DNA of 60,303 bases, counting the filler, from Sphacelaria rigidula (taxonomy: Eukaryota), in the NCBI GenBank assembly GCA_964200075.2. It is 10 parts of 10 records of this genome, joined end to end, with 100 filler letters (N's around TTAATTAATTAA, not from the genome) between each part and the next. Parts side by side here need not be neighbours in the genome. Positions count along the whole stretch, not along the records: positions 6,042 to 11,982 come from CAXNAA020023319.1; 9 more parts are not named here. The stretch is one strand, 5' to 3'. The notes under the pieces are model-generated. The model did not search any database. It saw nothing but the letters and a program-made list of their open reading frames with translations, and had not been told where the DNA came from. Shown here piece by piece: positions 1-60,303 of this stretch; positions within the stretch are counted from its first letter, which is position 1, and every line of letters begins with the position of its first letter. The translations under genes were made by a program, and so were the position numbers.

Positions 1-373
1 AAGCCGCCCCAACTATTTCTGGCAACAGTAAGCCCACGGAAGCGCTTCCGAGCGAAACTAAATCCGAAAAGTGGACACAATCCCGGGGAGCGGTTGATTC
101 TCATTTCAAAGTACGTTCTCATTTTCCTGGCAACACTGTTATATACATATATATATGGTTCATACAACTTTCTCGTTCATCCATTCGATGTCTGGCTTGT
201 ATGTTAGCAACTTGCATAGTCTCCGCGGTAAACAGACGAGTCGTTCATTACGAGCCAACAACATTTTTACCAGATTATTCCCAGTATAAATGTCGGCAAA
301 GGAATGTGTAGGGTGTGGAACCCCTGGACTCTCAAGACCGGAAGAATGTAGCCCTGCCCCCGGGACGGTCATA

Positions 374-478
374 GCGTGCACAGGTAGACGGTCATCTTCG
401 AATTGGTTGTCAGAGCGTGCACAAGTAGACGGCCATCTTCGAATTGATTGTCGGCGCGTGCACGAGTATAGACGGTCA
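374..478. repeat. Tandem repeat, ~41-bp unit, ~2.5 copies
   Basis: gcgtgcacaRgtagacggYcatcttcgaattgRttgtc at 374 and 415, partial copy at 456; no unique spacers. Confidence 0.8.
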
Positions 479-774
479 ACGGGAACTGACGGAGCATCCG
501 TCGGGTGGCCTCATGCAAACACATTAGCATGCAGCTTCACTCATAGCTACTCAATCGTTGTGGATCAGGGTTGATGATCACATTCATGAGTAGCTACACA
601 GAAATTGGCAGGCGGGCACCAACAATAATTGTTGAGGAGCACTGTTGCATGCTTCATGCAGTCCTGTGACCCACCGCTGCGGGTAATATTAATCAAATAA
701 TAAATAATGGTATGTTCAACAGTGCACCTGGAAACAAACATCCACATATTCACAGTCGAATTGTAGGCTAGCAT

Positions 775-1485
775 TGCATGGTTGGGTTTGATCTCTTAGA
801 AGTGAAACAACTTCACATGACTCTCCATTTGGTTTGAGCATGCATGGCTCGCATAATCTTTTTGAAGATATCTACCAAGGGCGCAAACGATCAAACAGGG
901 GTAGCCACGTAGAGGTTACATCCATTTTCCATGACAATATAGCATTTCGAGCATTAATGATTTGCCCCCCCTGACCAGGGGGTAGGGTGGATACCTAATT
1001 TTTCGTTAATTCCAGCCTCGCAATTTAGGTTCACGGCTAATCGGTACCGTGCCTGGTGGCATGTATGCAGACAGTATGACATTGCGGTTAGACATACAGA
1101 TTTCCGTGCATTAGCGGGCGGCAGCGTAACAATGTCATTCTCTATCAGTTGCATACACGGTCATGTACGAGGTGCGGTTATTAGGTGCACACGGAAACAA
1201 TCACCCATGTATTGAAAGTCGTGAAGTAAAGTCAAAGCGCATGATTGGGTCTGATTTCTTCAAAATCGGAGTGGATATCACATAGCCCCGAAGTTCTCAA
1301 GCATATATGACTCGCCCATACCCTTTGGAGCTATCCACCAAGGGCAAAACTATCAATCAGGGGGAACCACGTTGAAGTGACATTCAATTTCCATGACAAT
1401 AACACACATTTCACGCATCAATGATCTGCTCCCCCCTACCCCATGTTGATTCAAGCTTCGCAATTTCCGTTCACGACGGATCGGC
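775..1485 (-). repeat. Diverged direct duplication (~775-1045 vs ~1237-1485), possibly a decayed coding repeat
   Basis: Shared blocks accaagggc, tttccatgacaata, ctcgcaattt/ttcgcaattt. Minus-strand readings SWKMDVTSTWLPLFD and SWKLNVTSTWFPLID. Confidence 0.6.
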
Positions 1486-1609
1486 TCACATTGTATCGTT
1501 GTGATAAAGAGCAAGTGGCAGTATACTGCAAGGACACAGCTTGCAACCCAAGGCACAAGCTTGGCAGGCAAGTGTACAACCGTCAGGCTGTTACAACTTG
1601 TAGATGCCG

Positions 1610-2127
1610 TGTAACCTACTCAGTATCCAAATATCAGCCGAGGTTCACGCAATAGGTTCTCGACTTCTCTCTTAATTATCTTGATTCTAACTCCGATACC
1701 CACCCAATCAATCCAACCCAGACCAGCCAATATCTCTCGCCGATGGTTGGACTTCCTTTTGCTGGCTAGCAGAGGGGAGCAGTTGATGGTGCTCATGAGG
1801 GGGGGTTTGTTCGTGGCTACAGCGAACAAAGCCCATATCATCCCTGTGATTATACAGGTTCACATTCGTATCCGACCAACTCTGAACAGACCTGTAGTCT
1901 CCGGAAAAAAAGCACGCCATGGCTAGAATCGACAACGGGTCTGAAGCGGCATCAACAGACTAACATGCGTCTTCATGACACTAACCCACCCAAACGACCC
2001 TTTATTACAGCTGCGAGGATTTATCCTCAAAGCAGCGAAAACTAAGGTTTTTCTTCACTCGTAAAGTCATGAGCGACTAGAGCATGCCTAAAGGAACATC
2101 CCCGTACCAGGCATTCCCGTACCAACA
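1610..2127 (-). repeat. Candidate 3' LTR of the contig-1 Gypsy element
   Basis: Minus strand begins TGTTGGTAC a few nt after purine-rich GAGGTGTGGGAGTAGGG and ends GGTTACA. No second LTR is present to confirm the ends. Confidence 0.4.
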
Positions 2128-2300
2128 ATTCTGTACCCTACTCCCACACCTCAAAAGAAGGGAAGCATAGACTGCTGCGAGAAGCAGAAAGAAAAACTGC
2201 TCCGAAACGCGGAAGCACAAACTGTTTCGGCGTGCTAGCGATTAACGAAGAAGCACAAGTTACTTGGGCGTCGTAGCAAAAATCAAGGGGAAAAACAGGG

Positions 2301-2428
2301 AGGTACAACAGGGAGCAGAGCTTCAACCTGGGGTAATCCCAAAGGTACAACAGGGAGCAGAGCTTCAACCTGGGAGAATCCAAAGGTACAACAGGGAGCA
2401 GAGCTTCAACCTGGGGGGATCCAAAGGT
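2301..2428. repeat. Tandem repeat, 41-42-bp unit, 3 copies, in the Gypsy 3' non-coding region
   Basis: aggtacaacagggagcagagcttcaacctggg at 2301, 2343 and 2384. Confidence 0.9.
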
Positions 2429-2671
2429 GCTAAAAACTGCAAGACCAAAAATCTGAAAATCGGTGATCCAACGAGATCGAGCGCCAGATGGAGGGGATAC
2501 TATGGCTCCAGTAGTCGTAGGTAGCGGTCGTGTCAGCAGTTCTTGATCGTTGTCCGATGTGGTCGCGCTATTGTGGTGTAGTAGAAGAGGGTCCTGGTGG
2601 AGAACGGGGGGGCACACAATGCTTACGGGAAAAATGGGGGTGGGTCAACAGTCGCGACAAAGAAGCGTGAT

Positions 2672-4763
2672 TCAAAGCGAGGCGTGGACGTCGTGGGTGT
2701 GGTCGATGTTGCGCTGGAGACCGCGGCGAAGTCCTTTGGACTTGAGGCGCTGGAGACACCAGGATCCGCGGGGTGCAGATGGCCTGGTGGTGTAAAGTGC
2801 TGGCCGAAGCTTGAGCTGTATGGGTCCAGGATCATCGATGAAGCGCACGATATATGTGTCGGCCGACACCAGGTTAGCGGAGTGGGTCTGATCCAACCAC
2901 CAAAGGCTGTCGCTGCCTTTGAACCAAAGGGTAGCTGCCCTTGGACAGGAGTTGCTGGTTCGCAAAGAGCTTCGTCTTACAAGTCTTGGAGGGTACAAGT
3001 TCGTAACCATCGGCGACAAAGCGTAGTCCCTGGTTGCGGTGAAGTTCGCGGGCTGCTGCGCCACGGCGCATGTTGCGATATTTCTTGTTGTGAGCAAGAT
3101 GCTGATGTTGGGATTGCGTCCAGTAAAGGAGAATTGCACGACGGTGCAATTGCAGGTCGGATTCGCGTTCCCAAGACGCTCTCCGAAGACCGTGCCAGTG
3201 TGTCTTATACATGACAGCGATCTTGCCTCCTCGACCACGGGTTATCTGGTGGCCGGAAATGGAGGACACAGCCAACCGAAGGGGCTGTTCCGTCACGTCG
3301 TCGGCTGTAACGTGGTAGGGCGGGGACTTAGTCGAGTAGCTGTTGAGAACGTACTGTGTGAGTCCGGCCGGCAGGTACTTGGGCATGTCGCTTGTATCAT
3401 GCGGGTTCGTGCAGGGTTTGCATCTGTGTACGGAGACGCGGGGCTTGGTGTCTTTGCCCTGGAAGTCGTGAGGCAAGTCGAGATAGAGCAGTTTGTCACC
3501 AACGGGTTTTCTATCCGGTAATGATGACGATGGTCCGACTGTCGGGATCTTGAATGGTCCTGTCGAATTGAGGGACAATTTTGTCTTCAAAATTGTTTCG
3601 TTGGCTACCTTGCTGGTGCCTTGGCGGATGGTCGACAATCTGTTGTTGATCCAAACCCAATCACCAACTTTCCAGTTAGGGCGTTTGTGCATGAGGTTGT
3701 AGAGAGCAGTGTTAGATCTCTCCAGGCACGAGGCATTGATAGTGTGTTGTTCGCGCACGAGGGTGAACGCTTTGCGTTGTCGTGCATGTGCGAGCTCGTT
3801 GTAGGATATCTGATCCTGATCCAATCCTTGGTGACCGTCGAGCGTGTGTCGCTCGAACACGGTGATAGGCAGCCGAGGGTAGCGTCCAAGATGGAGTTCG
3901 TTCGGAGAAAGGACTGTGGCGGCATTAACCGAGTTGTTGTAGGACAACATGATGTGCGCGAGATGTAGGTCCCAGTCATTTTGGCGGTCATTGACAACCA
4001 TAGAGAGCATCTGGGCCATAGTGTGATTAACTCTTTCGGTACCACCGTTACCGTTTGGGTGGTAGGCGCTCGTGGCAATTTTGCGGATGCCCAGGAGCTT
4101 GTAAGGCTCATCCGAGAGGTCTGACCAAAATTGCTGACTATTGTCTGAAAGTAGTCGCTTCGGGCAGCCGTAGTGCTTAATATAATCATGGACCAGTATG
4201 TCGGCCGTTCCGGCGGCAGTGAAATCTGCGGCGGTTACCGCGTACATGGACGCGTGGTGGCTGAAGCGGTCAGTGAAGAGGAAGATATAGGTATTGCCGC
4301 GACCTGTGGTCGGGAGAGGGCTAAAGTAGTCAAATGACACAAGGTGGCCGGGCTCGTCGGGGAGTCCCATAGAGATCACGGGCCAGCGTACTGTCTGTCG
4401 TGAAGTTTTTCGGGCTTGGCATTTAAAGCATCGCCGAATCCAAAATCGGGTGGAAACTTCCACGCCAACCCACCAATAGAAGCGTTCCAAGAGCGCGAGG
4501 GAGCGGGTGACACCAAGGTGGCATGACAAGCCTGTATGGCAGCCTTTCATGACCCAGGGGCGCATTAATAATGGCACATATATGCGCGTTGGTTCGTCAT
4601 TGAGTAGTCGAGCGGTGCGTCCCGTAGTTGAGGCGGCAATTGCGCCTGCCAAGGGCGTGGGCCGACGTACGGGTAGTTGCACGCCTTCATCCGTAGTAAA
4701 AAGGGTGCCTTTACGCACGAGCTCGTATACGTCAGAAATAACTGGCGGTGGCAGTGTTCCCAC
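2672..4763 (-). pseudogene. Gypsy integrase: HHCC, DDE core, chromodomain, frameshifted C-terminal extension
   Basis: HHCC (CHTGLSCHLG...CFKC). D,D,E in SFDYF, SDNSQQF and GGTERVN. Chromodomain AVSSISGHQ...YKTHWHGLRRASWERESDL at ~3118-3275. Reading continues in ORF 2672..3238 after a 1-nt shift near 2930. Confidence 0.9.
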
Positions 4764-5941
4764 CGGGGCCAGAAGTGTGGACGGAAAAGGGACTGGACAG
4801 TCAAGCTATAAGTACCAGATGGCTGCGCGACATAGCGGTTCTGCGTTTTGTTCACGAGCCCAATCACGGTGGGAGTAGCTGGCGAGAAACTCGCGTAGTT
4901 GGCCTTCCGCTGGCGAGCCGACCAAACATAGTAGGGCAGGCGGCGGGGGAATAGGCGACGGGGCAGAAATGCCGACGTCAATCTCTGTTCCGGGAGCTGG
5001 AGACGAGTCGTCAGTTCCGTGCTCGGGGGCAGGAGATGTTTGCGGCGCCATTATAGGCGGCGGGGTATCAGTGCGCGGCGAAAACCTTTCGCAGCGCGTG
5101 GCGCACGGTGCAGAAGTTTTTGCGGAGCTTTGCGTGTTGGTCCGTGGAACTTGTGCTGGGTGGCTCATAGAGGTTGAAGGTGTTGTTGGTGGCGGCGGGG
5201 CACTCGGTGTGGTGCGGGCGGCGGACCGGGAGCGCGTGTTGTCGGAGTTAAGGTGGGTGACTGGAGGTGTCACAGCGAAGAGTTTGGCGCGAGTACCGAA
5301 AGTGCGAAAATCGACAAAATCGGGGGTAGTGGGCTTTAACCCACCCAAGACGGCGTCTCATGGTAGAGGGCGAGGTCCTCCCATATGCATACCTGTTTCC
5401 GGGTACTGGAGGTCGAGGGCGTAAACGGGCGTTGAAAAACGTCGGATCGCGTAAATTCCGGGTTCATCGGGTTCCGTTAAACGGCAAGCCGGGCTGGAAT
5501 CTGCGGCCGTAGGCGGCAAAGGCAGGCAGGAAAGAAGATCCGCGTTCTCGTTGGTTTTGCCTGGACGGTGCTTAATGGTATACTGGTATGCTGTTAGAAA
5601 TTCCAACCATCGTTGTACACGAGGGTTGTGTTCACCAAACTTGGCGAGTTGTTTAAGTGCTCCGTGATCCGTATAGATCTCGAAGGGCATGGGAAACAGA
5701 TATTGTCGAAGGCGCTTAATGGCCCAAGTGATTACTCCGCCTTCTAGTTCCAGCGGGCTCCAATCAATTGGCCTCGTTTGGCAGGGTAGCGCGGCTGATA
5801 CAAAAGATGGGTCGGACAGAGCCATCAACCTGAGGTTGATTCAAAACTCCTCCAAAACCATTTGTGCTGGACACTTTCTACGATACCCCCCCCCCCAAAA
5901 CCAGCTAAAAGTGTCACGAAAAAAATGGCCATACAGCGCCT

Positions 5942-6041
5942 NNNNNNNNNNNNNNNNNNNNNNNNNNNNNNNNNNNNNNNNNNNNTTAATTAATTAANNN
6001 NNNNNNNNNNNNNNNNNNNNNNNNNNNNNNNNNNNNNNNNN
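5942..6041. other. Artificial contig linker N44-TTAATTAATTAA-N44 (first of nine)
   Basis: Identical linkers at 5942, 11983, 18024, 24065, 30105, 36145, 42185, 48225 and 54265. The 12-mer places stops in all six frames. Confidence 0.98.
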
Positions 6042-6236
6042 CGGATTGGGTCAGCACTCCCGCACCGCGTCAACTCACGTCACACAAATCCAGTCGACTA
6101 CTTTGTTTACTTACGTTATCACTCTTTTCAAGGTGGAAATCATATATTACGAACAAATACCCAACGCATCGGGAATCGAACCCGTTCTCTCCATCCTAAT
6201 GGCGACAGTCAGGCCATTACACCACCGGGGCACGGC
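6042..6236 (-). mobile_element. tRNA-derived SINE family A (5' part)
   Basis: Head GCCCCGGTGGTGTAATGG (A box) ... GGGTTCGATTCCC (B box) with no closing acceptor stem. Homologous copy at 23892-24064 (+); downstream part at ~16450-16575. Confidence 0.75.
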
Positions 6237-6492
6237 ATAGGATTGTCGAAACTTACTGCAGATAAACAGGCAAACTTCGGTGGCTGTACCTGGTGTTGAA
6301 CCCACCAGTTTTTATCTCGGGTTTACTTTTTACATGCAAGACATTTCTGGTTCACGCATCGACCCGAGGAACTCGTCGTGAAATCGACCCTTCGGCAGAT
6401 TCTCCTGCCGAAACGGGGTGGGATGACCATGAGGAGGAGTCTCCGTCGAAAATGATTCGGACACAGGCGAACACCACCGGCAGCAATTTATA

Positions 6493-6850
6493 GCTGGTCG
6501 CCCCGGTGGCTCGAAATCTTCTGACGGTTGGGTCGCGGATTCAAATCTCGGTGCTGTCAGTCACACGATCTGGGATTTTTCTCGCACATATGCCTAACAG
6601 TGGAGAGCGACAATGTCGTGGGTACACAAAATTCGACTTCACAGTCGAAGAGGGAAAGGGATCGCCGAACCCCTCTCGCGATAAAAAAAGGGCAAGCACC
6701 GCAGAAGGAAGGTGGGGAACTAAAACAAATAAAATAAAATAAACTTCTGTGTTGGCCTTCCCCCTATGTGACCCCGGCTGGTGCGCCCGCATATGCCGAA
6801 AGCTGTAGACTGGCGCCCTGGATAGATGGGGTGACCACACACACTCACAC
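6493..6850 (+). mobile_element. tRNA-derived SINE family B with CA-rich tail
   Basis: gccccggtggctc head (internal deletion here), cagtcacacgatctgggattttt body, gtagactggcg 3' motif, cacacacac tail. Copies at 28838-29196 (-) and 48801-49164 (+). Confidence 0.8.
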
Positions 6851-6952
6851 ATGATCACAACGATAACGACAACAATGATAACGACAGTAACCCTGCTACA
6901 ACTACTACTACCACAACAACAACACACCAACGCAAACAACACAGGAACATAC

Positions 6953-9919
6953 GTTGAACATGACAGCCGGGGCATGGGGGTTTCTCTTGGCCGACTCCCT
7001 GAACATGTCGTGAAGGCAGATGGTGTCCGGGTAGTACTGAGTGGCAGAGTTCCACTTCTCGACGAGCAGTACGGACTCATCTCGGCTCTTTTGCGCATCA
7101 TCGGCGAGGACACGATCGATCGCCTGTTATTTTTTCGTGTTCATTTGGAGATCACAAGAAAAATAGCAGGGGTTGACAGAAGAAAGCAGGCAGGAGGACG
7201 GACTGTGGTCACATAGTAGCAGCGAACGGGTTGGATAACTAAAAGACAAGTCGGCTGCATACTATGTATTACACGCATCCAAAACTCACAGTTTGATTCC
7301 AGCTTCGCTTGGATACGAGCAGTTCATCACATACTAGGCGGGCGAGATTCTCAGCGAAGCCCGATGGACATTGACACTACTTCCAGCAGGTTACCTGGGA
7401 ATTCCGTTTCGGCAATCTGGGACGGTAACTGAGTGGTATTTCATCATGCTCCTGAAAAACGTACTTTCAAAAAACGCAGTTTGGCCGCAGTTCTTCACCA
7501 CACCAGGAAATCTAACTCAAACGTGACCTCATGAGAGTCCTGTGGTAGCTTGTTAACCCTTCGACCGCGAGGGTAGGTCACCTGCTGAAATAGCATCAAC
7601 TTTCACTTGAAAAACGTATGCATGATCCAGATGGACTACTCGCCGCCATCTAAGGGTTAACCCTTCGACTGCATTGCGCGCAGTGCATTTGCATATTATG
7701 CACACTTTTTCAACTGAAATGGATGCCAATTCAGCAGGTGACCTAACCTCGCGGTCAAAGGGTCAGGGTTCTCTTTTTGCGGGGCTGATATGCAAAGAAA
7801 TGTATTGAAAAGGCGTGTAATCCGTTTCTTCTTTTTTTCGGTCGGCGGATGGTGTACCCGCGAGCAAACAGTTTATTTGTTCCGTCTTGTATCAAGCACC
7901 TTGAGAATCCCGGAGTTTGTCTCGCCGTCCGAGGATGCCTGGAATGGCATGGCGTCGACGCTTACGTTGCCCAGTCCATTCCACTTTTCGACTTCGACTG
8001 GAGTGGGAAACAGATAGAAAGAATAATAATGAGGGGGGGGGGGACGAGAGCCATGCCACCGTAGGATTCATTGGTGTGATGGAGAATGACACATTTCATT
8101 TGGCGCGTTCTCGTGGAGGTAAACCGTCAAGTTGCCGACATTGATGTTGCTGTTTCTCACACTAGCCCTTTCCCAGGAATCGGAAGCACTCGCGGTCACA
8201 AACCACAGTACAAAAAGACAGAATACAAGGAAAACGTGAATAATGCGGTAAGCCCACGAACAGCAAACAACGGCGCAGCCAAGGGCGGGGCTCTAGAAAC
8301 ATGTCAGGCGAAAATGTCGATTGCTGAATACCAACCGATATCAAGACTGGGATGCGTACTCGGTTCTGCCTCAGGCCAGGTCTCCAAGTGCCTCGGCAAG
8401 GTCTCCGAGTGTCTCGGCAAATATCTCGTCGAAAGCTGCCCTCGCCCCCGTGCCGGCACCGCGCCATGGATCAGGAGGAATCCACCAACCGTACAGTGGC
8501 AAACAGTGCTCATTCATGTTGGCGTGTTCACTATGGCACGTGGTGACTACGTGCGATCATGTTATGGTGTTGAAAAACGGCATACACGTGTGCTCAGTGT
8601 GTACTAACATTTACCCTGCCGTGTTTCAGGGCCGTTAGTAGTTTCTAGCCTGGCGTACCTGTATATAACACCCTGTCCTAATTGTTCCACCTCTTCGCGT
8701 TCCTTCTCGGCCCAGTTCTCGACTTTTCTCCTGGGAGTGTTTCCGTTTCAATAACTCTGGGTACATCTATCTAGTGACCACAGCTGGACTTGTAGGGAAT
8801 CGGCTATCGCACAATAGTCAATCCCAACAGTCCACCCATCGATCCAATAACAGGAACGCGCTTCGCACCTCAACACAAACTCGTCAATCATTAAGATGAC
8901 GTGGACGCACAAGACAGCACTGAAACACACACACACAAAACCACACAGGCGGAAGTAGACACGATAGATGCGCAAAACACGATGGCACCACTGCAGGTAA
9001 ACAAATACCAAGGACGGTATGACGGTTTGACACACGGATATGCAGAAGTCGTTACTATCGCCCCCGAGCTCATCATCCCATCAAAATATTAACCCTTTTC
9101 CAAGTTGGAAAGACCACGGTGAAATTTCCGGACGAATCAGTGCCATTGATTGATTGATTGATTGATTATCTCACATTAGCTAATTGCAACAATCCAGCCC
9201 GTAGTCAGGAGCAGCAAAAATAGAACAGAAGAATAAAAAAATACAAGAAGAAGAGAAACGAACAGAAAAACGACAGAAGCAACGGCCAAGCAACGGCCTC
9301 AGAAAGAAAAGAAGGGAAGCAGCGATAATAACAAAAACCACGACCACCACCACCACCACCAACACCAACACCAACAAACAACAACAACAGTGACAACGAA
9401 TATTTCATCGTCACCATCACGGCATATTGCGGTGAAAAGTGAAGTTACTGCTGTTCGTGTTTTCAACTGATATATCACAAGAGTACATATACACAGCGTA
9501 CCGTCATGGGCAGAGTCATCCTCCAGCCTGAGAAAGGACACCGGGCACGTGAGGGGGGAACCGGCGCTCGTCTTCGTTTCCACGAACACTTGCAGCCCAT
9601 CTAGGAGGGCGAGTGCATCGCGCTCCGCCTCGGTCATGTTCGCTTTGTCGGCGGCGAGACCCTGTGGCACACGCACGACAAAAGCATGTGGCAATAAAAC
9701 ACAAGTGAACAAAAGCCACACCAGACATCAAGAGTGAGAAACATCGGTAGGAAAAAGACAAGAGACGCGCGATAAGAAGGCGCATTACGTGGATTGGTGA
9801 AAAATCTTACACTGCCCAGCCCAGAAGCAAACTTCTTGGGAATCACCCTACTCGTTGCAGGGACTGCCTCCACGCCGAAGCCTGGCCCTTGCAACTCCGT
9901 GCACCCCGCGACAAACACA
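6953..9919 (-). CDS. NRPS-like gene, internal exons: thioesterase-like domain followed by the start of an adenylation domain
   Basis: Four AG/GT-bounded, phase-compatible exons: 9919-9811, 9661-9502, 7997-7900, 7123-6953. Spliced peptide VFVAGC...PLTCPVSFLRLEDDSAHDVEVEKW...LLVEKWNSATQYYPDTICLHDMFRESAKRNPHAPAVMFN. The first part resembles type II thioesterase motifs; the last resembles the NRPS A-domain N-terminus. Confidence 0.8.
7553..7766. mobile_element. Two tandem piggyBac-like MITEs sharing a TTAA, inside an intron
   Basis: TTAA-CCCTTCGACCGCGAG...AAGGG-TTAA-CCCTTCGAC...CTCGCGGTCAAAGGG. Confidence 0.75.
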
Positions 9920-10632
9920 CTGTACTTGCGTTCCATACATTATTTCACGGTCAGGACGAATCAGAGTTCATACGAGACTCCCCATGAATTGACAGGATTC
10001 TACCTGTATAAATTATTGGTCCCGCTGAGTCGAGGGTGGATAACACAAATGCAATGCAGGGATCTTGCGCGCATTACAGCTGAGAGAAAAGTACGCGTGA
10101 TTCATGGCCCATGAAATGACAGGATTCAACCTCATGAAATTGTTGGTCCCGAATTAACCCGAAGGTGGGAAAAATTCACGAGCGCTTACCTCGAACGACT
10201 AGGTCAAGCAAGTTGTACATGCCGTTCCCACCTCATGATGGTGAGAAATGCACAGCATGTACAATCGGTTCACTCAAATTGCAGTACAGGGGATGAATAT
10301 GTGCTCATGATATACCCCGTATTCAAGGAAGGTCGGAAGCAGGAACTATTGACATGTACGGCACGACTCACGAGCTGAAAAGCTGTAAAAATTACACATG
10401 GTGTACGAATAGTATGATTTATTTGTTGGAATGATGAATATGAGTTGAATCACGATTTGATTTGTCCTACCCGTGCATTATTTAGGGCCACCTACTGCGC
10501 AACGGAGCGCCGAAGCTCGTGGGAGTGGGGCGGCGCGTGCACTACGCCAAGTTGACGGAGGGTTTAGTGGGTTGGACCCCCACACTGCCTTGAGCAAAGC
10601 TGTCACACTCTCAACAATCGATTACATTGTCG

Positions 10633-10712
10633 AAAAGTGTGCTGCGTACAGTATCGAGTACTGCGTCTATTGAAACAGCGGCAGTGGTCGATACTGTACG
10701 CAGTACACTTTT
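10633..10712. repeat. Hairpin / mini inverted repeat, ~32-bp arms
   Basis: aaaagtgtgctgcgtacagtatcgagtactgc pairs with gcagtggtcgatactgtacgcagtacactttt. Confidence 0.75.
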
Positions 10713-11030
10713 TTACAGGGTAATTCCTTGTCCAGGGCGTAGAGCCGTTCGAACGCCCGAGGTGCTTACCCCATGTGACTGACACACAGTGCTCTAGCCG
10801 AGCCTCCGAGTAATCGGCACATAAGCCCGTTCGCGGGGTCAGTGTTGGGATGAGGTTTCCTCCTTCCTCCAAGAAAAAAAAGAGAAGAAAAACGTGGGTT
10901 CGGTCACGGCGTGATAAATAGCGAACCAACCACGCGACGCGCACCGCGGTGAACAGGATAACTTCTCAGTAACGACATGATGTAACCATGACACGTATGT
11001 CACAACAGCACATGCAACTACAGTGGAGAA

Positions 11031-11340
11031 GGGTGTACTCATAATGCTAGCCGTAGTCACGTGACCATTGACCTCGCATCTCCACAAAGCCCGGTCGGAG
11101 CACGCCGGGCTTTTGTCATACCAGGCTCGCACTCAAAGACCAAGCGCAAAGCGCCGCAATGTGTCGGCGAGTCGCACGAAGGGTGGGCTGCGTCCTGCTA
11201 AGATTGCTCGGCCCGAAGCGTACCGATTATCTTGCATCTGGATGACAACCTTCATTGAGTTGCTTCATTTGCTGGTATCGCCACTAGCAGAGACAGCCAC
11301 GGCTTATACACTGCCTCAGTGGTGTCTCACCACTGGTGAG
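11031..11340 (+). mobile_element. High-copy interspersed repeat family C (GGGGTGTACTCATGATC head)
   Basis: gaccattgacctcgcatc...cggagcacgccggg motif also at ~15975, 36245 (-), 42112, 52600, 53865 (-); head also at 56322 (-). Confidence 0.75.
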
Positions 11341-11499
11341 AAAAGGGGGGACGCGGGGGAGTAGGTCCTAATGTAGCACGGTCAACAGTGCGGTAAAAAT
11401 GTCTGACGGTAATATGTACAAAAAAAACTACCCCTTTCAGAGCACGCGAGGTCCCGATGTAGTGCTGTCAAAATGCAGTGTTATACAATCTAGAGGTTT

Positions 11500-11982
11500 C
11501 AGTGAGTCATCTCAAGCTCAGGACCGCCTCCAGAAGGCATGGGATCTCCGGGAAAGTGTATGGAAAAAACAACGAGCAAACCCCAAAGACACTGCCCTGA
11601 AGAAGGCGCTGAAGGTGACGGACAAGGCGTTTAAGCGGGCGAAGAATGCTGAGCTGCAGAATTTCGTCCACGAGTTCACAGTCCGAACCGCGGACTTTGT
11701 TCGCAAGAAGGATCAAGCAGGACTGTACCAGCATATCAAGTCCTTGGAACTGGAAGGGAAGAAGCAGAGCGACTCAACCTACGTCCGGAGCGCGACTGGC
11801 GAGCTGTTGCGGGACAAGCAAGCTATCCTGCAACGATGGAAGGAATGGTTTGACACACTGCTGAACGCAACCTCACCTACAATCGATCACTCTGTCATCG
11901 ATCTCATCGAACAGCTGCCAGAGCACACATCGCTCGCGGCGGAGCCCTCGATGGCAGAAGTGAAGCAAGCGGTGGGCAAACT
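11500..11982 (+). mobile_element. RTE-like LINE ORF2 fragment (between endonuclease and RT); 5'-truncated, cut by the contig end
   Basis: ...YVRSATGELLRDKQAILQRWKEWFDTLLN...EPSMAEVKQAV matches the conserved pre-RT segment of non-LTR elements. Confidence 0.85.
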
Positions 11983-12829
11983 NNNNNNNNNNNNNNNNNN
12001 NNNNNNNNNNNNNNNNNNNNNNNNNNTTAATTAATTAANNNNNNNNNNNNNNNNNNNNNNNNNNNNNNNNNNNNNNNNNNNNGGAGTGCTGTTCAAAGAG
12101 ATGCTCTACAGAGCCTGCGCACCAGAGACTGAATAACGCTAGATAAAAATATCCAACAACGACAAGAAGAACAAAAAAGGACAACCTGACTGTAATCCAT
12201 AAGACCATATTTTCTGGCAACGAATCTCGATATTTTTAGAACCCGATTTCTTCATGGCAATTTACGGGTGTTGCGCGTATATGTTTGTATATATTTGGAT
12301 TTTGGTTGTTTCGTTTATTTTTCGTTTTTGAACAAGGGGAAGACAATATATCGGGAGGACTAAAATTCGCAAACTTGAAATCGGGGGGACCGTCTTATGG
12401 TATCACAGATTTGTGAAACAGTTCCACACGTCGGACGGATCAGCTCATGACAGATCCGGGTCAGCTCATCTGGGGCATAGGTCATGATCCGTCCGAGGTG
12501 AGCTGTCACCCGTGCACGCTTGTCCGATGCTGATCCGTAGGATCCACTTGACCCGTACATATTTGCCGAGCGACGGGCTGTACGACCCGCTTCACACAAA
12601 CACTTTCGTGTATGACTTATCTGCAGACCTGTGTCATCTGTACATCACATACAATAGTTGTCATTTGCATCACTCGGGTCAGGCAAGCGCAGTAGCTTGT
12701 CGTCGACCCGCGCGATTTGAATCTCGTGTACACCAAAAGCTACCCATTACCTGTGGAATCCGAAGCTAGTATACAAGAAACCCTCTCCCGCACCCGTAAG
12801 ATCCGGATCAAGTATGCAAGAAAACAGTA

Positions 12830-13809
12830 CAGTGGGGGGCTCTCAGTAGTGCCGGTTGAATAGTGCCAAGGACCTATATAATGCCGGTAAAATCTCCGGG
12901 CACAGCCAGAGCTCGCAGTAGTGCCGCTCGGCACTACTGACATGTGACCCTCAGTAGTCCTGGTTTGAACGGTTTTGTACCCTCAACAGTGCCGGTTCCG
13001 GACACACTCACGCACGCCTTACCCCCCACCAACCAAGCACCAGTTGGGATACAGCAGGGTACGTGCTGGTGCAGACCTTGCAACGTAGGGACACAACATG
13101 CCTTGTGCGTTTGGTGGTTGCTTTACTGATGTTGTTTTCTATCGGGTAGCCCGTAGCATCTACGCCCGAGCACAGCCACGGGAGGAGTCGTGTCTAGTCT
13201 ACTGCATCGGTGTGTTTTTTTTTCGAGGTCGTTTGTTTCTCTCTCTCCTTGCATCGGTAGCCGCTAGGAAATGAAAAGGGGTGTGGTTCATTCTTTCTCG
13301 CTCACTCCTTTTGGTGGGCGGTGTACTCTTCCGTGAGTTTTTTTCCACACCAGATGCCGCACCTTCATAGTTGCGTTAGGTGCAGATGTGTCCTTGTTTT
13401 CTTGTCGGGAAGGTATTTCGGCATGAGCAACTTTTGTGGCCGTACTGCTGCTGTTGTGCTAGTAGGGAAGGAAATGATCAACCCGTGAACAGGATCATTC
13501 AAGTTGAATGTGGAGAACAAAAAAACATCGGGTTTAGTTCTGCTACCCCTAAACCTTACGTGACGTACCCTATCGAAACCCCTTGAAACAAAGGTCCTCG
13601 TTCGTTTTGTGCTTCCGTTGGTCCCACGAAGGGCAAGTGTAGCACTGTACGAACGGACAATCGCTAGTAGTGCCAGAACCGGCACTACTGAGGTATTCAG
13701 AGCCCTCAATTGCACCGGTTTTGGCACTTTTCAGAGTAGTGCCGGGCTCTCTGAGTAGTGCCGGTGTCCGTGGTGGGCACATACCAGCACTACTGAGAGC
13801 CCCCCACTG
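12830..13809. mobile_element. Tc1/mariner (pogo-like) non-autonomous element, 980 bp
   Basis: TIR CAGTGGGGGGCTCTCAGTAGTGC(C/T)GGT at both ends, TA on both flanks, subterminal agtagtgccg repeats. Confidence 0.85.
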
Positions 13810-13811
13810 TA

Positions 13812-14320
13812 TTCAGCTCCTTCGCCTGTTGACCTGTATGACCCGGGTATAATACATGCTCACAAGTCCGGACGTTGGCTGTAGCAATCCGGACACATGC
13901 AACATGAAGTACGTATATTTTATTCCGAGTGGTTCCACGATGGGGATTCATATTTTTTTCGAAGATGTGCACTGTCGGCGCATCCAAATGAAGTGTACAA
14001 TAAACAGTTTTCAGTCTTCCTCACCTGCTAACCCGGCCCGCGTACAATCTGCATGTTCACAAGTCCGTATGTTGGCTGTAGCAACCTGGCATGTGGAACA
14101 TGAAGTACGTATATTTTATTCCGAGTGGGTCCACGTTAGGGCTGCATATTTTTTCCGAAGACATGAACTGTCGGCGCATCCGAGTGAAGTATACAATAAA
14201 CTGTATTCAGTACTTCTCTCCTGCCAACCCGTATGACCCTGGTACAATGTGCAGGTTCACAAGTCCGTGTGTTGATTTTTGACTGTAGCAGCTGCACGAA
14301 GTACGTATACTTTTTATTTA
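13812..14320. repeat. Tandem repeat, ~197-bp unit, ~2.6 copies
   Basis: cacaagtccg...aacatgaagtacgtatattttattccgagtgg...actgtcggcgcatcc recurs at ~197-bp spacing. Confidence 0.85.
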
Positions 14321-16592
14321 TTGGCGCTTGTCCTAACATGTTTGATCATCGACGCGTACATTGCCGGCGTTGAGGCACGGGTATCTCCCGCAAGCCTGCT
14401 CGACGATCAGCCGTATGACCTTTGCGATCTGAATTTGATCTGTATCCGTGTTGACCCGTTTAATCTACATAAATTTCTCGTGTGGTAACCTATAGAACCC
14501 GGCTGCTCTGCACATATGGCGTGATGACTAATCTGTATGGCCCGTGTGATTCGTACATATCTGTCTGATGATGATCTGTACGACCCATATGATTCGTACA
14601 TATCTGTCTGATGATGATCTGTTTGACCCGAGTATCCGTGCATCACCTCCTTGGGCACACCCATGTAATCCGAATCAGGTGTATTCGAAACGTCAAGAAG
14701 AACCTGAGTATACTTATAACCCGTACAAGATACCTCCCTCCTGATCGATGATGTCCGGAACACGAGGACCGTTTCGCAACTAGTTGCACTGTATCATCCG
14801 AATCGGGTACACAGGTGTGTTGACACTCGAGCTGTATGACCTGCGTCCTGTAGGAAGTGGTGCGTCCGACGTGTGAACAGTTCCGTACACAGACGGTAAT
14901 TTTCTGCATGAGTGTGGTATCGCGACTGGTGTATGAAGCCGAAGAGCAGGCAGGCGATGAATAATCCTTCGAGTACAGTGTCGTACCGTGGCACCCTAGG
15001 GTAATACGGTGCATGGCACTCCATCATTACAGTATATTATAGTGCCGTGTGGTAATACATGATGGCACAGTCGGGATTGCGAGAACAGTGCACAGTGTGC
15101 GAGAAGAGTTCAGTGATGCAGTGCATACATCATCTTGCAAGTACAACGCCAACAGACGAGGATACTGTAGTACAGTACCGTTCGTTATAGTGCTACGTAT
15201 GGCAGCGCAGTGCGGCACAGAATATTTTACCATCGCCGCAGGGTACGGCGTCAACACTTATTATCCGCTTGTCAAACCCCGTGCGAAGTTGCTCAACAGC
15301 TGGCGCAGGCAGGCACGCCCTGCGTTGTCACGAAACTGTCTCCTGCTGCGGTTGCAAAAGTATCAAAAGCCTTGTACCCTACCATTGTACGTCACTGCAC
15401 GTACGTCACCCCTTCAAAATCTGAAAGACCTTATCTTCCCCCCTATTTTTCGAAAAATCGGGAAAAATAGTTCGAAGATCGTGACACCCCGATTTTTTCT
15501 CCCTCGATTTGGTCCAAATCCGGGTCTATATAATGCGTTTCCCGATTTTTTTCCTCCCGATGCTAAAAAAACTCGAGATTGGTGACTGCCACGAAATATG
15601 GTTCAAGTCTTGAAAGCGAGCTTTTCTGGAGTTATTCTAATAGGCGGAGCAAGGACTTACACTGTTTTCGAGACTGCGGTCGGAGTTGACCGCGAGTCAG
15701 AAGGGTCGGACTGATGCAAAGATTAAAAAAGCACTAGTGAGGTGGCTGAGTGTTGGAGTGCCCTGGAGACCACGCCGTACCCTACGGCAGGGGGCGGGCA
15801 GGGGTAGGTATAGGAAAATATCGGCTCACCTAACTAGCTGTTTGTGCGCTTTGGAACACTCCTGCAGCTAGTGAGCGGCTTGCAGAGGCCTTCGTCTGCT
15901 TTAACATGTGTTTTTTGGACGAAACGTCATTTTTTCCAGAAGGCAACAGTTTGGGGTGGAGTGAGGGGGAGGGGGGCGTTTATTCGTGATCTTGCATGAC
16001 GCAGTCATATGGTCATTGACCTCGCACCCCTACAAAGCCGGGATGGGGAGCAAGGGGAGGGGAGGGGGGTGGACTGAGAAAATATCACGCCTCGCGTCAA
16101 ACTGAATGGGTTCGCAAGGAGGAAACTCAGGTAGACCTCTCGTCTCAAACATGGTTTTTGAGCCTATCCCCGGAATAGTGCTTTTTGCTAATTGTAATGG
16201 TCCGGTACTTAACACCTTCGGTTTGAATATACCTGTTGTATTAAACCGCCCATGACTCATATTTTGCTCCTGTCTACGCTACTTGATCTACCGCTATGAG
16301 CAGAGCGCACCTTCAACGTTTCTATTTTGTTTTACTCATGTACTGTAAATTTTCCATCGCTCCCCTTCCCCAGGATGCGTCCGTAGCGTCGGGGGATCAA
16401 TTAATCTCTCCCCCGATACTGCGCTTTTTTTTTGGCGCGCTTTGAACCCCCCCCCTTCCTCGGGACGAGTCCGTGGTCTCAGGGGATCAATCCATCTCTC
16501 CCGGGTAGTACTGTACGCGCTTTACCTCGTGGTATCACAGCTTTAGTCAGCACTCCCGCACCGCCTAGACTCTCGTCAAATGAGTTTTTTTG

Positions 16593-16846
16593 CAAGGGTG
16601 TGTTAGGTAGGGTATTTCCTACATTTGAGTATTTTGAAAAAATCGTACTCTAAGCACCCAAAATTGGGTGAGAGTATTGACACCTTACTCATCAGTACCC
16701 AGATATTGAGTAGAGTAATGCAAGCAATCGTACCTCATTTTACCCGAAATATTTATTTGGGCAGAGTTTGGAAATTCGGACCGTCGCAAACACAAAAATC
16801 GGCAAGGTAAAAACCCGGGAATTTTACCCTACCCAACATACCCTTG
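16593..16846. mobile_element. MITE-like element with ~22-bp TIRs
   Basis: caagggtgtgttaggtagggta ... taccctacccaacatacccttg; no TSD seen. Confidence 0.6.
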
Positions 16847-19800
16847 CTCCTTCACTATTAACTTCCTCGCGCTTCCAACAATGGAGAATCAGGTACATAT
16901 CTTGAATATCCCCTAAATCGACATCTCCCGGAAGGCAGCTCCGCAATCTCCCGCCCTAGCTGTAACCATATTTTCCAGGTATACCACCGGGATACGGCGG
17001 CAAATGATCACACCCTGGACAATATATGGTCAATAGATGCAATAGACACAAAATATACTGGATCAAGTATAGACACATTGCATGTATTAACCATATATTG
17101 TCCAGGCTGTGCAAATGATATACGAGCTGGGCCAGCCTAGAGTTATTTGCGAATGTACCCGGGCCGGGCGGTGGGTAATCCGAAGCGTTGGGCGCCGAAA
17201 TTTTCACAAAACATTTTTATTATCACTACGCACAACCTTACCGGGGATGTCAAGGAAAACCCCCCCAGGAAGTTAGAGGGATTTGAAGTTTCGGCAAAAA
17301 CTAGAAAAATGATGTAACTCCGTGAAAATAAAGAAACACGGGGGCATCCCTTGTGTGGTTGTGCGTCCTTGTGTGGAGGAGATCTTGGTGCATTTTCGGC
17401 CAAAAATTCCAGAAATTTGGCGCAGCAAGATCTTTTCGTGTGGCACGGCTGCGCTCCTTTAACCCTTACGGGACCGACCCCCACTGCCACAGGGTTGACC
17501 CTGTGGTATTGAAATAATTGAAAAGAAGTCTTCGAGCGACCTGCCCAATCACGGCGAGGCGAAATTTATCGACCAGACCCCAACGACCAGCGCGGGGAGT
17601 GTTAGCGAGTTCGATGCCACTGCAAAGATCGTGTGGGGACCCTATCCCTGGCCCAGATAAGCCTTCCCAGGTTTCCAAGTGCAGGGCGGTCAAAACTTGG
17701 TGATATGATACTACTTGCACTCAGTACAGCGTTCCCGAGTTTTCCGGTGTTTTTTTGGGTCACAATTTTTTACTGAAACGTAGTAATTACACTAACACAG
17801 GGTCGACCGGGAAAAACGGGAAGGAGTGTACATGCCACAATGTGGTCATTTTCACGAGGCACTAAACCAAGGTGGGCCGTGGAAAGACAAAAGGAGCTAT
17901 CGTCATGAATTCTGCTTATCCTCCTGCCGATGATTTGCAGTGTGCAGTTAACATGTATCTAATGGGCGGGGATGAATCAGCGGTATGTAGGCAGTTGATC
18001 TCGGTAGCTGAGAATTGCCCAGGNNNNNNNNNNNNNNNNNNNNNNNNNNNNNNNNNNNNNNNNNNNNTTAATTAATTAANNNNNNNNNNNNNNNNNNNNN
18101 NNNNNNNNNNNNNNNNNNNNNNNATTCGTTGGTTGCACCTAGCCACAGCTGCCCAACTGCTGCGGACGTTTGGGGGAGGAAGATGGCTTCGCTAGGTCGC
18201 TAGTGTTTCGCGTCTTCCCTGCAAAAGAGAAATGCCACATCAACCCCATATTTTGTATCGACCTCATTTTCTAGGATTCACTGTTCTCTGGTGATATCGT
18301 CATCGACACGCGTGTACACCGCAGTCGTTCGGTGCATTTAGCTACAACTGATGATTCACAGTTGCGGACTTCTGGGGGGAGAGATGGTTTCGCTCCGTGT
18401 TACTGTTTCGCGTCGTCCCTGCAAAAAAATATGCCACTTGAATATCATTTTTGAGATGAAAGTCATTTTTCAGGATCCGCTGTTACTGTTAATCCGGCTC
18501 TCCGTCGACCGATTATCTCCGCGCTTCAAGGTGGGCACGAGCGGTGTTGCGGTTGACTGTGTCGACAGAAAGCGTGAGAGCAAAATAGAACAGCAAAACA
18601 AGAACGGCGTCGGGGAAAACAAAAACACTGAACGAATCCCCTACTCTTCGAAACATATCGTTTTTTTCCGACAAAATACCATCTCGTTTCCTCTGAGAAA
18701 AAAAAGAAGAATGCTTCGCCCTCTAACCGCTCGGAGAATGTCCGTTCGTCGGGTCGTCATGAGTTCCACTGGAAACATGACTTCTCAGATTGATCCGCTC
18801 TACTGCTGGCGGTTAGTTAATTCATTTCCGACCGATTAATCCTTCGATGAGTAAGGCTGGGAGGGGTGGGGAGGGGAGGAGGGGCGCTGGCGTTGATCGC
18901 TTAAAAAACAGGGGTTCGTGGGTGTGTTTCACGGGTCACGCGGTGGTCATGCACTGGTATGGCTGTGGCTGAAAACGTGGCCAAGCGGTGTTGACGCGTG
19001 TGCTACGTTGGTGACTTACAAAGGGCACTCAGGTGAGGATACAGCGCTAGCAGCGACGCTTCAAAGTGACTCCTTCCTGCAATGAGTGGCTTGAATCCTC
19101 CTCGCCTCCCCCTCCTCCCCCCTTGCTCCGTCTCGAAAGAGATGTATGGTCAATGGTCAAACGACCAAGGCAAGCAACAAAAGAGTGCGCCCCCCCCGCC
19201 TCCTCCAACTTAGCGTAGGTTCACTCGCCTTCCCCGATATGTTCGTCGAATGTAACTGATGGCTATGACGTCATAGCCCGATATACAGGATATATCAACG
19301 CATGAAGTCTATCTCAACAAGAAGTTGCTTAAAAAACTCATCATGACGTCAAACTCATATCTGGCAGTTTCTGGCCGCCGGAAACCTCTTGATCCAGACC
19401 ATCCATGTTTATGTGTGCGTCCGCGTATTGAACGAGCAAGGATTCCTTATTTCGTTCATGTATGTCAGGATGAGAGAGCGGTGTGATCCGACAAACCGGA
19501 AGGCAGGGGTTGTTGCCGCTGTCGCCCGCGCGATCACAGCAACCGTTCATTGCCGACGATGGCTTGGTTTGCCGCTACGGCGGGATGGTGTTCAACATCG
19601 CATGATCAACATCCACTATTTTTCTCTTTCACGAAGCGAGTCGTCTTTACAACATCTCCAGACAAGCTGAAGCACTACCAACGACATGTTCGTGAGATCG
19701 GGAACGAGTATTCGACTCCGGAACAGGTCCGAAATCGATTCGGTGCATATGGCCGCCGATCAATTTCAGGCAGACCACATGAACGAGTGTGTGTTTTTCG

Positions 19801-21508
19801 TTGAAAGCTTGCAAACAGAAGAGGGAGAAATGCCTTTGCTCCATCGGGGATTGGGATGAGCGGTCGTGCCAAACGAAGAGAGAGATACGTACTTTGTCTC
19901 TGTTTGTACCCTACGCTGGAGACCTCTGTGTGCTGTCATCAGTCAACATCGAAGCGTGGGGCACAAATGTCAGGCTGCTAGCACAATTTCATGTCTTCAG
20001 ATGTGCTCCAAATCATCCGTACCCCCCTCCAACCTGCACAATGATCTGCACATGTCGGGATCCCCAGTTATTATCATAGGGTACGTCTACACCCCAAATA
20101 CTCGCCATATATTTTGAAAAGGGCTCAAGTATGCCTATTCGATTCTTTGCAGGAGAGCTCTCACATGATATTTGAAACTTCATTGTTCCCGAAATTTCAA
20201 CTACGAATACTCACGGCTTATCGATGTGGAACGGATACTCGTAAGACTTCGGAACATTCCGTTATCAATTGGCTCACAGTCTACCCTGAGATGTCATCTC
20301 TCCCCTCATGTTCTTTCGAATATATCTGAACACAGGTGGTACAGTTTTTACATTAACTGTGTGGGCTCAAAAATGCAACAATATCGTTTTTTGCTACTGA
20401 TTTCGACATACAATGATCTGCTTGATTATTAAGCTGATAACTATCACTTCGAAAAGCGAAACAGACCTAAAGAGAAATGTGTATTATTCCTGACTGATTG
20501 AAAATAATCAATTCCCAACGTCCGTACAGTAGAGTACAGTATTGTACAACATAAATGTAATGCAGGGGACGGAAAGTGTACAAGACACTGCTGCTACTAC
20601 CTTAGGTCAGACGAGCGTGTTGTGTGCGTGTACCGAGCAGGGTGTGTTCCTCCTCCACGAGGTTGTCTAAGTGAGGGATCACCGGACAGCTCCTGGCATG
20701 CTCGACGTACCAAAATACCAAGATGTCGGGTTTATCCTACCCGACCGAGGTTAGTTTTACATCAGTAGAGCTAACACCATTTTGGGCATGAGCTCTCACC
20801 CATAAACCCTACGGCAGTAGACCTATAGCCTTGGGCGCATATCTATGGCTGACAGCATCACTGCTTGATCCTAGACTTGAGAAAGCTGTGAGAAAGGTTA
20901 TGGTTTGAGGCAGGTGAGCGGTGGACCCAGCTCGTCCAGAACGTGCTTTTGTCGAAATCGGCGCCTGCGGCGTCGATTTGAGGTCTGCCAACGTACACTT
21001 TGCCTGGGGGAACCTATGTACCTCCCTTGCCCGAGGGTTTCGTACGCCTTGCGTCGGGGTCAGGAATGGGGTAAGCGTTATTGCTAGGTTGTTCGGAAAA
21101 ACAAACCATAGATCTACGCCCCAAAGCTATAGGTCGCCTCCCCTACGAATGCGAGGCATCAAACTGCGACTTGAATAAACCAGGAGGGGAAAAAATTCAC
21201 AGATATACATACCTACAGAGAAAAAAGAGAGAGTGCAGATTCGATCGTTAATTCGTGTTGTAGAAATTCGCCTGTCATCACAGAATTTTTACGCAATTTG
21301 TGAATGACTGTATGCGGAGGGCGGGTGGACTTGTCATGGTAGACGTTCATGTTGACAGTAGACGTCATAGCGTTTTAAATTACTTCTTCGCCTTCATCCC
21401 GGAGCCGTACGTCATACAAATGACGAGCCTCCACGATAGGGATGCTCTCCAAGCGCCACACACTTGCTCATATACAGCAATACACAAGACCTTCACACAA
21501 CAGATCCT

Positions 21509-22660
21509 GCAAATAAGGGTGAACACTCAAATGGGGTTGAAGTCGCCTTCCGAAAAGTCCTATGTCACGTGGAACAGTTTTGCAAAAACAGCCAACTGAG
21601 GATTTTTCGTGTCTATTGAAATTTCCCCTAGCTTGCCTTGTCGCGCATTATTGCTCCGGTGTCTGAAGTCATATGTATCTCCTTTGTTACATTCGAAACG
21701 GCTCCCACCAGGTGAGGCAAGCCACTGTTTATTTGATCCCCTCGTCTTAGGAGGAGGAGATGCCGCGATTGTTTTCGAGTCCCAGGAAAATTTGCAAGGG
21801 GCAGGGAGCATCCCACCTATGAAATTTCCTATTTTTACATCTTCAAAACGGTTTCAGCAACGAGAATTCTTGTCCGAAGCACCAACGGTGGCACTTTATG
21901 TATCGTAAAAGTATTTCCTTTTTCATCATTTCGAGAGACGTTCGAAAAACCTCCGGAACAAACAGCCGATCATCGAAATTGAGGATGGAGCTTTTCACTA
22001 AGGGTGAGAACCCAGAGGATTAAAATCTTAGTATCCACACAAAATCTTCGGATCATGGTTCCATTCCTTCACCTACTGGTAGCTATTGACAACTGCTACA
22101 CGATATACAAATATGGATTTCGATAACCGAAATGTTGGGGTCCTAGGTGAAAATTTGATTTAAGGGAATTTCGTCGATCCGATCGGATCAGCTGAATTCC
22201 TCAAAACTTTCTCTTCACCTAGGACCCCAACGTTTTGGTTATCAAAATCAATATTTGTACAGCGTGTAGCAGTTGCCAATAGCTACCAGTAGGTGAAGGA
22301 ATGGAACCATAATCCGAAGATTTTGTGTGGACACTTAGATTTTAATCCTCCGGGTTCTCATCCTTAATGAAAAGCTCCATCCTCAATATCGTGATCAGCT
22401 GTCACCAGTTTCTCATGAAACCCAAAGAAAGCGGACGGAGCTCCTTCTCTCACCTGGTTAGAGCCGTTTCGAACGTGCAAAGGGGATGCATCTATGACTT
22501 TAGACACCGGAGCAACAATGCGCGACAAGGCAAGCGAGGGGAAGTCTCATCAGACAAATAAAATCGTCAGTTACGGTTGTTTTTGCGGAACTATTTCACG
22601 CAACATGTGACTTTTCGGGAGGAGACTTCAACCCCCAATTGAGTGTTCAACCTCATTTGC
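21509..22660. repeat. Spacerless ~1.15-kb foldback palindrome
   Basis: Arms pair outward from gatccgatcggatc (22176-22189). 21961-22180 matches 22185-22402; 21509-21716 matches 22448-22660. Partial third arm at ~23092-23230. Confidence 0.85.
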
Positions 22661-23312
22661 CCTGTTGTTCGTAGCAAACTGCCATCCATATATCACGTGC
22701 GCACTGGGCAATTTGAACTCATTCATCAAGTGCCTTGGAATCGGTCTACTGAACGTGGCGACGGAAGCAGCCGAGAACCTTGTGTATATTCCATTCATTC
22801 TTCCGACGGAATGATTACCATCATTTACGGTAACAGTCAGTCGCCAGATTCTCCCTGTATACCCTTCACTTACGCAACATCAACCATGCAGGCTCCACTC
22901 GAGCTGCGTTCACACCGCTAATGTCGATATGCAGTATGCAATATAAAAGTGCCGCCGGTAGGCACGCATGCACTGTGTTTCCCCTCATATGTCATACATT
23001 CGGTCACAACTCAGTATCCCGCACCTTTGATATACCATCAATCTGCCCCTCAATGTACCCGAAATAATCCAAGTACATGTGCACTAGGGTTCAGCAGTTG
23101 TCGATAGCTATCAGTAGGTGAAGGAATGGAATCATATTTCGCAAATTTTGTGTGGGTACGAAATTCTTAATCCTCGGGGTTCTCATCCTCCATGAAAAGC
23201 TCCATCCTCTATTTCGATGATCGGCTGTTCTGTGGTGCCTGGGGGTGGCGAACCTGGCACCATACGGCTGCGACGATATATTCCAGTGGCTATGATCATC
23301 GGGACTATGTGT

Positions 23313-23317
<5 letters not shown>

Positions 23318-23351
<34 letters not shown>

Positions 23352-23405
23352 CGCAGTTAACTGTCCCCCCAAGGATCCAGCCGTGGTCACATGGTAGACA
23401 GGCAT
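23318..23405 (-). mobile_element. Retroposon 3' end with (CAAT)n tail
   Basis: gaccacggctggatcc...cagttaactgcgacaatcaatcaatc. Related ends at 32885-32965 (-), ~29733-29790 (+) and ~59292-59373 (+). Confidence 0.6.
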
Positions 23406-23891
23406 TCGACAAAGAGTATTCGCAATGCACAAGAGGGACAGTTTCCCCAAAGACGTTGATGGCGTCAAAAGTGGCGTCGTTTCTTTGGATTCGGATAGCT
23501 CTATAGGAAATGTCAGGGAGCGCGAGATGAAATACAAATCAGGACCCTTGGTTGCGAAGAAATTTGAGTTTGAACTTGAAGTAAAGCTTGGCACTTGCGT
23601 TGATTTGTATGCTGGTTTCAGGGGAGAATGTCAATTTTTAGCGTTGCAGATGTGAAAAAGTACGAAAAAGCCGCAAATTACCCGCGATTGATATATGTAA
23701 CGAGGCGCATAAATGTGCATATATATGGCGCTTGCGGGACGACGATTGAAACGGGTATAATCACGGCAAATGACAGGCGGAGGTGTACAGTGGTTAGAAA
23801 ATGACACATATTAGACTGACATTGAAAGGGAAAGATTGGATGCTGAACATCCAAACAACGAAAATACATAATAATGTTGTTTAGTGTTTTC

Positions 23892-24064
23892 GCCGCGCCC
23901 CGGTGGTGTAATGATCCGACTGTCGCCATTAGGGTGGAGAGAACGGGGGTTTGGCTTCCGATGCGTGGGTTTTTTTCTTCGTAATGTATGATTTCCACCG
24001 TGGAAAGCGTGAAAACGTGAGTAAACAAAATAGTCGACCGGGTATGTGAGACGTGAGTTGACGC
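23892..24064 (+). mobile_element. tRNA-derived SINE family A copy, cut by the contig end
   Basis: gccccggtggtgtaatgatccgactgtcgccattagggtggagagaacggg matches the reverse complement of 6042-6236. Confidence 0.75.
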
Positions 24065-24164
24065 NNNNNNNNNNNNNNNNNNNNNNNNNNNNNNNNNNNN
24101 NNNNNNNNTTAATTAATTAANNNNNNNNNNNNNNNNNNNNNNNNNNNNNNNNNNNNNNNNNNNN

Positions 24165-27100
24165 CGACCGCATGTGAGCGCACACCATCAAGCGCGTTTG
24201 TAGAGCCTTATCATCCGACGGCATCCACAAAACATCGCTACGGCCAACACGCACGCGAAACAAACCATCGTCAGCCAAGGTAGCTGGACCGCAAGTCGTA
24301 GGAAAAGAATGAACGCCGTCGCCGACTGCTTTGCGCTGCGCGGTACGAATGACATCTAACAAGGGCAGCGAAACATCGGCATCACACGGGCTGTACACGG
24401 CAACAGAACGAACAGGCACGGTAGGAACCTTCACCCAGCGAGATAACAAATCTCCCCAACAATTGCGCTCTCCAGGAATGTGTTCAATAGCATACCGGTA
24501 TTGGCCCAGTACTCCTTTCCAATTTTCAAGCCGTGGTGTCATGGCCTTCGTCACCGACGTGACACACTCTTCGGGATTAAAAATGTACTTGAGATTGCGA
24601 TGATCGGTGAAAATGCGGACACCACCCCATATCAAGTGCTCTAGCCTTCGAAATGCATTATTATCGCGAAACCTTCCTTGTCCACTGTCGCCCACCGCAA
24701 CTGTGAACCAGTAAGACTACCACTCAGAAAAGCCAACGGTTCGTGTGACATGTTTCGAGCGCAATGCCACTACTAAACTCTGCGACAGGCACTTGCGTCA
24801 AAAAACTACCCCAGTGAAACTCCGAAGCATCCGGAAACATGAGAACAACGCACCCTGGACGAGGATGATACAGCGGCATCGCTTGCGCCACCAAATCTTG
24901 TGCAGCACGCCATGCCCGCAAACGATCCTCTGTCCAAGCATCCTCCGAAATGGTACGATTACGCGCCACCCGGTTGGTCCTACGCGGAGCCCCGGCCACG
25001 AGTTGTTCCAGAAATACTCGAAGCGGAGCAACTACTTCCGCCATGCGCGGGAGCGAAGTCCGCAACCATTTCGCCGCCTGCAGAAATTGCATCAGCTCAC
25101 TAGCGTTTTGAGGACGTCGCATATTGCTCAAACCTTGAACACGAACGGGATCATGCGAAACAGTACCCTTAGAGTACACCTTACCACACCAAACCACTTC
25201 GCGTGCGAAAAAAGTACACTTATGCGCAGCGACGAACAGACCAACACTCCCCAAGCGGCCAAGAATTTCGTCAAGCAAAGCTAACAGTGTTTTTTCGGTC
25301 ACAGCATAATAGAAAACGTCATCCACCCACACATTACAACCTAGACCTCGCAAAATGTCGGTCAGCACACCTTGGAAATACGCCGTGGCGTTCAACACGC
25401 CTGCGGGACACGAGTAAGCGTAAACAAACCGTCCTGCGTGACGATCGTGAAGATTTTCTGAGCCTCCGGCGCCAGAGGCATCTGCCAATACCCCTGTAGC
25501 ATGTCCAAGTTGCCGAAGCATTGGGCTCCCAGCAACTCCCGCATGTCTTCTTGGCTTGGCATCACCCCCGGAGACTGTTCCACTTACGCGTTCACCGTCT
25601 GATATTCTCTGACCAAACGAAATGTGTCCCTTTTCGGCACCGCCATCGCCGGACTCGCCCACACAGCCTGGATGTTCCTCACCACAAACCGAACACCACC
25701 AAAGCTGCGATGCATGAGGCAAGCCACCCGGTCTTCACCGGATCGTACCGTCTGGGCTTGACCTTCACCGCCTTTGCCTGGGGCTTGAGCTGCACCCTTA
25801 AAGGTTTAACGCGCGCTGGCGGATCACCACGCAGCGCACGGCGAGATGTATCTACGCGACGAGCCAGAATATCGCGCAGACAATGGGCGCCATCGGTGCT
25901 CACGCCCTTCTGCTCGGCCTGCCGCACACTATCCTCAAGCGCACGCTCCCGTGCCCCTCTCTCCTCTGCTGGGTCCATGAACATATCAGGCCCCCGATCG
26001 ACCAAGCGCTCTACTGCTTCATCAGCAGGAGCCTCCTCCTCACAGGCGCTTTGGAATGACCGTATGGATACGATCACACGCCTTGCAGCAAGGAAATTGG
26101 GGTTTTCCACGCCAGTTTGCAACGGCACAGCACATGGACGTAACTTCTCCAACGTCTGCGGATACATTCCCAGCTCCTTGATTGTCGCCATCCCAAAGAG
26201 AACCACGTTGTCCCTACCAAGCATGTCAGCGAAAGTAATAGGCTGCAACTGCACCGCCCCCCGCGGCGTGCGCACGCTAACAGCAATTGGCACTGTTTTG
26301 TGTGTAACCGTCAAGGGAGCACCCGTGGTGGTCTGCGCCGTTTGCGGTCCGTTTTCAAACGGAATCCGAAGCTGAGCGCCGCCAAACTGCGAAGACATTT
26401 GCTCAAGCAACCCCACACCAATCGACGTGAGAGCGGACCCAGAATCTAGAATAACGCTGGCCATAAACGAACCTACAGAACCAGGCAAGGCTAAATCTGC
26501 ACGTAAGCATTCACCCTTGCGATCGACAGGTACTACGCCTGCCGAAGAACCCTGTTCTGTTTCAATAGTCACCTGACGCCAGGGCTGCCCTCCAGCACTT
26601 GGCATCGATAGCTGCGAATCGTCGGTCCAACCAGACCACGTCGCCGACTATGCAGACGGCGCTGTAACCGCCGTCGCAGCCGTAGGGAATGCGCCAGACA
26701 CGAGTCCTGCCTGGCCGATGGGTTGCGAGCTATTCGCTCCAGCACTCCCCACCGAAGTATTTCTGTTTCCCACGTACACTGTCCGCCCCGCTACGGACGA
26801 ACCAGAAAATCCAGAGTCACCACCTGATGACGTAGTGGAAGGACAGCAGCGGAGAAACCAGCATCCGTCGCCGATTGCTTGCTGCCGCGGCCGCCGCGCC
26901 CGCGTCCCTGATTGGCACGGCCCCGTCCACCGTGACGACCGCCCCGGGATCCTGATAAATCTAGTGCATTGCCCTGTGCAGCGCCTTGAGCGCGAGGCTT
27001 GGGGCAGTCCTTGATCATATGTCCGGTGTCGCCGCAGTTATAACACGTGCGAGTGGACGACTCTCGCGAAGACGGCTGCTGTTTTTGTTGCTGTTGCTGT

Positions 27101-28389
27101 TTGCGGCGCATACCACCTGCACTTGTTGCAGAGTCGCGCCGGCCATGTGCTTCAATGAACTTCCACTGGTCGGCCGCCTCAAAAATATTCTTGAACACCA
27201 CCGTCGGGTTCTTTTTCTAGCCGTCAACATACGTTAGTACACTTTTAACATGCGCCTTGAAGTCCGGGGGCGAAATCCCATCCACCAAAGCTATGGACAC
27301 CGACTCGGCCGGGCCAGGCAACCAACTCCTATCCTCCGCACGGTACCTTGCTTGCACCATCAAATTTTCAGCAAAAATATGTTCCATGTCTAAGCTAACC
27401 ATCATAGCATGATCCTTCACGGACTTTCCATCGCTCTGCTTCATTGTAAGTACCCTACGTAGGTCTGCTGCAGCCCGCGTAGCGTCATGCTTTCCACCAG
27501 CTGTCGTATACCCGGCATGCGGCTTCACAGCATCAAGCAATTCATCTGGGGTCATAGCCCGACCGTCCTTGTACATGTCTTCGAAGCGGCGGTGAATGTA
27601 GTAGGCAGGTATGAGCTGACCTATGCTCACCCTCTCATGCCGTATGATCCCTTCTGCATTGGCCAGACTCCACCTCTGTATGTATTCAACGTATCTTGCA
27701 AAAAATACGCGAGATGCCTCCTCGGTCCATACTTCACCATACTTTGGCGGCTGTAATGGCTCACCTAACACCACCGGCGCTGCCGCCGCTTGAGCCATGT
27801 CTAAACTTTAAACACTTCATGGAGATACTCTTGCCTTCCTTGTGCGTCCTCCAGCTCACGAAGCATTCTCCCAATCCTGTGCGCTTCAGGCTGCGGTCTC
27901 CTCCTGCCTTCGGGCTACTGGCTCTATGAGCTGCTGCCCAACTTTTCTCCTCAGCCAAGACTCCTCTAACAGAGTGCCGGAAGAATATCTAGATATTGAA
28001 GCCTCTGCCAGACGATCTGGACTAGAGGGCTATCCACGAGGGACTCCTCCAGTAGCACTGGCCTCGTTCTCAACAAGTCCTTTCTTCTCACTTGTTACTA
28101 TCACGGAGTGATCCAGAAGCATACCACATAAGGAGCCAGCAGCAAGGGGCCACACAGAAAAGGATCATCAATCCAGGATCCCCTGTCCCCTGCGACTGCT
28201 CCAATCATGCATGCGATTATATTGAAACCTACGGCTTGATATCATTTGGCTACAACCCAAGGGATCAACTCATCACTCCCCCAGTCCTATTTGCTCCACG
28301 CTTAACCAGCAAGGCGATATAACCCCGGGGCAATAATGTCAAATGAGTTGTTGTGCTACTTTACATGCCTCAGGACAGCATCCCGCACA
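24165..28389 (-). mobile_element. Ty3/Gypsy retrotransposon (gag, zinc knuckle, PR, RT, RH, start of IN) with several frameshifts
   Basis: gag-like ORF 27217-27798; CYNCGDTGHMIKDC knuckle; protease ILDSGS; RT LDMLQGYWQMPL, RVPQ, VWVDDV; RNase H FPDASE, FTDHRNL, HIPGERNCWGDLLSR. Confidence 0.92.
28093..28389 (-). repeat. Candidate LTR, ~297 bp
   Basis: Minus strand TGTGCGG...GTAACA upstream of gag, immediately preceded by purine-rich GAGGTAGGAGGGT. Confidence 0.35.
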
Positions 28390-28837
28390 ACCCTCCTACC
28401 TCAAAGTTGACGATCAAAGATCCATGCTCTCCCTCCGCGCTGCCAAGCACGGGAAACCCCAATCCGGGAAATTCCTGGCTGTAGCCCGAAAGAGTCACCT
28501 GAGTTAAAACAACACGCCAAACGTAGAAGCACCAAGAACACAGACACGCGCGTGTACAGGTTTGTATTTGAGATGTTCTTCATCTTGGTTTTTCCAAAAG
28601 GTATTTCGCATCCTTCCGTTTCCGTCTGATAGTACCATAGCGACAGATAATTGCTGAATAATCGGCGGCGAGCAAAATATCATCTACACGGTTGGGATTA
28701 CGTTGCGATAGGCCCAGCTGCTCCCTACTTACCTGCATATGAAGCCTTCCTACATGCGTTCCCAACACTCGAAATTCAGTTTTATTATATCTCCTCTTTG
28801 CACCTAAGTTGCTTTCTTTCATCATCATTTTTCAACT

Positions 28838-29196
28838 TGTGTGTTGTGTGTTGTGTTGTCATCCCTATTCTAGTCTGCACGCCAGTCTACACCTTTCGGC
28901 ATATGAGCACATCAGCCGGGGTCACACAGAAAGGTCAACACAGGAATGTTTATCCTGTTCCAATACTCCATCTTCTTTCTACAGTGCTCGCCTTTATTTT
29001 TATCACGAGAAGGGTTCCGCGGTCTATTACCCTTGTCGACCGTGAAGTCGAACGTGGGGTACCCACGACAAAGTCGCCCTCCACTGTTGGGCATGGAGAA
29101 AAAATCCCAGATCGTGTGACTTCGCCGAGATTGAAACCGACGTCCCAACCGTCAGAAGGTTTCGAAGTTACCAACTGAGCCACCGGGGCGACCGGC
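28838..29196 (-). mobile_element. tRNA-derived SINE family B copy
   Basis: GCCCCGGTGGCTCAGTTGG A box, GGTTTCAATC B-box-like motif, family body, (CAACA)-type tail. Confidence 0.8.
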
Positions 29197-32100
29197 TTCA
29201 CTCTGGTTTGTGTCGTTTTTTTTTTTTTTTTTCACTCCTGCTTCACGTCTTCTGCTTTCCTCCACTCTTCTTGAGCGAGTCTTTCGTCTTGTCGGGTACG
29301 TCTATCGTGTGTGATGAGTTAAAGCGCTATAATCAAACAATCAGTAAATATAACTTCACCTCCTCGTACACGAGTTGGAGGACATGAGAGAACGAAACGG
29401 GTGTGACATGAACGAGTTTGATACTTTAGATAGTAGCCAGAAAACGATTGTTGCAGGAGGAGACAGAGATGGTGGCCATGAACAGGAGAGAGATAAGATT
29501 TTTTTTTAAAAGGTCCTTGGGTAATTTATGGAAAAAATACTTGATGAGCGCCCAAATGTTGGAGGTGTCTCGTCTAGGAGCAGGAACGCTACTACGCCTC
29601 GAAAGGGGTGCGTGGTCAACGGTCGAATGACTAAGGCAAGCAACAATGACCCCCCCTTCCCCCCCTCCGCCACTTGTCGAGTTCCCTTCAGCGAGTGTTT
29701 CCGTCCATATGCCTTTGGATTTGTGAGCCTTGGGACCACGGTTAGACTCTCGGCGGATCAGGCAATGCGGGACAATCATGAAACCAACCACCCGATTAGA
29801 GACAGAATACCCCTTTTCCCAGCCGTTCCTCGGGAAAGAAAATAAAGTTGATATATCTTCGTTTTCTATTCCCACCGAATATTGAGAGAAAATACAAATT
29901 AGAAAGGGCAATATACAAAAAAGGGTAGACCCTCATGTTTTTGGAGCAAAAAAGGGTGGCGAATTTTTCGCTTTGGGGCGCGGCGCTGCACACTGGCTGA
30001 ACACCGCGAAAACACGTTCCAGCACCTCAGCTCCACGCCCAAAGTGTCTGGGCGGCATACCCGACCATTTTTTTTTCACTTTCACAAGTGTTACTGGGCT
30101 AAACNNNNNNNNNNNNNNNNNNNNNNNNNNNNNNNNNNNNNNNNNNNNTTAATTAATTAANNNNNNNNNNNNNNNNNNNNNNNNNNNNNNNNNNNNNNNN
30201 NNNNGGTTAGGGGGTGGTCCCCACCCCCCCATCCCCCCCCAAAGGGGGGGGGGGGGGGGGGGCGTACTCATTTGTTGCTTGCGTCGGGGGGGGGGAGGGG
30301 CGGGAGTGCATAATGTGACAAAATTCGAAAGCAACTGCAAAAAACATCGGATGATGTTTGCATCGCTCTCTCTTCAACATGCTCCATACTGAACCACCTG
30401 CGCCAAAACGAACGGTCGATGTGATCACCCGTCCTCCAAATCACACATCGGTGTCATTTCCGCAGTATCACCCTATTATTGATGCCGAGAGGTCATGATA
30501 TCGCTGACGACACAAGGAGTCGACAATACGTGTGTGTGCGCGCGCGCTTTACACCGTGCGCGGCGATCCCCTAAGCATGCTTCACGCACCACCTCAGCGA
30601 CAACGGCATACACACGTCCATAACGTCTTTCCTACCGGCGAGCAGAGTTGTTGATGTTTGCATCTATGACGAGCGGAGAAGACACCTCCAAGGGTAAGAA
30701 CCTGAACGCGATGCAATTACCGTGGCCTCACTTTGGATACCACTTATGATCCGATGCGATTCATACCGCATTTCACATGTTCTATAATAACACCCTTCAC
30801 CCAGATGGCAATATCTCGATCCACACAGCAACTTCGGAGACAAGTCATGTTGCTGTGTGTATCTATGACGCATGCCTACCAACGGGTTTAGCTTTTGACG
30901 GCGCAAAGCCCTGCTGTAGATGAAATACCTTGGTGTGAATGAACGTAATCTATTGCAAATATTGCATTAGCCCGACCGTTAGTATGTGTGATATTGATCT
31001 TTAACAGTGGCTAGTAGCTAGTTGTACCTGCCTGTTGAGTTTTAGCGACTTTCATTCGTGCGGTGTTAGCTTGGCATGAGTAATCTTCGATCGCATCGCC
31101 GACGGGTATAGTGGAAGATGACATTTTATTTTGTACAGATTTTGCTATCTGACTGTGCGGCTCTGGGAGGGCTATCCAACGCTGGTTTGTTGTGTGCTAG
31201 AGTGGGTGAAATTGAGCTGGAAATGATGATAATGTATATTTAGACATATAATTCAGTTATGCATCATCATAACGATCATTGTTTGCTCTGTACACTTATT
31301 TTTGACTCCGTCGCGTCTTATTTTGCGATGGTGGTGAAGAACGGGGCACTAAATGAGGCTGAGTGCTAGATCCGTGGGATTCGTCAAAGATGTACTATGG
31401 CCTACATACTTGAGTGAATATCCTTGAATCATATATCAAGAAATGATCTGTTGCTATGAACCAGGAAGAAGTGTGGTTTGTCGCTTTCTGGACCTTATAC
31501 TGTGTCCGGCGCCCTTCGATTTCGAGGGGGTGGGGAAAAAAAAAAAAATCAGTACGAAGCGAACAGCTTGCTGCTGATTGTACTGTGTACTCGCTCTAAA
31601 ACTCATCAGCTTTCGGTTCGGACTTCCAACTGGCGATGTCGGACATATCTGATGTGAGCATCATGCGTGCGGCTTGGACATATACCGTAGATATACTATG
31701 CTCTACTCTGGGCAAGACTTAGCTACATGTGTCCTTCATGTGAATACGCCTGTTTTGGTTGAAATTGTACTACTATATTTACAGTACACTACGTTACCAG
31801 ACTACAGCACCTTCAGCAGCAAAAAGCTGGTCCCGTCTGCTCGGCCTGTTAGCACCCTGGCTGTAGGGGTCGCTCTACTGCAGTGTCTTTACTGTACGCC
31901 TGTTGATACCGAGCGATTTGAGACTATTGCAGTGCAATTTTGGTGGGAAAACGGATCCTTCTTCGAATGGTACACAGTTATTGGCTGCTCAAGCCAAACT
32001 CTATGTGTTCAACGTGGTGATGCTTGTTGAACATCATAAGGAGAGTGGTCGGTTCAGTACACGACTGAGCAACCGTTGTGCCACGCACTTGCTGGAGCTT

Positions 32101-32762
32101 GACTGATAAGAGCTGGAACTGTACAGATCACCACAAGGTAGTGTCCATAGCCCAGAAGTAAAGATATCGAGACACAACAGGGTACTCTTTTCGCGTTCGC
32201 TCCTACTCTGGCGAAGCAGAGCAAATGGTCAACTGACAGTACTGCCTGTATTGACTATACCTAGCGGGTCCGGTCCCGTGCGCGCACGACCTCCCTAATT
32301 TGCTATCTCGTACATGACCTTACTGATCACTACTGTTGTCAACGTGTTCGTCCTTTTGGATCCAGATCCCTTGCATCATACCTGTAGTACAGCACTGTAC
32401 TGTACATATTTACATGTATATGACTCACTGTTGGCCTTCCACGAGTTGGTTAGTGTATGCAAGCCCCACGATGTGCCGAAGGCATTATACGGGGTATATC
32501 ACCGAGGGTATTTTGACCCCCAACCTCGAGTTCGCCTACAAACAGGCCCCCACACTACTGTATAGTCAATCCCGTTTGCCGGAAGATCTCGCAGCCGTGT
32601 ATGGCCCATCTGTTATTGTTGTTGTTGTCGTTGTTTTCACATTAAAAACCGTCCCGATATCTGCGCGGTAAGTACATTCGTACTGGGCATCTGATGCGGA
32701 CGCCTTCCGTGGTCGTTATACCGGGTGTATAACCCAGGGTGATGGGAGATGAGACACTTAAG

Positions 32763-33540
32763 GATGATTTCGTATGATCGATCCCGAATACCGAAAGATC
32801 TTGAGGAGAATTTTCTAACGAAAGAGTTTGTAGCGGCGTCATCGCCGCAGTTACGTAACCCAGGGCGATGGGAGATGAGAGACTGATTGTCGATTGATTG
32901 ATTGATTGTCGCACTTTAACTGACCCACCAGGGATCTAGCCGTGGTCTCATGATGGATGTACCCAACAAAAATGAAACTGAAACACGCTCTAAGGGAAAA
33001 AAAAAATAACAGAACAGAAAAAGGAAAAGACAGAGGGGTCGAAGAGAACGACATAGCAGACTAAGTCGCGACAAAAAAAGTAATAAAAAGTCAACACAAG
33101 CAAAGCCCAGAAAGAAATGGCCGACCTAAAACAAGAAAGAGAAAAACAAGAGGAAAGTACAAATCAAATCAAATTAAATACAATGAAACGATGGGAAACA
33201 AAACAAAAAAAAAGAGAAAAAAGAAAAGGCCTGAGGGATTCAGGGCAGCAGAGTAGATACAGACACACACCAGTGGATACCGCAGAGCCACCGACTAAGG
33301 ACATAATCAACAACCGATACGAGCAGACAGGATTTTCCGATTGGCAGCCCTCGACGCGGCAGCCTCTCGCTTGTGACGGCGGTCTGATTCTCGCCTGTCC
33401 GCGCGTCGCCACGTGTCCTCAAACTCTTCCGCTCTCTTTCACTCAACGATGATTTCGCATGATCGATCCCGAATACCGAAAGATCTCGACGAGAATTTTC
33501 TAACGACAGAGTGTGTAGTGGCGTCATCGCCGCAGTTACA
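32763..33540. repeat. ~92-bp direct repeat (32763-32854 and 33448-33539) around a retroposon 3' segment
   Basis: gatgatttcgYatgatcgatcccgaataccgaaagatct...ggcgtcatcgccgcagttac occurs twice. Confidence 0.75.
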
Positions 33541-34459
33541 TAAAAATTAGGGTCGGATTCCGTGTCGCCCCCGCGTGATCCTCCCCGTACGATAGCCTGC
33601 GGTCAGACGGGATGCTTTTGGGCAGGTATCATCTCTTCTTTTTGGTCTGCAGGTTATACTGGGTAGCGTTTTTTTGTGCGTGGCAAATCAAGCTGAGGGT
33701 GGTGGTTAAGGGTGTGTCATCATTGCCATCAGTATCAGCGACCTCTGCAGTACTGGACGGACAGGTAACATCGATGATCGTACTCGAGTAGCAACCGCTA
33801 AAACAAGCGGCTAGAATCGGCAAACTACATCCGATGAGAAGTAACGCTGAAGGAAAGTGGAGACAAACAAGTGCAACATACTCGTACCTTTCCGTTACGT
33901 CCCACTTTCCAGGACAACTCTGGTAGATTGCGCGTATTACTCCTGCGCGCCATCTCACCTGCTTTCTGCCGTTTTTTCTTGCAGTGCGAGTACTCGTGGT
34001 ATGTATAGATATTAAGCAACGTCACTTGTTTCAGCAACATGATTTTTTTCTCTGCAACACCGACGAAAATCGTGTCGAGTTTACATCTTTTTAGCGCCGC
34101 TAAAAAACGGTGAGCACTGATTATACCCCAGAGTGGCGAACAACAAGGTAGGTACGTGTATACATTATTTCTCGTCATTGACTGGGAAGAAAAAATGAAA
34201 TTTAACGCGAACAGAGTGGAACCCTACCCCAGGCAGCATTGATTTAACTCTAGGACTTGCCACGTGACTTCGGGATGGGACGAGACGGGTATTTTCGCCC
34301 CGTCCTGTCCTCACGGGAATATGTCAACCCCTAGGCATAAGCACGACGAGACATATTTTTTTATAACGCAGGAACAATCACTGCTGTTGACGTACACCAT
34401 CCGACAATAGTTGTTGAATAGACCCACAACTGCAACGTAGAAACGGTCCCGTCCCGTCC

Positions 34460-34566
34460 TTAACCCTTAGACCGCGAGATCAGTCTTTCTGGACCATGCA
34501 TACTTTTTTTTCACTTGAAATTGATGCCGATTCAACAGAAGACTAACCTCGCGGTCTAAGGGTTAA
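34460..34566. mobile_element. Complete piggyBac-like MITE, 99 bp, TTAA on both sides
   Basis: TTAA|CCCTTAGACCGCGAG...CTCGCGGTCTAAGGG|TTAA, perfect 15-bp TIRs. Relatives at 7553, 38381, ~39300, ~59400 and 60108. Confidence 0.88.
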
Positions 34567-37500
34567 GTTCCGTCACACCCCCTGGTTACTATAATTGTGA
34601 TCGTTCATGTTTTCCGTGAAATTCAAGTCAAGAAAAAATTGTGGAAGGGACCGGGGTCTGAAGAAAAAAAAAATCCACATCCCACATATGTACAGCATAT
34701 ATTCAAGTTCCCGTCCCATGTGACGGGAGTTCCCGTGAAAGAAATGGGGATTTTCCCGTGAGAACGGGACACGAACGCGTTCCCGTCGTCAAATGAATGA
34801 CGAGACAGGAAGGGATGTACGTCTGTGTAAATATATATATACTGTATATATCCGTCGCATTTAGGTGTTTTCGCGCTCAGTACCGTAGTGACTTGATCAT
34901 GCGCCTAGACCTGTCGGGGGTGCAGCGTTTGTTGTATGATGCCTTCCTCAGGAGTTGTGTACTCGAGATTACACAGCGATCAGTGCGTGCAGCTGACTGG
35001 TGATGGAAGCTGTAGCTCGTGTGGAAGGTTTTGCACTGACCCGGGGGGGGGGGGGGGTGGGAGTGGGATGATTATCGTCCCCGGGCGCGTACACAACAGA
35101 TTTTCCCTGGTGCCACTAAATGCAGATGGTGAGGAAACGAAACCACGAAAGGTGTCGTTGACGCGCATTGCACTGGAGCATCTGGCCATCTGTCTCGACC
35201 TGTCCTGCACGCTTGCTGTACTGCGGACTGGACTGGACACGACAGGACTGGACTGAATTCGTCGGCGTCGCTCACTACCGGAAAAACTGTTTAATCTGTC
35301 GGTTACACGAGACTCGCGTGTCTTTCGTGTCCGCGTACTTGCCCTTGATATTTTCATCGATTTCTTCTGCCCGTTCTTCTTTTTGCCATCCTTTTGTCCA
35401 ACAGCTGGTCACGCCTGTGTTCGGGTCCGCGGGCCCGATCGTCTCACCAGCCGTTGATCTGGATGAGGTATTCTCGGGTGAGTTAGCAGCCGAGCATGAG
35501 CTCATTATCGTGATGAACAGGGGGGAGGGAAGCGTGAGAAATACTTGAGATATTGTGCGCGGGCGCTGCAATAAAGCTTATCCATACACTCGCTGAGCCT
35601 CCAATTTTCGCACGGTGCGATGGGCGAATTTCGACCAGAGTCCAGACCCACCCGCCTCCTCTTCAGCTTTGAAGTAACAGTGTCTTTTTGAGGGTTGAGA
35701 GGGAGAACAGGTCTTGCGTGGCTTCACACTCCAGCCAAACACTTTACATGAAGTTCAGTAATAGGCTTTTGAGGCATGTAAGCGAGGCTCGAACGAGTGA
35801 TGGCTGGTTCGAATCATCAAATTTACGATTTCTGAGGCCTGAGTGCTCGAAAGAGAGACACAACGTCGACCGCGGATCGAAAACGTAACTAGGCAATTTT
35901 TGTGCTATTCCACGTGCGGTGCGCGTACCTGGGGTGCAGTGCTAAAAACAAACTCTGAGGATTGATTCGTGCGGTATGAATCCATTTGACTAGAATCAAG
36001 TAATTTTGATTTTTCAGGCAGATCATTAATCGCGGAACCCTTACATGTAAGCGTGTAAGCGGGCCCATCCTCCCCGCCCCCACCCACTCCATTCTTGTCT
36101 GGCCTTGTTTTTTTCCGAGCGCGTTTTTTTTTTTTCAACCTCTTNNNNNNNNNNNNNNNNNNNNNNNNNNNNNNNNNNNNNNNNNNNNTTAATTAATTAA
36201 NNNNNNNNNNNNNNNNNNNNNNNNNNNNNNNNNNNNNNNNNNNNCCTGGTCCGGCGAAAACCCGGCGTGCTCCGTCCCGGCTTTGTAGGGATGCGAGGTC
36301 AATGGTCTGATGATGACTATGGCATGCATGATCATGAGTCCACCCCTCCCCCCTCCCCTGTGCTATGCAAAGCTCGGCTGGGCAATTTCCGTTTGTAGAG
36401 ACGTTTCTGAATTTTCTCGTGTAGTATTGCTCCTTAGCACTCGAAAGTCTTAGCGTCGATAGATATTGGGAAAATACGCAGGTGGTGCTCAGGGCAAGAT
36501 CATCAAATGGTGTTGTCGGGGTGATGCGGAGGAAGTGCCTGGTTTTCAAGAGGGTGTCACCGACCGTCACTGGTCCAAGAAACACATTTTCTCGGCTCTT
36601 AACAGCGTAAATAGCGCAATGAATATGACAAAGTTGTAGCAAAACATTCATTTTCATTTCTTCACGAGAGCGATCAGGATTGCTTCAATTGAGCAAAAAT
36701 CCCCCGAGGATCAGAACCTGGGGTTTGGTAGTCGCAGGACTACCGAAAACAGGTCAGCCTGTAAGTCGTTCGATATTGAGTGTAGGTAGTATTTTGTTTT
36801 GGAATGTGGAGCGGATGCCTAGTATCTCCCCATCCCCCTTTCTCGGCCCTCAATCATTGGGACCAAACGTCCCCTGCGATGAGCGGTGGCACGCGAAAAC
36901 ACTTTTGAAAATTGCCGACTACAAAAATATTGCAAAAATCCCCTGTTTCAGCCGAACACAACTGTGTTTAACGATGATGAATTTTGGAAAATGTTGCAAA
37001 ATTTTCCCTGTTTCAGCCGAACACAATTGAATTCAACGACGATGAATTCTCAAGGGAATGATTTCTTGGGCGATGGCAATAGAGCATCAGCCCTTATCCA
37101 ATCAGAAAGACGAGAAAGGTCCCCCGGCTACCGGGTGCGCTTAGTACTCTACTAATGCCTCCCCAGTGCCAAACCGAGTACTATAAGGAGAGCGGGTACC
37201 CTAGATACCCTGAGACACTGTAAGTATACCTTTTCCGACAACGACTCAACGTACTCTGCCGTAATCAACGTGTTCGGCGATTGATTATGCAGATTCTCTC
37301 TGTAAAATCCGATATTTTCGGCGGTCGTTCCTGTAGGCACTCCAAGGTAGAGTTTTTTCGCCGTCTCATAAAATTGTGCACTGGTGACATCCTACGCACA
37401 GGGCTGCGGGAGAGGTGGGGCGCCTTGCCATCCCATATTGCGACCCGCCACAGAGTGTGTCGATCTTGCTACTGCTGGCCTCGACACTCTCACCGATTGG

Positions 37501-37969
37501 GACTAGTCCGATGTGTCAAACTGCGTTCACGGGAGACACCCACGGGATGACCGTAAAGTGTGTTGACACTCTCTCAATCAGTAGCGCAAGTCGTTGCAAC
37601 TTGTTTTGTAAAATCCGCCTTGTCATCTTTCCTGGAAAAAAGAGTCGAAAGCACCAAGACTGGGACTTTTGAGTAGACAAAAGCAACCGTTTGTGTCTCG
37701 TACGTCACAAGAGGTAGCGCACGAAGCGGCTTTTTTCATCCAGAATTTTCAAGGGAGGTGGCCAGCCGGGCACCAATGTTTGTCCCCGGGTCACCCTCAC
37801 AAGTGAATGAGACAATACGAAGGGGGTGGAGTTCAATAGATGACATGTCTATTGCTCAAAGCAGAGCACTTACTAGTTGGTCACTCTAGCCCGAACGGGG
37901 TTGGGGACGCTCAATCAAAAACTTTAGCCTACCGTACCTATCGTCAAATCTTTAAACCTCACTTGATAC

Positions 37970-38375
37970 GGGATTTCTCATATTTTGTACGGATCATTGT
38001 TTTGAGGATGAGCCTTGGAAACCTTCATAAGCACCGAAACATTTTCGAAACAAGCGCAAATGCACTTTCCGGATGCGATGTGTGGCCTCTCTCATCATCA
38101 AAAACAAATATTCCCGAAATGTGTAGAATCCCGTTTAAACCGGGGATTCTGAAAAATGCCAACGGGAGTTTGTACGAACAGAGGTGGAAATTATTCATCA
38201 TAAACACGGGATGTTACAAATTGCGGGTGAGGGTTTCTTCGAGGATGAGCGAGACGACACACATGACGGTCGAAAAGCGCATTTTCACGTTTTTTTCGGA
38301 AATATCGCGATGCTAATTACGGTTCTCCAGGCTCATCCTCATCAAAATATCTATCCTCATCATATAAAAATCCGT
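37970..38375. repeat. Diverged inverted-repeat element, ~400 bp
   Basis: ttttgaggatgagccttgga pairs with tccaggctcatcctcatcaaaa; inner atcccgttt pairs with acacgggat. Confidence 0.55.
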
Positions 38376-40450
38376 GTTGCTTAACCTTTCGACCGCCAGA
38401 GGTTTCCACAAGGGGAATAGACATCATTTTCACTTGGAAACAGGACTGATGAGATGCCGGTTCAATAAATGAACGCCTCCGGCGATCAAACGGTTGACCT
38501 TTTGGCTGTGAGCCTCGCCTCGAAATAATTCCGCTGGCTGACGGCCCAGGGACATTCAGGGGTTTCCTTTTCAGGAGCCGAGGGAGTAATGTTTTTGAAA
38601 GGGATGGATGTTCGCGGAGCAGCCAAAAAGCTCGCAAAGTCAACCATGCGTGCTTGGAAGTTTCCCGCGAAAACGTTTAAGCAGGGAACTGGGCCCGAGA
38701 GGAGGGGAGCGATCTTTCTGATAGTTGTGGTTGATCGGAATAATCACTTTGTTCTCCTACTAATGAAATGCAGCTGGACTACTACTTGAGTGACGACCGC
38801 GCACTCATAAATAGCGTAGGCGACGGCTGCGCCTTTTGAACCTTTTCCGTATACACCTATGGTATAGTAGAAGCAGTACAGGCAGGAAAATAGAGGGTAT
38901 AGTTGAGACGATGTGGCATACGTGTAGGATGAAAACACGTTCCAAGTGTGCTGACCCTTCCCCGAAAATACCAGGACTGCCGCCGAAGCATAGATAAATA
39001 GGACGAAAGGGTTGGTGTTGCTGTTTGCGTATGTCGTAGCAGTAGCGGCTGCCAGCGTGCACCATTTGCAAACCATAAAGGCATGTACACCACGACAACG
39101 GGGAACTGCTCAGCGACGACATCTATACCTGACTCTGCACGCACTTGACTTGTAGCTCAAAACCGGTCAAAGCTTCTGAAATGCGTTCTATATACAGTAT
39201 ATATATATATATATGCCCAACAAATGCGTGTTCATGAAAAACTACGTTTTGTGTTTCGAAAAAAAAGCTATTCTGCACCCCAATTAAGGCATACCGTAGG
39301 TCATCTGAAGTCACCTGCGGGAGATTCGCGGTCAAGGGGTTAAAAGTACTTGTCTTTTCATGCATATCAGAAGCATTCTTGAGGTTTAACTCTGACTTTG
39401 ATTATGCACGGACAGATACCAAGGTTTCACGGCTTGCGAGTTAAAATCAGTATCCACGAGTGCCGAGCCTCACCTAGAAATCGTGCAATTCTCTGCAGAG
39501 TGGTCAGAGAATGGCGAGTGCCCCTGAGCTACCAGTACGAAATACTGATGGGGCAGAGTAAGCGTTTGACGGCCACGCGGGGTCGTCGATGAACGCACCC
39601 ACAGCATACTATTCCGTTGTGGTGTCTCTATTTTTCACGACATTGGCAAAATGTGATGAACTGTAGTGAAAACATCCAACCCTTGACCATACCGTACATT
39701 TTCCGCGTGTCGCTGCTTTCGCCCCACTTGCAATCCTGCCGCGGATCAAGCATTCCCTGCCCATTAAGTACAACAACGCATCACCCGTTTTCATTCTGTT
39801 GGAGAACGGGGTAAGCCTCTGTAACTCCAGATGTGGCGAGGAGTGCCGAACGACGGCCTGCCATCAACATCTTACGGGGCGAAGGGCGCGGCCGTGGGTA
39901 CGGATACCCTTCGATGCTCGAGCGGTAGCACCATGGCTAACTCCCCGTGCCGTAGCACTGTAGCTGATTCTTGCGACGACCGGCCCGAGGGCTCCTTCAA
40001 TTCTCAGTACGATATCGAAGGTGGGGACTTGACAGGAGAATTCTGTGATACAGTGAAGCACTACGCAATTATCACGCGTTGGCATGGCAAGAGCCATCAC
40101 AGCGGGTGGTAGTCTGGGTAAGGGGTGTAGGGTACGTTCAGGGTACTACTCCCTTGATAATGTAGCAGCTGGAGCACTAAACTTTGGTGCGGTATTCGGC
40201 AAAAGGGTGGCACCGAAACAAATGTTGACACCCTGTCGTCGACGATACTCTCGCCGGTTGCGGACAACCTGTCTTTACTCCATCTTTGTGTTGCACAATC
40301 ATCCCTTACCCAACGCGCAAGACATCTCACGTACGTACAATACGTCCTTGGATTTATCCCGCATTGTCATCTCCTCACTCTATCAGCAGATGCAACCGCT
40401 ATTCTTGGACATGGAGCTTTCTCTGCGGTTCGCGTGGTGGCTACTCGCAG

Positions 40451-41727
40451 GAAGAACGGGCGGAAGTATGAAGCAAAAGTGGTGAAGCGATCTGAGCTTC
40501 CGGACAGCGGATTAGCTACCCTTCGGCGAGAGGTAGCGCTGTTGCAAGAGCTACATCACCCGAACATCGTTCGGCTGCTCGGTTGGTACGAAGAGGACGT
40601 GTCGCACCTGTACATGGTGTTTGAACTCTGTGAAGGTATGTGAGCGAACCCAACCCTTAGTCTAGAATAGACGGTACTTTTTTGCACCTTCCCGAAGCTT
40701 CGCACGCCAGTCGAGAACATATATCGTAAAATGCGGCGATGTCACTCATAAGGCACGAGAACAAACTCTGCGCTTGTGGTCATTTGTCGAGATTTCATCC
40801 CCGCACGCCGTGCCGCGTAATACGGCCACCTGGGTGACCGGTGCAGAATTGGCCCGCTAGCGGAAAGTAAGGGCGAGAAATCGAGTTTGAATGTTGGAGG
40901 CTCATGTCACGAAGAGAGCGCTGCAAGTTTTCCCCATCTGCTTCAACAAGGAAGGCATTAAACTTTCGTGTTGCGAAATTGCATGGCGACAATGCCGAAG
41001 GGGACGAGAGCTGGGGCTCCACCGGTCACAAGCCTGGCCTCCTCCACACCATCCAGACCGGATCCACGGATCTGAGTTTGCCTTTGCTGTCGCGGCTCCG
41101 AGAATTTTGTTGATATTTTACACCAATAATTTCTTCCATTGTCCAGGTGTACCTACCGCTTGAATCAGCATCATTCTCACTCAAGAGATAGCAGCCCGAC
41201 TCTGGTGTCTGTACACGGGCGCTGAATGAGCTAGCACTACAAGTTTTGCTGCTCCTGACCCCGGGCTGGATTGTTGCAATCAGCTACTGTGAGATAATCA
41301 ATCAAAAACATAATGTCAACATTATCTGTTTGATCGTGCGGCATACATCGCAGCTTACAGGGTCAGAGAGACCATTGGAATCCGTGGCTGAGAACGACTT
41401 CCAGCACAAATATGGAGCTAAAAGTTCATCACCAAATGGTTGGTCTTTCATGTTCTCGGAAATGTTCGGTCGAATCACCATTGACGAGGTCAGCTCGATT
41501 TCTCCCCATTCGAGTATGGCGTGGAGCCTAAGTTCAATGGTGTCTTTCTACCAGCGGCAAGACCCTGTGTTCGTGTACGATGCTCGATACTCGTAGGTGG
41601 TGACCTGTTGGACTTTATCGGATCGAAGACCACCTACAACGAAAAGGAGCCACGGGATGTCGTTCTAAAGTTGCTTGAAACGGTGAAGTACATGCACGAC
41701 AGAGGCATCGTACACCGTGATCTTCAG
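40451..41727 (+). CDS. CAMK-family Ser/Thr protein kinase, internal exons; possibly degenerate
   Basis: Exons 40451-40635 (YEAKVVK...REVALLQELHHPNIVRL...YMVFELCE) and 41597-41727 (GGDLLDFI...YMHDRGIVHRDLQ), AG/GT bounded and phase-compatible. Candidate upstream exon at ~39831-40105. Confidence 0.85.
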
Positions 41728-42941
41728 GTAAGGATACTTTAATACGGTTCGGCTATAGCCACGATGCTCATTATTCAACAGGATACAGCAGTCCAGATTA
41801 GTGATAGGCTTGTTCGTCATCGACGAACACGTTTCGTTGCAGCTTCGACTCATCGATGTTACCGAGCGTTTTACAGATCGTCCGCCGTGCCCGTTCTTGT
41901 CCATATCCAGCACCCCCCCCCTAACGTGCACACAGCGCACCGGCCATTTTCTCCCCCGTATTGGTTGTATAGTAGATGCGAGGTTCATGAACGTTTAAAT
42001 CGAATCATTATCTCCTCATCACTTTCCGCTCGAAAATACGACGACGAATGTCTTGACTGAGCTTTTGGACAAGGAATCCGGTGGTCTTTTCCCGAAGGGA
42101 ATGCAGTTTCGAGGTGTATTTATGATCATGCATGCCATAGTCATCAGACCATTGACCTCCCATCCCTACAATGCCGGGACGGAGNNNNNNNNNNNNNNNN
42201 NNNNNNNNNNNNNNNNNNNNNNNNNNNNTTAATTAATTAANNNNNNNNNNNNNNNNNNNNNNNNNNNNNNNNNNNNNNNNNNNNCGCTTGTAGCTGACGA
42301 TATCACCAGAGAGAGAAGCAACGACAGAGAGGAAGCTCCTCGCCCGTGTCCTTTGTGTGTCCTCGCTCAGCGATTACCAAATTCTCGAGAGACTGACGTC
42401 ATCGATCTTACCAGCATGTGCCCAAATTTCCCATGTGCTGAAACATCGAGCTGTGGAGAGATTTTCTCTCGTCTTACAATTGTCTGTCAAGCTCACGAAT
42501 GCGAAGATCGATTTCTCTCTGCCTCTCCTTTTGGACAGGACGCGCCTCTGTGCGTCGAAAAACATGCCGTTGAAAAAAACAGGGCAATGTTCCCGTCATC
42601 GCTACTACTGTTCTCTGTCGCACACATGCCAGCAAGGGTGGTGGTGCGGCCATAACAAATAGATTCAATTTGAACTTGGGGGTGTTGTTCATCATGGAAT
42701 TTACCACATCTGGACCTCTGGGTGCCCGACGAGAACAGACTGCCACACGCCAGTTTAGGGGGGTGTATGAAAAATCAAACACTCGTAGAGACCTGTTTGA
42801 CATGCGGAGTGAAAAAAGATGCGTATGGTGGTGACCTAGCTGTTGCTAGTGTGGCGCATAGGAGTTCGTCCATGCTGCAACCTGGAGCACACGCTGGTCG
42901 CGTGAACACCTGGGTACACTGCGAGTAGCTTTCCAGAATTT

Positions 42942-43775
42942 TTCCGATGTCAGGATATCATGCAGTACAACCTGAACGAGAGTGTTCTACGATTAACCAC
43001 TTGTCGTTGCATTTGAGACCCACGCCATCAACCGCCGACAGCAAAGGTCTTGTGACTTTCACGCACCGCTGTCGGTAGTACGGCAGGCAAACCAGATCAT
43101 AGCTAGCTTTCGTTGCTACCGTACTCACTCCCGACCGGAGTTCGCAACGGGTATGAAAGCGAAACAGTTGGTTTTTCTCAACTTCATTCACGCAATTTAG
43201 ACGACTCTCAAGACCTGAGGGAGGACGGCTTCCCTGTCCCCTCGCCAGGTATTAATGAAGGTCAGTAGAGTTTTTACGACCGCATAGAACACTAATGGGG
43301 GTGCGGAAAGTTTCTTCTCCATGAAAATGCGTGTTTTTCAACCTGTTTAGTGCACATTTTTTTTCTAGTACGAACGGTAACTTGTCGATATCCTTTCTGT
43401 TCTCCACGAACTGGCTGATGCCGATCTCAGAAAAGTTTGGCATTGCTGTTCGACGGTATATTTGCGTGTTTAGCCGGACCCGAGGCGGCCACCTTCCCTC
43501 AGGTCTTGAGAGTCGTCTCAATTGTGTGGATGAAGTTGAGAAAAATCAACGGTTTCGCTTTCATACCCGTTGCGAACTCCGGTCGGGAGTGAGTACGGTA
43601 GCAACGAAAGCTAGCTATGATCGGGTTTGCCTGCCGTACTGCCGACAGCGTTGCGTGAAAGCCACAACACCTTTGCTGTCGGCGACTGATGGCGTGGGTC
43701 TCAAATGCAACGACAAGTCGTTAATCGTAGAGCACTCTCGTTCAGGTTGTAATGCATGACCTCCTGACATCGGAA
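42942..43775. mobile_element. Long-TIR (foldback / Mutator-like) non-autonomous element
   Basis: ~280-bp arms (42942-43221 and 43495-43775) around a ~270-bp spacer; the ORF track shows near-identical peptides on opposite strands. Confidence 0.85.
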
Positions 43776-45519
43776 CCTGAAAAAAACTTAATCCGCATTC
43801 ACACGTATATATGTATGAGCTACTTGCATAGGCATCGGATTTCATGAGCCCTTTAGACACAGCGAACAATAATAATTTGCGACGAAATCTTCCTTAAAGG
43901 ATCTGTGAACCGTACAGTCACACGTGGCCTCAGATGCCTTATGTGCCCTGTAAAATCAACGAATATAACATTGTTCACACAAAATATCAACTCGCGGATT
44001 GCTACTTGACACGAGAGTTGAACCATAGAAGAGGCGGTCACTACATGCACTTGTGTGTGTATATATATATGTGTGTGTTTTGCAGCATGTCCCCTGAAAT
44101 TTGTATAGCATATCACACAGATGCCCTCCATAAATGTCATACGCAACACATGTGGTTTGCGGTACTGTGTCCTACAATATACGACAATCATATGCACAGG
44201 CATTTTTTGCCTGTTTACCCATAATCAATCATGCTTATTAGCAACATTTATGCAAAATAGCAAACCTCACAAAAACATTATACACATTTCACTGATGTGC
44301 CGTTGTTGTACTTTCCCTGCCCCAACGCTTATGAGCGCGACTGTGATAGCTAGTTGACACTCGACTTCAAAGCATATGGGCGTAGTGCGCAATCAAAACC
44401 TTCTCTACGCAGGTTGATAAACGAATCCACCCTTGACAATGTTTTCGTGAGATTGAGAGTAGAGTGCTGATTGAGAGTGGCTTTGATCATTCGCTCTAGC
44501 TTGTTCATTTTTTATTCCAGGTGTGCTTTTCTTTGCCTCCATCACTAGAGTTTGCTTACAGCCACACGTCGATATCCTACTCAGGGATATCAAGGGGCTC
44601 AGTGGCGCAAGCTTCAACAGGAAGCATATCGGGCCTCGTGGAGGGTAATTTCGGAACTGAAACGATTCATTCACTATTTGACCGCTTTACACTCTCAACC
44701 GTATCCTCTACTCTCAATCTCACGAAAGCATTGTTCCTTGTTTGTACGGTACAATTCTCGCGCTAGACAATTTTCAAATAAGCCAAGGTCCTGCATACAG
44801 ACCGGTGCAGTAAAATCAGTAACGAAACCTCAAATCAATCACGACGTGCTTGCCAACTATGCGCTATGGTGTACAGCCAATCTCTCCTCAAATATTATTT
44901 TTGGAAAGTTCCTGATTCTTGTGTAAAGTCAAACGAGCACAAAATAGGACATAGATGTCAGGGTCTGATATTCCGCTAAAGATGCGTCGTCGTCTGTCAG
45001 ATATTGAATATAAGAGCCATATTTTTTTGCATTTTCGGTTCGCAACTTGTCTTTACCTACCGACATGAAACTATGTGTAGCGCTCGTGTGTGTAGCGTTG
45101 GCGGTAAAAAGGTTTCTGTCGCTCTGTTCTGGTTTCAGATTATCCAGATTTTCCGCCGAAATTTGAAACGGTTGGTGCGGCTTCTCCGTATGTAACGCGG
45201 GGTCCTCTGAGACATTTCGATAAATTGGCGCGAGAAGGGGTTTGACCTCATGATTCTTCTCCTTTTCGGAACGAAAAAGCCTCGGCAGAGTGTCCGGAAC
45301 GATGTTTACTTCTTCAATTTTTCCGGTTTGTGCTTCACAGTAATATCATACGACTGTAAAGCTATCGTAGTGCTGCATGGTCTGTCACACACGTGAAATC
45401 TCTTCCCCATAAGAACGGGCGCCAGTGCTGTATAGTTAGTATAACTTCATAACATTCTTTGAGTGTGGTAGAGTAGTGCCGCTGAGCATGGGTAAAACGT
45501 TGACTGAAATACGCTAAGA

Positions 45520-48105
45520 TTACAGTTTTGCCTTCCTTTTCCTGGGTTCTACTTCCTTGGCTGCCTTTTTTTTCGTGAAATCTACCAGCGGCCCGATCAC
45601 CTGTGAGAGGTTCGGAGTAAATTTCCTCACAAAATGTATCGTGCCTAACACCAACCGTAATTGCTTGATATTGTTTGGCGTGGGTAAATTCAATATGATA
45701 TTTACGCGGTCTTCCCCAATTTTGATCCCGTCAGCGGACAAAGTGTAGCCGAGGTACTTGACCTCCTTAGGTCCAAACTTTACTTTGGAGGTTTTGAGAG
45801 TAAGACCTGTATTTTTCAGTGCTTTAAACATGTCTTCCGGTAGAGTCAGGTGGCGTCCCCATGTGGAGGAACAACAGGCGATTAAATCATTTGTTACACT
45901 GACAAACCGCTCTTGGGTCCCAAGTGTGAGAACATAAGAGCCATTCTTTGCGAAACAATTATCGAGATGCCAAGCCAAACGGCAGTCGATTGAACATCTA
46001 TTTACCTTCTCTCCGTAACGAAGGCCGTTTTTTTTCTCCTCCTCCGCTATTGGCGTTTGATGGAACGCGTTCTCTACATCGAAGGCAGAGATAAATGTTT
46101 TGCCTCACACGCGGCTATTTGGCTACCCCCAAAAATACCTCCGGGGGGATGCGCTGCCCTCCAGAGGCAAAAAAAGTCTCCGGAGACCTTCAATCCCTCT
46201 CGGAGGAAACCAAACACTACCGCCCTGGAGGGCCGCGCACCCCTCCGGAGAAATTTGGGGGTAGCGAAATGCCTCCGGAGGGATGCGCGGCCCTCCAGAA
46301 GCCGACACAAGCTTCCGGAGGCCTTCAATCGTTTTGGAGGAAGCCAAAAAATAACTCCTCTGGAGGGCCGTGCACCCCTCCGGAGGCGTTTAGTTCCTAG
46401 GGGGGCTCAGAAAGTTGACCGCCCTGGAGAAATTTTGGGGATAGCCAAATGGACGCGTGTGCTACCACCGTGTCTATGTATCTGTCCAAATTAGTCATGA
46501 GCCATGACTCAGAGTGGATCTATAGTCGACACAAAATCGGGTTGCACCATCATTTTTAGCTACAATAGTCACCGCAGAGCCCCATGGGCTGGCTCTTTGT
46601 TCTATTATCCCGTCTCGCTCCACCTCATCTTCGCATTTATCGATGACTTCTTGGATCCTGGGGTTGGCCCGGTACGGGGCCCCATTGCTGGACTTCGTGC
46701 CCGGAACTAGGAGAAATGTTGCTTTCCCGATCGTGCAACACCCTAGCTTCTGCGGTGATAGTGAGAACACTGACCTGCATTTTGTGCATAAATCGAGCAC
46801 TTGGCTCTTTTGGTTTCAGAAAAGGTGATATTTTGAAAAGCATTTTCGAGCGCTGTCGTCAGTTCTTCTCGTACGTCAGTATTTTGTTGCTCGACTTGTG
46901 ACATTTCACTGACATTTTTCTTCGGCTTGCTTCTCTCAACTTGTGACATGTATCCTAAAAGCAAACTTCGTGGGAGTGGGACATGCCGATTCGACGGATT
47001 TTTTACTTGCATCATAGCTGTTTTGTTTACCACTGACCGAATGCAGGCTGTGCGTGCTACAACGAGGCGACTAAGAGCATTCGGTACTTCTTTTGTATTG
47101 GACGTCTTCACCCCTTACAACTCGTGGCCCAATGACCGCTTCAGTCGTAAGTGTTGGCGTCTCATTTCGACGAGAAGAGCCATCTCACTTCGAGGTGGGA
47201 CCGAGCACCTCTTTGAGAGGTACACTGGTACATTTTCAGCCGATGCTACCCATATGACAGAACAATAATCATTTTCCGAACACGTCGGATAAACGTTTCT
47301 GTCTCTTCTTCTGTGAGTAGCGATGAGGCGGACTAATGAACTACGGAACGTCAAAGTTTCTGCTTGCCGATCGAGGATTCCTCCAAATACGCTCATTACT
47401 GAGTTCTCTATCAGCATAAGATTCGGACCGAAATCCCTGAGGACAAATGCGTCTACGGGCATGTTTATGTCACCTAGCGTGAGATCAAAACGACTAAATC
47501 TCTTTGTCGTGATTGGTGACCCGTCGGCGATCCTTACATCAAAATAACGCCGTGGGACGCATTGAATGTCCTTTTCGCTCAAAGTGGGGTGTGAACGAAT
47601 GAATTTCAAGCTGATGGCCGGAAGGTCTGAAACAGTATCAATGGTGATCGGTGGGACTTCCGTTCCATTTACTCTGGCTGGAACCTGCACCCTCGCTGAT
47701 GCAGGTCGCAACGTTGCCGGGTTCCTGGGGTACCGGTCTAACGAAGACATGAAGAAAGACTCGAATTCTGTCGAGCTTGGGGGGCAAAACGTTTGATGTG
47801 TGCTTCTCGTTATTTCGCAAAGACGTCTTGCTTACAGAAGCAGCTTGGGTGGCGATGCCCAGGTGGCGATACTTCTTAGTAAACATCTTATTTTGACCTA
47901 TTTTACTCCGAACTTACCTATGTGTACTAGCCTTCGTAGCGTAGCCCCTTCCACATGTACTCTCTTCCATCACCTCACAGAACAAGCTACGTCCTGGCTG
48001 GCAAATCGCACACGTTTCTTGCCCTTTTTTATGTTTCGCCAGAGGGTCGGCGTCTATTTCACAGTGCGCAATCTTTCCCCTCGATCTCTTGTACTCTCGG
48101 GTCAC
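45520..48105 (-). mobile_element. Decayed Ty3/Gypsy pol (protease and RT), interrupted by an insertion
   Basis: Protease-like ITIDTVSDL; RT start PYRANP...SPWGSAVTIVAKNDGATRFCVDYR; RT end KFGPKEVKYLGY...FVRKFTPNLS; YxDD motif degenerate. Confidence 0.85.
46106..46461. mobile_element. CACTA/CMC-like MITE nested in the Gypsy RT region
   Basis: Termini CACACGCG...CGCGTGTG extending to ~30-bp imperfect TIRs, 2-bp CT on both flanks, many internal cctccggag repeats. Confidence 0.65.
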
Positions 48106-48800
48106 GCTTGCTACCTTAGAAACTCCATTTAGAGATCATACGGTAGTTAACAACAAATTGTGCGAATTGAGGTTTAACTTTGAGATGAGGTTAAGCCTAA
48201 AACAGTGCTTTCCTCACACTTTCANNNNNNNNNNNNNNNNNNNNNNNNNNNNNNNNNNNNNNNNNNNNTTAATTAATTAANNNNNNNNNNNNNNNNNNNN
48301 NNNNNNNNNNNNNNNNNNNNNNNNAGCACAACGAGAAGCTGGTTAATCCCACGGTTGGGTTCGTTCTAATCAATGTTGCCAATATGAGGCGCTTCATCCG
48401 AACATCAGGCGCTGTATGGTCATTTTTTTCGTGACACTATAAGGTGGTTTTGGGGGGGGGCTATCGTAGAAAGTGTCCGTACTGTTATGATTCTGTAGGG
48501 TCCACCATCTCGTCGTCCGGACAAGACGTTCAACATGGAGGCGCCTCCTCATCATCTCAAACCAAAACAGACGCCCTGGTCGTGGAGATATCGTGAGAGT
48601 AGGTCTTGACTCTTGCATTACATGGTCATTTCTGGTTAGAATGGAATGGAGGCGTGAGCGGTGAGCAAGCAGGCTACGTGTTTTGCTCACCTTAGACAGC
48701 GACAAAACGCACGCCGAGACATGCAAAGGCCTACGGTGGAGGAGGCCTTTGAGCATATACGCCAGTTCGCCGTGCGTTGCTTGTGTGTTTTTGGTCCTTA

Positions 48801-49164
48801 GCGCCCCGGTGACTCAGTTGGTAAGCTCGAAACCTGTTGACGATTGGGTCGTGGGTGCGAATCTCGGTGCAGTCACACGATCTGGGATTTTTTCTCACAC
48901 AGTGCCCAACAGTGGAGAGTGACTATGCCGTTAGTACACAAAATTCGACGTCACGGTCGACGAGGGGAAGGGAGCGCTGAATCCCTCTCTCGATGAAAAA
49001 GAATGAGGCAAGCACCGCAGAAGGAAGGTGGAGAACTAGAACAAATGAAGAACAAATTCCTTTGTTGGCCTTTCTACTGTGCGACCCCTGCTGATGCGCC
49101 CACACATACCGAAATGTGTAGACTGGCGTCCAGAATAGATGGGATGCCAACACACACACAACAC
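48801..49164 (+). mobile_element. tRNA-derived SINE family B copy
   Basis: gccccggtgactcagttggt head, GGTGCGAATC B-box-like motif, family body, CA tail. Confidence 0.8.
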
Positions 49165-49676
49165 GCGTGTCTGTGTTAATGGATAATATGACCAAGGAAA
49201 AGACCACCGAAACGTCTCTCACACAATTTACCGGAGTCACGCGAATTGATGCTGCTCGCTTGACTCCGGACGTTTCCCCGCTGAGCAAGGCGCCCGGTGC
49301 CCAGCTGAAGAGTGTCCAAACCGCCCATCTGCCGTGCTTGACAGATATGTATCTTTACTTCGTGCGATTCAAGGAACCAAACGCTGCTATCAATGATGTT
49401 CTGACAGGATGGGGCCTTCACAGCGTGGAAATTTCAAAGATTTCCCCGCTTGGTTACATTTCGTCCAAAATTGTCGGACGAGAGAGATGTTTCTACGCTA
49501 CTCCACACCCACCCAATGCAATACATGTTTGAAACCGCCCAGAAGCACGCGCACTTTTATTTGTCGTTTCTTTTCATCGGGTCCCACAATAAAAGATCTC
49601 TTGAGCCAAGCCATCTTGTCAGTTTCTATTTGGACTATAGCAGCTGTGCCGAGTCATCAATACTCAATCGGAAACA

Positions 49677-49950
49677 TCCACACGTCTGACAGATCATGAT
49701 TTGTCTGGAAATGACTTATTCTCAGTATACTGATCTGGATCATGATCTGGATAATGATCCGGATCACTTGGGCCCCCTTTTCCATGTGTGCTCCTTGCAG
49801 CGACGGACGCTGAGCACGCTGAGTAGTGCAAAGGTTGCGCTTTGGCTTTTCAGACTCCGCGGTCACATACTTTGTGTTTTGGGGCCAACGGACTCGAGAG
49901 TCTTCTATGAATAGCTGTTTTAGACAGATCATGATCTGTTCGACGTGTAG
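49677..49950. mobile_element. GATC-rich MITE-like element
   Basis: cacgtctgacagatcatgatttgtct ... agacagatcatgatctgttcgacgtg inverted ends with internal gatcatgatctg repeats. Confidence 0.55.
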
Positions 49951-50194
49951 GAACGTCCGAGATGAGCTGACTCGAATCAACACAACAGTTTTTTTTTTCC
50001 CCGAGACTCGACCGACGAGTCAACGCCCCATGACTATTGATAAGACCCGTAGAAGTGCAGTGACTTCGACAGGTGAGGGAAACTATTACCTGAGGGGCAT
50101 TGATAATAGCTTCCCCCCCCCCCGAAATCTCTCATTTTTCCGGATCTTTTTCTTCGAAAAATGTTGGAGTAGATTTCTTAACTATAATAGGTCA

Positions 50195-51024
50195 GGCGGG
50201 GTCTTATCAGAAGTGATAATAACTTTTCAAGAAATTACTTTTGTGAAAAACGACCGATGATTGGTTGCTGCGATACCCCCCCCCCAAAAAAAATTGCCAA
50301 ATAATCACTTTTGCAGGAGTGATTTCAGGTAGTGTGTTTTCACTTCCTGAAATCAGTTTTGTAAAAGTGATTTTGTGACACCTCGAACGAGAACATATAG
50401 CATCCCGTTGACAGGGGCATAACCAAAGGCTTTACAGACGAGTAAAGACAATCAAACGTGAACCTGAGGATCGCATTGCCCTCCCAAACCTAAGCACACC
50501 GCTCCATTCATTGCTGCTCATCAGCTGAGCACGCTGTGCGTGACCTTGCTCAAATCGGTTCAGAATTCAGTGAGAGATGATGATTTGCGTCAGACGCGCG
50601 TACAGCACACGCTCAAAAACAGTCAGCAACAGCACGTTTTCGATTGCTAGTTGACACGCACGCGGCCGCCTTTGATCTAATACTGGACGGATTTACGTCA
50701 AACAAAGGCTGTCGTGTGTAGACGATGAAGAGTTAACGCTTGAGCTAATGCGCGTGAGTGTTGGATGTCAATCCGTCTGTTTCCGTGGCTCGGTGCGTCG
50801 GCGCTGTGCTACCTCTTTGCGTCTTGTCCGCAGCAGTACAGAGATACTGGACTAACGGCCACTTCCAGACTCGCCGCATTTTTCACTTGTGTGCATATCT
50901 GGGCTTCGATCTGAACAAAACTAACTGCTTGTCGATAAGACGGAGCACTGGTCGTTGTGGGGGCAATCATTTCTTCAAAAGTGATTTTTTGAAAATTGAT
51001 AATCACTTCTGATAAGACCCCGCC
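50195..51024. mobile_element. PIF/Harbinger-like non-autonomous element, 830 bp
   Basis: TIR GGCGGGGTCTTATCAGAAGTGAT at both ends (imperfect to ~50 bp); 3-bp TCA on both flanks. Confidence 0.85.
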
Positions 51025-52599
51025 TCAAGCCATGGATAAATGCAAGACTGCCTACAGGTTTCTCCGAAAATCTAGCGTCAGATTTTTTTCCAGCAACTTT
51101 GTTTCGGGAGGAAAAAAATCTGAAAAGAGTTTGTTGAAAAGAGTTTTTTTTTTAATGCTCCGTTCAATGCCCCGTTCATGAGACCTCTCACACGGTCGTT
51201 CTGTGGAGGAAGTATCTTTTCGTGACCCCAGTGCTTCTTGTGGTGCTCCGGAGGCGTCAATTTTTCTCGGTCGCGCTGTAAGTTGGGGTTGTGGGCAAAC
51301 AGCCATCACGCAGCCTGAAACTTGCGTTTTGCTGAGGGTGCATTTGATTACTTTCTAATTTGTGTTTGTGTTTTTTGCGCCGCAACCACTCGCCATCCTC
51401 CGGTAGTACGTACCGTCGTATTGTACACACAGTACCGTACACTTCGAGAACCAAAGAACAGTTAAAATTTTATCGGACCCCGCTTGTATATGTATGTAGT
51501 AAAGACTATGAACACACACATGTATATATGTATATATATATTTCTTTGGGGGGGGGGAGGGGGGTCAAATGTTGACAAAGCGTAGGGCGCCGCCGATGAC
51601 GCGAATACCGTTTTTACGTTTTGTTCCCGTGTGGGGTGCGTGAAATCGTTCGTAGCAACACCAACTTCAAGACGCGGGTGCTGCCTCTGGAAGGACACCG
51701 CCCGATGATGGAGGCTATCGGCTTCAGGGCCAAGGGGAGCTTGTGGGAGTGGACGTGGCACGAGGACAGGTGATTCATTGCACGGCCGAGCCTTGAGGTC
51801 GTACGAGCGTACCATGTTCCCCCAAATGTTCGCTGCAACGTCGCGGGGAGGGTGTTGCTTGCGGGTCACTTTGCTTGTTCTCCTCGTGCTGTACTCGACA
51901 CTACTGGTGCTACCACAGCTGCAGTCAGAGTGTAAGTGCCGATCGTGGTCTGTTTTTTCTTGTGGCGTCGTCCGCATCTCCGATGCCCAAACAGCGCGCA
52001 TTATTGTAGATGCCCAATTTCGTTCTCTGGAAGAGGCATGTTGCCACCACAATTGCCTCTCGATAACACATATTTTTTTCTTCCCCACCCCCCCTCTCTC
52101 TCTCTCTCTCTTTCACATGAGCTACAGACACCACCGTATTCCTTTTCTCTCGCATTGTTTATGATTTCTCCCTGCTTGTTGATGAACGCATAATATCCCG
52201 CGTTCGGAGAAATTTCACGTCCCCCTTCTCCCAGTGCACATGATTTGATTTCTTGAAATCACATGCAATTTGGTCCAAGGTCTCGTGATGAAAATGCGTC
52301 AACAGGTGGGGGTAGGGTTTGGGCCCCTACCAACAAGCACGATGAATAAATCCAAATGATCCCAGGAGGAGGTGAAGTATCCACACTTCTCAGACCCAAA
52401 GATCCATTTGGAGTCATTTTTTCGTCTCCTGTCCCTGGGGATGTTGCTTGACTCGCGCTTGGCATCCATCACTTCTCCTGGGGTGTACTTGTTGCTTTTT
52501 TACGTACCATCACGTATCGAGTTCGTTTACTTCATTGACAGATCCAAATTGTTTGTTTTACCACACCTCGACCGACTCGGAGGGGGGGGGGGGGGGGAG

Positions 52600-54264
52600 G
52601 GGGTGTACTCATGATCTTGCATGCCATACTCATGAAACCATTGATATCGCATCCCTATCGTACAAACCCGGGACGGAGCACGCCGAGTTCTCGACGAACG
52701 AAGTTCGCAGTCAATCGCCAAGCGCGAAGTGCCGTGGTGTGTTCGGCTAGTCCAATGAAGGGTGAGCTGCATCCTCCTCAGATTGTTCGGCCCGAAGCGT
52801 AGTGACTATCTTGCATATGGATGACAGCCTCGAATGAATGAGTGGTTTTAGTTTTCGGTATCGCCACTTCCTGAGACACCCACGGCTTATACGCTCCCTC
52901 ATGGGTGTTTCACCTTATAAACACTACGTAGTACGATTATCTCTCTTGCGCGGAGGTCAAGTTTTCCTCCTCGCAAGATATGATCTAGCTCGACCACCAT
53001 CATGATTACCGCAAAGAAAAACGCAAGCGAGAAAATAACCGGTTACCTAATTGCTTAGTTCACGCAGTGAGTGGCGTGCTTTACAACAGCGTTGATGGCA
53101 ACCGACGCAAACCCTCACAAACAAACTCGGGGGGAGGGGAGGGAGGTTGGGCGGGGGGTCCCCTGTTTTCTTGTCGTCTCTCTCTTGCTGTTTTTTGTTG
53201 CTTTATTGTCGGAGTCTCTGAACAAGCTGGTCAATGAGCGCTTCCATCTCATGAAAGGCATGATGGTGACGGTACTGGAAAGTCCAGCCTACGTCCGTGA
53301 CCGCGGGTTTGAGATATCGGGCTAATGTGCGGAAATAATAATAGTAGCGATGTAACTGATTCAGGGAAGGATGTGAAAATGATGCATTTTTTACTCAAGT
53401 TCGAAGCTGAACTATTCGTGACTGCTCTCGCTCGCACAGCACTACTCGTACAGTACCGCTTGTACTCGGCTGGCGGGCACTTGGACACGCGGGACGTAAC
53501 GTAGCGTGAACTGTTCTCCGATGCAATATTCTAACGAAGACACACGTGATCCGGGTGGAAACCTGTCGAGATGTATATTCTGTATGTAAAACAACGATAT
53601 CGAATTTTCGTCGCTCATTCTGACCGTTCTGTCACCAAGGCAACCCGGGGTGCCGACAAACTTCAAACGCGAACACTGGGAGCTAAGCCCGCGTTTGTTT
53701 TTCGACTTGGGTTACTCCCACACTGCTTTTTGCTGGACCCTTGGCTGGTATTTCGCCGAGACTATGACGTGGACCTCCAACAAAATGAGACTTACGTGAC
53801 TTTTCAACAGCACGTAACTTTCACGTGACCCCCGACAACACGAGATTTTCACGTGACCCTCCACACCCCTGGTCCGGCGAAAACCCGGCGTGCTCCGTCC
53901 GGCTTTGGAGGGACGAACCCCCGTTGCGCTTGGCGTCGGTTGGCGATGACGCTGTTGAACACGCCACTCACTGCGTAAGCTAGGCAACCAGGTCACCGAT
54001 TTTGTATTGCGCACTTGCGTTTTTTTTGCGGTAACCATGATGGTAGTCGAGCTAGATCATGTTGTGCGGCGTGGGAGAACCTGAACTTCGCACAGTGGGG
54101 ATGATCGTACTACGTAGTATTCAAATGGTGAGACACCCATGAAGCAGTGTATAAATCGTGGCTGTCTCTGGAGGTGGCGGTATCAGAAAATGAAGCAGCT
54201 CATTGTAGGCTGTCATCCTAATGCAAGATAATCAGTGGGCTTTGGGCCGAACAATCTTAGGAGG
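52600..54264. mobile_element. Two inverted copies of repeat family C (52600-53112 +, ~53925-54264 -)
   Basis: actacgtagtacgat, gatctagctcgac, catgattaccgcaaa and cgcagtgagtggcgtg on the left have reverse-complement matches on the right. Confidence 0.75.
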
Positions 54265-54371
54265 NNNNNNNNNNNNNNNNNNNNNNNNNNNNNNNNNNNN
54301 NNNNNNNNTTAATTAATTAANNNNNNNNNNNNNNNNNNNNNNNNNNNNNNNNNNNNNNNNNNNNATCGATA

Positions 54372-54391
54372 TAATGATTATAATAATAATA

Positions 54392-54454
<63 letters not shown>

Positions 54455-54461
54455 TAATAAT
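54372..54461. repeat. (AAT)n microsatellite
   Basis: Directly visible. Confidence 0.95.
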
Positions 54462-54825
54462 GAAAAGCGTCTCAAGATAAATTAACCTCTCATTGCACCC
54501 AGTCCGTTTTCACGTTGTGCCCTTCTTACTCTGCTTACCCGCCCCCCGTGTTTTTCGCCGCTCGCATATTTCGGCGGTCATGTGTCCGTAATTCAGAGTG
54601 CGGTTTAGGTACGATAGCGGTGAAACGATCCAGGATCAACATCATTCCTCTTACGGGAGGGGGGTCGATGAAGTCACGGTTCGGCTTGTGCGAGAAGCCT
54701 ATGGGTCTTGAAATATACAACTCCTGCTCTGTCAACGTATAAAAGAAACGTGAACCTAACGCACAGTATCCCCCGAACTACTCCCCCCTCTACACCACGT
54801 GCCCGGTAAAACTCACTTCCTGCAG

Positions 54826-57652
54826 AGCGCGTTCTCCTCACCGGGAGGGCTGTCGCCTTCGACCACGGAGCTCACGCGTTTCCTGTTCTCCACCGTCGCT
54901 TGCGGAGACGCCTGTGCGGCGCGGGCGCGGGCGTGGGTGTGGGTATAGACACAAAGGAACACAGCGGCCGCCGCCGGCATCGCCGTCGTCGTCGCTCGAA
55001 CGGCAGAAGCGGCAGAAATAATAGTGGTTTAATTTGCAGAGACGGAATAAAGGAGAAGAACGAGAGTGCCGATGCTTCTTGTTCATCGAGCGACAATGAT
55101 GACAACAACGGTGATGACGATGACAGTGATGTTGATGGTCATGGCGACGTGTTTCACGCGCACCCATGGCAGGAGGAAGCCCCCCAATGCCAACTCAACG
55201 GGGGTAGCGATCCCGTAGTTGTGACTGCCACGCACATCATCAACCACGGACAGGGTTGGGCGAGCGTCCGTGGCGGCAGCGCCGGTGGGAGAGGTGCGAT
55301 GCTGCGCATTAGGGCATACAATGCAACCAACGCGAGATTGCTGGGGTTCGTCATTCGGCTTAGCTTTGGGCAGGGCGCGGAGGCCTCTGGGATGAGCGAT
55401 GGGGGGCGGGTGGAGACGACAGTAGACGAGGTGTGCCGCGCATGTCTTCGATCTGCGATTTAGATCGTGACGAAATGTAAAATGTTGAGTGGACGATGAA
55501 GATGACCGGCGGGTCAGGGTCGTCTGGTTCAGAATCATATGAGTTGTATATATCCACTTCTATGCATGGACTGGGCTCATTCCGCATTTACCAGACCTTG
55601 TGAGACGTACCTGTGCCTCTCTAGTATTTACTCGTGAGGCGCGTTTTAGAGGTAGGTGCCTGTATTCTTGAAGAGCCTTTTCCGAAATGATTTATCCGTC
55701 TTTGCCCTGTTCGTTTCCTGTTTTCGGTAGGTGCTTATGCCAGCGGCGGCCTACACTCTGGAGGTGCCCGTGGCGCCGATTGGTGGACTCAAGGATATCG
55801 TGGTTCACGTGACGCTAATATTTCCCGATGCGGAGGTATGACCCTACAGTCCGTCGACATGGAGATTGGTATCGTAAACTGATGGGCCATTTCGGAAACG
55901 AATGTTTCACTCAGTGCAAGCACAGCGAGCGCAGATGACTCGGGTGACTGAAAACTTTCGGGTTAGCGTTTCCTCTGTATGAGCGTAACCCGTGCGCTGC
56001 CTGCTCGTATCCAATATCCGTTCCCTTGGGGTGGTGGTGGGTTTGCACGCTTCGTCCTACCTGATCTATTTTCAACACATATATTGGACCATCGTGAGAG
56101 AGCTCCTCGAGGTGAAAATAGTGCTGCTGCACCTACTTGGACGCAAAAACCGTACGGCTTGCCGCGTTCGGTTTATTTTGCTGATGGCATCAGTCTCGCT
56201 GCATGGCCCGCTTTTCCTGTATTGTTCGTGTGTCGGGAATCTGTAGGAGCTGAAGTCTATCCCTTTCGACCCTACAGGGTGAGACAGACAGCGCATGCCG
56301 CGGGTACTCGTCCTCCCCAATGGTCTGATGACTATGACATGCATGATCATGAGTAACCCCCCCCTCCCCCCCCCCCGAACAATGTCGATCGCCCCCTATC
56401 ATCCTGCGTATTTGACTAAACACCTATTCGTCCTCAGCCGGAACCAGAGTTTGAGCAAGAGGGAACCGCCGAGCTCTTGGGAGGCGAGGCGTTTGGTGCG
56501 GCGTCCGCGGGCGGCGAGGGCGGCGCGGCGCACTTTGGCGGGCATGACGACGCGTTAGAAGGAGCCGGGTTGCGACGCGGGGCGGGTAGAGGCGGGGTGG
56601 GAGGAGAGTCGGTGCGGGTGTCACTTCACGCCGGGAGCTATCGCTTACCTGCAGAGGCGTTTTTGGGGCCACCTTCGGCAGCGCTGTCGGTACCGGTGGC
56701 GTGGCTTGACTTTCAAACGGTGTGGAGTGGCTTACCTTTCGTACACGCTGTGCCGGTGGAAAATTGCCAGATGCGGGGAGAGGAAGGCCTGATGCGCTCG
56801 GCGGCTGGGGTCGTGTGGGCCATGTCGATGTTAACGAAGGGCGGCATTGAGGGTCGGGGGGGGGGGCGGGGCGCGCACGATGGAATTGTAATAGGCGGAG
56901 CCGTCGGCGAAGCCAATCCCCGCGTTTTGGCATCTGTGCGGTGCCCGGGAGGAAATACCGACTACGCCGTGTCCGCTGCGTGGGCGTTCGAGGCGTGGGA
57001 CGGAACACCTGTTCTTTGCGCGCTGACCGCTATGAAAGCCCCGTTTTCGTATGTATCGCCTTCCTCCTCCTCCTCCGCCTCATCCTCCTACTCCCCCTCG
57101 TCTTCCTCTCCCTACGCAGTAGCAGCAAGTAAAGGTGCAGCGTCCGCGGCGTCGAGCGGCAGTAGGACTGGTGATGGGTGGGTGGGGGGCGGGCAGGACG
57201 GGGAACAGCAGCAGGTGTGGAATGGGCGTATGGAATTCAGGTGCGGCTCTCAAGCCTGCGCCAACTTCGCACGGTCGAGTTCTCGGCGACTCACGCGTTT
57301 CGTCACCAACGGCGTTTTTGCGCCCTCCGTCGCGGACGGCGGTGAGCAGGGCTGGCAGTTTCAGTTTGGCGGTGGCGCCGGAGCGACGGCGCCGGGAACG
57401 GCGCCAACGGGTGGGTTGAACGGCGCTCATGTAGATTGGTTTTCGCGAATGGATGTGTCGTTGCCCGGAGGGCGAGGTGGCAGGTTGCCAGGTAGCGTCA
57501 CGAATTCCCCGGTTGGCGGCCGTGGCGGCGGCGGCAGCGGAAACGGAAGCGGTGGTGGCGGCCGTAATGCGCACGAGAAGGCGCAAATCCTGTCGCTTGT
57601 GGGAGCCCTCAGGGCGCGAGGGCGAATTGATACGACTCGCGGGAAGGAGTAG
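54826..57652 (+). CDS. TPLATE: TPLATE-like protein (TSET complex beta-type large subunit), last three exons encoding the appendage domain
   Basis: Exons 54826-55430, 55731-55835 and 56438-57652 (stop) join in phase 0 with AG/GT. Motifs QLNGGSDPV, LRIRAYNAT, YRLPAEAFL...DFQTVWSGLP, AFEAWDG and MEFRC follow the order recalled for plant TPLATE (LTGSSDP, LHLKxxNLT, YKIPLTELL...EFFRLWPSLP, AAKTWYG). Confidence 0.65.
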
Positions 57653-60107
57653 AGAGAGAGAGAAGAGAGGAGGGGAGGAGGAGGTTACTGTTCTCGGGCG
57701 TATGACTGGCCACACTGATGTTGGAAGGGTAGGCACGGGTGCTGTGCCCTTCTTGGTGATGTATCTGTCGTTGGCTTTCGTGGGACTAGCACGCTCCGCG
57801 TCGCGCTTTGGAGTTCGACTGTACATCCGGTGTCAGGGCCGAAATGACAGCTAACAGAACGGCAGGTGCAAGCTAAGGAGATCGTCGCCGTGACGCCGAA
57901 CATGACCTGCACGGTACAGCTAAGCTGAGGGGTTTGATGTTTCTTATTCGATTGAGAGACTTGAGCGCCTGGGTTGAATGTGACCGTGCGATATATTAAG
58001 TGCCCACCAAATGTGCAGTATACATTATTTACGTTCGGTAGAGTCTTGTCGTGTTGCCCACTGCGCAGGTACATTCAGGATTTTTTTTCAAATGTTTAAT
58101 TTCAGTACTGATTATTTGTAGTGGTGAAAGAAAATTCCTCTTGAGGAATGAAACGATTATTCTCGCGTCTCTCGCCTTCTTGCTACATTTTACTATTATA
58201 CGGTGAATGTAGTGTCAATCAAGTGGAAGCACCTCCCAAGGCTTCCGAACGAAGTCTGAAATTGGTTTTTTGTGTCTTGGCCGTAGGCTTGAGTATGTTT
58301 TGTTCAGCACCCAGGCGCGCGTTCAACACCGCTCGTGTAAGTACGTTGGTATAGCCACCCTGACTCTTTGATATATATATATATATCCCGGAATAGCCGC
58401 ATCGGAGCACTTGTCTCGAGTAGTATATAGCGTGTAAGGCGTTCACGGCAACCTATCATTACTATCACTAGCATCCGATATGTTCAAGAGGTGATACCTT
58501 GATTGGTGAGGACTTCATCACAACGGGAAAGTTTTGTGCCAGGACCACGGTTGGAATCGTCTGATTTATGTTCATGGAGTTCTTGGGTATTTACTGCGTA
58601 TATAGTCATGGTCCCAACAGCTGTCACGCATGTTTCACGTTTCCTCAAAAGTGAGTCATGAGCGCGGATTTCGTTGGATGTCCTCGTGAGTTGAAACGCC
58701 CTTCTTCAGTTACCTCGCAGTTACTGAGTTACTTCGTTGCTTTGGTATCAGACGGCGACGCAATCATTGCGTTAGTCCTTTTTCAAACAGTGGGTAATAT
58801 TTACTCCCAACTGCTCGGTTCGAGGGCCCGTGTCATAGCCGAAGAGTTCGGACATGCGTTGAAGAAGCAGAGGAAAAAATTGCTCTCCTAGCACAGTGCC
58901 GTGGCTTTATGATCAAGAGGCGTTTTTGTGTCTCCTCGCTTGATGTAGTGGCTTGAGAGATTCTGAGTAGTAATAATGCGGGCTCCGGATAGCTGAGTCG
59001 CAACCTACTCCTACGGCCTCTTCTCTTGTTCAATACGGCCCTTCTTTCGGGATTACATGTCGGGTTTTTTAGGTGTATGGTTTCAAGTTTGGGAGTCTCA
59101 TCTTGGGTTTAATGAAGTTCTTTGCTAATTTCACGTCATTTTTTGTTCTGTTCCTTTCTATCATTAATGTCTTGTTTGTATGCGTTTTGTTTGTTTCTCA
59201 TTGTTCTTTGTGGGTGAACGATCTTTTCTTGTTGCCACCACTACTACTACTGTGCGAGTTTCCTGTAACATGAGCGTTTCTCGTTTATTCATCTTGGGTA
59301 CGTCTATCTTGCGACGACCACGGATGGAGTCGTAGCGGATCAGTCAATGCGGGACAAATATTCCAACAATCAACAGGAATAAAGGTGACCTATGATGACT
59401 TGCCGTAGTGACTCATTTTTCGAGTGAAAATGAGGCCGATTCGACAGATGATCCACCCCGGCGGTCGAAGGGTGAAGATGGAGCAACAGTCATGAGGTTG
59501 TGTCCAAGTTTTCGCACTATTTCGAGTCCTGTAGTCTGTGCCTGAACGTAAAAACTAATACAGATCATGACATTAATGAGTCACCGATCAGACACCTACG
59601 TTCAATCGGATTTCTCCTCTGAAAAAAAGGTGACCGCAAACTATTGGGGTATGAAAACGAAACCCCTCCTCTCTGGCGACTGTCTCTCCCATAAGGGTGT
59701 GTGAGAGAGAAAGAGAAGGAGGGAGACATGGGATCTTGGCTGGCTGATCGTTTTCCCATCGTGTAAAGCTTTGTGGTCATGATATACGGTCGCCGAAGTG
59801 CTTTTCGCTGACTGTGATTACTTACGGTGAAAAAAACGGACGTATGCCTCGTGGATATCACCAGATTGAGTTTTGTCACGATGCCGCTACTTGGGACGTG
59901 TTTTAACGAAACAAGAAAAGTGAGAACGCGCCGTGAAAGGGTGATTCCGGTGGTTTAGGCGAGTTTTTTCTTGTCCCTATAGTTGGTTGCCCATCAGCTC
60001 TCAACCAATCGAAAGGATGAAACAGAGAAAAACATACCAAAGCCGTCAGAATCACTCTTACTCTCACGGCGCATCCCTCACTTTCCTTGTCTCATTAAAA
60101 TGGACCC

Positions 60108-60303
60108 TTAACCCTTGGACAGCGAGAGTAGGTCATCTGTAGAATCGGCATCAATCTCACTTGAAAAAAGTATGCATACAGAGGCGGTCACCACTTAAGA
60201 AAACGGCACTTAAGAATTTGAGCCTCAAAAATTTGAAATATTAAGAACTTGCTCATAAGAACACGTGCTCAAATTGGACCTGGGGTTAAGAACAAGAACC
60301 CGC
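60108..60303. mobile_element. piggyBac-like MITE left half, followed by another repeat (cttaagaa-type motifs)
   Basis: TTAACCCTTGGACAGCGAG...aaaagtatgcaTA, then CAGAGGCGG... running to the contig end. Confidence 0.5.

Follow-up and report, generated by a model that had tools for sequence, protein, structure and literature searches.

The window analysed here is a stretch of 60,303 nucleotides from Sphacelaria rigidula (GCA_964200075.2), a composite of ten pieces of about 5.9 kb joined end to end. On the minus strand of its second piece, an earlier note had placed a spliced nonribosomal peptide synthetase (NRPS)-like gene of four exons, in which a thioesterase (TE)-like domain precedes the adenylation (A) domain. 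This locus raises three questions: which of the exons belong to an expressed gene, what enzyme the gene encodes, and what a TE-like domain does at the front of such a protein.

Exons, introns and transcripts of the locus

The four proposed exons join in frame into 538 nt encoding 179 amino acids free of stop codons, with AG/GT at every boundary; a given frame is stop-free in 0.44% of random 537-nt stretches of piece 2. Spliced contigs and homology identify three of the four, all within piece 2, as real minus-strand exons: 9661-9502 (exon B), 7997-7900 (exon C), and 7123-6953 (exon D). The spliced contigs of runs X6, X7, and X8 are about 3.6 kb long and are placed at 6952-7122, 7899-7997, and 9502-9664. 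Their joint 7122>7899 skips 776 nt and their joint 7997>9502 skips 1504 nt, and both skipped parts read CT..AC on the plus strand, which corresponds to GT..AG on the minus strand. The B-C and C-D junctions are present in all three RNA-like runs (one study, in which the "RNA" label is a guess by the tool), and neither is shown by the single DNA-like run, X1. Word depth is about 134-154 in the spliced contigs versus about 2-6 in unspliced contigs over the introns, and the exons differ from the contigs by 0 letters. Of the three junctions in the four-exon model, these two have support from the RNA-like runs and the junction to 9919-9811 does not. The spliced B-C-D product is an open frame of 143 amino acids that is collinear with residues 130-288 of the full-length relative P0002, with 55.6% identity over 142 amino acids (E 3e-50).

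Exon B (9502..9661, minus strand; 160 nt, 53 codons plus 1 nt) encodes GLAADKANMTEAERD...PLTCPVSFLRLEDDSAHD, lies between an AG acceptor and a GTACGC donor, and is covered by the X6, X7, and X8 contigs on 9502-9664. It carries the TE-like domain from just after the place of a missing lid through the Asp-bearing strand, and matches P0002 130-196 by tblastn (46% identity, E 2.8e-11). The following intron (7998..9501, minus strand; 1504 nt, GT..AG) corresponds to the joint 7997>9502; it contains microsatellites and a high-copy repeat near 9027-9225. Exon C (7900..7997, minus strand; 98 nt) encodes (V)EVEKWNGLGNVSVDAMPFQASSDGETNSGILK, is bridged by spliced contigs on both sides, and aligns with P0002 201-231. 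It holds the C-terminal part of the TE-like domain, including a conserved Trp and the Ala that stands in the catalytic His column. Intron C-D (7124..7899, minus strand; 776 nt, GT..AG) corresponds to the joint 7122>7899 (cut +1). Within it lie a MITE-like inverted repeat with 88-nt arms at 7556-7643 and 7676-7763 (72% complementary) and, in bins 7435-7832, a very high word depth. Exon D (6953..7123, minus strand; 171 nt, 57 codons) encodes AIDRVLADDAQKSRDESVLLVEKWNSATQYYPDTICLHDMFRESAKRNPHAPAVMFN, is covered by spliced contigs on 6952-7122, and comprises the linker helix between TE and A together with the beginning of the A domain. Its product is 70% identical to P0002 232-288 (E 1.1e-19), scores E 7.7e-19 with the family profile, and spans the P0002 residues (about 241-255) at which matches to solved NRPS A domains start. 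The A-domain start that the earlier note had read in this last exon holds in the alignments, as does the parallel that it drew between PLTCPVSFLRLEDD...W and a TE motif. Exons B-D thus cover the back half of the TE-like domain, the linker helix, and the first 35-45 or so residues of the A domain only. The beginning of a downstream intron (6042..6952, minus strand) follows, with a GTATGT donor at 6952-6947, and runs to the end of the piece; on the other side, an upstream intron of at least 2.3 kb (9662..11982, minus strand) extends up to the opposite end of piece 2.

The remaining exon of the four-exon model (9811..9919, minus strand), whose VFVAGC had been read as a TE motif, has no support as part of the gene. 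It gave no tblastn match to P0002, and its open reading frame is absent from the best 15 of 235 ORFs scored with the family profile. The spliced contigs match the genome to 9664, three bases beyond the exon B acceptor, and this match agrees with an upstream exon whose last bases are CAG; those of 9919-9811 are AGT. The exon B boundary falls at the same position in P0002 and in the fragments P0025 and P0117, in which a different sequence precedes it. No spliced-contig cover was seen over 9811-9919, and we do not count this absence as evidence; in each of X6-X8, bin 9624-9822 has a depth equivalent to 41 bases at contig depth, and the mean depth of X8 in bin 9823-10021 is 12.1. Use of this exon in some alternative or rare isoform would agree with its canonical AG and GTAAGA sites, its preserved frame, and the resemblance of VFVAGC to the (L/V)xVSG strand of intact relatives. 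We consider such an isoform quite improbable against the lack of any score with P0002 or the family profile, the different sequence before the conserved boundary, and the misfit of the dominant transcript's letters beside 9661. Most likely, 9919-9811 is a chance open stretch within the upstream intron.

The rest of the gene lies outside piece 2. Exons for the first 150 or so residues, including the GxSxG position, were found neither in the window (tblastn with P0002) nor in piece 2 (family profile), and for the downstream A-domain exons tblastn with P0002 gave no match of meaningful E elsewhere in the window and the family profile gave none in piece 2. A Pfam search of the ten minus-strand ORFs of the region returned no match at E <= 10 for the four that hold the proposed exons; P0002 itself shows both PF00975 and AMP-binding, the two families that the earlier note had expected. 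Two of the six remaining ORFs have weak, unrelated matches. A tRNA scan of piece 2 reported 0 genes, and tRNA-like repeat ends are visible by eye. The introns are full of high-copy repeats and the window is an artificial composite, as might be expected of a decaying pseudogene or an assembly chimera; that explanation is extremely unlikely, given three exons within one piece, exact splicing, no letter differences, an open frame, and contigs that continue 2.7 kb further. The contig overhangs measure 427-592 letters past the 9502-9664 piece and 2702 letters past 6952. Exons B, C, and D are thus, with high probability, internal exons that follow one another in an expressed nuclear gene for the reductase described below.

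Domain order and relatives

P0002 is a protein of 1471 amino acids in which the Pfam order is thioesterase, adenylation, two carrier (T) domains, and thioester reductase (R). PF00975 matches residues 36-136 (E 1.3e-15; 58.7 bits, cut-off 26.4) over profile positions 2-100 of 226 only. This part lies upstream of the residues covered by the window exons, and the TE part of the window aligns with the C-terminal half of the PF00975 type through P0002 and 20 intact relatives. AMP-binding (273-634) is followed by AMP-binding_C, two PP-binding stretches, and NAD_binding_4 at 1100-1347. The A domain scores E 2.6e-58 with PF00501 and 273.6 bits with TIGR01733, which is under the cut-off of 317.4, and it matches the A domain of LgrA in the PDB with E 3e-115. 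The N-terminal domain of P0002 is therefore a TE placed directly before the A domain, as had been proposed for the window, and an upstream condensation domain is rejected. The overhang of 427-592 nt past exon B is close to the roughly 150 codons that P0002 has there, so no additional upstream domain is expected. Exons C and D of the window show the TE-to-A junction directly, while the T and R domains are seen in P0002, P0015, P0163, and P0164 only. Two carrier domains occur in P0002 and in two Ectocarpus models, and one in oomycetes.

The suggestion of an adenylating reductase agrees with the TE-A-T-T-R order of P0002. With high confidence, the gene may be described as a predicted single-module NRPS-like carboxylate reductase of the order TE-A-T(-T)-R with a degenerate TE, the order beyond the exons being taken from a relative that is 55.6% identical over the shared part. 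Its proposed likeness to Lys2 does not hold, since P0002 scores 388 bits with TIGR03443 against a cut-off of 1030.1 and its best stretch is the reductase part only. The carboxylic acid reductase model NF041592 was likewise rejected (172.3 bits, cut-off 1300). A search of the ESM Atlas with P0002 returned generic bacterial A-T-R clusters only.

Named relatives include Ectocarpus (62-63% identity, partial models), Laminaria digitata (a fragment), Chrysoparadoxa, Tribonema, and many oomycetes. In a quick-search tree built from A domains only, with several deep branchings left unresolved, the (TE-)A-T-R proteins of eukaryotes group in a single clade with SH-aLRT support of 97, nested in a clade with support of 100 that also contains ATRR-type proteins and bacterial-type TE-A-T-x proteins. 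The TE-A-T-Red order itself was reported in 2015 for NRPS_3 of Plasmopara halstedii and its Phytophthora homologues, in passages that assign it no function (Sharma et al., PMC4594904), and the gene therefore does not belong to an undescribed class of enzyme. NRPS_3 of oomycetes has an N-terminal PF00975 domain followed by A, T, and thioester reductase domains, is collinear with the window's family with a conserved TE-to-A linker, ES..L(I/V)..WN....YP...CLHD(L/M)F, shares its pocket at 8 of the 9 positions read, and belongs to the same clade of support 97. For brown algae, one "Other(A)" gene each has been reported (PMC7073580). The named brown-algal models examined are incomplete at the front: the two from Ectocarpus begin within the A domain, and the one from Laminaria is a fragment of 113 amino acids. 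The short and poorly conserved exons of the TE-like domain may be the reason why automatic annotation fails in brown algae.

A similar front end is known from bacteria, in the hybrid NRPS-PKS family TE-A-T-KS-AT-KR-ACP ("T-GCF-03") of Entotheonella and more than 50 other bacteria (PMC12858407), with which our bacterial matches are equated by architecture only. These matches have an N-terminal TE and the common linker, are collinear with P0002 at 35-39% identity over about 60% of its length, form the sister group in the quick tree (support 93), and have a related pocket, V F W L x N D D V. They differ in that their TE is intact and a PKS module or C domain, rather than a reductase, follows the carrier.

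Fold and catalytic residues of the thioesterase-like domain

An AlphaFold2 model of P0002 1-262, and thus of the relative rather than of the window protein, has a pLDDT of 81.1 and a pTM of 0.80. The best Foldseek matches of this model are type II thioesterases, with RifR first (E 5.9e-14), followed by RedJ, BorB, ClbQ, and YbtT; the TM values of the top matches RifR, RedJ, and BorB are about 0.55-0.6. As judged from the predicted structure, the TE-like domain keeps the type II thioesterase (alpha/beta-hydrolase) fold. The free-standing type II enzymes act in editing as proteins of their own and possess a Ser-Asp-His triad and a lid. In contrast, the domain described here is fused before an A domain, lacks these features, and shares 23-32% sequence identity with 38 free-standing TEs.

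The catalytic positions were compared in a 23-protein alignment that sets the group of brown algae, Xanthophyceae, and Chrysoparadoxa (PX for short) beside 20 other relatives. GxSxG, GGxxD, and GxHF are kept in all 20 non-PX relatives. The catalytic His column holds Ala in the window (PFQA-SS), as the earlier note had suspected in calling the TE possibly non-catalytic, and Glu in P0002; Chrysoparadoxa and Tribonema have nothing alignable there. The nucleophile motif reads GHELG in P0002, GHGFG in Chrysoparadoxa, and GHSIG in Tribonema, with Ser in 20 of the 20 non-PX relatives. Among the 38 free-standing TEs, Ser is present in all (Glu109 in P0002) and His in 37 (Glu220 in P0002). An Asp of RLEDD in the window aligns with the catalytic Asp in two alignments, including the 23-protein set, while in the alignment with free-standing TEs the Asp column falls on Gly194 of P0002, offset by two, with Asp at 192 and 195. 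The lid of about 27 amino acids is missing in P0002 and, judging by the exon B alignment, in the window protein also. The full triad is intact in oomycete, other eukaryote-type, and bacterial-type relatives. The TE of oomycete NRPS_3 retains both the lid and the Ser, Asp, and His, and its match to the Pfam profile spans positions 3-225 of 226, whereas the window's lineage lacks the His and the lid (P0002 also the Ser) and its Pfam match is limited to the first 100 positions.

From these substitutions, the TE-like domain is probably non-catalytic. Hydrolase or acyltransferase activity through unusual residues, such as the elbow Glu with another base, would accord with the modelled fold, with an Asp kept at or beside the catalytic column, and with the conservation of the PLTCPVS strand and the Trp in fragments from brown algae (over exon B, the window and P0117 are 67% identical). 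It is nevertheless improbable: the His is replaced in various ways, Glu takes the nucleophile position in one member and Gly does so in another, and the lid, which forms the substrate chamber, is missing. Such scattered replacements at the catalytic positions have the look of relaxed catalytic constraint. The preferred, non-catalytic reading is of a domain that lost its lid and catalytic residues and yet was retained, and its role is therefore probably structural or regulatory rather than hydrolytic. It would be the relic of a once-active, type-II-like thioesterase that the triad-bearing relatives named above still keep intact.

The literature searched already describes the TE-A-T-Red architecture, and no paper was found in it that reports TE-A-T-R proteins of brown algae with a degenerate TE. 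The role of the N-terminal TE was left open in the 2015 oomycete paper, as far as its relevant passages go (PMC4594904). The relatives form a natural series from intact through partly to fully degenerate TE, which lets the role of an N-terminal TE in an adenylating reductase be tested.

The adenylation pocket and the putative substrate

The window lacks the pocket region, and the substrate is considered here from relatives. In P0002, four oomycetes, and three diatoms, the pocket reads V F W L W C L D (I/V/A), and the position that contacts the amino group has no Asp. The cage positions are F462, W465, W541, and D575 in P0002 and F206, W209, W275, and E309 in P0260, a fungal A-T-R-SDR homologue. 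The spacing in P0260 (3, 66, 34) equals that of F201, W204, W270, and E304 in Aspergillus nidulans ATRR, which are described as a cation-pi cage for glycine betaine; this F/W/W plus acidic cage binds quaternary ammonium according to the substrate analogues reported in the same source (10.1101/559534). Given this ATRR-like aromatic cage in its relatives, the gene is read as a putative betaine-type carboxylate reductase.

ATRR, an NRPS-like enzyme of fungi with the order A-T-R1-R2, reduces glycine betaine (Hai, Huang and Tang 2019). It shares with the window's family a single-module A-T-R core, the lack of Asp at the amino-group position, and the matching F/W/W and acidic pocket positions, and the nearest named relatives include proteins of the ATRR type (E 1e-139 to 1e-188). 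It differs in having no N-terminal TE, in its acidic residue (Glu in ATRR, Asp in the window's family), and at positions 301 and 322. It also has an SDR-type R2 domain, which converts betaine aldehyde to choline and is absent from the window's family: a second SDR-type reductase (adh_short/KR) is missing from P0002, P0015, P0163, P0164, and the oomycete proteins and present in P0243, P0245, and P0260. Of the two guesses offered in the earlier note, ATRR-like is the better one; it fits the A-domain pocket of the relatives and fails on the second reductase domain. No paper linking oomycete NRPS_3 to ATRR was found.

In the mechanism suggested by these relatives, the A domain would adenylate a small carboxylic acid other than an ordinary alpha-amino acid, with a quaternary-ammonium (betaine-type) acid such as glycine betaine as the most likely candidate. 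The acid would then be loaded as a thioester on the carrier domain or domains, and the C-terminal NAD(P)H-dependent thioester reductase would release it as an aldehyde, or as an alcohol after a second reduction.

The same gene and architecture could, alternatively, act on an aromatic or other amino acid and yield an amino aldehyde or alcohol, a possibility that we regard as doubtful. Its model is PtNRPS1 of a diatom, likewise a stramenopile NRPS-like reductase (A-T-R1-R2; Zhao et al. 2026, PMC13194791), for which conversion of L-Trp to tryptophanol is reported. Diatom A-T-R proteins without R2 are counted there as PtNRPS1 homologues, from Pseudo-nitzschia multistriata, Fragilariopsis, and Nitzschia, and a P. 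multistriata protein, P0207, falls in the 97-supported clade of the window's family and has the same residue as that family at 8 of the 9 pocket positions read. PtNRPS1 differs from the window's family in having no TE, in having R2, and in its reported aromatic amino acid substrate, and it stands itself outside our alignments. The alpha-amino-binding position is Val, not Asp, in 33 of the 33 rows of the 100-supported clade; the F/W/W plus acidic residue is the quaternary-ammonium cage of ATRR, as described in 10.1101/559534; and in the relevant passages of PMC13194791 no glycine betaine test on PtNRPS1 was found. Since PtNRPS1, a relative of the ATRR type, has similar pocket residues and L-tryptophan as its reported substrate, the pocket does not settle the substrate.

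Returning to betaine-type acids, we tentatively extend the reading to the whole family, while holding it to be rather less than an even chance. In brown algae, their PX relatives, oomycetes, and some diatoms, the (TE-)A-T-R proteins may be reductases of betaine-type carboxylates (quaternary ammonium, perhaps sulfonium), in which the TE was once an editing hydrolase common with the bacterial TE-A-T-PKS family and, in the window's lineage, would now be a dead, retained module acting structurally on A or T. If so, stramenopiles would be able to use ATP and NADPH to convert glycine betaine or a similar osmolyte into the aldehyde or alcohol (choline), and an NRPS-like protein would contain a pseudoenzyme domain. 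Among the major osmolytes and lipid precursors of the sea are glycine betaine and choline. A family that reduces betaines would link seaweed and oomycete metabolism to the glycine betaine/choline pool. Marine stramenopiles are reported to transcribe ATRR homologues, in the part of PMC9321204 that concerns them.

Expression and extent of the gene fragment

The window is composed of ten pieces of 5939-5941 bases each, joined by N44-TTAATTAATTAA-N44 spacers (5942-6041, 11983-12082, then every ~6040 bases) that mark composite joints, and adjacency of two pieces does not imply genomic contiguity. The exons described here all lie within piece 2 (6042-11982), so that the trustworthy context is only about 5.9 kb. 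Four minus-strand stretches, 9919-9811 (exon A), 9661-9502 (exon B), 7997-7900 (exon C), and 7123-6953 (exon D), are each preceded by AG and followed by GT, and when spliced (538 nt) give the single stop-free frame of 179 aa that the earlier note read as one gene. Four public runs were aligned to piece 2: X1, which is DNA-like, and the RNA-like X6, X7, and X8, which come from one study and whose RNA status is presumed. One contig in each RNA-like run spans the exons (3591, 3562, and 3727 letters, respectively) and matches 6952-7122, 7899-7997, and 9502-9664 with zero mismatched letters. The jumps are 7122>7899 (776 nt) and 7997>9502 (1504 nt), and the skipped stretches are bounded by CT..AC on the plus strand, corresponding to GT..AG for a minus-strand gene. 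Neither joint is present in X1, which covers the region as unspliced pieces. Allowing for 1-3 ambiguous bases, these joints match the predicted coordinates exactly, which confirms two of the three predicted junctions (B-C and C-D) in all three RNA-like runs. The fragment is an expressed and genuine part of a gene.

Exon A failed three tests. A tblastn search with P0002, a 1471-aa full-length relative, matched exons B, C, and D, with no match at 9811-9919. A family profile built from 23 N-terminal regions and run on 235 ORFs of piece 2 scored the ORFs of exon D (E 7.7e-19) and exon B (E 0.41), and the exon A ORF was absent from the best 15 of the 235. The spliced contigs agree with the genome to 9664, three bases past the exon B acceptor, and therefore the upstream exon ends in CAG, versus AGT for exon A. 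Neither tblastn with P0002 nor the family profile located the true upstream exons within 9662-11982. Since the contigs extend 427-592 letters past the exon B side and 2702 letters past exon D, the gene runs beyond piece 2 in both directions.

A MITE-like inverted repeat (arms 7556-7643 and 7676-7763, 88 nt, 72% complementary) lies inside the C/D intron; the bins over it have very high word depth in every run, and this is a frequent breakpoint of contigs. Very high-copy repeats are found around the exons at 6042-6837, 9027-9225, and 11017-11414 (word depth 10^4-10^6 in X1). Some of those repeats show tRNA-like 3' ends by eye, but ARAGORN called no tRNA genes in piece 2. Trinucleotide microsatellites of CAA/CAC type occupy 6855-6950, directly past the exon D donor, and 9320-9390 within the B/C intron, and a (GATT)n run lies near 9145-9165. 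Other pieces carry minus-strand retroelement remains (2877-4805, 5361-5840, 24727-25734, and 45523-46104), with integrase (PF17921, rve), RT-RNase H (PF17917), and two RVT_1 fragments.

Domain order and the thioesterase-like domain

Of 10 candidates searched with the exon D peptide, two proteins matched, P0002 and P0001, the latter being a spurious gene model from a short contig. In P0002, Pfam identifies a thioesterase (TE; PF00975, residues 36-136, profile positions 2-100 of 226, E 1.3e-15), AMP-binding (273-634), AMP-binding_C, two PP-binding stretches, and NAD_binding_4 (1100-1347), a predicted order of TE, adenylation (A), two carrier (T), and reductase (R) domains. The last matches thioester reductases (TIGR01746, 304.8 bits against a cut-off of 213; MxaA, E 5e-69) and, by eye, still has its glycine-rich nucleotide motif and YxxxK. 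Over P0002 148-289, identity with the 143-aa product of exons B, C, and D is 55.6% (E 3e-50), and the match of solved NRPS A domains to P0002 starts at ~241-255, at positions inside exon D. The window therefore encodes the latter half of the TE-like domain, a linker, and the first part of the A domain, bearing out the proposal that a TE-like domain precedes the A domain. The upstream condensation domain considered as an alternative is absent from P0002, which begins with the TE, so neither a condensation nor a carrier domain lies ahead of it.

The N-termini of 23 family members were aligned with the window peptide. GxSxG, GGxxD, and GxHF are retained in all 20 proteins (11 eukaryote-type, nine bacterial-type) from outside the group of the brown alga, Xanthophyceae, and Chrysoparadoxa. 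Within that group, Tribonema keeps only the Ser of the triad, Chrysoparadoxa has GHGFG at the nucleophile with Asp and His not alignable, and P0002 has GHELG at the nucleophile, lacks ~27 lid residues, and has the His replaced by Glu. The window peptide begins directly past the place of the lid and retains PLTCPVSFLRLEDD and the Trp; its residue in the His column is Ala. When P0002 is compared with 38 free-standing type II thioesterases, its Glu residues stand opposite Ser in 38/38 and opposite His in 37/38, the Asp column being offset by two positions in this alignment. An AlphaFold2 model of P0002 1-262 (pLDDT 81.1, pTM 0.80) is nearest to the type II thioesterases RifR (E 5.9e-14), then RedJ, BorB, ClbQ, and YbtT (TM ~0.55-0.6). 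The model and alignments indicate that the fold is retained and the catalytic machinery is not, which supports the suspicion that the TE is non-catalytic, the nucleophile being read in relatives only.

Adenylation pocket and proposed chemistry

Pocket positions of the A domain were read by motif, in PheA numbering. The pocket V F W L W C L D (I/V/A) is shared by P0002, Chrysoparadoxa, Tribonema, four oomycetes, and three diatoms, all of which lack the alpha-amino-binding Asp. A fungal A-T-R-SDR homologue, P0260, has F206, W209, W275, and E309 at positions 236, 239, 299, and 330, with the same spacing (3, 66, 34) as the proposed cage F201, W204, W270, and E304 of the glycine betaine reductase ATRR of A. 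nidulans; P0002 has F462, W465, W541, and D575 there. The preprint 10.1101/559534 describes this cage as binding the trimethylammonium of glycine betaine, with substrate analogues in support.

In a quick IQ-TREE analysis of 36 A domains (LG+G4, SH-aLRT only, two partial Ectocarpus rows excluded), ATRR-type, bacterial-type TE-A-T-x, and eukaryotic (TE-)A-T-R sequences form a clade of 33 rows (support 100). The eukaryotic (TE-)A-T-R rows are one clade (97), with the bacterial-type group as its sister (93). From the pocket likeness, the tree, and the thioester reductase matches, we propose reduction of a betaine-type acid, which would be adenylated by the A domain, loaded onto the carrier(s), and reductively released. 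Two points call for caution: unlike ATRR, the family of the window's gene lacks a second reductase, and for a diatom ATRR-type enzyme PMC13194791 reports reduction of L-tryptophan instead. Seven uncharacterised bacterial-type proteins of TE-A-T-KS or TE-A-T-C order (P0052, P0056, P0062, P0085, P0107, P0113, and P0137) have the ATRR F/W pocket, V F W L x N D D V, with an additional Asp at position 322; their residues hint that these hybrid NRPS-PKS lines start from a cationic unit resembling a betaine.

Relatives and earlier descriptions

The N-terminal TE order is not new, having been described earlier. Sharma et al. 2015 (PMC4594904) present PhalNRPS_3 as an NRPS that is monomodular and unusual, its TE at the N terminus being followed by A, T, and a C-terminal Red (thioester reductase), with homologues in Phytophthora and a TE function stated as unknown. 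O'Neill 2020 (PMC7073580) lists one 'Other(A)' gene for Ectocarpus and one for Saccharina, and a 2025 paper (PMC12858407) mentions an uncharacterised bacterial NRPS-PKS with N-terminal TE in >50 bacteria. The gene is a variant of an already noticed, uncharacterised enzyme type, and the earlier note was right in outline but wrong in its first exon. The literature searched yielded no report of a decayed TE in the lineage of brown algae, of the doubled carrier domain, or of an ATRR-like pocket across the whole TE-A-T-R family.

Of 8000 proteins scored in a full-length search, 195 reached E <= 1e-50. Among the 120 listed are partial models from two Ectocarpus species (62-63% identity), a Laminaria digitata fragment, Chrysoparadoxa australica (P0015), Tribonema minus, at least about twenty oomycete proteins of ~1300 aa (Plasmopara halstedii among them), a eukaryote-database protein labelled Nk52, A-T-R proteins without TE from diatoms and green algae, and ATRR-type A-T-R-SDR proteins from molluscs, a starfish, a thraustochytrid, and a fungus. 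These relatives make a brown alga, or something close to one, the most likely source of the window, and 78% of the window's words occur in run X4, which is labelled an algae metagenome. Exhaustive phmmer with P0002 1-300 returned 8035 matches at E <= 0.001. Full-length PF00975 was N-terminal in 10 of the 11 scanned, directly followed by A and carrier domains in nine of these ten; behind the carrier were KS and further PKS domains (seven), a C domain (one), or nothing (one).

The public Ectocarpus models (two species; P0163, P0164) begin within the A domain and the L. digitata model P0045 is a 113-aa fragment; automatic annotation may have missed the exons of the degenerate TE in these brown-algal models. 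Among P0171, P0190, P0253, and P0189, some Phytophthora models join TE-A-T-R to biotin-carboxylase, ATP-grasp, and biotinyl domains, and in one metagenomic protein it is joined to tetrahydrofolate dehydrogenase/cyclohydrolase domains. These joins may be merged neighbours or true fusions; the folate-domain join would suit one-carbon and betaine metabolism.
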